Positions 1 to 44,478 of a stretch of DNA of 44,478 nucleotides are shown here, one piece after another. The first letter of the stretch is position 1; each line of letters begins with the position of its first letter. Source of the DNA: Bradyrhizobiaceae bacterium. Lineage in GTDB: Bacteria; Pseudomonadota; Alphaproteobacteria; Rhizobiales; Hyphomicrobiaceae. Under the pieces are notes generated by a model. It did no database searches. It was not told where the DNA came from and saw only the letters and a program-made list of their open reading frames with translations. A program made the translations under genes and the position numbers. Where the stretch lies: assembly GCA_947475855.1 (NCBI GenBank), contig CANJPN010000001.1:1-44478 (forward strand), given 5' to 3'.

Positions 1-54
1 CAATCCCGATCGCGGCCCCGTCTCGATCGTCTCGACCCGGCTGCGCTCGAATTT

Positions 55-118
55 CTAGAGCCGTTTCGGACAGTAGCGACCGCAGGTGCGGTCGCATGAG
101 CGGACGAAACTGCTCTAG
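55..118. repeat. Nested inverted repeat: outer 14-nt arms enclose a perfect inner palindrome at 76-95
   Basis: The arm ctagagccgtttcg (55-68) matches the reverse complement of cgaaactgctctag (105-118) at 13 of 14 positions. The inner gcgaccgca-gg-tgcggtcgc (76-95) has exact 9-bp arms. The element is non-coding and lies upstream of kdsA. Confidence 0.5.
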
Positions 119-273
119 CCTATAGAATCTAGCGCATCTTCATCCGACCAGAGAATCGCGAAAGACGATTCCGTCTGGTGAGATGATGCTCTGGCGACTC
201 CCCTTCTCATGGACGCCAGACGTGCGCCAACTGGCCCCTCGTTTTGGCTCTTGGCACCCGCTATAAGCCTGCC

Positions 274-1128
274 ATGAACAAAAACGACTCCACCACGCCC
301 AATCCGCGCGTCATCATCGGCGGCATCACCTTCGCCAACGATGCACCCATCGCGCTGTTCGCCGGTCCCTGCCAGATGGAGAGCAGCGCCCACGCGCTCG
401 AAATGGCCGCTGCTCTCAAAGAGATCAGCGCCAAGCTCGGCATCGGCCTCGTCTACAAGACCTCGTTCGACAAGGCCAACCGCACGAGCCTCACCGGCAA
501 GCGCGGCATGGGCCTCGACGCCTCGCTAGAAGTGTTCGCGGAAGTTCGCGAGAAGTTCGGGCTCGCCACTCTGACCGACGTGCACACCGAAGAGCAGTGC
601 GCGATCGTCGCCCCCGTCGTCGACGTCCTGCAGATCCCGGCGTTTCTCTGTCGCCAGACGGATCTACTGGTCGCCGCCGCGAAAACCGGCCGCGTCGTCA
701 AGATCAAGAAGGGGCAATTTCTCGCCCCCTGGGACATGAAGAACGTGGTCGCCAAGGTGACCGCCTCGGGCAACCGCAACGTGCTCGTGACCGAGCGCGG
801 CGCCAGCTTCGGCTACAACACGCTCGTCTCCGACATGCGGGCGTTGCCGATCATGGCGGAGACGGGCGTGCCCGTGATCTTCGATGCGACCCACAGCGTG
901 CAACAACCCGGCGGTCAAGGCACGTCCTCAGGTGGCGACCGCCGCTTCGTGCCCGTACTGGCGCGAGCGGCAGTCGCGGTCGGCGTTGCCGGCCTCTTCA
1001 TCGAGACCCACGAGGATCCCGACAACGCTCCTTCCGACGGCCCCAACATGGTGCCACTGAAGGACTTCGCATCCCTCGTCTCAGAACTGATGGCCATCGA
1101 CCGCGTCGTCAAGAAGACGTCACGGTAG
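274..1128 (+). CDS. kdsA: 3-deoxy-8-phosphooctulonate synthase (KDO-8-P synthase)
   Basis: ORF 244..1128 carries KdsA hallmarks: FAGPCQMES, LQIPAFLCRQTDLL, KKGQFLAPWDM, FDATHSVQQPGG and LFIETHEDPDNAPSDGPN. I chose the ATG at 274 (MNKNDS...) over the TTG at 244. Confidence 0.9.
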   Translation: MNKNDSTTPNPRVIIGGITFANDAPIALFAGPCQMESSAHALEMAAALKEISAKLGIGLVYKTSFDKANRTSLTGKRGMGLDASLEVFAEVREKFGLATLTDVHTEEQCAIVAPVVDVLQIPAFLCRQTDLLVAAAKTGRVVKIKKGQFLAPWDMKNVVAKVTASGNRNVLVTERGASFGYNTLVSDMRALPIMAETGVPVIFDATHSVQQPGGQGTSSGGDRRFVPVLARAAVAVGVAGLFIETHEDPDNAPSDGPNMVPLKDFASLVSELMAIDRVVKKTSR

Positions 1129-1260
1129 ACCAGGAGCGGCGCTCGATATCGATGCAGGTGCGTTCCGGCGCACGTGCAGAATATCGAACGACGAGGCGAT
1201 CAAGTCCGAGGGTCGGGTTGGAACGTCACGTCTGGAGATCGCGCTCGATCAGACGAGCGA

Positions 1261-1479
1261 TCAGGAGGTGCGCGCAGGCGCCTGGACGAACTTCATCCGC
1301 GCAGTTCCGTTGCCGCGCATCGCAACGGCAGCGCCGCAGTCCCTGGCCGAGCAGAACGACCCGTCCCACTTCAGCGGGGCGACATTCACCGCGGCATAGG
1401 CGGCAATGGTAGTGAAAAGGCTCAACGTCGTGGCACAAGCCATGACGCCTACGGAACGCATCACAAGTTCGCAACTCAT
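1261..1479 (-). CDS. Small hypothetical secreted protein (72 aa, signal-peptide-like N-terminus)
   Basis: This is an internal ATG of ORF 1261..1593, preceded by GAGGAAG about 5 nt upstream. The product reads MSCELVMRSVGVMACATTLSLFTTIAAYAA|VNVAPLKWDG..., that is, a hydrophobic h-region followed by an AxA-like site. I recognise no family. Confidence 0.4.
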   Translation of the reverse strand: MSCELVMRSVGVMACATTLSLFTTIAAYAAVNVAPLKWDGSFCSARDCGAAVAMRGNGTARMKFVQAPARTS

Positions 1480-1797
1480 GGGCACTTCCTCGCACGCACA
1501 CTGGGTTTCTTGACGAGTGCACCTGGTCGGCCAGTCGGCAGTTTTGGGAGAGTTTGGAGAGCTGGGAGCCGGTGCACGTTCACAATGCGGCAAGGTCGGT
1601 AAACAACCCGTTAAGGTTGCCAGGATGTAAACGCGCTACCACATAAAAATCGTCCTGCACCCGTTCGCCCCGGCCAAGGCGCTCCATTCTTCCACGGACG
1701 ATCTGCTCGGCTTCACAATCCGTTTCACTCCAATCGCAAGCCGCCACAACATCCATGTTTGAACGCGGCGTTTCTCGGCTGAAAGGATCGCACCACG

Positions 1798-3639
1798 ATG
1801 GGCAGCATCACACTGGAGCAGGCCGTCTGGCTGCTGGCCGCAGCCGCCATCGCCGCGCCGCTGGCAAAGATGCTGAAAATCGGCAGCGTGCTGGGCTATC
1901 TTCTCGCGGGCGTTCTCATCGGTCCGTTCGGCTTCGGTAAGATCTTCAGCGAGAATTCGGCCGAGAACCTGCTGCACATCGCGGAGTTCGGCGTGGTGTT
2001 GCTGCTCTTCCTGATCGGCCTGGAGCTTCGCCCCCGCCGACTGATGACCATGCGCACGGCGATCTTCGGCCTCGGGGGTGCGCAGGTCGCGCTCACCGGC
2101 GTCGTGATTTCCTTCATCGCGCTCGCGGTCGGCCAGCCCTTCCTGCCGGCGCTCTTCATCGGCCTCGTGTTGTCGCTTTCCTCCACTGCATTCGCGCTTC
2201 AGGTTCTCGAGGAGCGCGGCGAGTTGACGACGAAGCACGGCCGCCTCGCCTTCGCCGTTCTGCTGTTCCAGGATCTCGCCGCGATACCCTTGATCGCGTT
2301 GACCCCGGTGTTCGCGGTCGCCGTCGTGGGCAGCGCCGCCAAGATGGACATCATGGCCGCCCTGCAGGCACTGCTGACGATCGTCGCCGTCGTGGTCGTC
2401 GGCCGCTTCCTGATCGATCGGGTGCTTCGGGTGATCGCGCGCACGAAGGTTCGCGAGGCCATGACGGCGGCAGCCCTGCTCACTGTCGTCGGCGCTGCGC
2501 TGGTCATGACGAAAGCCGGACTGTCGCCTTCGCTGGGTGCATTCCTCGCCGGCGCGCTGCTGGCCGAGTCCTCCTACAGACATCAGCTCGAAGCCGATAT
2601 CCAGCCATTCGAAGGCCTGCTGCTGGGCATGTTCTTCACCGCCGTCGGCATGTCGCTCAATCTCGAATTGATCCTGACCGAGCCACGCATGATCGTCGTC
2701 ATCGTACTCCTGCTGGTCGCCACCAAGATCGCCGTGCTCTACGGGCTCGGCCTGTGGCAGGGCCTGGAGTCCTGGGCCGCGCGCCGGATGGCGATCTCGA
2801 TCAGCCAGGGCGGAGAGTTCGCGTTCGTGCTGCTGGCAGCCGGCGTCGCTGCGGGCGTCATGACCCGTCACGTCAGCGAACCCCTGGAAGTCGCCGTGAC
2901 CCTGTCGATGGCTTTGACCCCGCTCCTCCTGATGATCGACGACACCTTCTCCCGACGACGCTCGCTTGCGCCCGCGTTCGTCGCACCGCCGCCCGAAGAA
3001 GCTCACGTGATCATCGCCGGTTTCGGCCGCGTCGGGCAGATCACTGCGCGAGTTTTGCGCGGCAAGCGCATTGCGTTTACCGCCCTCGACATAAATCCCG
3101 AGCAGATCGCGTTGGTCGAACGTTTCGGCTCGAAGGCCTTTTTCGGCGACGCTAGCCGTCTCGATATCCTGGAAGCCGCCCAGGCCGGCAAGGCCAAGGC
3201 CCTCATGCTGGCGATCGACGACGTCGAGGCATCGCTGCGCACCGCGCGGATCGTACGCGAGCATTTCCCCGCGCTCCCAATCTACGCGCGAGCGCGCAAC
3301 CGCAATCACGTGCATCAGTTGATGAATCTCGGCGTGAAGGTTATCCGCCGCGAGACGTTCCTGTCCGCGCTCGATCTCACGCGCGAAGTGCTCCGTGGCA
3401 TCGGCATGCCCGAACCCGAGGTGCGTTCGACAGTCGAGACATTCGCCCGCCACGACGAACGACGGCTGACCGAGCACTACAAGTTCTACACCGACGATGA
3501 AAAGATGATGGAGCTCGCCCGCAGCGACGCGGACACGTTAGCCAAGCTGTTCGCCGAAGATCAGGCGGCCGAGGCCTTGGCTGCTGCGGCGGCACCTGCC
3601 GAGACTGCGGGTCCCAGAAAAGCGAAGGCACGCTCCTGA
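1798..3639 (+). CDS. kefB: CPA2-family monovalent cation:proton antiporter with C-terminal RCK/TrkA-N domain (KefB/KefC-like K+ efflux protein)
   Basis: The 613-aa product has a polytopic membrane N-terminal half (GSVLGYLLAGVLIGPFGFG...) followed by a Rossmann motif (HVIIAGFGRVGQITARVL). The antisense 613-aa ORF 1636..3477 is compositional noise. Confidence 0.88.
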   Translation: MGSITLEQAVWLLAAAAIAAPLAKMLKIGSVLGYLLAGVLIGPFGFGKIFSENSAENLLHIAEFGVVLLLFLIGLELRPRRLMTMRTAIFGLGGAQVALTGVVISFIALAVGQPFLPALFIGLVLSLSSTAFALQVLEERGELTTKHGRLAFAVLLFQDLAAIPLIALTPVFAVAVVGSAAKMDIMAALQALLTIVAVVVVGRFLIDRVLRVIARTKVREAMTAAALLTVVGAALVMTKAGLSPSLGAFLAGALLAESSYRHQLEADIQPFEGLLLGMFFTAVGMSLNLELILTEPRMIVVIVLLLVATKIAVLYGLGLWQGLESWAARRMAISISQGGEFAFVLLAAGVAAGVMTRHVSEPLEVAVTLSMALTPLLLMIDDTFSRRRSLAPAFVAPPPEEAHVIIAGFGRVGQITARVLRGKRIAFTALDINPEQIALVERFGSKAFFGDASRLDILEAAQAGKAKALMLAIDDVEASLRTARIVREHFPALPIYARARNRNHVHQLMNLGVKVIRRETFLSALDLTREVLRGIGMPEPEVRSTVETFARHDERRLTEHYKFYTDDEKMMELARSDADTLAKLFAEDQAAEALAAAAAPAETAGPRKAKARS

Positions 3640-3954
3640 TTCCGTCGACCCGAATTCAACGCCTGCCCGCAGCCACGGGGCGATGAAGCCAGCGAACAGC
3701 CTGTATTCCAGCAACCAGCCCGCGCAACCTTCCAGTTGTACGCAAATCTACTGTGTCTCACATCGTATGGCCGGGCACGGCCCTTACGGCTCCCTCCGTG
3801 CTTTTTCGCTCATAATTCGCCGACGGCCCCGCGCCCGACTTGTTGTTGTCGAAGTCCTCCGAAAGGTTGGCCGCAGTTGACATGAACGCCGTCTGACGGC
3901 CACTTGGCCGCGAGATGCCCGGCTGCAAGCGCGCCGGGCCTGGAGCAACGAGAG

Positions 3955-4869
3955 ATGAAGCGCATCATTTGCGTGGGACATGCCGCGATCGACCGGATCT
4001 ACCGGATCGACGAGTTCCCCGCGAAGCCGACCAAGATCCGCGCCCTGGAGCACCTCGAAGCCGGCGGCGGCATGGCAGCCAACGCCGCGGCTGCGATCGC
4101 GCGCCTGGGCGGCACGGTCGAGTTGTGGAGCCGGGTCGGTGACGATGACAACGGCGTCAAGATCCGCCGCAGCCTGACCGCGGCCGGCGTCGACACCCGC
4201 TACATCCAAGCCTTCGAGGACAACCGCTCCTCCACCTCCGTGATCCTGGTCGACAGCCGCGGCGAGCGGATGATCGTGGGCTCCCGCGACGTCAACATGC
4301 CCTCCGCCACCCAGTGGCTGCCGCTCGAACGCATCGACGAAGCAGGTGCCGTGCTGTCAGATCTACGTTGGCTCGAGGCCACCCGAGCCGCGTTCACCGC
4401 CGCGCGGAGAGCCGGCGTGCCGACAGTACTCGACGCAGATCTCGGCGGCCGCGAGGCACTGTCCGAATTGCTGGCACTCACCGACTACGCCATCTTTTCC
4501 GAGCACGCGCTGGAAGAGTTCGCGGCCGAGGAAGCGGTCGAAGATCGCCTGCGCCGCGTGGCGTCCCTCGGCCCCAAGCACGCCGGCGTCACGCTCGGCG
4601 CGAACGGCTATGTCTGGCTCGAAGGCGGCGCCCTGGAGAGCTTCCCGGCGTTCGACGTCGATGTGGTCGACACGACCGGCGCCGGCGATGCCTTCCACGG
4701 CGCGTTCACCGTCGGTGTCGCGGAACAACGCCAGACCCGCGAAATCGTACGCCGCGCCTCGGCCACCGCCGCACTCAAATGCACGCGACTTGGAAGCCGC
4801 GCCGGCTTACCATCGGTCGACGAACTCGCCACGTTCCTGCTCAAGCATCCGATCGCCCGCAAGGCGTGA
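3955..4869 (+). CDS. PfkB/ribokinase-family sugar kinase
   Basis: The product starts MKRIICVGHAAIDRIY and has GGGMAANAA and the C-terminal DTTGAGDAFHGAF anion-hole/ATP motif typical of PfkB kinases. I used the ATG at 3955, inside ORF 3904..4869. Confidence 0.85.
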   Translation: MKRIICVGHAAIDRIYRIDEFPAKPTKIRALEHLEAGGGMAANAAAAIARLGGTVELWSRVGDDDNGVKIRRSLTAAGVDTRYIQAFEDNRSSTSVILVDSRGERMIVGSRDVNMPSATQWLPLERIDEAGAVLSDLRWLEATRAAFTAARRAGVPTVLDADLGGREALSELLALTDYAIFSEHALEEFAAEEAVEDRLRRVASLGPKHAGVTLGANGYVWLEGGALESFPAFDVDVVDTTGAGDAFHGAFTVGVAEQRQTREIVRRASATAALKCTRLGSRAGLPSVDELATFLLKHPIARKA

Positions 4870-4934
4870 GGGAGACATTTCAGGCGGCTAATCTCCGTCG
4901 CCCGTCCACAAACAAGTCTTGCCCGGAGGAAACC

Positions 4935-5903
4935 ATGCATCTGGCGCTCGAGATGATGCGCGCGGCGATCTTTGGCGCCGCGTTGATCGCGACATCGGCA
5001 CACGCACAGACCTATCCCGAACGACCGATCCGGCTGCTGATCGGCTTCGCCCCTGGCTCCTCGGCGGACGTCGCGGCGCGTATCGTCGCAGACCAGATGA
5101 CGAAAAGCCTCGGCCAACCCGTCGTGGTCGAGGTTCGCGCGGGCGCGTCGAGCAATATCGCGGCCGAAGCTGCCGCGAAGGCCGAGCCCGATGGCTACAC
5201 GCTGTTCCTCGGCTCGGTCGCCAACATCATCAGTCGCGGCATGAAGCAGGCCGGCTCGCTGGACATGGGCAAGGATCTGAAAGCCGTGGGCCTCATCTGC
5301 GCAGTGCCCAACATCCTCGTCGTCAACCCCACCGTCAAAGCAACCACGGTCAAGGAGCTGATCGCCGTCGCCAAAGCCGAACCCGGAAAACTCAACTACG
5401 GCTCGCCCGGTCCCGGCACCATTCCGCATCTGTCGGGCGAACTGTTCAACGTGATGGCCGGCGTCTCGATGGTGCACGTACCCTACAAGGGTACCGCACA
5501 GGCCGCACAAGACGTTGTCGGCGGCACGCTGCAGGTGATGTTCGCGCCGTCCTCCACCGTGCTCGGTCTGATCGAGGGCAAACAACTCCGCGCACTGGGT
5601 TGGACGATCACGACGCGCGGCCCCTCGCTGCCCGATCTGCCGACGGTCGCAGAAGCGGGCTTGCCGGATTTCGACACTTCGATCTGGTTCGGGCTCAACG
5701 CGCCGCCCGCCACGCCCGACGCCATCACGGTGAAGCTCGGCGCATCGATCGTCGCAGCGGTAAAAAGCGATACCGTCGCGAAAGCCTTCCGCGCGCAAGG
5801 CATAGAGCCTCTTTCGGGCGGCCCTGTCGAGTACGCCGCGTATATTGCCACCGAAACGACCAAGTGGAACGAGATCGTCGTCAAGGCGGGGTTGGTGAAA
5901 TAG
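4935..5903 (+). CDS. Bug-family (TctC-like) tripartite tricarboxylate transporter substrate-binding protein
   Basis: The product has a signal peptide (MHLALEMMRAAIFGAALIATSAHAQ), then YPERPIRLLIGFAPGSSADV, and later YGSPGPGTIPHL and VHVPYKGTAQA. The upstream part of ORF 4314..5903 is an Arg-rich artefact. Confidence 0.9.
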   Translation: MHLALEMMRAAIFGAALIATSAHAQTYPERPIRLLIGFAPGSSADVAARIVADQMTKSLGQPVVVEVRAGASSNIAAEAAAKAEPDGYTLFLGSVANIISRGMKQAGSLDMGKDLKAVGLICAVPNILVVNPTVKATTVKELIAVAKAEPGKLNYGSPGPGTIPHLSGELFNVMAGVSMVHVPYKGTAQAAQDVVGGTLQVMFAPSSTVLGLIEGKQLRALGWTITTRGPSLPDLPTVAEAGLPDFDTSIWFGLNAPPATPDAITVKLGASIVAAVKSDTVAKAFRAQGIEPLSGGPVEYAAYIATETTKWNEIVVKAGLVK

Positions 5904-5937
5904 CGGATCGTTTAAACTGTTCGCTGCAATCCGACGA

Positions 5938-6297
5938 ATGATGCGAAGGCGGCATCTGCGCCCGTTGCTCGCGGTGCTCCCGTGGGAACTGCAGATGTCG
6001 TTTGGCGGAACGCGCGTCTACACCTACGGCCAAGTCCGACGCTGCCATGAAAAACTGAAGCTGAAGCCCGATCTGCTCGCCTTCGCCGCCGCAGCCTACT
6101 GCTCCGAAGAGGAGTTTACGCGAAGCGCCCAAGCCAACTCCACCGAAATCTTTGCCCGACTGCGATCTGAACTATGCGAATTGTTCAACCTCGACTCGCG
6201 TGACCTCAACGCCGAGCGCGTGAGGAGCATGCCCATCAAGCAGGCGTGGAACCCTTCGGCCTTCGAGCATTCTCCTCCGCCAGATAATCCACACTGA
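5938..6297 (+). CDS. Hypothetical protein (orphan; the start may instead be the ATG at 5995)
   Basis: The only support is an open frame in a visibly less GC-rich patch with protein-like, helical-looking composition. I recognise no motif. Confidence 0.3.
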   Translation: MMRRRHLRPLLAVLPWELQMSFGGTRVYTYGQVRRCHEKLKLKPDLLAFAAAAYCSEEEFTRSAQANSTEIFARLRSELCELFNLDSRDLNAERVRSMPIKQAWNPSAFEHSPPPDNPH

Positions 6298-6483
6298 CGC
6301 ACGGCCCCACAGGGAGAAATCAGCGATTGTCTGGCGGACTTCCCGTCAGTGGAGCGTGGGCGCTGTACATTGCCATCACCGCGCTGCCGTTCAAGAAAAT
6401 CAATGGCGCGCCCGCACAGCACCGAGGCAGTAGAGCAAGCACGCTAGTCGCGCCGTAGGCGCTGCGTGCCTTTCCCGCTGCTC

Positions 6484-7194
6484 CTATTGGGCTTTTTTCC
6501 GGGACCGCTTATCCCGGCCCTGTTTGGCACGTCTGTCCTTCTGCTTCTCTCGCTTCAAAGAAGCGCTTTCGCGCGTTTGAATGGCCGCGCTTGGTGCCGG
6601 AGCATTCTGCTCCATGACGGCATCGAACTTGCGGCTCAGCAGCCATGACAGACCAAGGAACACCAACAGCATGACGAAGCCTAGCGAAGAGCTGGCGTCA
6701 CTCATGATTTTTCCCGACACCTGGCCGAAGGCATAGCCGGTTGAAACAAGCGCCACGGCCCAGATGCCGGACGCAACGACATTGAGCAGCAGAAACACGC
6801 TCCACGGCAGCGAGGAGATCCCATAGGCTATGGCCGCAATGCCCCTGATTCCGTGCGGATAGCGATGCAGCAAAATCATCCAGACGTAGTGGCGTTCGCT
6901 GAGCAATGCTGCCTTGGTCACCGCGCCTTCAATTCGTGGATAGCGCTTGAGCAAGCGCGGGCCAAACTGCCTGCCGATCCAGAACCGGAACACATCGCCC
7001 AGGAAGCTACCGAGCCAGCAGACCGCGATCGCCGTGCCGAATTGGAGCACACCGGAGTGGGAAGCGTAGCCGGCAAAGAGCGTCAGCAGCAGTGAATGCG
7101 ACGAGGCCCAGGTGAAGATCAGGCTATAGGCGATTTCACCATTCTGCCGAATGATTTCAAGGAAGGACGCCAGATCAGTCGGGAATAGGATCAT
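6484..7194 (-). CDS. DedA/VTT-domain family membrane protein with highly basic C-terminal tail
   Basis: The product has DedA-like motifs (GSFLGDVFRFWIGRQFG and RYPHGIRGIAAIAYGIS) and several TM segments. It ends in REKQKDRRAKQGRDKRSRKKAQ. Confidence 0.8.
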   Translation of the reverse strand: MILFPTDLASFLEIIRQNGEIAYSLIFTWASSHSLLLTLFAGYASHSGVLQFGTAIAVCWLGSFLGDVFRFWIGRQFGPRLLKRYPRIEGAVTKAALLSERHYVWMILLHRYPHGIRGIAAIAYGISSLPWSVFLLLNVVASGIWAVALVSTGYAFGQVSGKIMSDASSSLGFVMLLVFLGLSWLLSRKFDAVMEQNAPAPSAAIQTRESASLKREKQKDRRAKQGRDKRSRKKAQ

Positions 7195-7458
7195 GCGGAT
7201 GTTTCATGTTGGAGGGGCCCATCTGAGAGCGACCTTATCATTGCTGCGAGCGCAGCTTTATCCGGCTGAGAGACTAAGGCAATCGCGTCGGCGCCTGTCC
7301 GCTCATCCGGAACTCGCGGTTGCGCGCCCCCCATCCGCTGTCCCGCCTCGACTTTGCGCCCTCCGATGAGCCACTTGACGACCGGCAGGCGCGTTCGGCC
7401 GTGGATACCTCACCGCCGCTTGTTGGCCTTCGAGACGCGGCCCCTGTAAACTGCCACC

Positions 7459-9576
7459 ATGCGTCCCGATGTCCTCACCCCGCTCTATGCTTCCGCCCTT
7501 GGTCTCACGGGGGTTGGACCGCGCGTGCTCGGCTTCCTGAAGAAGGCGCTGCGGATGCCGCCGGGCGTCGCCGATCCGCGTGTGATCGATCTCGTGTGGC
7601 ATACGCCGACGGGCGTCATCGACCGCCGCGCGGAGCCGACCGTGGCCGGCGCGGTTGCGGGGACGATCGCGACGTTCAAGGTGCGCGTGCTGAAGCACCG
7701 GCCGTCGCCACGCGGCAACAAGAAAGCCCCCTACAAGGTCCAATGCGAAGACGACACGGGCCGCATAGACCTCATTTTCTTCCACATGGAACGTGCTTTC
7801 ATCGAACGCCAGTTGCCCGAAGGCGAGGAGCGCTACGTCTCCGGCCGCGTCGACCGCTATGGCGAAACGGCGCAGATGGTCCATCCCGACTACATCGTGA
7901 CGCCGGAGTCGCGCGCCGATCTGCCATCGCTGGAAACCGTCTATCCTCTGACCGCGGGCCTCTCGGGCAAAATCCTCCACAAGCTCGTGCGCCAGGCCGT
8001 GGCGACGGTGCCCGATCTTCCGGAATGGCAGAACCCGACCGTCCTCACCCAGAAGGGCTGGCCGCCGTTTCACGACGCGATCTCGGCACTGCATCGCCCG
8101 ATGGACCCCGCGGACATCTCGACCGGCGGCCCGGCGTGGCAGCGGCTCGCCTATGACGAACTGCTGGCAGGCCAGCTGGCCCTCGCCCTCGTGCGTCAGA
8201 GCGCCAAAGCCCAGCGCGGCCGCAGCATCAAGGGCGACGGCAGCATCCGAGCGAAACTGAAAGCGGCGTTGCCGTTCACTCTTACCGGCAGTCAGGTCTC
8301 CGCGCTCGCCGAGATCGAGCAGGACATGGCGAGCGAATACCGCATGCTCCGGCTGCTGCAAGGCGACGTCGGGTCTGGCAAGACAGCCGTCGCACTCATG
8401 GCGATGGCAAGCGCCGTCGAGACAGGCGCGCAGGCAGCGCTGATGGCACCGACCGAAGTGCTCGCCCGCCAGCACGCCGAAACGATCCTGCCGCTTGCCG
8501 AGAAAGCCGGCCTGCGCATCGGCCTGCTTACCGGCCGCGAAAAGGGCCGGCCTCGGCGCGAGGTTCTGGAGCGGCTGGCAAGCGGCGAGATCGACATCCT
8601 CATCGGCACCCACGCGGTGTTCCAGCCAGACGTGCACTTCAAGGATCTCGCATTCGCCGTCATCGACGAGCAGCATCGCTTCGGCGTCCACCAGCGGCTC
8701 GCCTTACAGTCGAAGGGCGGCAGCGGCGGCGCGAACGTCCTGGTGATGACCGCAACGCCGATCCCGCGGACGCTGCTGATGACGCACTATGGCGATCTCG
8801 ACGTGTCGCGCCTGACCGAGAAGCCCGCCGGCCGCAAGCCGATCAAGACCACGATGCCCGCCGAAGGCCGTATCGAGGACGTCGTAGACGGCCTGCGCCG
8901 CATGCTCGCGCAAGGCGCGCAGATCTATTGGGTTTGCCCGTTGATCGAAAGCTCCGATGTCTCGGAGCTGGCCGCCGCCGAAGAGCGCCACGCCTGGCTC
9001 GCGCAGACCTTCGGCTCGGACAAGGTCGGCTTGCTGCACGGCGCGATGAAGTCCGCCGACAAAGACGCTGTCATGGCCGCGTTCTCGGCCGACCACCTGA
9101 AGGTGCTGGTATCGACGACCGTGATCGAGGTTGGCGTCAACGTGCCCAACGCCACTGTCATGGTGATCGAGCAGGCCGAGCGCTTCGGCCTCGCGCAACT
9201 GCATCAGTTGCGCGGACGTGTGGGCCGTGGCGACCGGCAGTCGTACTGCCTGCTGCTGCATGCCGAACCGCTCGGCGTCACCGCACGGCAGCGCCTAGAG
9301 ATGATGTGCGCGACCGAAGACGGCTTCCTGATCGCGGAGAAGGATCTCGAGCTGCGAGGTGGCGGTGAGCTGATGGGTGCAAGGCAAAGCGGTATGCCGG
9401 AATTCCGCGTCGCGGGCGTGCCGGGGTTCGAGGAACTTCTGGCCGTTGCCCGCGACGATGCGAGCCTCGCGTTGAACCAGGACCCGCACCTCATGAGCCC
9501 GCGCGGCCAGGCCCTGCGCACGCTTCTCTATCTCTTCGAATGCGACGAAGCCGTGCGACTGTTCCGTGCGGCGTGA
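7459..9576 (+). CDS. recG: ATP-dependent DNA helicase RecG
   Basis: The 705-aa product has a wedge/OB N-terminus and SF2 helicase motifs: GDVGSGKTAVA (Walker A), VIDEQHRFG (DEQH box), MTATPIPRT and QLHQLRGRVGRG. Confidence 0.95.
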   Translation: MRPDVLTPLYASALGLTGVGPRVLGFLKKALRMPPGVADPRVIDLVWHTPTGVIDRRAEPTVAGAVAGTIATFKVRVLKHRPSPRGNKKAPYKVQCEDDTGRIDLIFFHMERAFIERQLPEGEERYVSGRVDRYGETAQMVHPDYIVTPESRADLPSLETVYPLTAGLSGKILHKLVRQAVATVPDLPEWQNPTVLTQKGWPPFHDAISALHRPMDPADISTGGPAWQRLAYDELLAGQLALALVRQSAKAQRGRSIKGDGSIRAKLKAALPFTLTGSQVSALAEIEQDMASEYRMLRLLQGDVGSGKTAVALMAMASAVETGAQAALMAPTEVLARQHAETILPLAEKAGLRIGLLTGREKGRPRREVLERLASGEIDILIGTHAVFQPDVHFKDLAFAVIDEQHRFGVHQRLALQSKGGSGGANVLVMTATPIPRTLLMTHYGDLDVSRLTEKPAGRKPIKTTMPAEGRIEDVVDGLRRMLAQGAQIYWVCPLIESSDVSELAAAEERHAWLAQTFGSDKVGLLHGAMKSADKDAVMAAFSADHLKVLVSTTVIEVGVNVPNATVMVIEQAERFGLAQLHQLRGRVGRGDRQSYCLLLHAEPLGVTARQRLEMMCATEDGFLIAEKDLELRGGGELMGARQSGMPEFRVAGVPGFEELLAVARDDASLALNQDPHLMSPRGQALRTLLYLFECDEAVRLFRAA

Positions 9577-9637
9577 GGTACGGTGAACGCGCTCCGCGCG
9601 CTCCTCGATGTTACCCCGACCTCAGGGATGGTGAACC

Positions 9638-10087
9638 TTGCCCGCATTTCTCCCGCGTTCCGCCAAGATCCTGATCGTCTTCGCGCTTGTCGGCCCGCTG
9701 GTAGGTCTTGCGGTGTTTTCGCTCGGCATGGGGGTTTTCGCCGTCATCGATGGTCATGTCGACGGTATGTGGCTGTCGCCGTTCTTCATCCTATACGGAC
9801 TATTCTTCGCTCACTTTGTCGGGTTGCCGTGGGCGCTCGTTGCCGGCCTTTGCGCTTCCGTCATCGCCTCACGCATGACAGACCGCCGCCTCTGGATCGG
9901 AGCGATGAGTGGAGTTGTTTCGTTCGTATCCGCTGCTCTGATCAAAACGGTCCAGATCCCACTTGCGCCGGCGTATGCCGGTGGCGCTGGGGGCGATACC
10001 TTCACGTCGGGTATCGCCGCCGTCATGCTGCTCGTGCATGTCATCGCAGCAACCGCCTCCTGGCTCATCGCTCGCCGCTTCGCCTGA
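9638..10087 (+). CDS. Hypothetical integral membrane protein (about 4 TM segments, TTG start)
   Basis: The 149-aa ORF is hydrophobic and has periodic TM-like stretches. I recognise no family. Overlapping ORFs in other frames look like artefacts. Confidence 0.5.
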   Translation: MPAFLPRSAKILIVFALVGPLVGLAVFSLGMGVFAVIDGHVDGMWLSPFFILYGLFFAHFVGLPWALVAGLCASVIASRMTDRRLWIGAMSGVVSFVSAALIKTVQIPLAPAYAGGAGGDTFTSGIAAVMLLVHVIAATASWLIARRFA

Positions 10088-10095
10088 ACGGCCGG

Positions 10096-11130
10096 TCACT
10101 TCTTCCCCGGCGGCATTCTGGTGTCCCAACCGCGCGGCGCGCTCTGTAGCGTGTTGATGTAGGCGACGAGCTTGTCCACCCCGGCCTCGCCCAGCGCGAA
10201 CTTCGGCATCTCGTCGTGAGGTGCGGCAATCCCGCGCGTCAGCGGTTCACGCAGCGCCAGGATCGGATGGCGCTGCTGCATCTGCCGGAATTCCGGCGCC
10301 TTCGGGTTGGGGCTTTGACCTGTTGTGCCGACGGCATGACACCGCGAGCAATGGGTCTCCGCAAGTTCCTTGCCCTCCCGCACCGTCTGCTCGCTCTGGC
10401 TGGCCAGTTCACCCCCAGCCTTGAGCCGCTTCAATCCCGCGGTTGCGCCCACGAGCGTCCGGTCGAGTTGCAGCGCGCGACTGAAATCCGCGACCGCCTC
10501 CGGCTTCGCACCCTTGGCCTCGTAGGCATAGCCCCGATTGAGGTAAGCGACGGCGTAGATCGGATTGAGCGAGATCGCGACGGTGAAATCCGAGATCGCC
10601 TGCTCGAGATTGTTCTTTTTGCGCCAGGCCAGCCCCTTGTTGTTGTAGGCGCTGGCACTGTTCGGATTGATCCGGATCGCATCGGAGAAATCGATGATCG
10701 CCGCATCCACGTTGCCTTTTATGAGGAAGGCATGGCCGCGCGCGACGATGAACGACACATTGTGTGGCTGCAGCCGCATAGCCGCGGAAAAATCGGCAAT
10801 GGCCTGATCTGTCGCTCCCTTCGCAAGCCGCGAATGGGCCCGCGTGTCGAAAGCGACCGCATCATTGGGATCGAGCCGTAGCGCCTCGTTGAGATCCAAG
10901 ATCGCCTGGTCGTGCGCGCCTGCCTCCGCTCGCGCCAGTCCACGATTGCGATAGGCAATTGCCTTCTGCTCGCCGCTGTAGCCATTGCCGGAGACGATCT
11001 CCGAGCATGCCACCATCCGTGCCGTGAGATTGCGCGATTGCCCGCAATCCGAAACCGCTTCGGCACGCGCCTCATCCGCTTGCACGATCGTGAAACCCAG
11101 AAGTCCAACCGCTATGATCAAATGCTTCAC
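10096..11130 (-). CDS. Secreted TPR-repeat protein fused to a C-terminal class-I c-type cytochrome domain
   Basis: The product has a signal peptide (MKHLIIAVGLLGFTIVQADEARA) and about 6 TPR units (repeated AxxDFxxAIxLxP and YxNRGxAY patterns). A single CxxCH heme motif (HCSRCH) is followed by a distal Met (HDEMP). Confidence 0.85.
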   Translation of the reverse strand: MKHLIIAVGLLGFTIVQADEARAEAVSDCGQSRNLTARMVACSEIVSGNGYSGEQKAIAYRNRGLARAEAGAHDQAILDLNEALRLDPNDAVAFDTRAHSRLAKGATDQAIADFSAAMRLQPHNVSFIVARGHAFLIKGNVDAAIIDFSDAIRINPNSASAYNNKGLAWRKKNNLEQAISDFTVAISLNPIYAVAYLNRGYAYEAKGAKPEAVADFSRALQLDRTLVGATAGLKRLKAGGELASQSEQTVREGKELAETHCSRCHAVGTTGQSPNPKAPEFRQMQQRHPILALREPLTRGIAAPHDEMPKFALGEAGVDKLVAYINTLQSAPRGWDTRMPPGKK

Positions 11131-11309
11131 GACTGTCCTCGTCGTTCAACCCCGCCTTGCCCGGATGCCGCCGGCGCATGCCTCTTTGCTATCCCCCTCG
11201 CGCGACCTCGCATTTGATCCGGCTCAACACGGCCCCGGAATTGCCGATGCTCTGGCCTTCCCTGCCCCCATTCGGCTACTAGGGTCCCAGCGCCAATCGC
11301 GAGGACGAG

Positions 11310-11756
11310 ATGACCAAGCCACAACGCCCTTGGGTCACACGCAATGCCGGCACGGACGCCAAGGCCGAGATCGAGCACGGCACGGCGTTCGCGCCGCTGT
11401 TCGACGGCGATGGGCTGATCCCCGCCATCGTCACCGATCGCACGACCCGCGAGATCCTCATGTTCGCCTGGATGAACGATGAAGCCCTCGAACGAACGCT
11501 ATCGACCGGCTACGCCACGTTCTGGACCCGCTCCCGCAAACGACTCTGGACGAAAGGGGAGGAGAGCGGGAACCGACTTGCCGTCAAATCGGTTCATACG
11601 GATTGCGATCAGGACGTGCTTCACCTCGAAGTCGAGATCGAGGGCGATGGAGTTGCATGCCATACCGGCGCGCGGTCCTGCTTTTATCGAGAGATCGACA
11701 TCTCAGCGCAGGCCCCCCGCCCGTATTCACTCAAATCATCATTACCTCATCGGTAG
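11310..11756 (+). CDS. hisI: Phosphoribosyl-AMP cyclohydrolase
   Basis: The product contains LIPAIVTD...EILMFAWMNDEAL, FWTRSRKRLWTKGEESGN and VHTDCDQDVLHLEVE...GVACHTGARSCFY. At 148 aa it is monofunctional HisI size. Confidence 0.9.
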   Translation: MTKPQRPWVTRNAGTDAKAEIEHGTAFAPLFDGDGLIPAIVTDRTTREILMFAWMNDEALERTLSTGYATFWTRSRKRLWTKGEESGNRLAVKSVHTDCDQDVLHLEVEIEGDGVACHTGARSCFYREIDISAQAPRPYSLKSSLPHR

Positions 11757-11831
11757 CAAACCCTTGATCACCGTATGATAGGCTTCAAACACGCGTTCAC
11801 GACGCCGAAGCGGGGTGTGGAGGCCTCATCG

Positions 11832-12818
11832 ATGGCCACAAACGATACAGGCAAGGGTAGAATAGGGCTCGCACTCGGCGGCGGCGCGGCGCGTGGCTGG
11901 GCCCACATCGGCATCATCAAGGCACTCGCCGAAGCCGGCATCGTGCCCGACATCATCACCGGCACCTCGATCGGCGCCGTCGTCGGCGGTTGCCATCTCG
12001 CAGGCCGCCTCGACGAGTTGGAAGGCTTCGCTAGAAGCCTTAATCGGCGCCGCGTCATGAGCCTGCTGGACTTCAACCTCGCCGGAACCGGCCTCATCAC
12101 CGGCGACAAGCTCGGCGCACTTCTTGAACGCCACATCGGCAACCGCACTATCGAGGACCTGCCTCAACCTTTCGCCGCCGTCGCGACCGAGCTGGGAACC
12201 GGCCACGAGGTCTGGCTCAGAAAGGGCGGCCTGGTCGCCGCCATGCGCGCATCCTATGCGCTTCCGGGCATCTTCCCGCCGGTGAGCATAAATCACCGCT
12301 GGCTATTCGACGGCGCCCTCGTCAATCCCATTCCCGTCAGCGTCTGCCGAGCACTGGGCGCCCGCTACGTCATTGCGGTCAACCTCAACGCCGACATGTG
12401 CGCACGCGGGACCGTGATGCCGGAGTTAGACGAGCCGTTGCCGCTCGCTGGTGCCGATCTCCCCGACATTGAAGCCTCCGCCTCCCAACCAGCAGGCAGC
12501 ATGCGTTCTCTGCTTCGCCGCCAATGGTTCGGCAACGAGAAAGACCCCAAGGACCACAAGCCCGGCATTTCAACCGTCCTCGTCAATGCATTGAGCATCG
12601 TGCAGGACCGCATTGCGCGCTCACGCCTGGCCGGAGATCCGCCCGACGCAATCCTCAGCCCGCGCCTGTCGGGCATCGGCCCGTTCGAATTCCACCGCGC
12701 CGACGAACTCATCGCTCACGGTCAAAGTGCCGTGCGTCGCGAGTTGGACGAGATCAAGCATCAGCTCGAACTCAGAGCGCGCCTGCCGGGACGAACGGCT
12801 CAACCCGCCACGATGTAA
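11832..12818 (+). CDS. Patatin-like phospholipase (RssA-like)
   Basis: The product has the GGGAARGWAHIG oxyanion motif, the GTSIG nucleophile elbow and DGALVNPIP (the catalytic Asp motif). The ATG at 11832 has GGAGG 8 nt upstream; the ORF track extends to 11775. Confidence 0.85.
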   Translation: MATNDTGKGRIGLALGGGAARGWAHIGIIKALAEAGIVPDIITGTSIGAVVGGCHLAGRLDELEGFARSLNRRRVMSLLDFNLAGTGLITGDKLGALLERHIGNRTIEDLPQPFAAVATELGTGHEVWLRKGGLVAAMRASYALPGIFPPVSINHRWLFDGALVNPIPVSVCRALGARYVIAVNLNADMCARGTVMPELDEPLPLAGADLPDIEASASQPAGSMRSLLRRQWFGNEKDPKDHKPGISTVLVNALSIVQDRIARSRLAGDPPDAILSPRLSGIGPFEFHRADELIAHGQSAVRRELDEIKHQLELRARLPGRTAQPATM

Positions 12819-13231
12819 CCGCGCAGCGCACTCGCCTCCATTTCGACCTCGGCGATATGGTGCTTCACCACGTCGCCGATCGACACGATACCGACGAGTT
12901 GCCGATCCTCGACGACCGGCAGATGGCGGAAGCGCCCCGCCGTCATACGCGCCATCAACTCGTCGAGCGTATCGGCCACATCGCAGGTGATGACCGATTT
13001 CGTCATCGTATCGATCGCCGGCTCCAGCAGGCTCTTGGCCCCGCGCTCGGAGATGGCGCGGATGATGTCCCGCTCCGAAACGATGCCATCGATCCGGCCG
13101 CCGCTACCGACGATGACGACGGCGCCGATGCGTTTCTCCGAAAGCTTCGCGGCGATCTCCTCGAGGGTAGTCGTGGGGCGCGCCGTAACGACATTTCGTC
13201 CCTTGGCACTCAGGATCGCGGCTACATTCAT
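12800..13231 (-). CDS. CBS-domain pair protein
   Basis: The product shows two CBS repeats (IGAVVIV..GRIDGIVSERDIIRAI and RFRHLPVVEDRQLVGIVSIGDVVK). The gene is convergent with patatin and overlaps its 3' end by 19 nt. Confidence 0.85.
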   Translation of the reverse strand: MNVAAILSAKGRNVVTARPTTTLEEIAAKLSEKRIGAVVIVGSGGRIDGIVSERDIIRAISERGAKSLLEPAIDTMTKSVITCDVADTLDELMARMTAGRFRHLPVVEDRQLVGIVSIGDVVKHHIAEVEMEASALRGYIVAG

Positions 13232-13483
13232 GCGCGTCACTCCCATCTACGACGAGGCGAACCGCGACAGTCACGGGCGAGGGCCATTCGGGCGTTATAA
13301 CCGCCCGCGCGCACTTGAACTCGAGGTCAACCTTGCCTTTGTTGAACCGGCCCTCGAATAGGACCCCGGAGGATCCTGACGAAGTATCACGTCGACGGGC
13401 TCGCGATGCAAGCCTCACGACGAGCCCTCGTGCGATCACCTACAGCATTTTGCCCTGACGGGCCGTCCCCGGCCCAAGATGCG

Positions 13484-14218
13484 TTACCAGGTCATGCCTG
13501 GGGTCACGGTCTCCTCGGCACATCCCCGGTCGAACAGGTCGAACAGCAACAGCCCGGCGAAGAAGCCGCCCAGATGCGCCTCCCATGCGATCGCCATCCC
13601 ATCTCCGAATGCACTCATGGCAACGCCGACAACGATGTTAACGCCGACCCATCCAGCGATCGCAACCAGCGGCGCGCGACGGGTAAACATCGAGACGACG
13701 CCGAGCCTCGGCGCCTCGAGCGGCCGCTCCCTAAGAAGATTGCGCGCGCCTGCGTCCTCTGCCGCATACATCAAGCGGAATACGGCCGCCATCAGGCCCG
13801 AAATCGCCCCGGATGCACCGACCAGCCAAGCGTTAACACCAGCGTGCATCGTCATGAACAGCATCGCCCCGCCCGCTGCACAGAGCCCGAAGAACGCCAA
13901 GAATGACAGCGTCGGCATCCGACGCGCGATCGGGGAGCCAACGGCCAACAGCCACGCCGAGTTGATGACGAGATGCGCCAGATCGCCATGCAGGAAAGCG
14001 TGGGTGAAGAAATCCGCCATCCCGGCCCAGGCCGCCCCCGGGAGATCGATCGGCGGCCCGCTGTAGCGGGCGGGATTGAAGGCCAGCAAATGAACGAGTT
14101 CGGTATCGCTACGCACATCCAGGACCTGCCTTCCGACATGCATGGCGCCGAACGCGGCGACGAGCGCCACAACGACGCCCGGCACATTGAAGATCGGCTC
14201 GCGTTGACCGTCTTGCAT
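13484..14218 (-). CDS. Rhomboid-family intramembrane serine protease
   Basis: The product is polytopic. It has HAFLHGDLAHLVIN (the rhomboid HxxxN region), the GASGAISG catalytic Ser motif and a downstream AHLGGFFAG His motif. I chose the start at MQDGQ. Confidence 0.85.
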   Translation of the reverse strand: MQDGQREPIFNVPGVVVALVAAFGAMHVGRQVLDVRSDTELVHLLAFNPARYSGPPIDLPGAAWAGMADFFTHAFLHGDLAHLVINSAWLLAVGSPIARRMPTLSFLAFFGLCAAGGAMLFMTMHAGVNAWLVGASGAISGLMAAVFRLMYAAEDAGARNLLRERPLEAPRLGVVSMFTRRAPLVAIAGWVGVNIVVGVAMSAFGDGMAIAWEAHLGGFFAGLLLFDLFDRGCAEETVTPGMTW

Positions 14219-14426
14219 TGGGAAAGCACCTCCGGAACGACCCCGCCCATTAACCCCGCCCCGCGACCAGAGCAAGGCGCACAGCCCATCTGGCGGCCAC
14301 GACCGGACACCCTGGCATGGAAGCTGCTCTCGTACCTCTCAGCCTGACCCGCAGGCTGAACGCTGTATCCGAATGGCACAGGAGCGGCACGCGCCCATAT
14401 GCCATCCGCCGATTTTGAGAGCCGAC

Positions 14427-15047
14427 ATGAAGAATCGCACAACTCAAGTCATCTACGGTTACTGGAACGAAGTCCGCCAGGGCCGTATGGCTCCGAAACG
14501 GTTCGACATCGAGCCCGCGCGCATCGCCGGCATCCTGGCCGAAACTCTGATCCTCGAGCACGCCCCGGACGGAATGCGCTTCAGGCTCGCGGGAACCCGG
14601 ATAGCCGAACAGTTCGGCGCCGAGCTGAGAGGCATGGATTTCCTCGACATGTGGTCGCCCGACGAGCGCCACGAGCTTCGCCAACAGCTCGATACTCTGC
14701 GCAAACAAGGCGGCGCCTTGGTCTTCGACATCGACGCTCGGACCGCCGGAGACCGCTCCGTCAGCTTCGAAGCGATCCTGCTTCCACTTGTTCATACCCG
14801 TGACGAAGTCGACCGCTATCTCGGTGCGATCTCCTGCGCGACCCCACCGTTCTGGCTGGGCACCGAACCCTTGACGTCCTTGCGTCTCGTCGCGAGTGAA
14901 ATCGTATGGCCAGACGGCCGTCCGCACGCCGTCGCCGAGCACTTTTCACACCCCCCGGCGCTGAACATCGAAGCCTCCAGCCGCATCGTTCGCTTCGACC
15001 GCCGACAGTTCCGCGTGCTCGAAGGCGGCCGCAAGCTCGGCTCCTGA
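14427..15047 (+). CDS. PAS-domain protein (PAS_5/DUF1457-like)
   Basis: The product begins MKNRTTQVIYGYWNEVRQGRMAPKRFDIEP...MRFRLAGTRIAEQFG...G.DFLDMW. This pattern is typical of the alphaproteobacterial single-PAS family that sits next to PilZ/BTLCP genes. Confidence 0.7.
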   Translation: MKNRTTQVIYGYWNEVRQGRMAPKRFDIEPARIAGILAETLILEHAPDGMRFRLAGTRIAEQFGAELRGMDFLDMWSPDERHELRQQLDTLRKQGGALVFDIDARTAGDRSVSFEAILLPLVHTRDEVDRYLGAISCATPPFWLGTEPLTSLRLVASEIVWPDGRPHAVAEHFSHPPALNIEASSRIVRFDRRQFRVLEGGRKLGS

Positions 15048-15219
15048 TCGCGCCTTTCGACATTCGAATGAATTCTCGCCGGGACCTGTCCTGAATCGTT
15101 TCAAAACCACGCAGTCGCTTAGGCTTTCATTAAGTGGTCGCCCGCATACTCCGAGGCATTGAGCACGGTCGGTTTGGCGACCGTTCCCCACTGCCACGCG
15201 ATTATACGGTCGGAAACAA

Positions 15220-15861
15220 ATGGATTCCGTTGCGAAGCGCCCACCTGAGCGCCCGACATTCGGCTTCGGTCCCAGTGCGGCCGCCGACCGCCGGCGCCAT
15301 CGCCGCGTTGCCATCACACTGCTTGGCCGCTTCATGCGCGCCAACAAGCAGGAATTCTCTTGCAAGCTCGTCGACATCTCCGTCGGCGGCGCTGCAATTC
15401 ATACGCCTGTCGAGGTCGATATCGGTGAACGCATTCTTGCGACCTTCGACAATCTAGGCGCTATCGAAGGACATGTTGTGCGTACCTTCGTAGGCGGCTT
15501 TGCCATCGAGCTCCAGGCCACGCAGTACAAGCGGGACAAGCTGGCAGCCCAGATCACCTGGCTGATGAACCGCCACGAGTTGGGCGATGCAGCCGAGGTC
15601 CGCCGTCACGAGCGCATCGCGATCGCCAATTCCAAGAAGGAAACGACGCTGAAGCTCGACGAGGGCGTGACCATCCCGGTCAACATCATCGACTTCTCCA
15701 TGTCCGGCGCCTCGATTGCGACGACAGCGCGTCCACCGCTCGGCCAGCACGTTCAGGTCGGCAAGATCAAAGCCCGCGTCGTCCGCCATCATAACGACGG
15801 CATTGGCGTCGAGTTCATGGCGGTCCAGGAACAGGAAGCCGTGCAGGCAGACCTCACGTGA
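15220..15861 (+). CDS. Tandem PilZ-domain protein (putative c-di-GMP receptor)
   Basis: Two PilZ-like units are visible. The first has RRRHRRV..(N)..DISVGGAAI and the second has EVRRHERI..(N)..DFSMSGASI, matching the RxxxR and D/NxSxxG signatures. Confidence 0.8.
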   Translation: MDSVAKRPPERPTFGFGPSAAADRRRHRRVAITLLGRFMRANKQEFSCKLVDISVGGAAIHTPVEVDIGERILATFDNLGAIEGHVVRTFVGGFAIELQATQYKRDKLAAQITWLMNRHELGDAAEVRRHERIAIANSKKETTLKLDEGVTIPVNIIDFSMSGASIATTARPPLGQHVQVGKIKARVVRHHNDGIGVEFMAVQEQEAVQADLT

Positions 15862-15925
15862 GTAATGGCTTCGAGACCGCAGTGGGTCTTGCGATCATCT
15901 TCGTTGGCCAAGTAGGGGTGGCGTA

Positions 15926-16567
15926 ATGAAGCGGTGTATCTTCGCAGCGGCAGCAATGGCTCAAGCCATGCTTGCCGGAAACCTGAAGGCCGAGCCGGAG
16001 CGCGCGGTCCGCACAGCCGAACCATCGCCGTTCATGCGGATCTACGGTACGTCGCCGCCGCCGTTCGGCTTCGTGCAGTTCTGCGAACGCTGGCCGGGCG
16101 AATGCACCCCCAGCGCCAATCAAGAGAACCGGTTCACAGCCACGCCACAACGCCTGAGCGAGCTCGACGAGGTCAACCGCCGCGTCAATACTCTGATCGC
16201 GCCGGCCACCGATCAGGAACTCTACGGCACCGCCGAGCATTGGACGCTGCCGACCGACCGCGGCGATTGCGAGGACTACGCGCTGCTGAAGCGCCAGCTC
16301 CTGTTGCAACGCGGTTGGCCCTCGAGTGTCTTGCTGATGACGGTCGTGCGCGATGAGCGCGGCGACGGCCACGCCGTTCTGACCGCTCGCACCACGCAAG
16401 GCGACCTGATCCTCGACAACAAGGTCGCGGACATCCGCATCTGGCACAAGACCGGCTATCGCTTCGTGATGCGCCAGTCCTTCGTCGAGCCGCGTTTGTG
16501 GATGTCGCTCGTGCCCGAAGGGAACGCCCGCGCCGGTGCCCTCGCGAGCGCGCCGCCTCGCCGCTGA
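15926..16567 (+). CDS. Bacterial transglutaminase-like cysteine peptidase (BTLCP, LapG family)
   Basis: The product has a signal peptide and then FCERWPGEC, WTLPTDRGDCEDYALLKRQLL (the catalytic Cys context) and DGHAVLTART..GDLILDN (His/Asp). Confidence 0.85.
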   Translation: MKRCIFAAAAMAQAMLAGNLKAEPERAVRTAEPSPFMRIYGTSPPPFGFVQFCERWPGECTPSANQENRFTATPQRLSELDEVNRRVNTLIAPATDQELYGTAEHWTLPTDRGDCEDYALLKRQLLLQRGWPSSVLLMTVVRDERGDGHAVLTARTTQGDLILDNKVADIRIWHKTGYRFVMRQSFVEPRLWMSLVPEGNARAGALASAPPRR

Positions 16568-16610
16568 AGCCGGACTGCGCCACCTGCCTCCCGCAAGACG
16601 GAAAGCGCGT

Positions 16611-17141
16611 TCAGCGCGCCGCCTCGAGTCCCGCCGCGTAGCGTTTCCAGCGCTGCTGGTAGCCCTGTGCGGTGCGCTGCATCCGCGCGACGTCTTCTTC
16701 TCCAAGGGTCCGCACCACACGGCCCGGAGATCCCAGGATCAACGAGCGCGGCGGATAGGTCTTTCCTTCCGGCACCAGCGTTCCCGCCCCCACCAGGCAC
16801 TCCTCGCCGATCACCGCCCCGTTCAACACGATCGCGCCGATGCCGATCAGGCTTCCCCGCCCGACCGTGCAGCCGTGCACCATCGCCATATGACCGATCG
16901 TCGAGTTGGCTTCGAGCGTGAGCGGGAATCCCGGATCGGCATGCAGCACCGAGCCGTCCTGGACATTGCAGCCGACCCCAATCCTGATCTTGTCGAGATC
17001 CCCGCGGAGCACCGCGTTGAACCAGATGCTGGCGTCCTCTCCGATCTCGACATCGCCGATCACGACGGCGTTGGGCGCCACCCAGAAACTGCCTGCCGGC
17101 GCGGTCTGCGGCATCACGCCGTCGAGCTTGTACAGCGTCAT
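16611..17141 (-). CDS. Gamma-class carbonic anhydrase family / hexapeptide-repeat protein
   Basis: The product contains WVAPNAVVIGDVEIGEDASIWFNAVLRGD...IGVGCNVQDGSVLH...IGHMAMVHG, a left-handed beta-helix pattern. An alternative TTG start at 17159 would overlap the DUF3126 stop by 4 nt. Confidence 0.85.
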   Translation of the reverse strand: MTLYKLDGVMPQTAPAGSFWVAPNAVVIGDVEIGEDASIWFNAVLRGDLDKIRIGVGCNVQDGSVLHADPGFPLTLEANSTIGHMAMVHGCTVGRGSLIGIGAIVLNGAVIGEECLVGAGTLVPEGKTYPPRSLILGSPGRVVRTLGEEDVARMQRTAQGYQQRWKRYAAGLEAAR

Positions 17142-17155
17142 GCGCGGGCTCCCGG

Positions 17156-17374
17156 TCAAACCTCGTCGAGATCGATGTCCAGGATCGCCATCTGCAATTG
17201 ATAGCAGACCTCGCCATCTTCATCGTCGAGCGTCAGCGTTCCAATCATGTCGTCGCCGATGAAAACTTCACCCATGTCGGTCTTCTTCGGCGGCATCACC
17301 ACCTTCAGGCCGGGATTGTTGAATCGCTTGCGCAAATAGGTCTGCAACTTCGGCAGGTCTTGCTTCATCGCCAT
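17156..17374 (-). CDS. DUF3126-family small protein
   Basis: The 72-aa product (MAMKQDLPKLQTYLRKRFNNPGLKV...GEVFIGDDMIGTLTLDDEDGEVCY) matches my memory of the conserved alphaproteobacterial DUF3126 family. GAAGGA lies upstream of the ATG. Confidence 0.8.
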   Translation of the reverse strand: MAMKQDLPKLQTYLRKRFNNPGLKVVMPPKKTDMGEVFIGDDMIGTLTLDDEDGEVCYQLQMAILDIDLDEV

Positions 17375-17711
17375 AGGATAGTCCTTCGATCCTAGATCAA
17401 CTCGTTTCCTCGCAGCCAGCTAACAGGCCCGCGCGCCGCGGGCAAGCAGCTTGGACGAGGCTCGACCATGCGTTCGGTGCCCAGCGAGAATGCCACATTT
17501 ACACACGCCCAAACCGCCTTTTCCGGGCTGAAGATGCAGTACCCCCGATAAACCGATAGCCCCCAGGGCGTGACGAACCGAAATTCGGAGACTTGCAACC
17601 GGAAAGTCGACACCGGAAATGCAGCGGGGGCGTCCGTATTGGGCCTCAAAAGCAGTCGAAACGGCCAAATGGGATTGAGCATTCGCAGCTTGAACAACAA
17701 CTCTACACGGT

Positions 17712-17763
17712 TCGATTCCGTAGCCACCAGGGTGCTACGCACCCTGGACCCACAGCTAAAACT
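17712..17763 (-). repeat. Copy A of a perfectly conserved 52-nt non-coding element (U-tract plus 9-bp hairpin), 39 nt downstream of TIR-STAND-FGS gene 1
   Basis: The sequence tcgattccgtagccaccagggtgctacgcaccctggacccacagctaaaact is identical to 21337-21388. It contains the perfect hairpin ccagggtgc-tac-gcaccctgg (17727-17747). The 39 nt between the element and the stop codon are only about 70% identical between the two copies (hand alignment). Confidence 0.85.
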
Positions 17764-17802
17764 CGCGTGCAAGCGCGCAGCGTCTTCGAGAACGTAAGGG
17801 TG

Positions 17803-20631
17803 CTAGGGGGTATGAATTAACGTCCTCGCAACCCGGAAGCCCAAGTTGAGGCCACGGAGGCCCGGAGCGTAGTAGTAGCGCTGCGCCGCGCGGAGAACCT
17901 GCGGAAGATTGAGCCAGGAGCCGCCGCGAAGAAGACGGGAACAGTCTTCATTGTCAGGCGCCGAGCTACCGTCCGTCGGCGCACTATTATAGGTATCGAC
18001 GTAACAGTCCTGGACCCACTCCCATACGTTACCGTGCATGTCATAGAGGCCGAAGCCGTTGGACTTCTTCTTCCCCGCCGGCTGCGTCTTGCTCTCGGAG
18101 TTCGAGTTGAACCATGCGTAATCGCCGAGCAGCGCTTCGTCGTCGCCGAACGACCAACGGCCCTGGTTGCCCGCTCGTGCGGCGTATTCCCATTCGGCCT
18201 CGGTGAGCAACCGATAGGAATGGCCGGTCATTTTTGACAGCCACGCGACATATTCCCGGGCGTCGTTCCAGTTGACGTTAATCACCGGCCGCCGTCCCCG
18301 CGGCCAACCGGAATCGGACGCGACAGTTTTGCAACCTCCTGCCGCTACGCAGGCATCCCACTGGTCGAAGGTAACCTCGTGAATAGAGACCGCCAATGGC
18401 GCCTTGATCGTCACCTTACGCAGCGGCCCCTCGTTGTCGCTGCGGTCCTTCTCGGCGTCGGGTGAGCCCATCGTGAAATCGCCCGCCGGCAGCACGACCA
18501 TGCCGGGGCAATGCCGCGAGTAGTCTGCGTCGGTCTTGGCGCAGTCCCAGAACGGATCGGCTTGCTTTTTGGCCAATGCGGCTTCCGCCGTCACCAGATA
18601 GGGCCGTGCCGTGACGTACTGGAACCACAGCCCGCTCAACTCGCGCTCGTACATCCGCGCGGTGAGGCCCGCGATGACGAGCGCCATCAGCAACACGATC
18701 GAAGCGCTCACGAGCCGCGCCCGGCGCCGGCCTGCAGCCTCCTGCTTCCGGCCGGCCGCCAGATACGCACTCGCCGGCGCCAAAGCGGCGGCGAAGTCGG
18801 GCTTGCCAATCAGATCGAGCGCGCTCTCCAGCCGCGTGCCGCGTCGCACGAAGTCGCCGTGCCGGCCACCGTCTGCCCACTCCTTGGCTTCGCGAAGCAC
18901 ATCGTCGCGCAGCTTCAGCGCGTCCTTCTGCTCCTCCAGCCAGCCATCGATCGGAGGACGTCGCAGCAGCGCCTCGTGCGCCACTTCAAGGGTGTCGCGG
19001 TTCTTTACAAGAAGGCGGTTCTCGACCAGCGCATTGGCCAGCGGCGCCAGCGCGGTCCGGCTGCCACCGACCAGCTCCACGTCTCGCGCCACCAGCCGCT
19101 TGGCGGCGTTTGCCGCCGGGTCCCATGTCGCGAGGCCCGGCACCATGAGCCGCCGCAGGCTGTCGTCGCCGCCGGCCGCACCCGCCGCCTTCTGCGCCTG
19201 TCGCAGCACGCGGGTGACGCAGCCGCCCATGCCGCCGATGTCGTTGTACTGCGCCAGCGTCAGCTCGTGCCCGGCTGCGTGCAGCTTGAACAACTGCGAC
19301 ATCGTAAAGGCCAGCAACGGCAGCGCGTCGGCGCCTGTCGCATCGGCGACGAGTTGGTTGGCCAGCGCCGGCTCGATGGTGAGGCGGCGCACCTGCTTGG
19401 TGTAGACCTCCGCCGGTTTCATGATGACGTCGCGATAGGCGCCGGGCGACAGCGGCGGCAGGTACAGCGGCTCGGGAGCATCGAGCCCGAGTGCGGCCAC
19501 CCGCTGCAACAAAGCCTCCACACTGTCGGCCCGGATCGTGATGAGCACGTAAGGATCGACGCCTTCGGGCGGCGCCTTCAGCAGCGCGGCCAGCACGTTG
19601 AGGAAGCGGTCGCTCTCCTGCGCGTCCTCTGCCGCGAACAGCTCCTCGCCCTGATCGATGGCGATCAGCGGCGCAGGTGGGCGGGCATCAGGCGAGGTCG
19701 CGCGCTGCGTGGCCGTGCAGACGGCCGCCGCCTCCGCCAGGAGCGCGCCGAACGCCATCGCGCTGGCGGCTTCGGTGGCGGCTCCGACCGCTGTGTTGAT
19801 CGAACCCGCCGTCTTGGTCTTACCGAAGCGCGCGAACCACGGCGCGAGCTGGAATCCGAGGCCGTCGGGCCCGGTCAGGATGCCCTGCGCGGGACGCAAA
19901 ATGGCGAGCGGCGCGAAATCGCGGTCGCGTTGCAGGCGCGGCCACAGACCCGCACGCAGGAACGACGACTTGCCGGCACCGGATGCCGCCTGGATCACGA
20001 ACAGGCGAGGTGCGCCGCGACGGCGCACGAGGCGGAGCTTGGTGAGCCCACTCATAATATCGGCCTCACGGCCGAAGAAGATGCCGGCGTCCTCCTCGCC
20101 CAGCGCGGACAGGCCGGGATATGGCTCGGCGTTGGGCTTGTCTTTCGGCGGCCACACGAAGCTGCCCGGCGCGACGCCGAGGTCTTCGAGTCGCGTCTTG
20201 ATCGAGTTGAGCGCGGCCAAGTTGAACTCGACCCGGTGCAGCTTGCCGTCGTGCTCGAACGGCTCCATGCGCTCGGTGGGCTCCGCCGACAGATCGACGA
20301 ACTGTCGCTCGGCGTAGCGAGCGAGACGGGGGTCATCCTTGGTGAGATCGCGCAGGATGGCCGGGATGATAGCCTTGCCGAGCGCCTCGGCCAGCTCCAG
20401 CTCCTTCTGGCATTCGACCGAGGCTATAGAGTCTGGCGAGGCGAGCAGGATGACGGCCTCGCAGGTCGCGTTGGCCTTGCGCAGCGTGTCGCGCCAGCGC
20501 TCGCCGGCACCGATACCGTGCAGGTCGATGAACACGTCGTCCTTGGACCAGCCGTTGGCTTCGAGCCAGCGCTGGAAGGCGAGGGCCTGGACGCTGTCCT
20601 TGCTCGAATGCGAGATGAACAAACGCGGCAA
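17803..20631 (-). CDS. TIR domain / P-loop STAND-type NTPase / single TM helix / FGE-sulfatase-like (SUMF1 fold, non-catalytic) protein, paralogue 1 (942 aa)
   Basis: The TIR domain shows LFISHSSKDS (beta-A) and ASPDSIASVECQKEL (the conserved Glu motif, E77). The NTPase shows Walker A VIQAASGAGKSS (K221, nt 19963-19983), Walker B LIAIDQGEELF, LPLLAF and LEVAHEALLRR helices typical of nSTAND-like NTPases. A TM segment LVSASIVLLMALVIAGLTA (nt 18658-18714) follows RRRAR. The FGE-sulfatase fold (nt 17824-18510) shows RPVINVNW, YRLLTEAEWEYAARAG, GLYDMHGNVWEWVQD, LRGGSW and NLGFRVAR. The gene uses a TTG start with GGGGG upstream. Confidence 0.9.
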   Translation of the reverse strand: MPRLFISHSSKDSVQALAFQRWLEANGWSKDDVFIDLHGIGAGERWRDTLRKANATCEAVILLASPDSIASVECQKELELAEALGKAIIPAILRDLTKDDPRLARYAERQFVDLSAEPTERMEPFEHDGKLHRVEFNLAALNSIKTRLEDLGVAPGSFVWPPKDKPNAEPYPGLSALGEEDAGIFFGREADIMSGLTKLRLVRRRGAPRLFVIQAASGAGKSSFLRAGLWPRLQRDRDFAPLAILRPAQGILTGPDGLGFQLAPWFARFGKTKTAGSINTAVGAATEAASAMAFGALLAEAAAVCTATQRATSPDARPPAPLIAIDQGEELFAAEDAQESDRFLNVLAALLKAPPEGVDPYVLITIRADSVEALLQRVAALGLDAPEPLYLPPLSPGAYRDVIMKPAEVYTKQVRRLTIEPALANQLVADATGADALPLLAFTMSQLFKLHAAGHELTLAQYNDIGGMGGCVTRVLRQAQKAAGAAGGDDSLRRLMVPGLATWDPAANAAKRLVARDVELVGGSRTALAPLANALVENRLLVKNRDTLEVAHEALLRRPPIDGWLEEQKDALKLRDDVLREAKEWADGGRHGDFVRRGTRLESALDLIGKPDFAAALAPASAYLAAGRKQEAAGRRRARLVSASIVLLMALVIAGLTARMYERELSGLWFQYVTARPYLVTAEAALAKKQADPFWDCAKTDADYSRHCPGMVVLPAGDFTMGSPDAEKDRSDNEGPLRKVTIKAPLAVSIHEVTFDQWDACVAAGGCKTVASDSGWPRGRRPVINVNWNDAREYVAWLSKMTGHSYRLLTEAEWEYAARAGNQGRWSFGDDEALLGDYAWFNSNSESKTQPAGKKKSNGFGLYDMHGNVWEWVQDCYVDTYNSAPTDGSSAPDNEDCSRLLRGGSWLNLPQVLRAAQRYYYAPGLRGLNLGFRVARTLIHTP

Positions 20632-20685
20632 AATACGCCCCCGATCCCCCGCCGCCAGAAACGCGGCGGTCGTGCCCGTGTGATC

Positions 20686-20714
20686 AGTCTAGCGTGACTG
20701 TTGCGCCGCTGGAA
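20686..20714 (-). promoter_or_regulatory. Candidate sigma-70-like promoter for paralogue 1 (TTCCAG-N17-TAGACT on the minus strand)
   Basis: The hexamers lie in a roughly 42-nt block that is conserved upstream of both paralogues, while neighbouring leader sequence has diverged. The match to consensus is weak at -35. Confidence 0.2.
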
Positions 20715-20745
20715 GCTCAGGAAGGCAACAGACAAGGCGACAAGC

Positions 20746-21063
20746 TCAGCCGCCGCCCTGGAAGCCACGGGCGCGAGACCGGAACAGGCGTGGGCTGCGG
20801 CGCTCGTGCAGCACGGCGAGCACGTACACGCGACTGTCCTGTGGGACGTAAAGCACGATGTAGGGGAAACGCCGCAATCGGACCCGACGGGTGCCCCGAT
20901 ACAGCGCACGCGGGCGCTCCGGACTTGCGCCGATCCTGGCGAACGCATGGCCCGCCTCCGCGATCATCTCATGGCCAAGCCCGAGTTGACGCGCCTCGTA
21001 CCAGCGGAATGCCTCAGCGAGGTCGGCTTCGGCCTCGGGCTGGACGATGACTTCGGCGGTCAC
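20746..21063 (-). CDS. ParE/RelE-family type II toxin
   Basis: The product (VTAEVIVQPEAEADLAEAFRWYE...RRVRLRRFPYIVLYVPQDSRVYVLAVLHERR) has the ParE/RelE C-terminal pattern. Its GTG start overlaps the antitoxin TGA stop (GTGA at 21060-21063). Confidence 0.8.
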   Translation of the reverse strand: MTAEVIVQPEAEADLAEAFRWYEARQLGLGHEMIAEAGHAFARIGASPERPRALYRGTRRVRLRRFPYIVLYVPQDSRVYVLAVLHERRSPRLFRSRARGFQGGG

Positions 21064-21275
21064 GGCTGGCCGGTGATACGACGGCGGACCTCGTCCCATG
21101 GCGCACCGACAGAGGTGCCGCTGTCGAGGGCGTCGAGCCGCTTGTCGATCTCGTCACGCTGCCAATCTTGGAGCGGCAGCGCGTCGGCATCAGTGTCGAG
21201 CGAATCCCACAGATCCTCGATCAGCTTCAGCCGCTCGGCGACGGGTAGCTTGGTGAGCGTGGTCGTGTCGGTCAT
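21060..21275 (-). CDS. Putative addiction-module antitoxin (TIGR02574-like)
   Basis: The product MTDTTTLTKLPVAERLKLIEDLWDSLDTDADALPLQDWQRDEIDKRLDAL...WDEV shows the characteristic ERL.L...LWDSL motif. It lies immediately upstream of the toxin and is coupled to it. Confidence 0.8.
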   Translation of the reverse strand: MTDTTTLTKLPVAERLKLIEDLWDSLDTDADALPLQDWQRDEIDKRLDALDSGTSVGAPWDEVRRRITGQP

Positions 21276-21336
21276 GACCAAACCATACCACAGATCCAGG
21301 ACTGGCGTCGATCTCGGCATCCGCACCGACCTCGAC

Positions 21337-21388
21337 TCGATTCCGTAGCCACCAGGGTGCTACGCACCCTGGACCCACAGCTAAAACT
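21337..21388 (-). repeat. Copy B of the 52-nt conserved element, 39 nt downstream of TIR-STAND-FGS gene 2
   Basis: This copy is identical to 17712-17763 and sits at the same distance (39 nt) from its stop codon. It lies between the paralogue 2 stop and the antitoxin start. Confidence 0.85.
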
Positions 21389-21427
21389 GGTGTGCGACCC
21401 GGCAAAGTTTGCCAGGACGTAACGGGG

Positions 21428-24337
21428 TTAGGGGGTATGAATTAACGTCCTCGCAACCCGGAAGCCCAAGCTGCTGTTGCGGTAGACCGGAGAGCCGTTG
21501 TTGCGCTGCGCCGCGCGGAGGTCCCGAGGATCGTTGACCCAGGAGCCGCCGCGAAGAACACGGGAACAGCCCTCCTTGTCGGGTACTGCACTACCGTCCG
21601 CGGGCGCATTTTTATAGCTGTTGATGTAGCAATCCTGCACCCACTCGAAGACGTTGCCATGCATATCGTGGAGCCCGAAAGCGTTCGCCGGGTAGCTGCC
21701 GACGGGCGCCGTTTGCGCCTGTTTGTCGTCGCAGTTGCCGATGTCACCGGTGTAACCGCGACGTCTGAATGACTGATCCGCGAGGTTGGCGTGCTTGCAA
21801 ATCTCGGTCGCATCGTTGCCGAACGAGTAGGCTGTCTGGGTGCCGGCCCGTGCGCCATACTCCCATTCGGCCTCGGTCAGCAGCCGGTACTCCTTGCCCG
21901 TCATTCTGGATAGCCAGACGACGTATGACTTCGCCTGATCCCATGACACGTTGATCACGGGCTTCCGGCCCTTGCCGAAGGTTGCGTCGCCGGTCGGCCG
22001 CCCGTCGCAGCCGCGCATCCCGACGCACGCCTCCCACTCGTCCCAGGTCACCTCGAACTTGGCCACCGCGAACGGTTTGGCGATGGTCACTGGGCGAACT
22101 GGGCCTTCGTCGTTGTCGCGTCCAGCCTCGTTGTCCGGCGAGCCCATGCGGAACGAGCCCGCCGGCAGCGCGACCATTTCAGGGCAGACCGTGGCGCACT
22201 CCCGGAACGTCTCGCCGGGCTTCTTCGTGTCGGCCTTGGCGGCCAGCACCTGCTCCCCGACCTTGGCGATGTAGGGTCGCTCCTCGCGGAACTGCCAGAT
22301 CGCGTGATCAATCTCTGCCTTGAAGATGGCGTACTGCGAGACGCCGATGACACCGAGCATAAGCGCGTAGATCGCCGCGCGAACACGGCCCGCCCGGCGC
22401 TGGCCCGCGGTCTCCAGGCGCTTGCAGGCAGCGAGATAGTCCTTCGCCGGCGCCATCGAAGCCGCGAAATCCGCGTTGCGGGCGAGCGCGAGGGCACTCT
22501 CCAGGTGGACGCCGCGGCGGGGCAGGTCATGGACCGGGCTGCCGCTGTCTTTCCAGTCCGTCACCTCACGTCGCACGTCGTCACGCAGTTTGAGAGCGTC
22601 CTGCTGAGCCTCCAGCCACTCCGAGATCGGCTTGCGTCGTAGCAACGCCTCGTGCGCGACCTCCAGTGTTGCCGGGCCTTTGCCGTCGTCGGCTGCACTC
22701 CTGGTCAACAGGCGGGCCTCGACGAGCGCATTGGCGAGTGGCGCAAGGCCAGAACGATCGCCTCCGACGATCTCCGCTTCCTGCGGCACCAGCCGCTTGG
22801 CGGCGTTGGCGGCCGTCTCCCAAGTCGCGAGTCCCGGCACCATCAGGCGGCGCAAGTGCTCCAGCGTTCCGGCCAGCCCGGCCTTTGCCTGTGCCTCTGC
22901 CAGCGCTCGGTCGATCGAGCCGCCGATCCCGCCCATGGCGTCGAATTGCGCGAGCGTCAGCTTGCGGTCGATGGCGTGGGCGTCGAACAGACGCTGGAGC
23001 GTGAACGCCAGCAACGGCAGCGCGTCGGCGCCCCTCGTCTCGTTTACCAGCGCCTGGACCAGCTCAGGCTCGACGTCGAGCCGCGCCACGCGCCGGGCGT
23101 GGACGGCCGCCGGGCGTGTGATGACGTCGCGATAGGCCGTCGGGGACAACGGCGGCAGCGGCAGAGAGAACGGCGTGTCGATGCCGAGTTCCGGCACGCG
23201 GCGGAGCAGAGCGTCGATGCTGTCGGCGCGGATAGTGATCAGGACATAAGGATCGAGCCCGGCCGGCGGCGCGGCGAGCAGCAGGCCCAGCATGGCGAGG
23301 AAGCGGTCGCTCTCGAATTTGTCTTCGGCGGCGAAAAGCTCCTCGCCCTGGTCGACGGCGATGAGCAGCGAGAGACGCCGCGCGCCGTTTGGTGCAGCGC
23401 CGAGGTTGCGCACTTCCAACGCCAGAGCCGCCGCTTCGGCGAGGAGGCCCGCGAGCTTCTTGGCCCCCGCCTCCACACCTTCCGCCATCAGCTCGGCCTG
23501 CATCGAGCCCGCCGACCGCGTCCGCCGGTGGCGAGCGAACCACGCTTCGAGCCCCTTGCCGAGGCCAAACTGGGGGCCGGTGATGATGCCCTTGGCCGGG
23601 CGGACGATGGCGAGCGGAACGAACTCGGACGTGCGACCGAGCTTTGGCCATAGACCGGCGCGGAGGAAGCTCGACTTGCCGGCGCCGGACGCCGCCTGGA
23701 TCACCATCATCCGGGGGCTGCCGCGCTCGCGCATGCGGCGCAACTCGCGCAGCCCGGTCATCACGTCGGCCTCCCGACCGAAGAAGATGGCAGCCGAATC
23801 CTCGCCCAGTGCCTCCAGGCCGGGATACGGCCGCGCATTGGGGCGGTCCTTCGGTGGCCAGGGGAAGCTGTCGGGCGCGTGCCCGCGGTCGATCAGCGTC
23901 GTGTGGATGGCATCGAGCCCTGGCCGGTGGAAGTCGATAAGGTGCAGGCGGCTCTGATGCTGTACCTCGATGCGTTCCGCCTTGGGCTCCGCGGAAAGGT
24001 CCACGATCTGGCGGTCGGCATAGGGCTTGAGCCGCTCGTCGGCGATGGTGATGCCGCGCAGCATGGCGACGATCACATCCTTGCCGTCGTCCTCGGCGCG
24101 GCGCACCTCCCGCCGGCATTCATCGGACGCGAGGCTGTCCGGTGACGCGAGGAACAGCAGCGCGTCGCAGGCGATGTTGGCCCTCACGAGGACCTTCTGC
24201 CATTCCTCGCCCGCGGCAATGCCGTGGAGATCGATGAACACCTCATCCTCACCCCAGCCGTTGGCCATCAGCCAGCGCTGGAACGCGAGGGCCTGGACGC
24301 TGTCCTTGCTGGAATGCGAGATGAACAAACGCGGCAA
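21428..24337 (-). CDS. TIR domain / P-loop STAND-type NTPase / single TM helix / FGE-sulfatase-like protein, paralogue 2 (about 969 aa from the homologous TTG)
   Basis: The architecture matches paralogue 1: LFISHSSKDS, ASPDSLASDECRREV, VIQAASGAGKSS (nt 23669-23689), LIAVDQGEELF, LPLLAF, LEVAHEALLRR, a TM segment AAIYALMLGVIGVSQYAIF (about nt 22322-22381) and an FGE-like domain (about nt 21443-22189) with KPVINVSW, YRLLTEAEWEYGARAG, GLHDMHGNVFEWVQD, LRGGSW and SLGFRVAR. The ORF track extends to the ATG at 24385. I prefer the TTG at 24337 because the sequence around it is conserved with paralogue 1. Confidence 0.9.
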   Translation of the reverse strand: MPRLFISHSSKDSVQALAFQRWLMANGWGEDEVFIDLHGIAAGEEWQKVLVRANIACDALLFLASPDSLASDECRREVRRAEDDGKDVIVAMLRGITIADERLKPYADRQIVDLSAEPKAERIEVQHQSRLHLIDFHRPGLDAIHTTLIDRGHAPDSFPWPPKDRPNARPYPGLEALGEDSAAIFFGREADVMTGLRELRRMRERGSPRMMVIQAASGAGKSSFLRAGLWPKLGRTSEFVPLAIVRPAKGIITGPQFGLGKGLEAWFARHRRTRSAGSMQAELMAEGVEAGAKKLAGLLAEAAALALEVRNLGAAPNGARRLSLLIAVDQGEELFAAEDKFESDRFLAMLGLLLAAPPAGLDPYVLITIRADSIDALLRRVPELGIDTPFSLPLPPLSPTAYRDVITRPAAVHARRVARLDVEPELVQALVNETRGADALPLLAFTLQRLFDAHAIDRKLTLAQFDAMGGIGGSIDRALAEAQAKAGLAGTLEHLRRLMVPGLATWETAANAAKRLVPQEAEIVGGDRSGLAPLANALVEARLLTRSAADDGKGPATLEVAHEALLRRKPISEWLEAQQDALKLRDDVRREVTDWKDSGSPVHDLPRRGVHLESALALARNADFAASMAPAKDYLAACKRLETAGQRRAGRVRAAIYALMLGVIGVSQYAIFKAEIDHAIWQFREERPYIAKVGEQVLAAKADTKKPGETFRECATVCPEMVALPAGSFRMGSPDNEAGRDNDEGPVRPVTIAKPFAVAKFEVTWDEWEACVGMRGCDGRPTGDATFGKGRKPVINVSWDQAKSYVVWLSRMTGKEYRLLTEAEWEYGARAGTQTAYSFGNDATEICKHANLADQSFRRRGYTGDIGNCDDKQAQTAPVGSYPANAFGLHDMHGNVFEWVQDCYINSYKNAPADGSAVPDKEGCSRVLRGGSWVNDPRDLRAAQRNNGSPVYRNSSLGFRVARTLIHTP

Positions 24338-24393
24338 AATACGCCCCCAATCCCGCGCCGCGTGAGGAATGCCGCGAACGCGCACCGCGAGGC

Positions 24394-24422
24394 AGTCTAG
24401 AGTGACTGTGGTGCGGATGGAA
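24394..24422 (-). promoter_or_regulatory. Candidate sigma-70-like promoter for paralogue 2 (TTCCAT-N17-TAGACT on the minus strand)
   Basis: This is the homologous position of the conserved upstream block seen at 20686-20714. Confidence 0.2.
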
Positions 24423-24541
24423 GCTCGGGAAGGCGGCTTAGGAGGGCAATAGCTCTGAAGGACTCACGGCCTAAGATTCGGACGTGGGGAAAAAAGGTTT
24501 GATCCCCCAATCCTGCCGCGCAGATGAACGCACCGGCGCTC

Positions 24542-25366
24542 TCAGCACTCGCAGCCGCCGAGCTGCTGATCCATCGTCCGCGACGGCTCGGGACAGCCGG
24601 AAGGTCCGATCACCTTGGCCGGGACGCCGGCGACCGTCGTGTTCGCCGGCACGTCCGCCAACACGACGCTGCCCGCTGCTATCCGGCTGCACCTGCCGAC
24701 CGTGATATTGCCGAGCACCTTGGCACCGGCTCCGATCATCACGTTTTCGCCGATCTTGGGATGGCGGTCGCCGCCTTCCTTGCCCGTACCGCCCAGCGTC
24801 ACCGAGTGAAGCAGCGAGCAGTTGTCACCGATCGTTGCAGTCTCGCCGACCACGATGCCGGTACCGTGGTCGAACATGATGCCGGATCCGATCTTGGCGG
24901 CCGGATGAATGTCGACGCCGAACATGCGCGATGATTGGCTCTGCAGATAAAGCGCGAAATCCCGCCGGCCCGCCTTGTACAGCACATGCGCGAAGCGGTG
25001 CGTCACGAGCGCATGGAAGCCCTTGAAGTAGAGCAGCGGCTCGATGTAGCGCGTGCACGCGGGATCGCGATCCCGTACGGCGAAAAGATCGGCGCGAAAT
25101 GCCCGGCCCAGATCCGGCGAGGTAGCCAGCACCTCTTCGAAGATCTTGCTGATGAGATGCGCGTCGACGTCGGCGTGATTGAGCCGCTGCGCGAGACGGT
25201 GAGCGACGGCATTCTCGAGCCGGTCGTGGCTCAGCACGGTTGCGAAGATGAACCCGCCGAGCGCCGGTTCGGCTGATATCGCCTCTGCAGCTTCCGCTCG
25301 CAATGCGGCCCAGATGGGATCCACCGCCTGCAGTTTGTGTTCGTTGCGTGCGTTGCTTGTTGGCAT
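24542..25366 (-). CDS. cysE: Serine O-acetyltransferase
   Basis: The N-terminal SATase helical domain shows DPIWAALRAEA and RDPACTRYIEPLLYFKGFHAL. Hexapeptide repeats follow (GVDIHPAAKIGSGIMFDHGTGIVVGETATIGDNCSLLHSVTLGGTG...). I chose the ATG at 25366, giving 274 aa. Confidence 0.9.
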   Translation of the reverse strand: MPTSNARNEHKLQAVDPIWAALRAEAAEAISAEPALGGFIFATVLSHDRLENAVAHRLAQRLNHADVDAHLISKIFEEVLATSPDLGRAFRADLFAVRDRDPACTRYIEPLLYFKGFHALVTHRFAHVLYKAGRRDFALYLQSQSSRMFGVDIHPAAKIGSGIMFDHGTGIVVGETATIGDNCSLLHSVTLGGTGKEGGDRHPKIGENVMIGAGAKVLGNITVGRCSRIAAGSVVLADVPANTTVAGVPAKVIGPSGCPEPSRTMDQQLGGCEC

Positions 25367-25801
25367 GTCACCGTTCCTGCCGGGCCCATCACCGAAGTGT
25401 GCGCCGTGGAAATTCGCACCTGAAGCTGTCTCTTCATGTGGCACCGAACGGTCTGCGTTTCAATTGGAGGTGGGGTGCGGGACGGAATGGCGGTGGCCGT
25501 CTTTGCCGGCTCGCTCCCGAACAAAACCATTCGATCGAACAAATCTTCCACAGGCAAATTCGCCGGCAAAAGGAGCGTCGCCGAAAAGGGGTTTATCCAG
25601 TTGCAACGTGCTGATCTCAAGCCTTTTTCAGGAAATGGAATTCTGCACCTGATTTTTATTCGCAGCGTGGATAACTCCAGAATTGACGCGCTGCAGCAAC
25701 GGTTCCGCCTTGCCTGCAGGAAAGCCCGACATGATAATTAGACCTGCGTGAACGTAGTCACGCGGAACCTCAGCGCCGGTTCTCCGGCAAAGGAGGCTCG
25801 C

Positions 25802-25897
25802 ATGCACATGAACCAGCAGACGACCCACCGCCTGAACATGGCTATGGCGCTTCTGTCTTTCGGGTTCATTGCCGCCGTGGTGTTCGGCATGGTCTGA
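25802..25897 (+). CDS. Small hydrophobic protein, 31 aa (MHMNQQTTHRLNMAMALLSFGFIAAVVFGMV)
   Basis: The ORF is below the track's size cutoff. AAGGAGG lies 5 nt upstream of the ATG and the product has one TM-like segment. It is divergent from cysE. Confidence 0.4.
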   Translation: MHMNQQTTHRLNMAMALLSFGFIAAVVFGMV

Positions 25898-25960
25898 CGA
25901 TCATGCTACTCCTGGCAACTCGGTAGCCCCAGGGCGGCCTAGCGGCACGCAAGAAGCTAC

Positions 25961-26003
25961 CCAAAAGAAGAAGGGCGCGACGGTTTCGGCCGTTGCGTCC
26001 TTC
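25961..26003 (-). terminator. Rho-independent terminator for the minus-strand membrane-protein gene
   Basis: A 14-bp stem (25970-25983 pairs with 25990-26003, including two G-U pairs) has a 6-nt loop. On the minus strand it is followed by TTCTTTTGG (25961-25969). Confidence 0.5.
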
Positions 26004-26087
26004 TCGTGTCAGCATCCTGGCTCGTTTCAGTGTCCGGGCTCGTTTCAGCGACCTGGCGCCCAATCCAGTTGCGCGCCGTCCTCAGGC

Positions 26088-26438
26088 TCACCGCTTGATC
26101 GAGTATCCCAACACGACGCCGATCAGCGGGTAGGCCGTGAGCGGTACCCCCTTCACCACGCCCGCGATCGCGCGCGTCACGTCGGGAAACAGCGTGATCG
26201 CCGCGCCGATCAGCCCACCGACAAGCGCAAACGACAGCTTGCCCGTCGACGGCTGCGCGACATCCTTCAGCACGATCGAGCCCAACACGCCGATCAGCCA
26301 TGCCAGGATCGCGAACACCACCGCGTACATGAAGATGTTGAGCTGCGGACCGAACGACGGCAGCTTCTTCACGATCTCAGGCCCGAAGAACCAGCACACC
26401 GCAATCTGCAGCAAGAGCAGTACCAGCCGTCCCAACAT
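26088..26438 (-). CDS. Hypothetical small integral membrane protein (about 4 TM segments)
   Basis: The product starts MLGRLVLLLLQIAVCWFF and is hydrophobic throughout. I recognise no family. Confidence 0.6.
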   Translation of the reverse strand: MLGRLVLLLLQIAVCWFFGPEIVKKLPSFGPQLNIFMYAVVFAILAWLIGVLGSIVLKDVAQPSTGKLSFALVGGLIGAAITLFPDVTRAIAGVVKGVPLTAYPLIGVVLGYSIKR

Positions 26439-26501
26439 GTCATCCCCCTCGATTGCGAAACTCACCCGCCGCAACGCTACCAAGCCAATTGAACGCCGTC
26501 A

Positions 26502-29185
<2,684 letters not shown>

Positions 29186-29189
<4 letters not shown>

Positions 29190-29716
29190 ATCACTTGCCC
29201 GTTCGAGGAACTGAATGTCCATTGCTTCGTCCGCGCGGCATCGATCAGATCGCGGATGGTGACGGGAATTCTCCCTCCACGGCGCCCACTCGCACTTGAG
29301 AACAAACGGCTGAGCAGCGCGATCAGGATGGCGCACGTCGCATAGACCGCGGTGAAGAAACCGCTGCTCGCCAGCAGTGCCGAGCCTTCGAGGCCTGCCA
29401 GGCGCGCGGCAACTCCGATCGCGTGCATCGCAAGCACGCTCGTCGGCAGCGCCACGACCATCGCGACGGCTATCGGCCATCCCCGCGATGCGTCGTTTCC
29501 AAAGTGCCGATTGAAGTCCACATGGGTCATGTCGATTCCAAACTCTCGTTCCATCCGCAGCATCAGCTCTCGGGCTCGATCGCCAGTGCATCCCAGATCA
29601 TTCTCGATGTCGCTCTCGGGCCTGAGGGCGAGAATGTTCCAGCCTGTTTCATCGGCGACCACCTTCATCACCCGCTCGCTCAGATCATCTGCCGGCGTCG
29701 CAGTCACGACGATCAC
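29186..29716 (-). CDS. ACP-like (DUF1493-like) N-terminal domain + 2-3 TM helices, hypothetical
   Basis: The product ([19 protein letters not shown]...[30 protein letters not shown]) resembles the acyl-carrier-like DUF1493 pattern and is followed by hydrophobic helices. The GTG at 29716 overlaps the upstream TGA (GTGA). The ATG at 29668 is an alternative start. Confidence 0.55.
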
Positions 29717-30774
29717 CCATGCACGAACGGCTCGAGACCGGAGAGGCGCATCTTGACCGGCGGCTCGACCGGCTTGCGCGGCGGATGCTTCGACACGTGG
29801 GCTTTGATCTCGGCGATGTGCCCCGGCGTCGAGCCGCAGCACCCGCCGACGATGTTCAGCAACCCATCGCGCGCCCACGGCTCGATCTGGCAGCTCATGT
29901 CGTGAGGCGTCTCGTCGTATTCACCCATCGCATTGGGCAGGCCCGCGTTCGGATAGGCGAGCACATAGGTATCGGCGACCGCCGCGATCTCGGCGATGTA
30001 GGGCCGCATCGCCTCCGCGCCGAGCGCGCAGTTTAGCCCGATGGCGAACGGCTTCAAATGCCGCATCGAATACCAGAACGCTTCTGGCGTCTGCCCCGAC
30101 AGCGTGCGGCCAGACCGATCCGTAATGGTGCCGGAGATCATCAGCGGAAGCTCGACGCCCTTGTCGTCGAATGCTTCGAGCACTGCAACGCCGGCAGCCT
30201 TTGCATTCAGTGTATCGAATACCGTCTCGATCAGCAGAACGTCGGCGCCGCCTTCGATCAGCCCCTTGGCCTGCTCGAAATAGGCCGAACGCAATTCGTC
30301 GAACGAGACGTTGCGAAACCCGGGATTGTTGACGTCAGGAGAGATCGACGCGGTGCGGTTCGTCGGTCCCAGCGCACCGGCGACGAAGCGCGGCTGATCC
30401 GGCGTCATTTCTGTCCAGGCGTCTGCCGCAGCACGCGCGATCCTGGCCGCTTCCAGATTGATCTCGTAGGCCAATTCCTCCATGCCGTAGTCGGCCATGG
30501 AGATCACCTGCGCATTGAACGTGTTCGTCTCCACCATATCGGAGCCGGCCGCGAAATAGCTGTCGTGGATCTCGCGGATCAACTGCGGCTGTGACAGCAC
30601 CAGAAGATCGTTGTTGCCCTTCACGTCGCGATGCCAGTCCTTGAACCGCTCGCCGCGATACTCGGCCTCGCTCATCTTGCGGGTCTGGATCTCGGTGCCC
30701 ATGCCGCCGTCGATGATCACGATGCGCCGGGTAACCGCCTCCTTGAGCGCGGCGATACGTTGTTCTCTGGTCAT
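29713..30774 (-). CDS. Homocysteine S-methyltransferase domain protein (N-terminal module of MetH as a separate polypeptide)
   Basis: The 353-aa product contains [13 protein letters not shown], and the GLNCALG and [11 protein letters not shown] zinc-ligand Cys motifs. It ends in RLSGLEPF, which is the Hcy/pterin linker in E. coli MetH. Confidence 0.9.
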
Positions 30775-31706
30775 GCGCCCACAGCCTCTTGCCGCTTGTC
30801 GCCGACGCCACCAGACGCCGGACGAAGCCCCAGCAGATGGCAGATCGCGTAGACGAGATCTGCGCGGTTCAGCGTATAAAAATGGAAATGGTGGATGCCC
30901 TGGTCGACGAGGTCCATCACCTGCTCGGCAGCCACCGCGGCGGCCACCAGCGAAGCCGTGGCCGGATCATCATCGAGGCCCTCGAACCGCCGCGCCATCC
31001 ATTCGGGCATCGAAGCCCCGGTGCGCGAGGCAAAGCCCGAAACTTGTTTGAAGTTATGGATAGGCACGATGCCAGGAAGGATCGGCACGTTGATGCCAGC
31101 CGCGCGTACCTTGTCCATGAACCGCAAGTACTGAGTGTTGTCGAAGAAGAACTGCGTGATGGCCCGCGTCGCGCCGGCGTCGATCTTGGCCTTGAGATTG
31201 TCGATGTCCGCGCTCGCCGACGGACTTTCCGGATGCATCTCCGGATATGCCGCTACCGATATCTCAAACTTCGCGAGACGCTTCAATCCCGCAACGAGAT
31301 CCGCAGCGTTCGCATAACCGTCCGGATGCGGCTCGTACTTCGTGCCGGGCCCTGCCGGCGGATCGCCACGAAGCGCCACGATGTGGCGGACGCCCGCCTG
31401 CCAATAGGCCCGCGCCACCGAGTCGACTTCAGCGCGTGTCGCGTTCACGCAGGTCAGGTGCGCGGCCGGCACCACCATCGTCTCGCGAACGATCCGCGAA
31501 ACCGTCGTGTGGGTGCGCTCGCGCGTCGAGCCACCCGCGCCGTAGGTCACGGAGACGAACTCCGGGCGCAGCGGCTCGAGCCGGCGGATCGCAGTCCACA
31601 GCCCTTCCTCCATCTTCTCCGACTTCGGCGGGAAGAACTCGAACGATACCTCGATGTCGCCCGAGCCCAAGATGCGACTTCGGCGCTGACCTTCATTCGT
31701 CGTCAT
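30771..31706 (-). CDS. metF: Methylenetetrahydrofolate reductase
   Basis: The product contains [32 protein letters not shown] and IVALRGDPP. Both ends have 4-nt ATGA overlaps with neighbouring genes. Confidence 0.9.
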
Positions 31707-32725
31707 GCTGCATTCTCCACTTGCGTGACCGAGCCCTGCTGAGCGGTTTGCCTGGCGGTCTGCCGCAGCTCGCCGACCCAGATCGACACCGTCACCTTCC
31801 CAACCCCGTCCGGCGCCGGCGGTACGAGGTCGCGCGTTTCCTTGACATCGATGCCCGCCGCGTCGAGCCAGTGCGCGATCTCGGACTTGGCGAAGCCGAG
31901 CCGCACATGAGCGAATTCATCACGCAGGAACTCGTGCTCGTGCGGTGCGAAATCGACCAGCAGCAACCGCCCCCCTGGCGCCAGGATGCGCGCCGCTTCT
32001 TCGATCGCCCGAGACGGTTGCGACAGGAAGTGCAGCACCTGGTGCATCACGACGGCACTGGCGACGCCGTCGTCGATGTTCAGGTTGCAGATATCACCCT
32101 GACGCACGAGCGCCTGGCCCAGCCCGGCACGATCGAGCTTGGCACGAGCGTACGACAGCATCGCAGGACTGGCGTCGATCCCCAGCGCCCGGGAATAGCG
32201 GCCCGCGAGCAGCTCCAGCATCCGCCCCGTGCCTGTGCCCAGATCCACCAGCAGTTCGAAAGGTCCTGCCCCCAGCGCTGCCAGCATAGCCGCCTCGACT
32301 TGCGCCTCTTCGACGTGCAGCGAGCGGATGCTGTCCCATTCGGCTGCACGCGCCATGAAGAACTGCTGGGCGCTCTCCTCACGCTCCTTCTTCAGAGCGT
32401 CCGCGCGCTGAGCATCCCGGCCCGGCAATCCATCTGTCCGGCCACCAATCGAGGCGATGATCTGGCGACCGATCTGCCCGGCCGCCGTTCCGTCGGCGAG
32501 GTGAAAGTAAGCCCAGCTCCCCTCACGGACGCGCACGATCAGTCCTGCCTCGGCCAGGAGCTTCAGATGACGACTGATCCGCGGCTGGCTCTGCCCCAGG
32601 ATCCGCGTGAGATCTTTCACGTTGAACTCGCCCTGCGAGAGCAACAACAGGACGCGCAGCCGGGTTGGCTCCGCCGCAGCCTTCAAAAGCGTCACGACAG
32701 CATCGGATTCGAGAAGCGGGGACAT
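31703..32725 (-). CDS. ArsR-family wHTH fused to a SAM-dependent methyltransferase fold (SahR-like regulator of the methionine cycle)
   Basis: The HTH region reads LLKAAAEPTRLRVLLLLSQGEFNVKDLTRILGQSQPRISRHLKLLAEAGLI. It is followed by methyltransferase motif I (LLVDLGTGTGRML). Alternative starts are at 32737 (ATG) and 32746 (TTG). Confidence 0.85.
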   Translation of the reverse strand: MSPLLESDAVVTLLKAAAEPTRLRVLLLLSQGEFNVKDLTRILGQSQPRISRHLKLLAEAGLIVRVREGSWAYFHLADGTAAGQIGRQIIASIGGRTDGLPGRDAQRADALKKEREESAQQFFMARAAEWDSIRSLHVEEAQVEAAMLAALGAGPFELLVDLGTGTGRMLELLAGRYSRALGIDASPAMLSYARAKLDRAGLGQALVRQGDICNLNIDDGVASAVVMHQVLHFLSQPSRAIEEAARILAPGGRLLLVDFAPHEHEFLRDEFAHVRLGFAKSEIAHWLDAAGIDVKETRDLVPPAPDGVGKVTVSIWVGELRQTARQTAQQGSVTQVENAA

Positions 32726-32760
32726 CAAACAGCCCATACCAAGCAAGCTGGCCGGACAAT

Positions 32761-32776
32761 ATAAAGATATCTTTAT
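32761..32776. promoter_or_regulatory. Perfect 16-bp AT-rich palindrome ATAAAGATATCTTTAT, candidate operator of the SahR-like regulator
   Basis: This is an exact palindrome 36 nt upstream of the regulator ATG at 32725. It stands out because it is AT-rich in a GC-rich genome. Confidence 0.4.
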
Positions 32777-33009
32777 GTGTCAAGCAATAGTTGGGGCAAC
32801 GACCCACTTGGGGGCGTGCAACCCTGTTTGGCCTGCATCGGCTCGGCGGTCTTTGCGATCCAATAGCGGCCGCGAGAAAGCCTGGCGCGCCAAATCGCGC
32901 ACTCAACCAAGCAAGCGCCGGCCACACCCGCCGAGAATTCGCATGCTCACGCGCCAGTACGGCCCCCGGCGCCTTGAAACGTCCGTCATCTTGGTGTCCT
33001 TTCAGCAAC

Positions 33010-33021
33010 CCTTTATAAAGG
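33010..33021. promoter_or_regulatory. Perfect 12-bp palindrome CCTTTATAAAGG sharing the CTTTAT/ATAAAG half-site
   Basis: This is an exact palindrome in the same divergent intergenic region, about 50 nt upstream of the ATG at 33072. Confidence 0.25.
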
Positions 33022-33071
33022 TAAACGGTTTATCCAAGGGTGTCCCAACCTTCGCACTGCAGGCAAGAACT

Positions 33072-33725
33072 ATGCGCATCGCAGCCGTTTCCAAGGTCGA
33101 TATGACCGTCGATCCCGTCCGCGCCTCCGCCGTATTCAACATGTCTACCAGGAAGTTACAGGCTGGCCTCTTGGTTGCCCTGTCGCTTGGGGGGATGCTT
33201 GGCCTGCTCCTTCCATTGGGGCTGATCGCCTTTGACGCGATCTCGAATCCCCAGGTTATCCACAGCCTTGTCGAACACCCGGGCTCCGCTGCATTGCTGG
33301 CGGCCGGCGTGATGGTCGGTATCGCCCTCCTGGCCTTCCCCTTGCGTTCCGGCCTTGCCCGTTTGAGCAGCTCCGGTCGGGTCGAAATGGCCGATGGCAT
33401 GGTGCATGTCGAGCGTCGCGGCCTCCTCGCTCCAGAACGCTGGAGCGCCCCGCTTGCCCAGTTCTGCGGCGTCACACATCACATCCGAGCCACTCTTTCA
33501 GGGCCGCGCCACGAGATCATCCTGGTCCATCCCCAGCGTTCGAAGGACGTGCTGCTCCACGTGGCGCACCGCCACCCGCCAGAAGGTGCCGATCACTATG
33601 CGCGGCTTCTCGGATTGCCCGAACTGCAGCCCCGGGAACTTTACAATCGCCATCGCCGTGCTCCCCATTCCGCGCCCAGTCAGCTCCACGAGGCGCCTCG
33701 GGAACTGCAGGCCAAGGCCGCTTGA
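33072..33725 (+). CDS. Hypothetical membrane protein (2 TM segments; the start could be the ATG at 33141)
   Basis: This is the distal part of ORF 32607..33725. It has the hydrophobic segments LLVALSLGGMLGLLLPLGLIAF and AALLAAGVMVGIALLAF. I recognise no family. Confidence 0.5.
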   Translation: MRIAAVSKVDMTVDPVRASAVFNMSTRKLQAGLLVALSLGGMLGLLLPLGLIAFDAISNPQVIHSLVEHPGSAALLAAGVMVGIALLAFPLRSGLARLSSSGRVEMADGMVHVERRGLLAPERWSAPLAQFCGVTHHIRATLSGPRHEIILVHPQRSKDVLLHVAHRHPPEGADHYARLLGLPELQPRELYNRHRRAPHSAPSQLHEAPRELQAKAA

Positions 33726-34046
33726 GATATCCGACGGGGTCGAAAGACCCGGCCGCGAAGTTACGATCTGCGAGATTCCGCCGCGCCCTTGCCACAACGC
33801 TCGGGCATGGCATGACGGAAGAAAACCAAGCCCGAGCCGCGCAGCAAATCAACGATTTGCGACGGTGGCACAGGCGGCCAATGCTCGAGTGCACGTGCCG
33901 AACGAGCGAGTTTGAAGCTTCGGCCCGGCTCGCGCGTCGGTAAGGTCAGAGTGTAGCGTTTGAGTACAAGTCGAATTCGAAGTCGAGTATCGCGTCGCGG
34001 CCACGTGCGTCAGTGTGGAAGCGTGGGTCAAAAGAGGTATTGCGAC

Positions 34047-34661
34047 ATGATGAGGCGTAGCGTCGGGTGTTCGGTGATCGGCTATCTCGTTCGAGGATTG
34101 GCCGCGCTGATGTTAGCGTTGGGGACATTCGGCTCGGCTGGCGGCACCGCAGCCGCTGACGATTCCGCGGTACAGTTCGTACAGAAGATGACGCGCGAAC
34201 TAATTGCCGCGAACAGAGCCGGCGCGGATGTTGTTTTCGCGGACACACTGCGTCGCAATGCTCATGTTGGCGCCATCGGCACCTATGCGCTCGGCTCATA
34301 TCAAGGCCAGCTCAGCCAACAGAACCGCGACAGCTATCTCAACGGCATGGTGAGATTCATTTCGCGTTATGCCGCAACCGAATCCAAGAAATATCAGGTC
34401 AGCCACGTCCAGGTCAACGGCCCGTCCCGCCGTGTGAACCAGGGTGTCATGGTCGATACCCAAGTGCATATGCGCGACGGCTCCACGTATGACGTACAGT
34501 GGCTGTTGCAGGCTGCTGGCACGGGCTACCGCGTCCGTGATGCCAAGGTTCAGGTGCTGCTCGGCGAATACTGGATGACACCGTTCCTGAAGGATCTTTT
34601 CGAGAAGTACATCGCTGAGAACGGCAGCGTGAACGCGCTCGTACTAGCGTTGAACCGCTGA
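34047..34661 (+). CDS. MlaC/Ttg2D-like periplasmic lipid-binding protein
   Basis: The product has a signal peptide (MMRRSVGCSVIGYLVRGLAALMLALGTFGSAGG) and a C-terminal YDVQWLLQAAGTGYRVRDAKV..G..W pattern typical of the MlaC family. Confidence 0.7.
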   Translation: MMRRSVGCSVIGYLVRGLAALMLALGTFGSAGGTAAADDSAVQFVQKMTRELIAANRAGADVVFADTLRRNAHVGAIGTYALGSYQGQLSQQNRDSYLNGMVRFISRYAATESKKYQVSHVQVNGPSRRVNQGVMVDTQVHMRDGSTYDVQWLLQAAGTGYRVRDAKVQVLLGEYWMTPFLKDLFEKYIAENGSVNALVLALNR

Positions 34662-34690
34662 TCCAGCCATTCACGGCCTGACACGACAAT

Positions 34691-34723
34691 GCCCGGTCGC
34701 GCCTCAGGCGCGCCGGGCTTTTT
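34691..34723 (+). terminator. Rho-independent terminator after the MlaC-like gene
   Basis: The hairpin gcccggtcgcgcc-tca-ggcgcgccgggc forms a 12-bp GC-rich stem with one bulge and is followed by ttttt (34719-34723). Confidence 0.75.
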
Positions 34724-34793
34724 AATGCTTCCCTGACGAGCGGCGACGCACAGGATGCGTGCGTCGCAACAACGCGCTATTCGGCCCGCAAGG

Positions 34794-35513
34794 TCAACGC
34801 GCGGCAGGAGGGGGCGGCAACGGTGGTGGTGGCGCGCCGTTCAACGCGACGCGCAGGCGCGCGACGTCGCCCGACAGCAGCGCCCCCGGCAGGAAGTTCG
34901 GCACCGCCATTGCCACCTGTACCGGCGAAGGCGTAGTCCCCATCACGCGGTCGAGCAGACCGTCGGTTCGCGCCGCCGTTACTGTGAGTTCCCCTTTCAA
35001 CTGACTGCGTGGCTCGGCGACCCGCTTCTCGCGGTAATCGGGCGAATAGAACAGAACAGTTCCGGTCCACGCCGTGCGGCCTGCGATCGAGAGTGCTGAG
35101 AACGGCGCTTTGGCCCGCTTCGACTTTTCGCTGACGTTGTCGCGCCCGGCAAACCACGTGGCATCCGCCGTATAGGCGCCCTCGAAGGTATCCTTGTTTC
35201 CCGTCTCGACGTTGGAGAGATCAAGTTTCAGCGAGACCACGGCCCCGTCCTGCGCACCCGAGTTGACGATCGTGATCGGCACCACGAACACCTCGTAGCT
35301 CCCCCAGGGATCGCGGGTATAGAACATGGACTCGCCGACATAGACCTTGAGGCTCGGCTGCTTCAGCACCGTCTCCCATAGCGACACGCCGGACACGAGA
35401 AGTGCGATCATCGAACCGCTGGTGGAAAGCCATGGGCCGATGCGCGGTCGGGTCCGCCCGGGACCGGCACCAGGGCCGCCCTCCGGCGTTTCCACTTCTT
35501 CCGGTTTTGCCAT
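34794..35513 (-). CDS. Hypothetical N-terminally anchored protein with beta-rich extracytoplasmic domain and Pro-rich C-terminal tail
   Basis: The ATG at 35513 gives MAKPEEVETPEGGPGAGPGRTRPRIGPW, then the TM segment LSTSGSMIALLVSGVSLW, and a tail ...NGAPPPPLPPPPAAR. I recognise no family. Confidence 0.55.
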   Translation of the reverse strand: MAKPEEVETPEGGPGAGPGRTRPRIGPWLSTSGSMIALLVSGVSLWETVLKQPSLKVYVGESMFYTRDPWGSYEVFVVPITIVNSGAQDGAVVSLKLDLSNVETGNKDTFEGAYTADATWFAGRDNVSEKSKRAKAPFSALSIAGRTAWTGTVLFYSPDYREKRVAEPRSQLKGELTVTAARTDGLLDRVMGTTPSPVQVAMAVPNFLPGALLSGDVARLRVALNGAPPPPLPPPPAAR

Positions 35514-35702
35514 GTGTCTCTCCCGCAATCGATGCGAACGAATGCCGGGATCAGAGGCCCGGTTTGCGTCAATCCTGGGGCATCGGCGCAGCGTGGTGAG
35601 CCCGCGATCTGCGCGCTTGGTATCTCGGGCATTCTGCCGGGGCCGCGAACGCTTCGCGGGCAGCGCGTGCTCCTCCCGCACGACGAACCGACCACATTCG
35701 GC

Positions 35703-36668
35703 CTACTGCGGAGGTATATTGGCGAGCTTGATGATGGCGGCGTATTTGGCCGTATCGGCCTTGTACTTCGCCGCGAACTCGGCAGGCGTGCTGGCGATCA
35801 CTTCCGAGGCAAAAGACTTCATGCGGGCGACGACCTCGGGCGAGGAGAGCGCCTGCTTCGTCGTCTCGTAGAGGCGCGTGACGATCGCCTGGGGGGTGCC
35901 CGCGGGAACGAAGAAGCCCTGCCAGCTATCGGCGGCGAAGTCCTTTACGCCCTGCTCCGCGACCGTGGGCAGGTCCGGCAGGCGCGGGATGCGCTTGGCC
36001 GTGGTCACCGCCAGCGCCTTGATTTGCTTTGCATCGATCAGCGCCAGCGCCGTCGCGACCGGCACAACCGCGACCTGCACATCGCCCGCGATCAGCGCCG
36101 TGTTGAGAGGTGCATCTCCACGGAACGGCACCGCCTGGATGTCGATGCCGGTGTCTCGCTTCAGCATCTCCATCGCCAGGTGCAAGGGATTGCCGACGCC
36201 GGTATTGCCGTAGTTGAGCGCGCCGGGCTTGGCTTTGGCGAGGGCCACGAAACCTTTCAGATCCTCAGCTTCGAGCTTCGGCGTGGCGACCAGCAGCAGG
36301 CCCGTCTCGACCAGTTGCGTGACGGGGATCAGGTCCTTGTCCGGGTTGTAGGCGAGCTGCTTGTAGAGCGACGGGCTCATAGCCTGCCCGATCGTAGTCT
36401 GGAGAATGGTGTGGCCGTCGGGATCGGACTTCGCCACGCTGTCGGCGGCGAGATTGCCGCCGACTCCGGGCTTGTTCTCGATGATCACCGGCTGGCCCAG
36501 GATCTCCTGCAGCTTCGCGCCGATCACGCGGCCGGTGCTGTCGACGGCGCCGCCGGGCGCGAAGGGTATGACGACCTTGAGCGGCTTCGATGGCCAGTTC
36601 TGCGCCATGGAAGGCGGCGCCAAAGCCAGAATAAGCAATGCCGTCGCAGACCGAATAAGCCGTCGCAT
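35703..36668 (-). CDS. Bug-family (TctC-like) substrate-binding protein
   Basis: The product has a signal peptide (MRRLIRSATALLILALAPPSMAQ), then WPSKPLKVVIPFAPGGAVD and NYGNTGVGNPLHL. Confidence 0.9.
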   Translation of the reverse strand: MRRLIRSATALLILALAPPSMAQNWPSKPLKVVIPFAPGGAVDSTGRVIGAKLQEILGQPVIIENKPGVGGNLAADSVAKSDPDGHTILQTTIGQAMSPSLYKQLAYNPDKDLIPVTQLVETGLLLVATPKLEAEDLKGFVALAKAKPGALNYGNTGVGNPLHLAMEMLKRDTGIDIQAVPFRGDAPLNTALIAGDVQVAVVPVATALALIDAKQIKALAVTTAKRIPRLPDLPTVAEQGVKDFAADSWQGFFVPAGTPQAIVTRLYETTKQALSSPEVVARMKSFASEVIASTPAEFAAKYKADTAKYAAIIKLANIPPQ

Positions 36669-36718
36669 GCCGCCTTCTCCCTACCGATCGCTATCGGCTT
36701 TCTCGATTGTTGCCGCCG

Positions 36719-37717
36719 TCACTGCGGTTCGATGCCGAGTTCCTTGAACAGCTTTTCCCACAATGCGAGCTGCTGCTTCAAGAAGGCTGACGCATCGGTG
36801 GGCGTGCCCATGCCGGCAGGGCTCATCTCGAAGCCGAGCTTGGGCGCCATCTCGCGGACCTTGGCGTCCTTGCCGGCCTCGTTCAACGCCTTGTTCATGT
36901 CGGCAATGATGGAAGCGGGCGTGCCGGCCGGCGCCAGGACCATGAACCAGCCGGACATGTCGAAGCCCGGAATAGTTTCGGCCGCGGTGGGCAGATCGGG
37001 GAAGCCGGAGAGGCGCTTGTCGGCGACGCTGGCGATCGCGCGCAGCTTGCCGTCCCGCACGAGGGCCTCGACGATCGAGACAGAGAACACGCCGACCTGG
37101 ACTCGGCCGGCGAGCGTGTCCTGCACGCCGCTGTTGATGTTGGGATAGGGCACCAGCACCATCTTCGTGCCGGCCCTGAGATTGAAGGCTTGCGCCGTCA
37201 CGCCGGCGAGGTTGCGGGGACTGTCGACGGCGACCGAGAACTTGCCCGGCTCCTTCTTTTCGAGCGCGATCAGCTCCGGCAGCGTCTTGGCTGGCACATC
37301 CGGATGGACGACGAAGAGCTGGCTCGAGCGGGTGACGAGGGCGACTGGCACGAAATCCTTCACGGGATCGTAGGTCAGCGCCTTCATCAGGAACGGATTG
37401 TTCACGAGCGCGGCCGAGGTCGCGAAGAAGAACGTGTTGCCGTCCGGGGCTGCTCTGGCTGCCGCGACCGTGCCGATCACATTGCCGCCGCCCGGTTTGT
37501 TCTCGACGATCACGCCCTGTTTCAATTGGGCGGTGAGACGATCTGCGATCAGGCGGGCCATCACGTCCGGGCTGGCCCCGGCGGCCTGCGAGACGATCAG
37601 CGTCACGGAACGCTGCGGCCATACTTGGGTTTGGGCCTGTGCTTGGGCCAGAGACACGGCTGTGCCGAGGGCAGCCGCGACAGCCATAAGGTTGCGGCGG
37701 GTCGCTGAATTGAACAT
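36719..37717 (-). CDS. Bug-family (TctC-like) substrate-binding protein, Tat-like signal
   Basis: MFNSATRRNLMAVAAALGTAVSLAQAQA carries a twin-arginine-like motif. It is followed by WPQRSVTLIVSQAAGASPDV. Confidence 0.9.
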   Translation of the reverse strand: MFNSATRRNLMAVAAALGTAVSLAQAQAQTQVWPQRSVTLIVSQAAGASPDVMARLIADRLTAQLKQGVIVENKPGGGNVIGTVAAARAAPDGNTFFFATSAALVNNPFLMKALTYDPVKDFVPVALVTRSSQLFVVHPDVPAKTLPELIALEKKEPGKFSVAVDSPRNLAGVTAQAFNLRAGTKMVLVPYPNINSGVQDTLAGRVQVGVFSVSIVEALVRDGKLRAIASVADKRLSGFPDLPTAAETIPGFDMSGWFMVLAPAGTPASIIADMNKALNEAGKDAKVREMAPKLGFEMSPAGMGTPTDASAFLKQQLALWEKLFKELGIEPQ

Positions 37718-37758
37718 TGGTATGCCTCCCTGCGGGTAAATCTCCGGGGCTGCTTATG

Positions 37759-38796
37759 TTACACCTCGGCAGCCTTCGCATGAATATCGATCAATTCCGG
37801 GATGGTCTCCACCCGGCGGCGGCCGAAACCGCATTCGGTGCCGATCCCGAAGTCGCGGCGGTAGCGCTGTGCCGTCGCCATGCGGCGGCGCGTGCCGTCC
37901 AGGCCGTCCGTGTGATGCACGAGGCCGAGGACCAGCAGCGTCTTGGCGCTCAACGCCAGCCGTCGCAGCGGCTCGAAATAGGCGTCGTCGGAACGATCGC
38001 GCGGCACGGGCATGTGGATCAACTGGATCGGACGCGGCACGCGGCGGGTCAACTCGTTGGCGAGATCGACCATGTCTCCCATGTCGGTGGGTTCGACGAC
38101 GTGCTTGTGATTGGCGTCGCCGTAGCAGAAGTGGAACAGCAGATCGATGCCCGCGGGAACGTGCCCCGCGAGGTCGATCAGGATGTCGGCAAAGCGCGCC
38201 TGCATGTCGGACTTGGTCGCGCCGTAGCTCGATGCCTGTCCGCGTTGCAGGCGGGCGAACACGGCCGAGGCCACATCGAGCTGGATCGCGACATCGGACG
38301 CTGGGATCGCCGCTGCGATCTTGTCGATCTCGCGCTTCACGGCCGCATTATAGATCGGGTCCAGCGCCGCCTGCAGGTCGTCCTCGACATAGAGCCACAG
38401 CACGGAATGCGCCGGCACCAGATCGACCTGCAGTTTGACATGGGCCGGCACGGCGCCGTCGCGCTTCGCCTCTCTCAGCGCGGCATAAGATTGGATCGCC
38501 TTGTCGGCGTAGAAGAGGTTGGCGAAGGTGACGTCCGAGGGCTTCTTGCCGGGACGCAGCGTGTAGCGGACGTGCGGATCGGCGCCGTCGTGGACTCGGA
38601 ACAGCTTGCCGGACGGCATCAGCGCGGGATCGTCGCGGAAGATCGGTTCGAGCCAGGTGATCCAATCCAGGCGCTCGCCGGTTTCGCCGTCGGGCAGCCA
38701 TCGCAGGTGCGAGCCGAGCTTGCCGCCGATGGTGCGGAACACTTCCCCGGCGTCGGCCATGGGCACGCTTCCGACGAGATAGACGGGACGGGACAT
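37759..38796 (-). CDS. MetE-C-terminal-like (UROD/MetE superfamily) putative Zn-dependent enzyme
   Basis: This is the distal 345 aa of track ORF 37759..39912. The ATG at 38796 has GAGGAA upstream. LLFHFCYGD and GIGTECGFGRR resemble the His/Cys...Cys zinc ligand motifs of cobalamin-independent methionine synthase. The upstream about 370 codons of the track ORF are antisense to the dehydrogenase gene. Confidence 0.7.
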   Translation of the reverse strand: MSRPVYLVGSVPMADAGEVFRTIGGKLGSHLRWLPDGETGERLDWITWLEPIFRDDPALMPSGKLFRVHDGADPHVRYTLRPGKKPSDVTFANLFYADKAIQSYAALREAKRDGAVPAHVKLQVDLVPAHSVLWLYVEDDLQAALDPIYNAAVKREIDKIAAAIPASDVAIQLDVASAVFARLQRGQASSYGATKSDMQARFADILIDLAGHVPAGIDLLFHFCYGDANHKHVVEPTDMGDMVDLANELTRRVPRPIQLIHMPVPRDRSDDAYFEPLRRLALSAKTLLVLGLVHHTDGLDGTRRRMATAQRYRRDFGIGTECGFGRRRVETIPELIDIHAKAAEV

Positions 38797-38946
38797 GGGC
38801 GTTTCCTCGGTTCTCGCGCTGCGATCTGAGGCTCGCTGGTTAGTGCATTGCGGGCACGATTGCCAACCCGCCGGGGGCGAGGGTGCTTTACAGGTGACGG
38901 CGCGATGGTGTTGAGAGGCTCGAACGACGCCATCGCCGGAGCCGAG

Positions 38947-39915
38947 ATGACAGCCCCCCCGCCCCCCGTCCGCACCCAGGTGCTCGTGCTCGAGCGGTTC
39001 GCCGACGAATATGCGCGGCATCTGCGCGAGGCGTTCCCCGTGCTCGACGTCCACACCGCGGGCACGCTGGCCGAGATCGTGGTGCCGCTCGACCGGGTGG
39101 ACGTGCTGGTGGCCTTCGGGGTGGCGATCGACGACGGCCTGATGATGGGCGCGCGCCGGCTCAAGTGGATCCAGTCGTTGGCGACCGGCGTCGATCACTT
39201 CCTGAAGTCGCCCGGTCTGCGCAAGGAGACGCTGCTGACCAGCGCGCGGGGCATCCACGGCGCGCCGATGCGCGAAACGGTTGCGATGTTGCTGCTGGGC
39301 GTCACGCGCAATGTCCGGCGTCTCGTCGACAATCAGCACGCCAAGGTGTGGGAGCGCGGTAATCCCTGGCCGCTGCTCGCGGGCAAGACCGCGCTTGTCG
39401 TCGGTTCCGGCGTGAGCGGCAGCGCGATCGGCTCGCTGCTGCAGGCGTTCGGCATGACGACGATCGTGGCGACGCGCAGTCCGAGAGCCGTGGAGGGTTT
39501 CGACCGGTCGATCGCGGTGGCCGACCTCGCGACCGAAGTCGCCAAGGTCGATGTGCTCGTCGACGTGCTGCCCGGGGGGACGGAGTATCAGAATACGATC
39601 AGCCGCGCGGTGCTCGAGGCGATGAAGCCGTCGGCGGTGTTCATCAACGTCGGGCGAGGCGAGACTGTGGACGAGACGGCGCTGATCGACGTGCTGGCCA
39701 AGGGACGCATCGCGGGCGCCGGCCTCGACGTCGTCGCCCGCACGCCGCTCGATGCTGCGAGCCCGCTGTGGGAGATGCCGAACGTGCTGCTGTCGCCGCA
39801 CATCGGCGGATATTTCGCCGAGTACGAGCAGCACATGATGCCGATCCTGATCGAGAATATGCGGTTGTTTCTCGCCGGACGCGGCGCAGAGATGCGGAAC
39901 CTGATCGGGCATTGA
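38947..39915 (+). CDS. D-isomer-specific 2-hydroxyacid dehydrogenase family, NAD-binding
   Basis: The product has LAGKTALVVGSGVSGSAIG (Rossmann), FINVGRGETVDE, and GAGLDVV...PLW..PNVLLSPHIGG (the catalytic His context). Confidence 0.85.
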   Translation: MTAPPPPVRTQVLVLERFADEYARHLREAFPVLDVHTAGTLAEIVVPLDRVDVLVAFGVAIDDGLMMGARRLKWIQSLATGVDHFLKSPGLRKETLLTSARGIHGAPMRETVAMLLLGVTRNVRRLVDNQHAKVWERGNPWPLLAGKTALVVGSGVSGSAIGSLLQAFGMTTIVATRSPRAVEGFDRSIAVADLATEVAKVDVLVDVLPGGTEYQNTISRAVLEAMKPSAVFINVGRGETVDETALIDVLAKGRIAGAGLDVVARTPLDAASPLWEMPNVLLSPHIGGYFAEYEQHMMPILIENMRLFLAGRGAEMRNLIGH

Positions 39916-39986
39916 TTTGGGAACATAGGTTGGCGCATGACGCGCGTTACCGCGAAGCCAGCTTCATGTGGCGCCGAACTAAAATG

Positions 39987-40083
39987 CCGTCGTCATGCCC
40001 CGGTTCAGCCGGGGCATCCACGACACCGTGCCCTCAACTCCCAGCGTGTCGTGGATGGTCCGCCTGCGCGGACCATGACGGCG
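39987..40083. repeat. Composite three-hairpin palindromic element (Bradyrhizobiaceae-type REP)
   Basis: The outer arms are cgtcatg and catgacg. Three 9-bp hairpins are present: atgccccgg/ccggggcat, ccacgacac/gtgtcgtgg and atggtccgc/gcggaccat. Confidence 0.7.
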
Positions 40084-40142
40084 TGTGGGGGCTTTGGGGG
40101 TACCACCAATGACCGAGGGCCATCACCACGGACGCTGGGCAT

Positions 40143-40224
40143 GTAGGGTGCGGTAGGGCGTCTGCCCGTACCGCACCGGGTTGCCGGAAATCGGTGCGGT
40201 GCGCTTCGCTTACCGCACCCTACG
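40143..40224. repeat. REP-like element, GTAGGGTGCGGTA family, copy 1
   Basis: The element gtagggtgcggta..taccgcacc..ggtgcggt..taccgcaccctac forms two inner hairpins plus outer GTAGGGTGC/GCACCCTAC arms. Confidence 0.7.
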
Positions 40225-40587
40225 TCTGCGATGACGAGGCGAGGTGTCGGCCATCACCACGCCTGCCGCACCGAGCGCCACATCTGGCCGGGCAGGCGGG
40301 TCCAATAGTCGAGCGAGAGCGGGCCGCGGCGGTCGCAGACGTTGCGATCGGTGATGCCGCGCAGGATCGGGTCCTCGAGCTCGATGTCGGCCAGCGCCTG
40401 ACGCCGCGTCCTCGGCCATAGCCCCCTCACGCCCGATCCGAGCCGCCATCAGGCCACAAGCCGCCGCCACCGGGCAAGACCATTCGCGCCACATGTCCGC
40501 AAATCACCGCCAACCTTTGGGGTTGCTTACATCCCAAGCCTGGGAGAAAAGTCGCCGCGACGCCAAGCGAAGGAAGGGAACGGCCAC

Positions 40588-42144
40588 ATGAATGCGATGG
40601 ACACGAACGGGGCCAAGGGCACCACGCCAGACACGGACCAGTTCCGCCTGCGCCGGTTCATCGAAAGGCTCGCCAATACCGAGGAACTGGAGACCCGGAG
40701 CGAGCCGGTTCCGCTGGCGAACGTCGCAGCCGTGCTCGAAGGCAACCCGCGGGCGGTCCATTTCCGCAAGGCAGGGCCCGAGGGACAAGAACTCGTCGGT
40801 GGCGTCTGCGCCAGCCGTGCGCGGCTCGCAACCGCGTTCGGCGTCGAGCCGGATCGGCTTGCCCTGGAGGTCCAGCGCCGCTGCCGCAATGCGCCCGTGC
40901 TCGTCGACGTCGCTCGTGCCGACGCGCCATGCCAGCAGGTCGTGCTCGAAGGCAAAGCCGCCGATCTGACGAAACTGCCGGTCCATCTGCAGCACGGCTC
41001 CGACGGCGGGCCGTATATATCCTCCTCGCTCGATTTCGTGGTCGATCCCAAGACGGGCATGACCAACGTCGGAATCCGCCGGCTGATGCTGAGGGGGCCA
41101 CATGAGGCGGGCGTCGATCTCATCGCGCCGTCCGATCTGCGCGCGATGTTCGAGGCAAGCGTCGCGGCGGGCAAGCATCTCCCGGTGGCGTTCGTCGTGG
41201 GCTGCCACCCGATCGACCACGTCACCGGCACCATGCGGCTGCCCGTCGACGAACTCGGATTGATCTCTTCCATGCGCGGTGCGCCGGTGCCGGTCGTGAA
41301 GTGCGTGACCAACGACATCCGCGTTCCCGCAGACGCCGAATATGTGCTGGAGGGGTATTTCGACGCCAAAGGCTACACCGAGATGGAAGGCCCCTACGGG
41401 GAGTTCCTGGGCTACTACGGCGCGGTCAAGCGCAATCCGGTTTTCCGGCTGACGGCCATTACCCACCGCCGCGATGCGCTGTTCCAGACGAGCACGATTT
41501 CCGGCACCTCGCTCGCCGGCACCGATACCTCGATGCTGAACGTGATCCGCACCGAGGTCATCGTATGGAATGCCCTGCAATTGGCGGTGCGCGAACCGTT
41601 GGGCGTGCATGTCACGGGATCTTCCGGCGGCAGCTTCAACGTGCGGGTGAAGATGCGCCAGCGCGTACCGGGCGAGGCGCGCAACGCGATCCATTCATGC
41701 TTCGCCTCGCTCGCCAACGTGAAGAACGTGTTCGTGGTCGATCCCGACATCGACATCACCTCCGACCAGCAGATGGACTGGGCGCTCGCCACGCGGTTCC
41801 AACCCGACCGCGACCTGATCATCGCATCGGGTACGCGCACGCTCGCGCTCGATCCCTCGCTCAACGGCGCGCGGGTCGGCGGCAAGGCGGGCTACGATCT
41901 GACCTGGCCTATCGGCGCCATGGAAAAGCTGGAGCACCAGGTTCCGGCGCCGCCGACGTACAAGGGCGCGAAGTTCGCCAGTGTCGAAGCCGCGCTTCTC
42001 GATGGGCCGAAGTACTTCGAGGAGCTGATGGCGGCCACGGGAAGCGAGGACGGCCGCGAGATCGTGCGGGCGCTCGACGTGCTGCGGACGGCCGGCCGTC
42101 TCGACCGTGATCCCGAACGCGGGCGCTGGCTCGTGAAGGCGTAG
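40588..42144 (+). CDS. UbiD-family (prFMN-dependent) decarboxylase
   Basis: The 518-aa product shows the family pattern: LQHGSDGGPYISSSLDFVVDPKTGMTNVGIRR, FVVGCHP, EGPYGEFLGYYG and VFVVDPDIDI. The antisense ORF 40504..41694 was rejected. Confidence 0.88.
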   Translation: MNAMDTNGAKGTTPDTDQFRLRRFIERLANTEELETRSEPVPLANVAAVLEGNPRAVHFRKAGPEGQELVGGVCASRARLATAFGVEPDRLALEVQRRCRNAPVLVDVARADAPCQQVVLEGKAADLTKLPVHLQHGSDGGPYISSSLDFVVDPKTGMTNVGIRRLMLRGPHEAGVDLIAPSDLRAMFEASVAAGKHLPVAFVVGCHPIDHVTGTMRLPVDELGLISSMRGAPVPVVKCVTNDIRVPADAEYVLEGYFDAKGYTEMEGPYGEFLGYYGAVKRNPVFRLTAITHRRDALFQTSTISGTSLAGTDTSMLNVIRTEVIVWNALQLAVREPLGVHVTGSSGGSFNVRVKMRQRVPGEARNAIHSCFASLANVKNVFVVDPDIDITSDQQMDWALATRFQPDRDLIIASGTRTLALDPSLNGARVGGKAGYDLTWPIGAMEKLEHQVPAPPTYKGAKFASVEAALLDGPKYFEELMAATGSEDGREIVRALDVLRTAGRLDRDPERGRWLVKA

Positions 42145-42225
42145 GGTGCGGTAGCGCTTCAGCGCGTACCGCACCGGATATCGCTCGTTCAGGCAATGGT
42201 GCGGTACGCTTCGCTGCACCCTACG
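42141..42225. repeat. REP-like element, GTAGGGTGCGGTA family, copy 2 (contains the ubiD-family stop codon)
   Basis: The element is gtagggtgcggta-gcgcttcagcgcg-taccgcacc ... ggtgcggta..gcaccctac. The TAG at 42142-42144 is the stop of the preceding CDS. Confidence 0.7.
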
Positions 42226-42288
42226 GCCGAGTCGAAAATTCGCGGCCGCAATGATAAGAACCACGCTGAGAAACCGGGAGGAACACGA

Positions 42289-43329
42289 ATGTCCGTAATC
42301 AGGTCGCTGCTCGCAGCAACTGTCGCCACGATCGCTACCGTCGGGTACGCGCAGGCGCAGAAGCCGCTGGACAAAGTAAAGGTCGCACTCGCGAAATCGG
42401 TCTCGAACGGGGCCATGCTGATCGCGGTCGAGCGCGGCTATTTCAAGGAAGCCGGCATCGATGTCGAGATGCAGGACATCGACACGGCCGCGGACGCACT
42501 GTCACTCGTCGCCCAGGGCCAGCTTCAGATCGTGGGTGCCGGCGTCTCTGCCGGATACTTCAATGCGGTCGACCGCGGCCTGCCGGTCACCATCACGATT
42601 TCGCGCGTGGCTTTCCCGGCGGGCCACAACCTGATGATCCGTCCCGATCTCAAGGACGAGATCAAGTCGATGAAGGACATGAAGGGGCGCAACATCGCCT
42701 CGAACGGGCCAGGCTCGATCTCCACCTATGAAATAGGCAAGATGCTGGAGCCGCATGGCCTCACGCTCAACGACGTCAACATCAAGATCTTCCCGTTCCC
42801 GCAGTACGCGGTTGCGTTCGCCAACAAGGCTGTCGACGCGGGGCTCGTCATTCCGCCGTGGACGCTGTCCTACGAGAAGCAGGGCATCGCACTGCCGTTC
42901 GGCGACGCCGACAAGCTCGTGCCTGGCCCCGTGACGATATCCGTCAACTTCGCCAACACGGATTGGCTCGCCAAGAACACCGATGTCGCAAACCGCTTCT
43001 ACCTTGCCTATCTCAAGGGCGGCCGGGATTGGTGCCAGGGCTATCACGGCGCCCCGGTTCGCAACGAGATCATCGATCTGCTGATCAAATCGAAGGTAGA
43101 GACGCGACGCGAGGTGCTCGACGGCTTCTGGACCGCCCGGCCAGTCGACGGGCGCGTCGACGAGAAGAGCATTCTCGACGTGCAGAAGTTCTACCTCGAG
43201 CAGAAGATGATCAAGAAAACCTTCCCGATCGAGAAACTCGTCGACTACAGCTTCGTCGACTGGGCAACCAAGCAACTGCCGAAATTCGAGCTGGCGAACA
43301 AGGACAGCAAGCTGGACGGCTGCAAGTAG
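42289..43329 (+). CDS. NMT1/SsuA-like ABC transporter substrate-binding protein
   Basis: GGGAGG lies upstream of the ATG at 42289. The product has a signal peptide (MSVIRSLLAATVATIATVGYAQAQ) and then KVKVALAKSVSNGAMLIAVERGYFKEAGIDVE. Confidence 0.85.
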   Translation: MSVIRSLLAATVATIATVGYAQAQKPLDKVKVALAKSVSNGAMLIAVERGYFKEAGIDVEMQDIDTAADALSLVAQGQLQIVGAGVSAGYFNAVDRGLPVTITISRVAFPAGHNLMIRPDLKDEIKSMKDMKGRNIASNGPGSISTYEIGKMLEPHGLTLNDVNIKIFPFPQYAVAFANKAVDAGLVIPPWTLSYEKQGIALPFGDADKLVPGPVTISVNFANTDWLAKNTDVANRFYLAYLKGGRDWCQGYHGAPVRNEIIDLLIKSKVETRREVLDGFWTARPVDGRVDEKSILDVQKFYLEQKMIKKTFPIEKLVDYSFVDWATKQLPKFELANKDSKLDGCK

Positions 43330-43338
43330 CGCGCGAGG

Positions 43339-43436
43339 GGTGTCAGCCCCTCCGGGTCTGACACCGGGTATCGGCCGTCGATATTCCATGTCATCAGCAC
43401 GCACCTTCCGGTGTCAGACCCGGAGGGTCTGACACC
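43339..43436. repeat. Two GGTGTCAG..CTGACACC palindromic hairpins (second REP family) in the intergenic spacer
   Basis: The first hairpin is 43339-43365, ggtgtcag-cccctccgggt-ctgacacc. The second is 43410-43436, ggtgtcagaccc-gga-gggtctgacacc, with perfect 12-bp arms. Confidence 0.65.
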
Positions 43437-43449
43437 ATCGGGAACGCCC

Positions 43450-44478
43450 ATGAAACGCACCTTTCTCGCACTTGCCTCGCTCGCCGTGTTTGCTCTTCCT
43501 GCCAGCGCACAGCAGCACACCGTCAAGGTCGGCGTGGTCCGCTCGGTGATCACGCTGGCGAACCAGATCTCGATCACGAAGGGCTATTTCAAGGAATACG
43601 GGATCGAAGCGACGGTCGACGATCTCGACACGTCGGCGGACGCCATGGCGCTGCTCGCCGCCGGGCAGTTCAACATCATCGAGGGCGGGCTGGCGGCGGG
43701 GTATTTCAATGCGCTCGCCAAGAAGTTCCCGATCATCATCGCGTCGGATCGCGTGTCCGCGCCCAACAACCACAAGTTCGTCGTGCGAGCGGACTTGAAG
43801 GACCAGATCAAGTCGCCCGCCGACCTCAAAGGCAAGGTCGTCGCGTCGAACGGCGGGCCTGGCGCGATCACGACCTACGAGATCGGCAAGATCGTCGCGT
43901 CGGGCGGGCTGTCGCTGAAGGACATCGATCTCAAGGTGATCCCGTTCCCGCAGATGGTGATCGCGCTGACCAATAAGTCGGTCGATGCGGCGATCGTGAT
44001 CTCGCCGTTCTACGCGCCGATATTCGAACGCGGTGTCGGTTTCGAGCTGATCGATCCGGAAGCCGTGATCGAGAAGGGGCCGTTCTCCAGCGCACAGGTT
44101 TTCATCAACACCGACTGGGCGGCGAAGAACCCGCAACTGGTGCGGGATTACTACGCCGCGTACATGCGCGGCGTGCGTGAATACTGCCAGGCCTATCATG
44201 GGGGACCGAACCGGGCCGAGGTCGTGGAACTCGCGCAGAAGACGGGGATCGAGAAGCGCCAGGAGGTGCTCGAGAAGCTGCCTTGGCCGTCGCGCAGTCC
44301 CTATGGCCGGGCCAGCGTCGCCAACATCCTCGACGTACAAGACTGGTTCCACGCGCAAGGCTCGATCCAGCAGAAGTTCCCCGTGGAGAAGCTGGTCGAC
44401 ACCGCATATGCGGACCACGCGAACGCGAAGCTGGGGAAGTACGAGGTGATCAATTCGGCGAGCACGTTGAAGGGGTGC
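43450..44478 (+). CDS. NMT1/SsuA-like ABC transporter substrate-binding protein, paralogue (3' end runs off the window)
   Basis: I translated this by hand and it is not in the ORF track. MKRTFLALASLAVFALPASAQQHTVKVGVVRSVITLANQISITKGYFKEYGIEATV... is collinear with the 42289 gene. The frame is open to 44478. The antisense ORF 43414..44418 was rejected. Confidence 0.8.
   Translation, partial: MKRTFLALASLAVFALPASAQQHTVKVGVVRSVITLANQISITKGYFKEYGIEATVDDLDTSADAMALLAAGQFNIIEGGLAAGYFNALAKKFPIIIASDRVSAPNNHKFVVRADLKDQIKSPADLKGKVVASNGGPGAITTYEIGKIVASGGLSLKDIDLKVIPFPQMVIALTNKSVDAAIVISPFYAPIFERGVGFELIDPEAVIEKGPFSSAQVFINTDWAAKNPQLVRDYYAAYMRGVREYCQAYHGGPNRAEVVELAQKTGIEKRQEVLEKLPWPSRSPYGRASVANILDVQDWFHAQGSIQQKFPVEKLVDTAYADHANAKLGKYEVINSASTLKGC

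Follow-up and report, generated by a model that had tools for sequence, protein, structure and literature searches.

The closest described relatives of the proteins analyzed here come from computational work. Kaur et al. (eLife 2021, PMC8195603, Fig. 2I) explicitly defined a kind of conflict system, STAND–FGS, in which an N-terminal effector (TIR is among those listed), an nSTAND1 module and a C-terminal FGS domain of C-type-lectin fold follow one another. These systems are frequently linked to DGRs, encoded either adjacent or elsewhere, and several paralogues may occur in one genome. Their FGS domain is treated as an intracellular sensor of invaders, and we found no mention there of a transmembrane (TM) helix between STAND and FGS. 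In Thiohalocapsa PB-PSB1 and its relatives, clade 5D DGRs target nSTAND1/NACHT–CLec proteins, often two per DGR and some headed by TIR; one target showed no diversity in nature (Doré et al., PNAS 2024, PMC10907252). The hosts in that study belong to the Gammaproteobacteria and cyanobacteria and are described as multicellular. It has been proposed that STAND–lectin proteins diversified by DGRs play in bacteria the part of hypermutating antigen receptors. FGE-like STAND sensors also appear in a Nature survey of 2026 (PMC13581612).

The experimentally validated Avs/bNACHT proteins follow the same logic of effector, STAND and sensor in a single protein and likewise swap effectors, including TIR. 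However, their sensors are cytoplasmic, TPR-like and bind phage proteins, and they contain no TM helix, lectin fold or DGR.

Here we analyze two paralogous genes, P1 and P2, in a 44,478-nt stretch of DNA (the window) from an uncultured Hyphomicrobiaceae-like alphaproteobacterium. We favor the reading, which we consider somewhat probable, that they encode single-pass inner-membrane NLR-like receptors with a lectin-fold sensor written by a DGR, a STAND switch and a TIR effector.

Results

P1 and P2 are intact paralogues with STAND–FGS architecture

Both genes lie on the minus strand, P1 at 17803-20631 (942 aa) and P2 at 21428-24337 (969 aa), in agreement with a preliminary description of two same-strand paralogues of 942 and about 969 aa. 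Each begins at a TTG, where the two genes have GGGGGCGTATTTTG in common. Although the P2 ORF can be extended to a GTG at 24385 (985 aa), public gene calls give 969 aa. The proteins are 56% identical (549/977), and both ORFs are intact, with a gene-like GC3 of 0.83-0.84.

Pfam and hydropathy place the domains in the same order in both proteins: TIR (5-117), nSTAND1 (170-~595), TM helix and FGE-sulfatase. All three families score far above their cut-offs in P1 and P2, respectively: TIR_2 at 63.1 and 48.5 bits (cut-off 28), nSTAND1 (PF20703) at 208.3 and 200.2 bits (cut-off 27.1), with matches spanning positions 1-377 of the 379-position profile, and FGE-sulfatase at 196.9 and 191.8 bits (cut-off 23.3). 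P1 and P2 therefore each carry an effector, a STAND module and a C-terminal FGS in one polypeptide, the defining combination of STAND–FGS systems.

The domain and motif calls of the preliminary description were all correct. In the P1 TIR domain (aa 5-117; 20281..20619, minus strand), FISHSS occupies residues 5-10 and the S..ECxxE motif comprises S71, E73, C74 and the candidate catalytic glutamate E77, which is invariant in 89 homologues. The nearest solved TIR by sequence, though a weak match (E=0.007), is that of SpbK from Bacillus subtilis ICEBs1 (9PHB), whose FISHSSKD start and glutamate align with those of P1. E77 aligns with E216 of the SpbK chain. Allowing for an assumed 24-residue tag, we equate this residue with native E192, the validated catalytic glutamate of this TIR NADase. 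By fold match and conserved glutamate, the TIR domains of P1 and P2 are of the NADase type, a candidate activity. SpbK is an abortive-infection protein with NAD+ depletion as its direct effector mechanism, but it lacks STAND, TM and lectin domains and is activated in the cytoplasm by a phage portal protein.

The nSTAND1 module of P1 (aa 170-591; 18859..20124, minus strand; Pfam E=3.7e-61) contains GAGKSS (218-223, with K221), DQGEELF (326-332), LPLLAF (from 437) and LEVAHEALLRR (548-558). Walker A (ASGAGKSS, 216-223, for the pattern GxxGxGKS/T) and Walker B (LIAIDQGEE, 322-330, with D326 and E329-E330, for hhhhDQxEE) are intact, and G218, G220, K221, S222, S223, D326, Q327 and E330 are invariant in the 89 homologues.

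In line with the preliminary description, the libraries and literature that we searched held no experimentally characterized system of this architecture. PADLOC-DB 2.0 did not recognize P1 and P2 as a system; it returned weak matches to the TIR region only (ThsB, Aga-TIR, SAVED-TIR and SpbK; E 5e-6 to 2e-3), and its models, including those for Avs and NACHT, matched neither the NTPase nor the sensor. Thoeris was considered and rejected, as the ThsB/ThcB4 matches fell far under their cut-offs and no SIR2/SLOG/macro-type gene was found in the islet.

A conserved TM helix separates the STAND module from the sensor

Hydropathy analysis identified a single hydrophobic helix in each protein, as had been proposed. 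In P1 it spans aa ~638-660 (18652..18720, minus strand; Kyte-Doolittle 2.47) and follows a polybasic RRRAR; in P2 it spans aa ~652-672 (22316..22384, minus strand; hydropathy 1.77) and follows RRAGRVR. An AF2 model of P1, built using 89 homologues (mean pLDDT 86.3), gave the same domain order, with an unbroken helix from 618 to 660. The helix and the polybasic stretch on its N-terminal side are kept in essentially all 120 homologues, and the helix is also kept in a relative that is only 31% identical.

The part of P1 beyond the helix is cysteine-rich (6 Cys in 282 aa); C697 and C708 never vary among the 89 homologues, and C761 and C767 hardly ever do. The predicted topology is N-in/C-out, with the FGE domain outside the cytoplasm. 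A TM helix conserved throughout the clade differs from the published account of STAND–FGS proteins as intracellular sensors, although both are known computationally only. We found no characterized precedent in the literature for a single TM helix that relays binding to a STAND module. Animal Toll-like receptors offer a conceptual analogue, with an extracytoplasmic binding domain, one TM helix and a cytoplasmic TIR, but their homology to P1 and P2 is confined to the TIR, which serves as an adaptor, and they have neither a STAND module nor retroelement diversification.

The sensor resembles C-type-lectin-fold binding proteins

Pfam, PDB and Foldseek comparisons assign aa 708-936 of P1 (17824..18510, minus strand) to a non-catalytic FGE-sulfatase/C-type-lectin-fold domain; the P2 domain covers aa 718-963 (Pfam). 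The closest solved structures are PvdO of Pseudomonas aeruginosa (5HHA; phmmer 1e-53, Foldseek TMt 0.82) and TvpA of Treponema denticola (2Y3C; 7e-30, TMt 0.70). PvdO, the nearest at 42-43% identity, is periplasmic and likewise lacks the FGE cysteines; unlike the sensor, it is a stand-alone accessory protein of pyoverdine maturation, and there are no pyoverdine genes beside P1 and P2. We looked for the FGE catalytic cysteine pair (human C336/C341; LCHxSYCxRYR in bacteria) and did not find it: aligned to 6MUJ, the sensor reads LNLP--QVLR, and the segment at this position is the hypervariable region described below. Since the pair is absent and the nearest structures are PvdO and TvpA, the sensor is, as judged from sequence, a binding domain rather than an enzyme.

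TvpA and Mtd of Bordetella phage BPP-1 share with P1 and P2 the FGE/C-type-lectin fold, a C-terminal variable region (VR) and adenine-directed rewriting of codons from an AAC-rich template. They are, however, binding proteins of the surface or tail that lack a signaling module, whereas in P1 and P2 the domain serves a TIR–STAND protein as its sensor.

The 3′ ends of P1 and P2 are DGR variable regions

The final ~120 nt (last 40 codons) of each gene form a VR, VR1 in P1 (120 nt; 17825..17944, minus strand) and VR2 in P2 (21450..21569, minus strand). Third-codon-position identity of VR1 to P2 is 0.83-0.87 compared with 0.53 gene-wide, and codon-position conservation is reversed across the final ~50 codons. 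A metagenome scan for a matching template repeat (TR), using a pattern with 14 free positions that left 49 nt unconstrained, gave one contig only, L089. This contig, from another metagenome than P1 and P2, carries in order an FGE-domain target, a hairpin element, a TR, bAvd and RT. VR2 differs from the L089 TR at 13 positions, all of them TR adenines (P=4e-10), and equals it at every non-adenine site; 18 of the 22 differences in VR1 are at adenines (P=6e-11) and four are not. Within the 49 nt that the pattern left unconstrained, adenines account for 6/6 differences in VR2 and 7/10 in VR1. The free positions of the pattern were A at 13/14 (P=1.6e-7), and the hypervariable alignment columns (3.3-3.8 bits) fall on the AAC codons of the TR.

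At the level of sequence comparison, we consider the DGR origin of VR1 and VR2 demonstrated. It accounts both for a variable sensor and for paralogue 3′ ends that are unusually conserved as DNA. The preliminary description was right that these proteins combine an effector and a STAND switch with a variable sensor, but it missed the VRs, which are their most informative feature.

Boundary elements are also present. An IMH-like 3′ boundary, GGGTTGCGAG/GACGTTAATTCATACCCCCTA (joined at the bar), lies at 17804..17834 (minus strand) in P1; GGGTTGCGAG followed by GACG... is shared without change by P1, P2 and the L089 target, while the TR diverges past GCGAG. A 52-nt element 3′ of P1 (17712..17763, minus strand) is 100% identical to its counterpart 3′ of P2 (21337..21388, minus strand) and is also found 3′ of the L089 target. 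It holds a GC-rich 9-bp hairpin, CCAGGGTGC-GTA-GCACCCTGG (17727-17747 for P1, 21352-21372 for P2), which sits 56 nt past the stop and is a putative DGR hairpin/cruciform. L085 and L086 contain comparable GC-GNA-GC hairpins.

Where is the retroelement? The contig L086 encodes a 59%-identical homologue that is a full cis DGR target, with all TR mismatches at adenines, and in both L086 and L089 the RT, Avd and TR are adjacent to the target. Contigs of equal size suggest that RTs of this clade share contigs with four further TIR–nSTAND1–FGE homologues. However, no RT, Avd or TR lies within the 44-kb window, a difference from the targets described by Doré et al. (2024), as is the fact that P1 and P2 are known from assemblies rather than reads. 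VR1 and VR2 are therefore remote or frozen DGR targets. As VR1 is identical in five further contigs (one with partial cover) and VR2 in two, and as VR1 has four non-adenine differences, diversification may be past rather than ongoing.

A somewhat unlikely extension of this possibility is that P1 and P2 are relics of former targets whose retroelement has been lost, and are now either receptors of fixed specificity or decaying genes. Besides the missing cassette, the non-adenine changes relative to the nearest TR and the identity of the VRs across independent assemblies, this would fit the presence of truncated copies in related contigs, one next to an IS66 element, and the lack of a local TR for most close homologues examined with 10-kb flanks. 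Against decay or loss, neither ORF is broken and GC3 is gene-like in both, VR2 matches the TR at all non-adenine positions, and the IMH-like boundary and 52-nt element are perfectly kept in both copies although the adjoining spacer between stop and element has diverged. Moreover, remote targets acted on in trans are documented for related DGRs (PMC10907252), and minority variants would be invisible in consensus assemblies.

P1 and P2 occupy a variable islet

BLAST of two empty-site contigs against the window delimited a 7.1-kb variable islet (17429..24541). In these contigs a 386-nt unrelated spacer lies between cysE and DUF3126 in place of the islet, and the flanks are 99.2-99.4% identical to those of the window; in one case, the empty-site allele and an islet-bearing contig came from a single metagenome. 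P1 and P2 are thus accessory genes, not core ones.

The toxin-antitoxin pair that had been noted between P1 and P2 is real. It consists of a ParE-family toxin (20746..21063, minus strand; 105 aa in the public call; PF05016 ParE_toxin, 41.6 bits) and an antitoxin annotated as a putative addiction module component (21060..21320, minus strand; 86 aa; PF09720 Unstab_antitox, 70.3 bits; TIGR02574, 68.3 bits). The genes overlap by 4 nt, and the pair has the features of a type II system. Because it is absent from all homologue contexts that we examined, it is most likely a local stabilizing hitchhiker.

The proposal that the genes form a defense islet gained no support from the rest of the window. 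No other recognizable defense genes were found: the other scanned window ORFs with a Pfam match look like housekeeping genes, a few ORFs lack a match, and the neighbors have housekeeping or signaling functions (e.g., PilZ, PAS). Elsewhere, the neighborhoods of homologues vary and contain many mobile elements; a TIR–WD40 neighbor lies in one of them, and a related DGR cassette adjoins a type I R-M system.

Discussion

P1 and P2 are less novel than the preliminary description claimed. It described such fusions as only noted in comparative-genomic surveys, but Kaur et al. (2021) had already given their architecture an explicit definition as a conflict system, one that is so far only computational. 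What is new is a predicted membrane-split topology within this predicted kind.

How might such a receptor work? On the cytoplasmic side would lie the TIR domain (E77) and the nSTAND1 P-loop switch (K221, D326/E330), followed by the polybasic-anchored TM helix and, beyond the membrane, the non-catalytic C-type-lectin/FGE-fold domain. Its ligand-binding tip would comprise ~16 hypervariable residues that lie between aa 907 and 929 of P1 and result from mutagenic retrohoming from an AAC-rich TR in which adenine is changed to any base. Since both genes carry the same IMH-like boundary and downstream hairpin, a single remote Avd/RT/TR cassette could rewrite both in trans, yielding two specificities. 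Binding or clustering of the lectin-fold domains by a periplasmic ligand, perhaps a delivered toxin or a molecule that comes from an invader (for example, a protein of the phage tail or one ejected by the phage), could be transmitted through the continuous juxtamembrane/TM helix, leading to NTP-dependent oligomerization of the STAND module. The TIR domains would then assemble and cleave NAD+, causing depletion (abortive infection) or producing a nucleotide signal. We infer the ligand, oligomerization, NADase output and defense role by analogy, and regard an immune-like role as plausible.

It is also possible, though unlikely, that these are non-immune TM signaling receptors, in which the periplasmic lectin-fold domain senses an environmental or envelope ligand, the STAND/TIR module (STAND/cyclase in sister proteins) emits a nucleotide second messenger that tunes physiology and the DGR adapts ligand specificity. 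A sister group, ~70% identical over STAND–TM–FGE, carries a class III nucleotidyl cyclase (Guanylate_cyc) instead of TIR, a pattern compatible with a second-messenger signaling receptor and equally with effector swapping in immunity. The PilZ and PAS neighbors and the failure of PADLOC to recognize a system also point this way, and DGR targets in cyanobacteria have been argued to tune signal transduction (Vallota-Eastman et al., 2020, PMC7517822). However, the islet is polymorphic in near-identical backgrounds, mobile elements, a TIR–WD40 protein and a type I R-M system occur in the surroundings of homologues, the NADase-type glutamate is invariant and no gene for a cognate signal receptor lies next to P1 and P2. 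Conflict systems, moreover, typically exchange effectors (TIR, cyclase, trypsin) while keeping the sensor constant (PMC8195603).

Returning to an NLR-like receptor, a bolder version, which we put forward tentatively, is a retroelement-programmable, periplasm-facing antigen receptor, coupled through the inner membrane to a STAND–TIR death or signaling module, with a binding site that a DGR can rewrite in trans. Toll-like or B-cell-receptor-like, it would watch the periplasm, not the cytoplasm, for invaders, among them predators, delivered toxins and proteins of phage tails or phage ejection. If so, the entire alphaproteobacterial clade would form an NLR-like family with extracytoplasmic sensing, the first of its kind. 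The predicted topology already places the variable sensor there; if it and the immune output are correct, bacterial NLR-like sensing would extend to the periplasm, and targeted hypermutation would be linked directly to a TIR effector. The locus offers a compact test case, with two single-gene receptors that differ in their VRs, a matching TR and a natural empty-site control.

Finally, P1 and P2 are extremely improbable as FGE/PvdO/EgtB-family enzymes of sulfatase maturation, pyoverdine or thiohistidine chemistry: although public database names point to such enzymes ("SUMF1/EgtB/PvdO family nonheme iron enzyme") and NCBIfam PvdO (NF051459) is their best family match (E=1e-60 and 3e-73), they score 205.2 and 246.2 bits, far under the 500-bit equivalog cut-off, a hypervariable VR replaces the FGE cysteine pair, the domain has a DGR-written tip and forms one protein with TIR and STAND, and no sulfatase, pyoverdine or ergothioneine genes were found nearby. 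By the example of this locus, thousands of proteins now named "formylglycine-generating enzyme" or "SUMF1/EgtB/PvdO..." are not such enzymes.

Architecture and predicted topology of P1 and P2

P1 (17803-20631, minus strand) encodes a protein of 942 aa. For its paralogue P2, also on the minus strand, the longest open reading frame spans 21428-24385, but the TTG at 24337, giving 969 aa, is the better start because GGGGGCGTATTTTG is common to both genes there and public calls give 969 aa. Over their full length, P1 and P2 share 56% identity. The tandem TIR/STAND/TM/FGE architecture that the preliminary description had proposed by eye is borne out by the open reading frames and by Pfam, whose profiles match both proteins in the same order, far above gathering scores (TIR_2, 63.1 bits in P1 and 48.5 in P2; nSTAND1, 208.3 and 200.2 bits, covering the whole profile; FGE-sulfatase, 196.9 and 191.8 bits). 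The motifs quoted there and the numbering of E77 and K221 are all correct, and the toxin-antitoxin pair placed between the genes is present, with a toxin of the ParE family and an antitoxin of the TIGR02574 type. The AlphaFold2 model built for P1 (89 homologues; mean pLDDT 86.3) agrees as well, with a continuous helix at residues 618-660 that spans the TM segment. In a Foldseek search with the whole model, only the FGE domain found matches, and the STAND part was uninformative.

Between the STAND module and the FGE domain, both proteins have one hydrophobic helix with an arginine stretch just ahead of it. Such a polybasic-then-hydrophobic segment occurs in essentially all of the 120 closest homologues (20 were flagged as lacking it, but this traces to the motif regexes used and to an N-terminal extension and does not show that the helix is missing) and is kept in cyclase-headed sister proteins and in one 31%-identical relative. 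P1 and P2 are predicted to be oriented N-in/C-out, with the FGE domain outside the cytoplasm: the positive-inside rule favours this, no N-terminal signal peptide is present, and the TIR and NTPase domains depend on cytoplasmic NAD+ and ATP. Past the helix, the domain is rich in cysteines, of which C697 and C708 are invariant and C761 and C767 almost so.

The nearest solved relative of this C-terminal sensor domain is periplasmic PvdO (phmmer 1e-53; Foldseek TM-score 0.82), followed by TvpA, a Treponema DGR variable protein (phmmer 7e-30; Foldseek TM-score 0.70), and true FGEs match less well (~1e-21). When P1 is aligned with a bacterial FGE, its LNLP--QVL falls opposite the catalytic Cys pair (LCHDSYCNRY), and the domain is far short of the 500-bit NCBIfam cut-off for PvdO equivalogs. 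A role as an FGE, PvdO or EgtB enzyme was rejected, since the FGE Cys pair is missing and the PvdO cut-off is missed; the sensor domain is no FGE enzyme.

DGR variable regions at the 3′ ends

P1 and P2 both end in DGR variable regions (VRs), a feature overlooked in the preliminary description. Third-codon-position identity between the genes is 0.53 gene-wide and rises to 0.83-0.87 in the ~50 codons at the 3′ end, with an amino-acid identity of just 0.60 there; positions 1 and 2 vary and position 3 is steady. In a 59%-identical homologue from a Hyphomicrobiaceae MAG (L086), the target gene is followed by bAvd and reverse transcriptase (RT) genes, and a 140-nt repeat of the target's 3′ end lies 400 nt downstream. 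All mismatches between the copies are at adenines of the downstream copy, and the two copies are a textbook pair of VR and template repeat (TR).

Because the RT and Avd of L086, used as tblastn queries, detected no DGR cassette in the 44-kb window and a repeat search of it gave no third VR-like copy, we scanned JGI metagenomes with a pattern made of the positions at which P1 and P2 agree, with N where they differ. The single match was a contig, L089, that carries on one strand an FGE-domain target, a downstream element as in the window, an AAC-rich TR, bAvd and an RT 77% identical to that of L086. The L089 target shares the 3′ ending ...GLGFRVARTLIHTP with P1 and P2. Across the 120-nt VR-TR homology, which contains 28 adenines, the P2 VR differs from the L089 TR at 13 positions, all of them TR adenines (P = 4e-10), the P1 VR at 22, 18 of them adenines (P = 6e-11), and L089's own VR at 12, 11 of them adenines (P = 1.9e-7). 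This adenine specificity is not circular, since over the 49 nt that lie upstream of the search pattern 6/6 differences in P2 and 7/10 in P1 are at adenine sites and, at the free positions of the pattern, the L089 match has A at 13/14 (P = 1.6e-7). Simple gene conversion between the two genes was rejected as the only reason for their 3′-end conservation, since the differences coincide with adenines of a template that was found independently.

The TR-VR homology stops at GGGTTGCGAG, beyond which the three VRs have GACGTTAATTCATACCCCCTA in common and the TR diverges, a transition that reads as an IMH/IMH*-like boundary. Although the L089 target and P2 are only 42% identical across the FGE domain, their VR scaffolds and final 12 residues match exactly, as expected if one template serves divergent targets. 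The positions that correspond to the AAC codons of the TR are also hypervariable (3.3-3.8 bits) in 89 homologues, in which the surrounding scaffold (R902, G903, G904, W906, R914, R918, R926 and G931-F932-R933) is invariant.

The 5′ ends of the genes (20493-20655 and 24199-24361) form a second homogenised or constrained tract: over the first ~30 codons and the ribosome-binding region, P1 and P2 share 85% nucleotide identity, with third-position identity of 0.83. A promoter and terminator scan across the islet that holds the two genes gave nothing above background.

A 52-nt element follows each stop codon

A 52-nt element, 100% identical after P1 and P2 (17712-17763 and 21337-21388), begins 41 nt past each stop codon. 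It also follows the L089 target, where the spacer ahead of it has diverged. The element holds a perfect hairpin whose 9-bp stem closes a GTA loop; similar GC-GNA-GC hairpins lie 55-80 nt past the stop codons of the L085 and L086 homologues, and a longer hairpin follows L003, a cyclase-headed locus. The folding energy of the element alone is unexceptional (z = -1.4), and there was no match in it to a tRNA (ARAGORN) or to a known RNA (Rfam, gathering thresholds). DGR homing in the BPP-1 system requires a hairpin/cruciform element near the VR, and by analogy we interpret this hairpin as a candidate for such an element.

The element includes the 18-nt TCGATTCCGTAGCCACCA (plus strand; 17707-17735 and 21337-21360), which resembles the T-arm and acceptor 3′ end of a tRNA with CCA. 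An att-site reading is unsupported, since ARAGORN found no tRNA in the window and neither an integrase nor a transposase was found among the window ORFs scanned; the likeness may be due to chance or be an old att remnant.

Remote targets or frozen relics?

If P1 and P2 are targets of a DGR, where is the cassette? Among seven loci checked (L001 being a duplicate of the window), only L086 has a local TR beside the homologue. A search by homology for the host's own RT gave as its best match a 93%-identical sequence from an unrelated sample, on a contig that has no TR. Remote in-trans targets are documented for related DGRs, one of them with no detectable diversity (PMC10907252).

The main rival for the status of the genes is that they are frozen relics of past diversification. 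The P1 VR has four ordinary substitutions at non-adenine sites of the L089 TR, differences that would not survive a new round of homing, and its sequence is identical in all other contigs that cover it, as is that of the P2 VR in two. In contrast, the P2 VR equals this heterologous TR at every non-adenine site. There is no sign of ongoing diversification at the consensus level, to which minority variants are invisible, and the remote-target and relic readings are both tenable for that reason.

A polymorphic islet in a housekeeping neighbourhood

The 7.1-kb block with P1, P2 and the toxin-antitoxin pair (17429-24541) is a presence/absence polymorphism, because contigs L095 and L091, with flanks 99.2-99.4% identical and a DUF3126 protein identical to the window's, carry a 386-nt unrelated spacer instead. 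In L095, which shares its sample of origin with the islet-bearing contig L002, cysE lies directly beside DUF3126 with only this spacer between (L095:290-675), and the same spacer is in L091. A small hydrophobic ORF is apparent by eye in the spacer. In the empty-site allele, the cysE side is only 95% identical, versus 99.2% for the opposite flank, a contrast suggestive of a recombination boundary. Several independent assemblies (L090, L092, L093 and L097) end at the islet edge, either at DUF3126 or just upstream of it; such breaks fit assembly problems due to the paralogous repeats or to strain heterogeneity at the site.

Outward from the islet, one flank encodes DUF3126, γ-CA-like, BTLCP, PilZ, PAS, rhomboid, CBS and patatin proteins, hisI and recG; the other has cysE, a split metH, MTHFR and TctC. 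All other window ORFs that were scanned and gave a Pfam match look housekeeping, and a few have no match. As for the earlier label of a defence islet, the toxin-antitoxin pair is the only defence-like neighbour in the window.

Homologues and a cyclase-headed sister clade

The preliminary description had proposed a survey of homologue surroundings for a link to defence. The neighbourhoods of the homologues are not conserved; they are accessory and conflict-type rather than core. Around the homologues lie transposases, Prim-Pol, a resolvase/SNIPE region, one copy truncated by IS66 and a TIR–WD40 gene in divergent orientation. The latter, which encodes a 1016-aa TIR and WD40 β-propeller protein (L088:6176-9226), adjoins the closest named-source homologue (P0002, 70% identical) and is another NLR-like gene. 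An RT 92% identical to that of L089 is found on a 35-kb contig (JGI 3300059473; P0127). Its cassette, which directly adjoins a type I restriction-modification system, also encodes OmpA, a Peptidase_C14–DUF4384 caspase and three Trypsin_2–FGE-sulfatase targets. Related contigs also carry a 202-aa truncated P2-like remnant with a weak TIR only (L087:10001-10609; P0122/P0123), which in the one context examined, L087, adjoins an IS66-family transposase operon; such remnants are evidence of decay or turnover of genes of this type.

In a sister clade (P0012-P0036, P0047, P0048, P0052 and P0068; L003:10001-12418), a class III adenylate/guanylate cyclase domain (PF00211) stands in place of TIR, and the nSTAND1–TM–FGE part, 85% of the query, is ~64-72% identical. 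Replacement of TIR by a cyclase is a clean effector swap on a constant receptor.

Possible function and relation to known systems

In the reading with the most support, one TM helix would link a DGR-written periplasmic binding domain to a STAND switch, which would drive a TIR NADase. The anatomy of P1 and P2 and their DGR origin we hold with high confidence, and the reading as a whole, of a DGR-written periplasmic receptor–STAND–TIR NADase, seems to us somewhat probable. Whether the output is immune or abortive, as analogy may suggest, is an even call. The main rival for function is that the proteins are non-immune second-messenger receptors, as the cyclase-headed sisters (~70% identical over 85% of the protein) and cyanobacterial DGR targets read as signalling (PMC7517822) would favor; the conflict-type surroundings of homologues are the context for the immune alternative.

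A literature search found no experimental study of the TIR–STAND–TM–FGE architecture, consistent with the earlier statement that none was characterised, and PADLOC does not catalogue it. The architecture is less novel than first claimed, as Kaur et al. (2021; PMC8195603) already define the STAND–FGS system computationally, name nSTAND1, list TIR as an N-terminal effector and note DGR linkage, adjacent or elsewhere. DGRs also diversify nSTAND1/NACHT–CLec proteins, with targets often two per locus, some TIR-headed and some remote (Doré et al., 2024; PMC10907252). Since these two papers describe both architecture and DGR link, P1 and P2 belong to a published, computationally predicted effector–STAND–FGS kind. 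The conserved membrane-split topology, of which we found no discussion in Kaur et al. (2021), could qualify them as a variant of it. A 2026 Nature survey (PMC13581612) lists FGE-like STAND sensors, with experiments on other sensors.

Other features of the window

The methionine synthase is seemingly split (26502-29591 and 29713-30774): a separate homocysteine S-methyltransferase ORF sits upstream of the pterin/B12/activation-domain ORF, which is publicly called as 906 aa. Named relatives of the window MetH are 76-78% identical, which marks the source as an uncultured Hyphomicrobiaceae-like alphaproteobacterium. A 717-aa ORF (37759-39912, minus strand) has gene-like codon bias (GC1 0.78, GC3 0.77) and no Pfam match at E<=1e-4. 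At the end of the window, 42196-43329 and 43411-44478 are tandem paralogous genes for NMT1/THI5-like periplasmic substrate-binding proteins (repeat family D4).

Follow-up and report, generated by a model that had tools for sequence, protein, structure and literature searches.

Two paralogous genes of a Bradyrhizobiaceae bacterium, here termed P1 and P2, fuse a TIR–STAND signalling part to a domain with the fold of formylglycine-generating enzyme (FGE), which raises the question of what such a domain does at the end of a STAND protein and on which side of the membrane it does so. We analysed the whole 44,478-nucleotide stretch that contains both genes, hereafter the 44-kb window, and propose, with a probability of about 0.7, that P1 and P2 are single-pass inner-membrane TIR–STAND receptors with a DGR-diversified periplasmic FGE-fold binding domain. 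The computed features that carry this reading are the domain architecture, the loss of the FGE catalytic Cys residues, the adenine signature between variable region (VR) and template repeat (TR), a conserved helix and the pairing of Cys residues.

Two paralogues share a TIR–nSTAND1–FGE architecture

17803..20631, minus strand: P1, ORF of 942 aa, with TIR_2, nSTAND1, transmembrane helix and FGE-fold variable domain
20281..20619, minus strand: P1 TIR domain, predicted cytoplasmic effector (aa 5-117; Pfam TIR_2, E 4.7e-17)
18859..20124, minus strand: P1 nSTAND1 NTPase module (aa 170-591; PF20703, E 3.7e-61, profile positions 1-377/379)
21428..24337, minus strand: P2, 969 aa, architecture as in P1; its ORF reaches 24385

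P1 and P2 are 58% identical, and both match TIR_2 (E 5e-17 in P1 and 2e-12 in P2), nSTAND1 (4e-61 and 1e-58) and FGE-sulfatase (6e-58 and 2e-56) in Pfam. The true start of P2 likely lies 16 codons into the ORF 21428-24385, giving the N-terminus (M)PRLFISHSS as in P1, and the gene call for P2 on contig L001 is likewise 969 aa long. In the TIR domain, the motif S71..C74..E77 is conserved across the family with E77 nearly invariant, and we take E77 of P1 to be the catalytic Glu, as is general for TIR NADases. The P1 TIR has weak ThsB/SpbK-type matches in PADLOC, NCBIfam and the PDB (the SpbK alignment is weak, E 0.008), and the TIR–STAND part returned no PDB match by sequence search. In the nSTAND1 module, the Walker A motif GAGKSS (G218, G220, K221, S222) and the Walker B residues D326/Q327/E330 are invariant in 74 relatives. 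Hence P1 and P2 comprise an N-terminal effector, an nSTAND1 whose Walker A/B motifs are intact, and an FGS domain at the C-terminus; the AF2 model of P1 has a mean pLDDT of 88.3. Additionally, one subclade of relatives exchanges the TIR for a class-III nucleotide (adenylate/guanylate) cyclase, a swap that demonstrates the modularity of the architecture.

The 3′ end of each gene is a DGR variable region

17825..17944, minus strand: P1 VR, 120 nt, homologous to a DGR TR; variable codons aa 907-929 (nt 17845-17913)
21450..21569, minus strand: P2 VR, homologous to the L087 TR
17727..17747, minus strand: P1 DGR target-site hairpin CCAGGGTGC-GTA-GCACCCTGG, 56 nt past the P1 stop, folded
21352..21372, minus strand: hairpin 3′ of the P2 stop, same sequence as the P1 hairpin

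The stretch that follows RGGSW, aa 907-929, is the VR of a DGR. The TR used for comparison comes from L087, a separate metagenome contig outside the 44-kb window with the gene order target–TR–bAvd–RVT_1. Relative to this TR, all 13 mismatches of the P2 VR fall at TR adenines and none of its 92 non-adenine sites differs (Fisher p 4e-10), and the P1 VR has 22 mismatches, 18 at TR adenines and 4 at non-adenine sites (Fisher p 6e-11). Each of the 30 residues that P1 and P2 have at variable positions belongs to the sets reachable from the L087 TR. Between P1 and P2, the last 41 codons hold 18 differences at first or second codon positions and 4 at third positions, and the third-position difference is 0.10 per site there versus 0.49 elsewhere in the gene; the VR framework codons are identical, synonymous sites included. 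Gene conversion alone was rejected as the source of this 3′ similarity, since the differences, when measured against an independent TR, are specific to adenines.

The identity between VR and TR stops at an IMH-like boundary, where GGGTTGCGAG is followed by G in the VRs and by C in the TR. The closest genomic relatives have, immediately 3′ of the gene, a TR and an RT motif of the DGR type; this motif (IGNLTSQ…YVDD) closely follows the gene in L007, L008, L010 and L016, and in the VR/TR pairs of DGR-linked relatives 14/14, 11/12 and 16/17 mismatches are at TR adenines. A hairpin with compensatory stem changes is also located 3′ of the VR in the DGR-linked L007, L008 and L010, and was missing after 15 of the 16 non-DGR relatives checked. 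P1 and P2 therefore display what marks a DGR target: a 3′ VR with adenine-type differences, a CLec/FGE fold, and the boundary with its hairpin.

As a separate observation, the four non-adenine changes in the P1 VR suggest drift since it was last rewritten.

Genomic context and status of the retroelement

20746-21099, minus strand: ParE toxin, between P1 and P2 (Pfam, E 1.9e-10)
21060-21326, minus strand: Unstab_antitox antitoxin, between P1 and P2 (Pfam, E 1.3e-19)

Within the 44-kb window, pattern searches for a TR (up to 3 mismatches) returned only the two VRs, and a DGR-RT motif scan together with Pfam searches of most of the longer ORFs (about 30) found neither RT nor Avd. No RT lies within 10 kb of the long-contig relatives P0006, P0028 and P0098 either. 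Most full-length relatives have no nearby RT and no hairpin, so a DGR is not required for the family to work. Because both VRs derive from one template and the hairpins are kept, the two genes would be targeted in trans, by a remote DGR that lies at another site of the genome or has recently been lost.

A related account, possible though in our judgement unlikely, is that P1 and P2 are fossil targets that were once written by a DGR, have since lost the retroelement, and now carry VRs that are static germline-encoded specificities. It would explain why RT and TR are missing from the 44 kb, why most relatives lack an RT within 10 kb and 15 of the 16 such relatives checked also lack the hairpin, and why the P1 VR has acquired four non-adenine substitutions. 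Likewise, three independent assemblies of the locus, VRs included, are identical except for one SNP in ParE, and no ongoing diversification is visible; contigs L001 and L002 are uninformative in this respect because they represent the same clone (0 and 1 SNP). However, the P2 VR still equals the L087 TR at 92/92 non-adenine sites, and the hairpins and the 3′ ends that P1 and P2 share are intact and identical. Trans-acting DGRs with remote targets are, moreover, documented (PMC10907252), and in L088 the toxin-antitoxin module accompanies a P2-type VR cassette at 95% nucleotide identity in a population that also contains an intact DGR.

P1 and P2 sit in a high-GC insert together with the ParE toxin-antitoxin module. 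Besides this module no known defence genes flank P1 and P2, PADLOC recognises the TIR part only, and no tRNA or Rfam elements were found beside the insert. The flanking neighbourhood consists of housekeeping genes and is not a defence island, which would suit a non-immune receptor for self, kin or environmental ligands whose TIR or cyclase output serves as a second messenger rather than in abortive infection. The replacement of TIR by a class-III adenylate/guanylate cyclase in a subclade points the same way, as does the proposal that cyanobacterial DGR targets tune regulatory pathways (PMC7517822). Nevertheless, we consider such a role improbable: TIR and STAND with interchangeable N-terminal effectors are a hallmark of conflict systems (PMC8195603), nucleotide cyclases also serve as conflict-system domains (PMC7159879), close relatives of the FGE-fold domain are paired with TIR or caspase, and the genes lie in an insert that carries a toxin-antitoxin module.

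A conserved helix suggests a periplasmic location of the FGE-fold domain

18658..18714, minus strand: P1 transmembrane helix LVSASIVLLMALVIAGLTA (aa 640-658; Kyte-Doolittle mean 2.47, summed Hessa ΔG −1.6)
22322..22378, minus strand: P2 transmembrane helix AAIYALMLGVIGVSQYAIF, preceded by QRRAGRVR (Kyte-Doolittle mean 1.77, Hessa +2.5)

The initial annotation had placed a single hydrophobic helix behind an Arg-rich run in both paralogues, and we recovered both helices at the coordinates above as well as the run itself, with 7 K/R among the 30 residues that precede the helix in P1 and P2 alike (…AAGRRRAR and …AGQRRAGRVR). The P2 helix is only moderately hydrophobic; all other 19-residue windows of P1 and P2 have Kyte-Doolittle values of at most 1.6. 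In the AF2 model, the P1 helix sits in a single continuous predicted helix spanning aa 618-660. Of the 120 closest database relatives, all except P0007 have their top hydrophobic window where P1 and P2 have the helix, at about aa 600-690 if the relative is full-length; in P0007 an N-terminal window outscores it. The helix of these relatives is typically preceded by 5-7 K/R within 15 residues and followed by 1-3, and 13 further relatives with 32-42% identity keep both the position and the K/R asymmetry. The hydrophobicity and length of the helix are conserved without conservation of its sequence. Additionally, a helix directly after nSTAND1 also occurs in relatives with WD40-type and other C-termini, so membrane-spanning sensing may be a general property of the whole STAND clade.

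Behind the helix, P1 has 6 Cys (697, 708, 761, 767, 876 and 897) and P2 has 8, as the initial annotation had counted. In the family alignment, those of P1 form three pairs, 697/708, 761/767 and 876/897. An even number of Cys follows the helix in 72 of the 74 aligned relatives, with no such parity before it, and optional Cys residues are gained or lost as pairs (both present/neither present in 29/44, 14/60, 7/67 and 53/19 aligned relatives). Helix-less TIR-FGE and caspase-FGE relatives, by comparison, divide into 41 with even and 38 with odd counts, a difference in parity from the helix-bearing relatives with a Fisher p of 1e-11. Three or four disulfides would stabilise a periplasmic FGE-fold domain.

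The TIR and the ATP-dependent STAND parts require cytoplasmic NAD+ and ATP, and neither P1 nor P2 has an N-terminal signal peptide. From hydropathy scales, charge bias, Cys statistics and homology we infer an N-in/C-out topology with a periplasmic FGE-fold domain, for which the evidence is strong but computational. The initial annotation had put forward the same topology, and in its favour are the conserved helix, a positive-inside charge, even and paired Cys on the C-side only, the lack of Cys parity in the helix-less control relatives, and a nearest structure, PvdO, that is periplasmic. An intracellular sensor with a hydrophobic segment that does not span the membrane, as FGS sensors on STAND proteins were first described and termed (PMC8195603), would fit the moderate hydrophobicity of the P2 helix and the L087 cis target, whose available part shows no obvious helix. 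We regard it as very unlikely, since the helix keeps its hydrophobicity, length and asymmetric charge, even and co-varying Cys occur only behind it, and the nearest relatives of the domain are periplasmic or surface proteins. By prediction, P1 and P2 depart from the intracellular FGS sensors of Kaur et al. (2021) in having a transmembrane helix, positive-inside charge and paired Cys.

The FGE-fold domain is most likely a binding domain

17824..18510, minus strand: P1 FGE-fold (C-type-lectin-like) domain, predicted periplasmic (aa 708-936; Pfam FGE-sulfatase, E 6e-58)

The RGGS motifs of the two paralogues, LRGGSWLNLPQVLRAAQR and LRGGSWVNDPRDLRAAQR, are free of Cys because the former active-site loop is the DGR variable region. 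This agrees with the earlier reading that no catalytic Cys follows RGGS in P1 or P2; the DGR origin of the loop had escaped that reading. Specifically, in alignments to 6S07, 2Q17 and 6MUJ the GGS-x2-C-x4-C loop of solved FGEs is replaced and 3 residues shorter in P1 and P2, and both Cu-binding Cys are missing in P1, P2 and the relatives with a located RGGS motif. In the family alignment of aa 907-918, after RGGSW, Cys is not among the five commonest residues of any column. The DinB_2 domain, which is needed for EgtB-type chemistry, has no Pfam match in P1 or P2, and EgtB/OvoA-type models reach 58-68 bits versus a cutoff of 360. The proposal that the domain is no longer an FGE is thus borne out by the deletion of the catalytic CxxxxC and the missing DinB_2, and its proposed role as a ligand-binding sensor gains from the identity of the former active-site loop with the VR.

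The closest characterised protein is PvdO, which the literature describes as an enzyme of the periplasm that carries a Sec signal peptide. A PDB sequence search with the P1 domain returned PvdO 5HHA (E 1.5e-53, 42% identity), and Foldseek gave TM-scores of 0.84 for PvdO, 0.70 for TvpA and 0.63-0.72 for FGEs, with TvpA ranking second by sequence and by structure. The NCBI PvdO model is also the best match, at 205 and 246 bits versus the NCBIfam equivalog cutoff of 500. FGE domains with 50-57% identity co-occur with Ig, PKD, dockerin, TonB_C and PG-binding domains, in a sensor-domain search that is dominated by giant multi-FGE proteins and is informative for extracytoplasmic partner domains only. 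A PvdO-like periplasmic oxidoreductase, or another enzyme whose chemistry regulates or is regulated by STAND/TIR, is scarcely credible despite this resemblance and despite the name 'nonheme iron enzyme' that NCBI gives to some relatives, as the scores fall far below the cutoff, no pvd genes lie in the window, PvdO from E. coli was purified inactive with no detectable cofactor (PMC6206403), and the counterpart of the FGE active-site loop is hypervariable and DGR-written, which cannot be reconciled with a fixed active site. The annotated ORFs of the window include no recognised sulfatase gene. The FGE-fold domain is therefore most likely, as judged from sequence, an outward-facing membrane-anchored binding domain and not an enzyme, which would correct the database names 'SUMF1/EgtB/PvdO family nonheme iron enzyme' and 'formylglycine-generating enzyme' for many family members.

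A model for sensing across the membrane

For P1 and P2 as membrane receptors we infer the periplasmic location, the ligand class, clustering-based signalling, the TIR output, a defence role and current DGR activity. In our model, the TIR and the nSTAND1 ATPase would be cytoplasmic, one helix would cross the inner membrane, and the FGE-fold domain would be periplasmic. The copper-binding Cys loop would have given way to the scaffold RGGSW-xxxPxxLRAAxR-xxxxxxxR-xxx-LGFRVAR, whose 'x' positions would be rewritten by the DGR: error-prone reverse transcription of the TR would mutate adenines, and the cDNA would replace the 3′ end of the gene. A foreign molecule entering the periplasm, such as a phage entry or ejection protein, an injected toxin or a glycan, could then bind the variable surface. 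Binding would cause receptor clustering and ATP-dependent oligomerisation of the cytoplasmic STAND modules, and the TIR domains would assemble into an NAD+-cleaving or signal-producing active state that stops the infected cell.

Bacterial STAND/NLR-type sensors (Avs, bNACHT) are treated as cytoplasm-sensing in the literature on them. We tentatively suggest that P1 and P2 might constitute a bacterial single-pass 'outside-in' NLR, in which a periplasmic antigen-binding surface of ~10^15 possible sequences, rewritten by a DGR in trans on two paralogues at a time, is wired to a STAND ATPase and a TIR domain for death or signalling. Such a receptor would join a Toll-like-receptor layout to somatic diversification of the antibody kind, and would sense invaders that have not yet entered the cytoplasm. 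If the topology and the DGR dependence are true, bacteria could survey the periplasm through a receptor that can be diversified and that acts on a TIR effector, and the locus would offer a tractable system for studying the triggering of a STAND switch from across a membrane. The locus is a compact test case, with two paralogous receptors, a topology prediction, a 23-codon predicted binding site, a template sequence and intact hairpins.

Comparison with known systems

FGS/CLec sensors on STAND NTPases, their diversification by DGRs and possible periplasmic sensing have already been predicted (PMC8195603, PMC10907252, bioRxiv 10.1101/2022.07.19.500537), and the DGR-linked STAND sensor prediction was not tested experimentally in these papers. 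The earlier suggestion of an unusual sensing mode for a STAND immune protein thus needs correcting, as the mode has precedents in prediction. P1 and P2 are a membrane-spanning variant, by predicted topology, of these DGR-diversified STAND "antigen sensors". The STAND–FGS/CLec systems of Kaur et al. 2021 (PMC8195603) and Doré et al. 2024 (PMC10907252, clade 5D) share with P1 and P2 an N-terminal effector, nSTAND1 and a single VR-bearing C-terminal CLec domain of FGE fold, often with two targets per DGR, possible remote trans targets and predicted invader sensing. P1 and P2 differ in the transmembrane helix between STAND and CLec, with the sensor predicted to be periplasmic and the switch and effector cytoplasmic, whereas FGS sensors are intracellular according to Kaur et al. 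and have mixed predicted localisations in other architectures according to Doré et al. They also differ in their hosts, which are Hyphomicrobiales-type Alphaproteobacteria, and in a window without RT or TR.

Among proteins of the same fold, TvpA (Treponema denticola, 2Y3C) and Mtd (Bordetella phage BPP-1) likewise use an extreme C-terminal VR as the ligand-binding face of an FGE/CLec fold; however, TvpA is a surface protein and Mtd a phage tail-fibre protein, and neither has a signalling module, unlike the TIR–STAND-coupled P1 and P2. PvdO (Pseudomonas, 5HHA) resembles P1 in its FGE fold without the FGE catalytic Cys and has Cys aligned with C708, C876 and C897. It differs in being soluble, Sec-exported, encoded in the pvdMNO operon and needed for oxidation of the pyoverdine chromophore, whereas P1 and P2 are membrane-tethered fusions that score under half of the PvdO family cutoff and have no pvd context. 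SUMF1/FGE shares the fold and the RGGS framework, but has two Cu(I)-binding catalytic Cys, both of which P1 and P2 lack in a loop 3 residues shorter. A precedent for a pure binder is provided by the Tsi3 FGE-like type VI immunity proteins (bioRxiv 10.1101/2021.05.21.445229), in which a non-catalytic FGE fold binds a foreign protein; unlike P1 and P2, Tsi3 neutralises its effector by binding, without a signalling module and without a DGR.

Toll-like receptors have the outside sensor, single transmembrane helix and inside TIR predicted for P1 and P2, and NLR/Avs proteins (Avs/bNACHT) share with them the STAND NTPase as switch and the modularity of effector and sensor. P1 and P2 fall outside both groups, with the order reversed so that the TIR is N-terminal, a CLec sensor in place of LRR/TPR, and an NTPase of the nSTAND1 clade.

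A high-GC insert carries the paralogues P1 and P2

P1 and P2 lie in an insert of about 7 kb, in which GC content is 67-69% against 62% in its surroundings:

17156-17374, DUF3126 gene, flanking the insert
17375-24541, high-GC insert (P1, ParE/antitoxin and P2) between DUF3126 and cysE
17803-20631, minus strand, P1, ORF of 942 aa, with 17824-18714 as its C-terminal third
21428-24385, minus strand, P2, paralogous ORF 3.6 kb upstream of P1
24542-25444, cysE, flanking the insert

The flanking genes are ordinary chromosomal genes (annotated as recG, DUF3126, hexapeptide transferase, cysE, metH, MTHFR and TctC), and no tRNA genes or Rfam families were found in the window. Pfam places a ParE toxin gene and an Unstab_antitox antitoxin gene between P1 and P2, and identifies TIR_2, nSTAND1 and FGE-sulfatase domains in both paralogues, with the nSTAND1 match spanning profile positions 1 to 376-377 of 379. 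Walker A (GAGKSS) and Walker B (D326, Q327, E330) are intact, and the TIR S..C..E motif is conserved, with weak similarity to SpbK/ThsB-type TIRs. The start of P2 is likely 16 codons inside the ORF, which gives a protein of 969 aa. P1 and P2 are 58% identical overall; over the 300 nt at their 3′ ends, of which about 90 lie beyond the stop codon, identity is 81%. Their first ~40 codons are unusually similar (85%), as are the ~60 nt upstream (75%), which suggests either that a tandem duplication took in the promoter or that gene conversion acted at the two ends of the genes. Just past the insert, a PAS_5–PilZ–BTLCP (transglutaminase-like cysteine protease) gene trio at 14373-16567 is unrelated to the P1/P2 sensor.

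P1 and P2 as targets of a diversity-generating retroelement

By its sequence pattern, the stretch after RGGSW, overlooked in this respect by the initial annotation, is the variable region (VR) of a diversity-generating retroelement (DGR). In the family alignment, an invariant or near-invariant framework (R902, G903, G904, S905, W906, P910, L913, R914, A916, R918, R926, G931, F932, R933 and R936) is interspersed with hypervariable positions (907-909, 911-912, 917, 919-925 and 927-929). The residues commonest at the latter are N, S, Y, D, G, A, V, F and I, the set that adenine mutagenesis of AAC codons can yield. Between P1 and P2, the last 41 codons contain 18 differences at first or second codon positions and 4 at third positions; third-position differences amount to 0.10 per site there versus 0.49 elsewhere in the gene, and the VR framework codons are all identical.

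Scanning one genome per species yielded 80 loci, in which the full-length relatives come mostly from MAGs of Alphaproteobacteria (labelled Hyphomicrobiaceae, Rhodomicrobiaceae and Xanthobacteraceae). In four loci (L007, L008, L010 and L016), the gene is closely followed by a DGR-type reverse transcriptase (RT) motif (IGNLTSQ…YVDD); three of the four contain a template repeat (TR), with 14/14, 11/12 and 16/17 VR/TR mismatches at TR adenines.

Within the 44-kb window, neither a third VR copy nor an RT was found. A metagenome scan with the VR framework matched two contigs, L087 and L088. Specifically, L087 carries a cassette consisting of an FGE-domain target, a 120-nt TR (containing …TGGAACAACAATCCACAGAACCTC…AACAACAACACTCCGGACAACCGCAACAACAACTTGGGC…), bAvd (E 1e-18) and RVT_1 (E 8e-15). 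The P2 VR differs from this TR at 13 sites, 13/13 of them adenines, with 0/92 non-adenine sites differing (p 4e-10), and the P1 VR at 22 sites, 18 of them adenines (p 6e-11); these statistics treat sites as independent, and the TR comes from a sample other than that of the window. The four non-adenine changes suggest that the P1 VR is older than the P2 VR. At the 15 variable positions, each of the 30 residues of P1 and P2 falls within the sets that the L087 TR allows, for which the theoretical repertoire is 2.2e15 sequences. VR/TR identity ends at GGGTTGCGAG, followed by GACGTTAATTC in the VRs and CACGATTATCG in the TR, consistent with an IMH boundary. Additionally, a hairpin, CCAGGGTGC-GTA-GCACCCTGG, lies 56 nt past each stop codon:

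17825-17944, VR of P1 (variable codons aa 907-929, nt 17845-17913)
21450-21569, VR of P2
17727-17747, hairpin of P1
21352-21372, hairpin of P2

The same element, its stem altered by compensatory changes, is located 3′ of the VR in three loci linked to a DGR (…GC-GCA-GC… in L010, CTGGGGGGC-GAA-GCCCCCCAG in L008 and GGCGC-GAA-GCGCC in L007). Among 20 relatives checked, it follows the 3/3 DGR-linked genes and that of locus L005, and is absent after the other 16. In L005 (protein P0028), a stem–GC-GCA-GC hairpin lies ~55 nt past the stop with no RT within 10 kb; this gene is probably another remote DGR target.

Taken together, the template match, the boundary and the hairpin identify P1 and P2, on sequence grounds, as genuine DGR targets whose VRs derive from a single template. 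Either a cassette located elsewhere in the genome now acts on them in trans, or they were recently orphaned. The three assemblies of the locus are clonal and therefore uninformative on present DGR activity. That P1 and P2 are fossil targets is possible, if the less probable reading, and is compatible with all of the evidence save current diversification.

L087 (JGI Ga0247844_1041734) and L088 (Ga0247836_1049069) were also compared with window positions 20736-21567. L088 encodes a different, shorter FGE-domain target bearing the same VR cassette, followed by an antitoxin–ParE pair with 95% nucleotide identity to that of the window and then, at the place of P1, by an unrelated TIR_2 protein. The two contigs are 100% identical over 1167 nt and diverge precisely where the ~231-nt VR and hairpin cassette ends (…GGCTACGGAATCGA), an edge that looks like a recombination or structural-variation breakpoint.

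Relation to known STAND and DGR systems

Effector–STAND(nSTAND1)–FGS proteins, frequently linked to DGRs, are known from comparative genomics, where they were described as 'intracellular invader-sensing lectin-like' systems (PMC8195603). DGR clade 5D of Doré et al. typically has two STAND–CLec targets, some of its targets showing TIR domains, diversification in trans and mixed predicted localisations (PMC10907252). Kibby et al. regard FGS as an 'antigen receptor type' sensor and consider that some TM-bearing NACHTs may sense periplasmic signals (bioRxiv 10.1101/2022.07.19.500537), and according to Roux et al. the majority of cellular DGR targets are anchored in the membrane and bind substrates outside the cell (PMC8144416). 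A 2026 STAND survey includes FGE-sulfatase sensors, with membranes and DGRs unmentioned (PMC13581612). P1 and P2 belong with the nSTAND1–FGS/CLec DGR-linked systems, and we prefer the correspondingly predicted defence role to that of a non-immune signalling receptor, which is unlikely. They are set apart by a helix between switch and sensor, which, conserved across a large alphaproteobacterial family, is predicted to place the variable domain outside the cytoplasm; this is not a new category.

A conserved helix predicts an extracytoplasmic sensor

The initial annotation had assigned each paralogue a single hydrophobic helix after an Arg-rich run, and both features are present in P1 (LVSASIVLLMALVIAGLTA, aa 640-658, nt 18658-18714; Kyte-Doolittle mean 2.47) and P2 (AAIYALMLGVIGVSQYAIF, nt 22322-22378; mean 1.77), with no other segment of either protein above 1.6. 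Topology was judged from conservation, charge, Cys statistics and homology, together with a control group. The best hydrophobic window occupies the equivalent position in all 120 closest database relatives except P0007; its length and hydrophobicity are conserved and its sequence is not, and it is typically preceded by 5-7 K/R within 15 residues and followed by 1-3. The helix and charge pattern also hold in the 13/13 more remote relatives that were checked, whose identity is 32-42% and whose labels include Xanthobacteraceae, Caulobacteraceae and Saprospiraceae, and the helix is present in 3/3 complete DGR-linked proteins. In an AlphaFold2 model (74-sequence alignment, mean pLDDT 88.3), a single continuous helix, aa 618-660, runs from the STAND module through the hydrophobic stretch.

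The even post-helix Cys counts noted for P1 (6) and P2 (8) extend to 72/74 aligned sequences (4, 6, 8 or 10), versus pre-helix counts of 0-9 without parity. C697 and C708 are invariant, C761 and C767 occur in 73/74, and optional Cys vary strictly pairwise (both/neither: 29/44, 14/60 and 7/67; C876 and its partner, 53/19); 697-708, 761-767 and 876-897 are candidate disulfide pairs of P1. Parity is absent among helix-less relatives of the FGE domain (TIR_2+FGE or caspase+FGE, without STAND in the listed Pfam hits), where 41 counts are even and 38 odd (Fisher p = 1.3e-11 in comparison with the anchored family), with motif-defined, approximate domain boundaries.

The closest solved structure is PvdO (sequence E 1.5e-53; fold TM 0.84, 42% identity), described as an enzyme that carries a Sec signal peptide and resides in the periplasm (PMC9305348). 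FGE domains that share 50-57% identity with that of P1 co-occur with Ig, PKD, HYR, dockerin, TonB_C and peptidoglycan-binding domains. P1 and P2 have no N-terminal signal peptide, and both the TIR domain and the ATPase depend on NAD+ and ATP from the cytoplasm. Taken together, these lines of evidence, from helix conservation to the cofactor needs, give strong computational support to the predicted N-in/C-out topology, as originally proposed, and a cytoplasmic sensor with a non-spanning helix is improbable.

A hydrophobic helix at ~aa 660-710, directly after nSTAND1, is also found in TIR–nSTAND1 relatives whose C-termini are quite different and longer, in one case ending in a WD40-like repeat (L025, L032, L043, L045, L048, L050, L053, L056, L057, L061, L065, L067, L080, L082 and L086, from Mycobacterium, Acidobacteriota and Alphaproteobacteria). 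Membrane spanning may thus be a general trait of this STAND clade, beyond its FGE-fold members.

The FGE-like domain is predicted to bind rather than catalyse

The proposed loss of the FGE catalytic Cys holds: the residues after RGGSW are Cys-free in P1 and P2, and in an alignment to solved FGEs the GGS-x2-C-x4-C catalytic loop is replaced by one 3 residues shorter. The Cu-binding Cys pair is also missing in the relatives whose motif was located. Pfam finds no DinB_2 domain in P1 or P2, and the NCBIfam EgtB model scores 58-68 bits against a cutoff of 360. A PvdO-like enzyme is very improbable, the closeness to PvdO in fold notwithstanding, since the NCBIfam PvdO model requires 500 bits and gives 205 and 246. 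By these alignments and models, the domain is not an FGE, EgtB or PvdO. The PvdO C-terminus (RSGNRNNAAPSDRGDWIGFRVAR, PDB 5HHA alignment) resembles the DGR VR scaffold, including Asn-rich positions, which hints that PvdO descended from, or shares ancestry with, DGR-type variable domains.

Proposed mechanism

Beyond the intact Walker motifs and the conserved TIR motif, computation shows one membrane helix, a Cys pattern of the disulfide type and, where the FGE active loop once was, a surface written by a DGR. This surface supports the earlier view of the domain as a binding sensor, and the FGE-like immunity protein Tsi3 offers a precedent for a fold of this type that acts purely by binding a protein (bioRxiv 10.1101/2021.05.21.445229). 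We propose that the variable face would bind a foreign periplasmic molecule, its predicted ligand. Because the sensor could not fold back onto the ATPase across the membrane, activation would probably proceed via ligand-driven clustering, leading to STAND oligomerisation and assembly of active TIR domains, whose predicted activity would be NAD+ cleavage or signal production. In a subclade 64-72% identical to P1 over STAND–TM–FGE (P0012, P0014-P0016, P0025, P0030 and others), a class-III adenylate/guanylate cyclase (PF00211) replaces TIR, a swap compatible with, and expected of, a modular effector–switch–sensor design.
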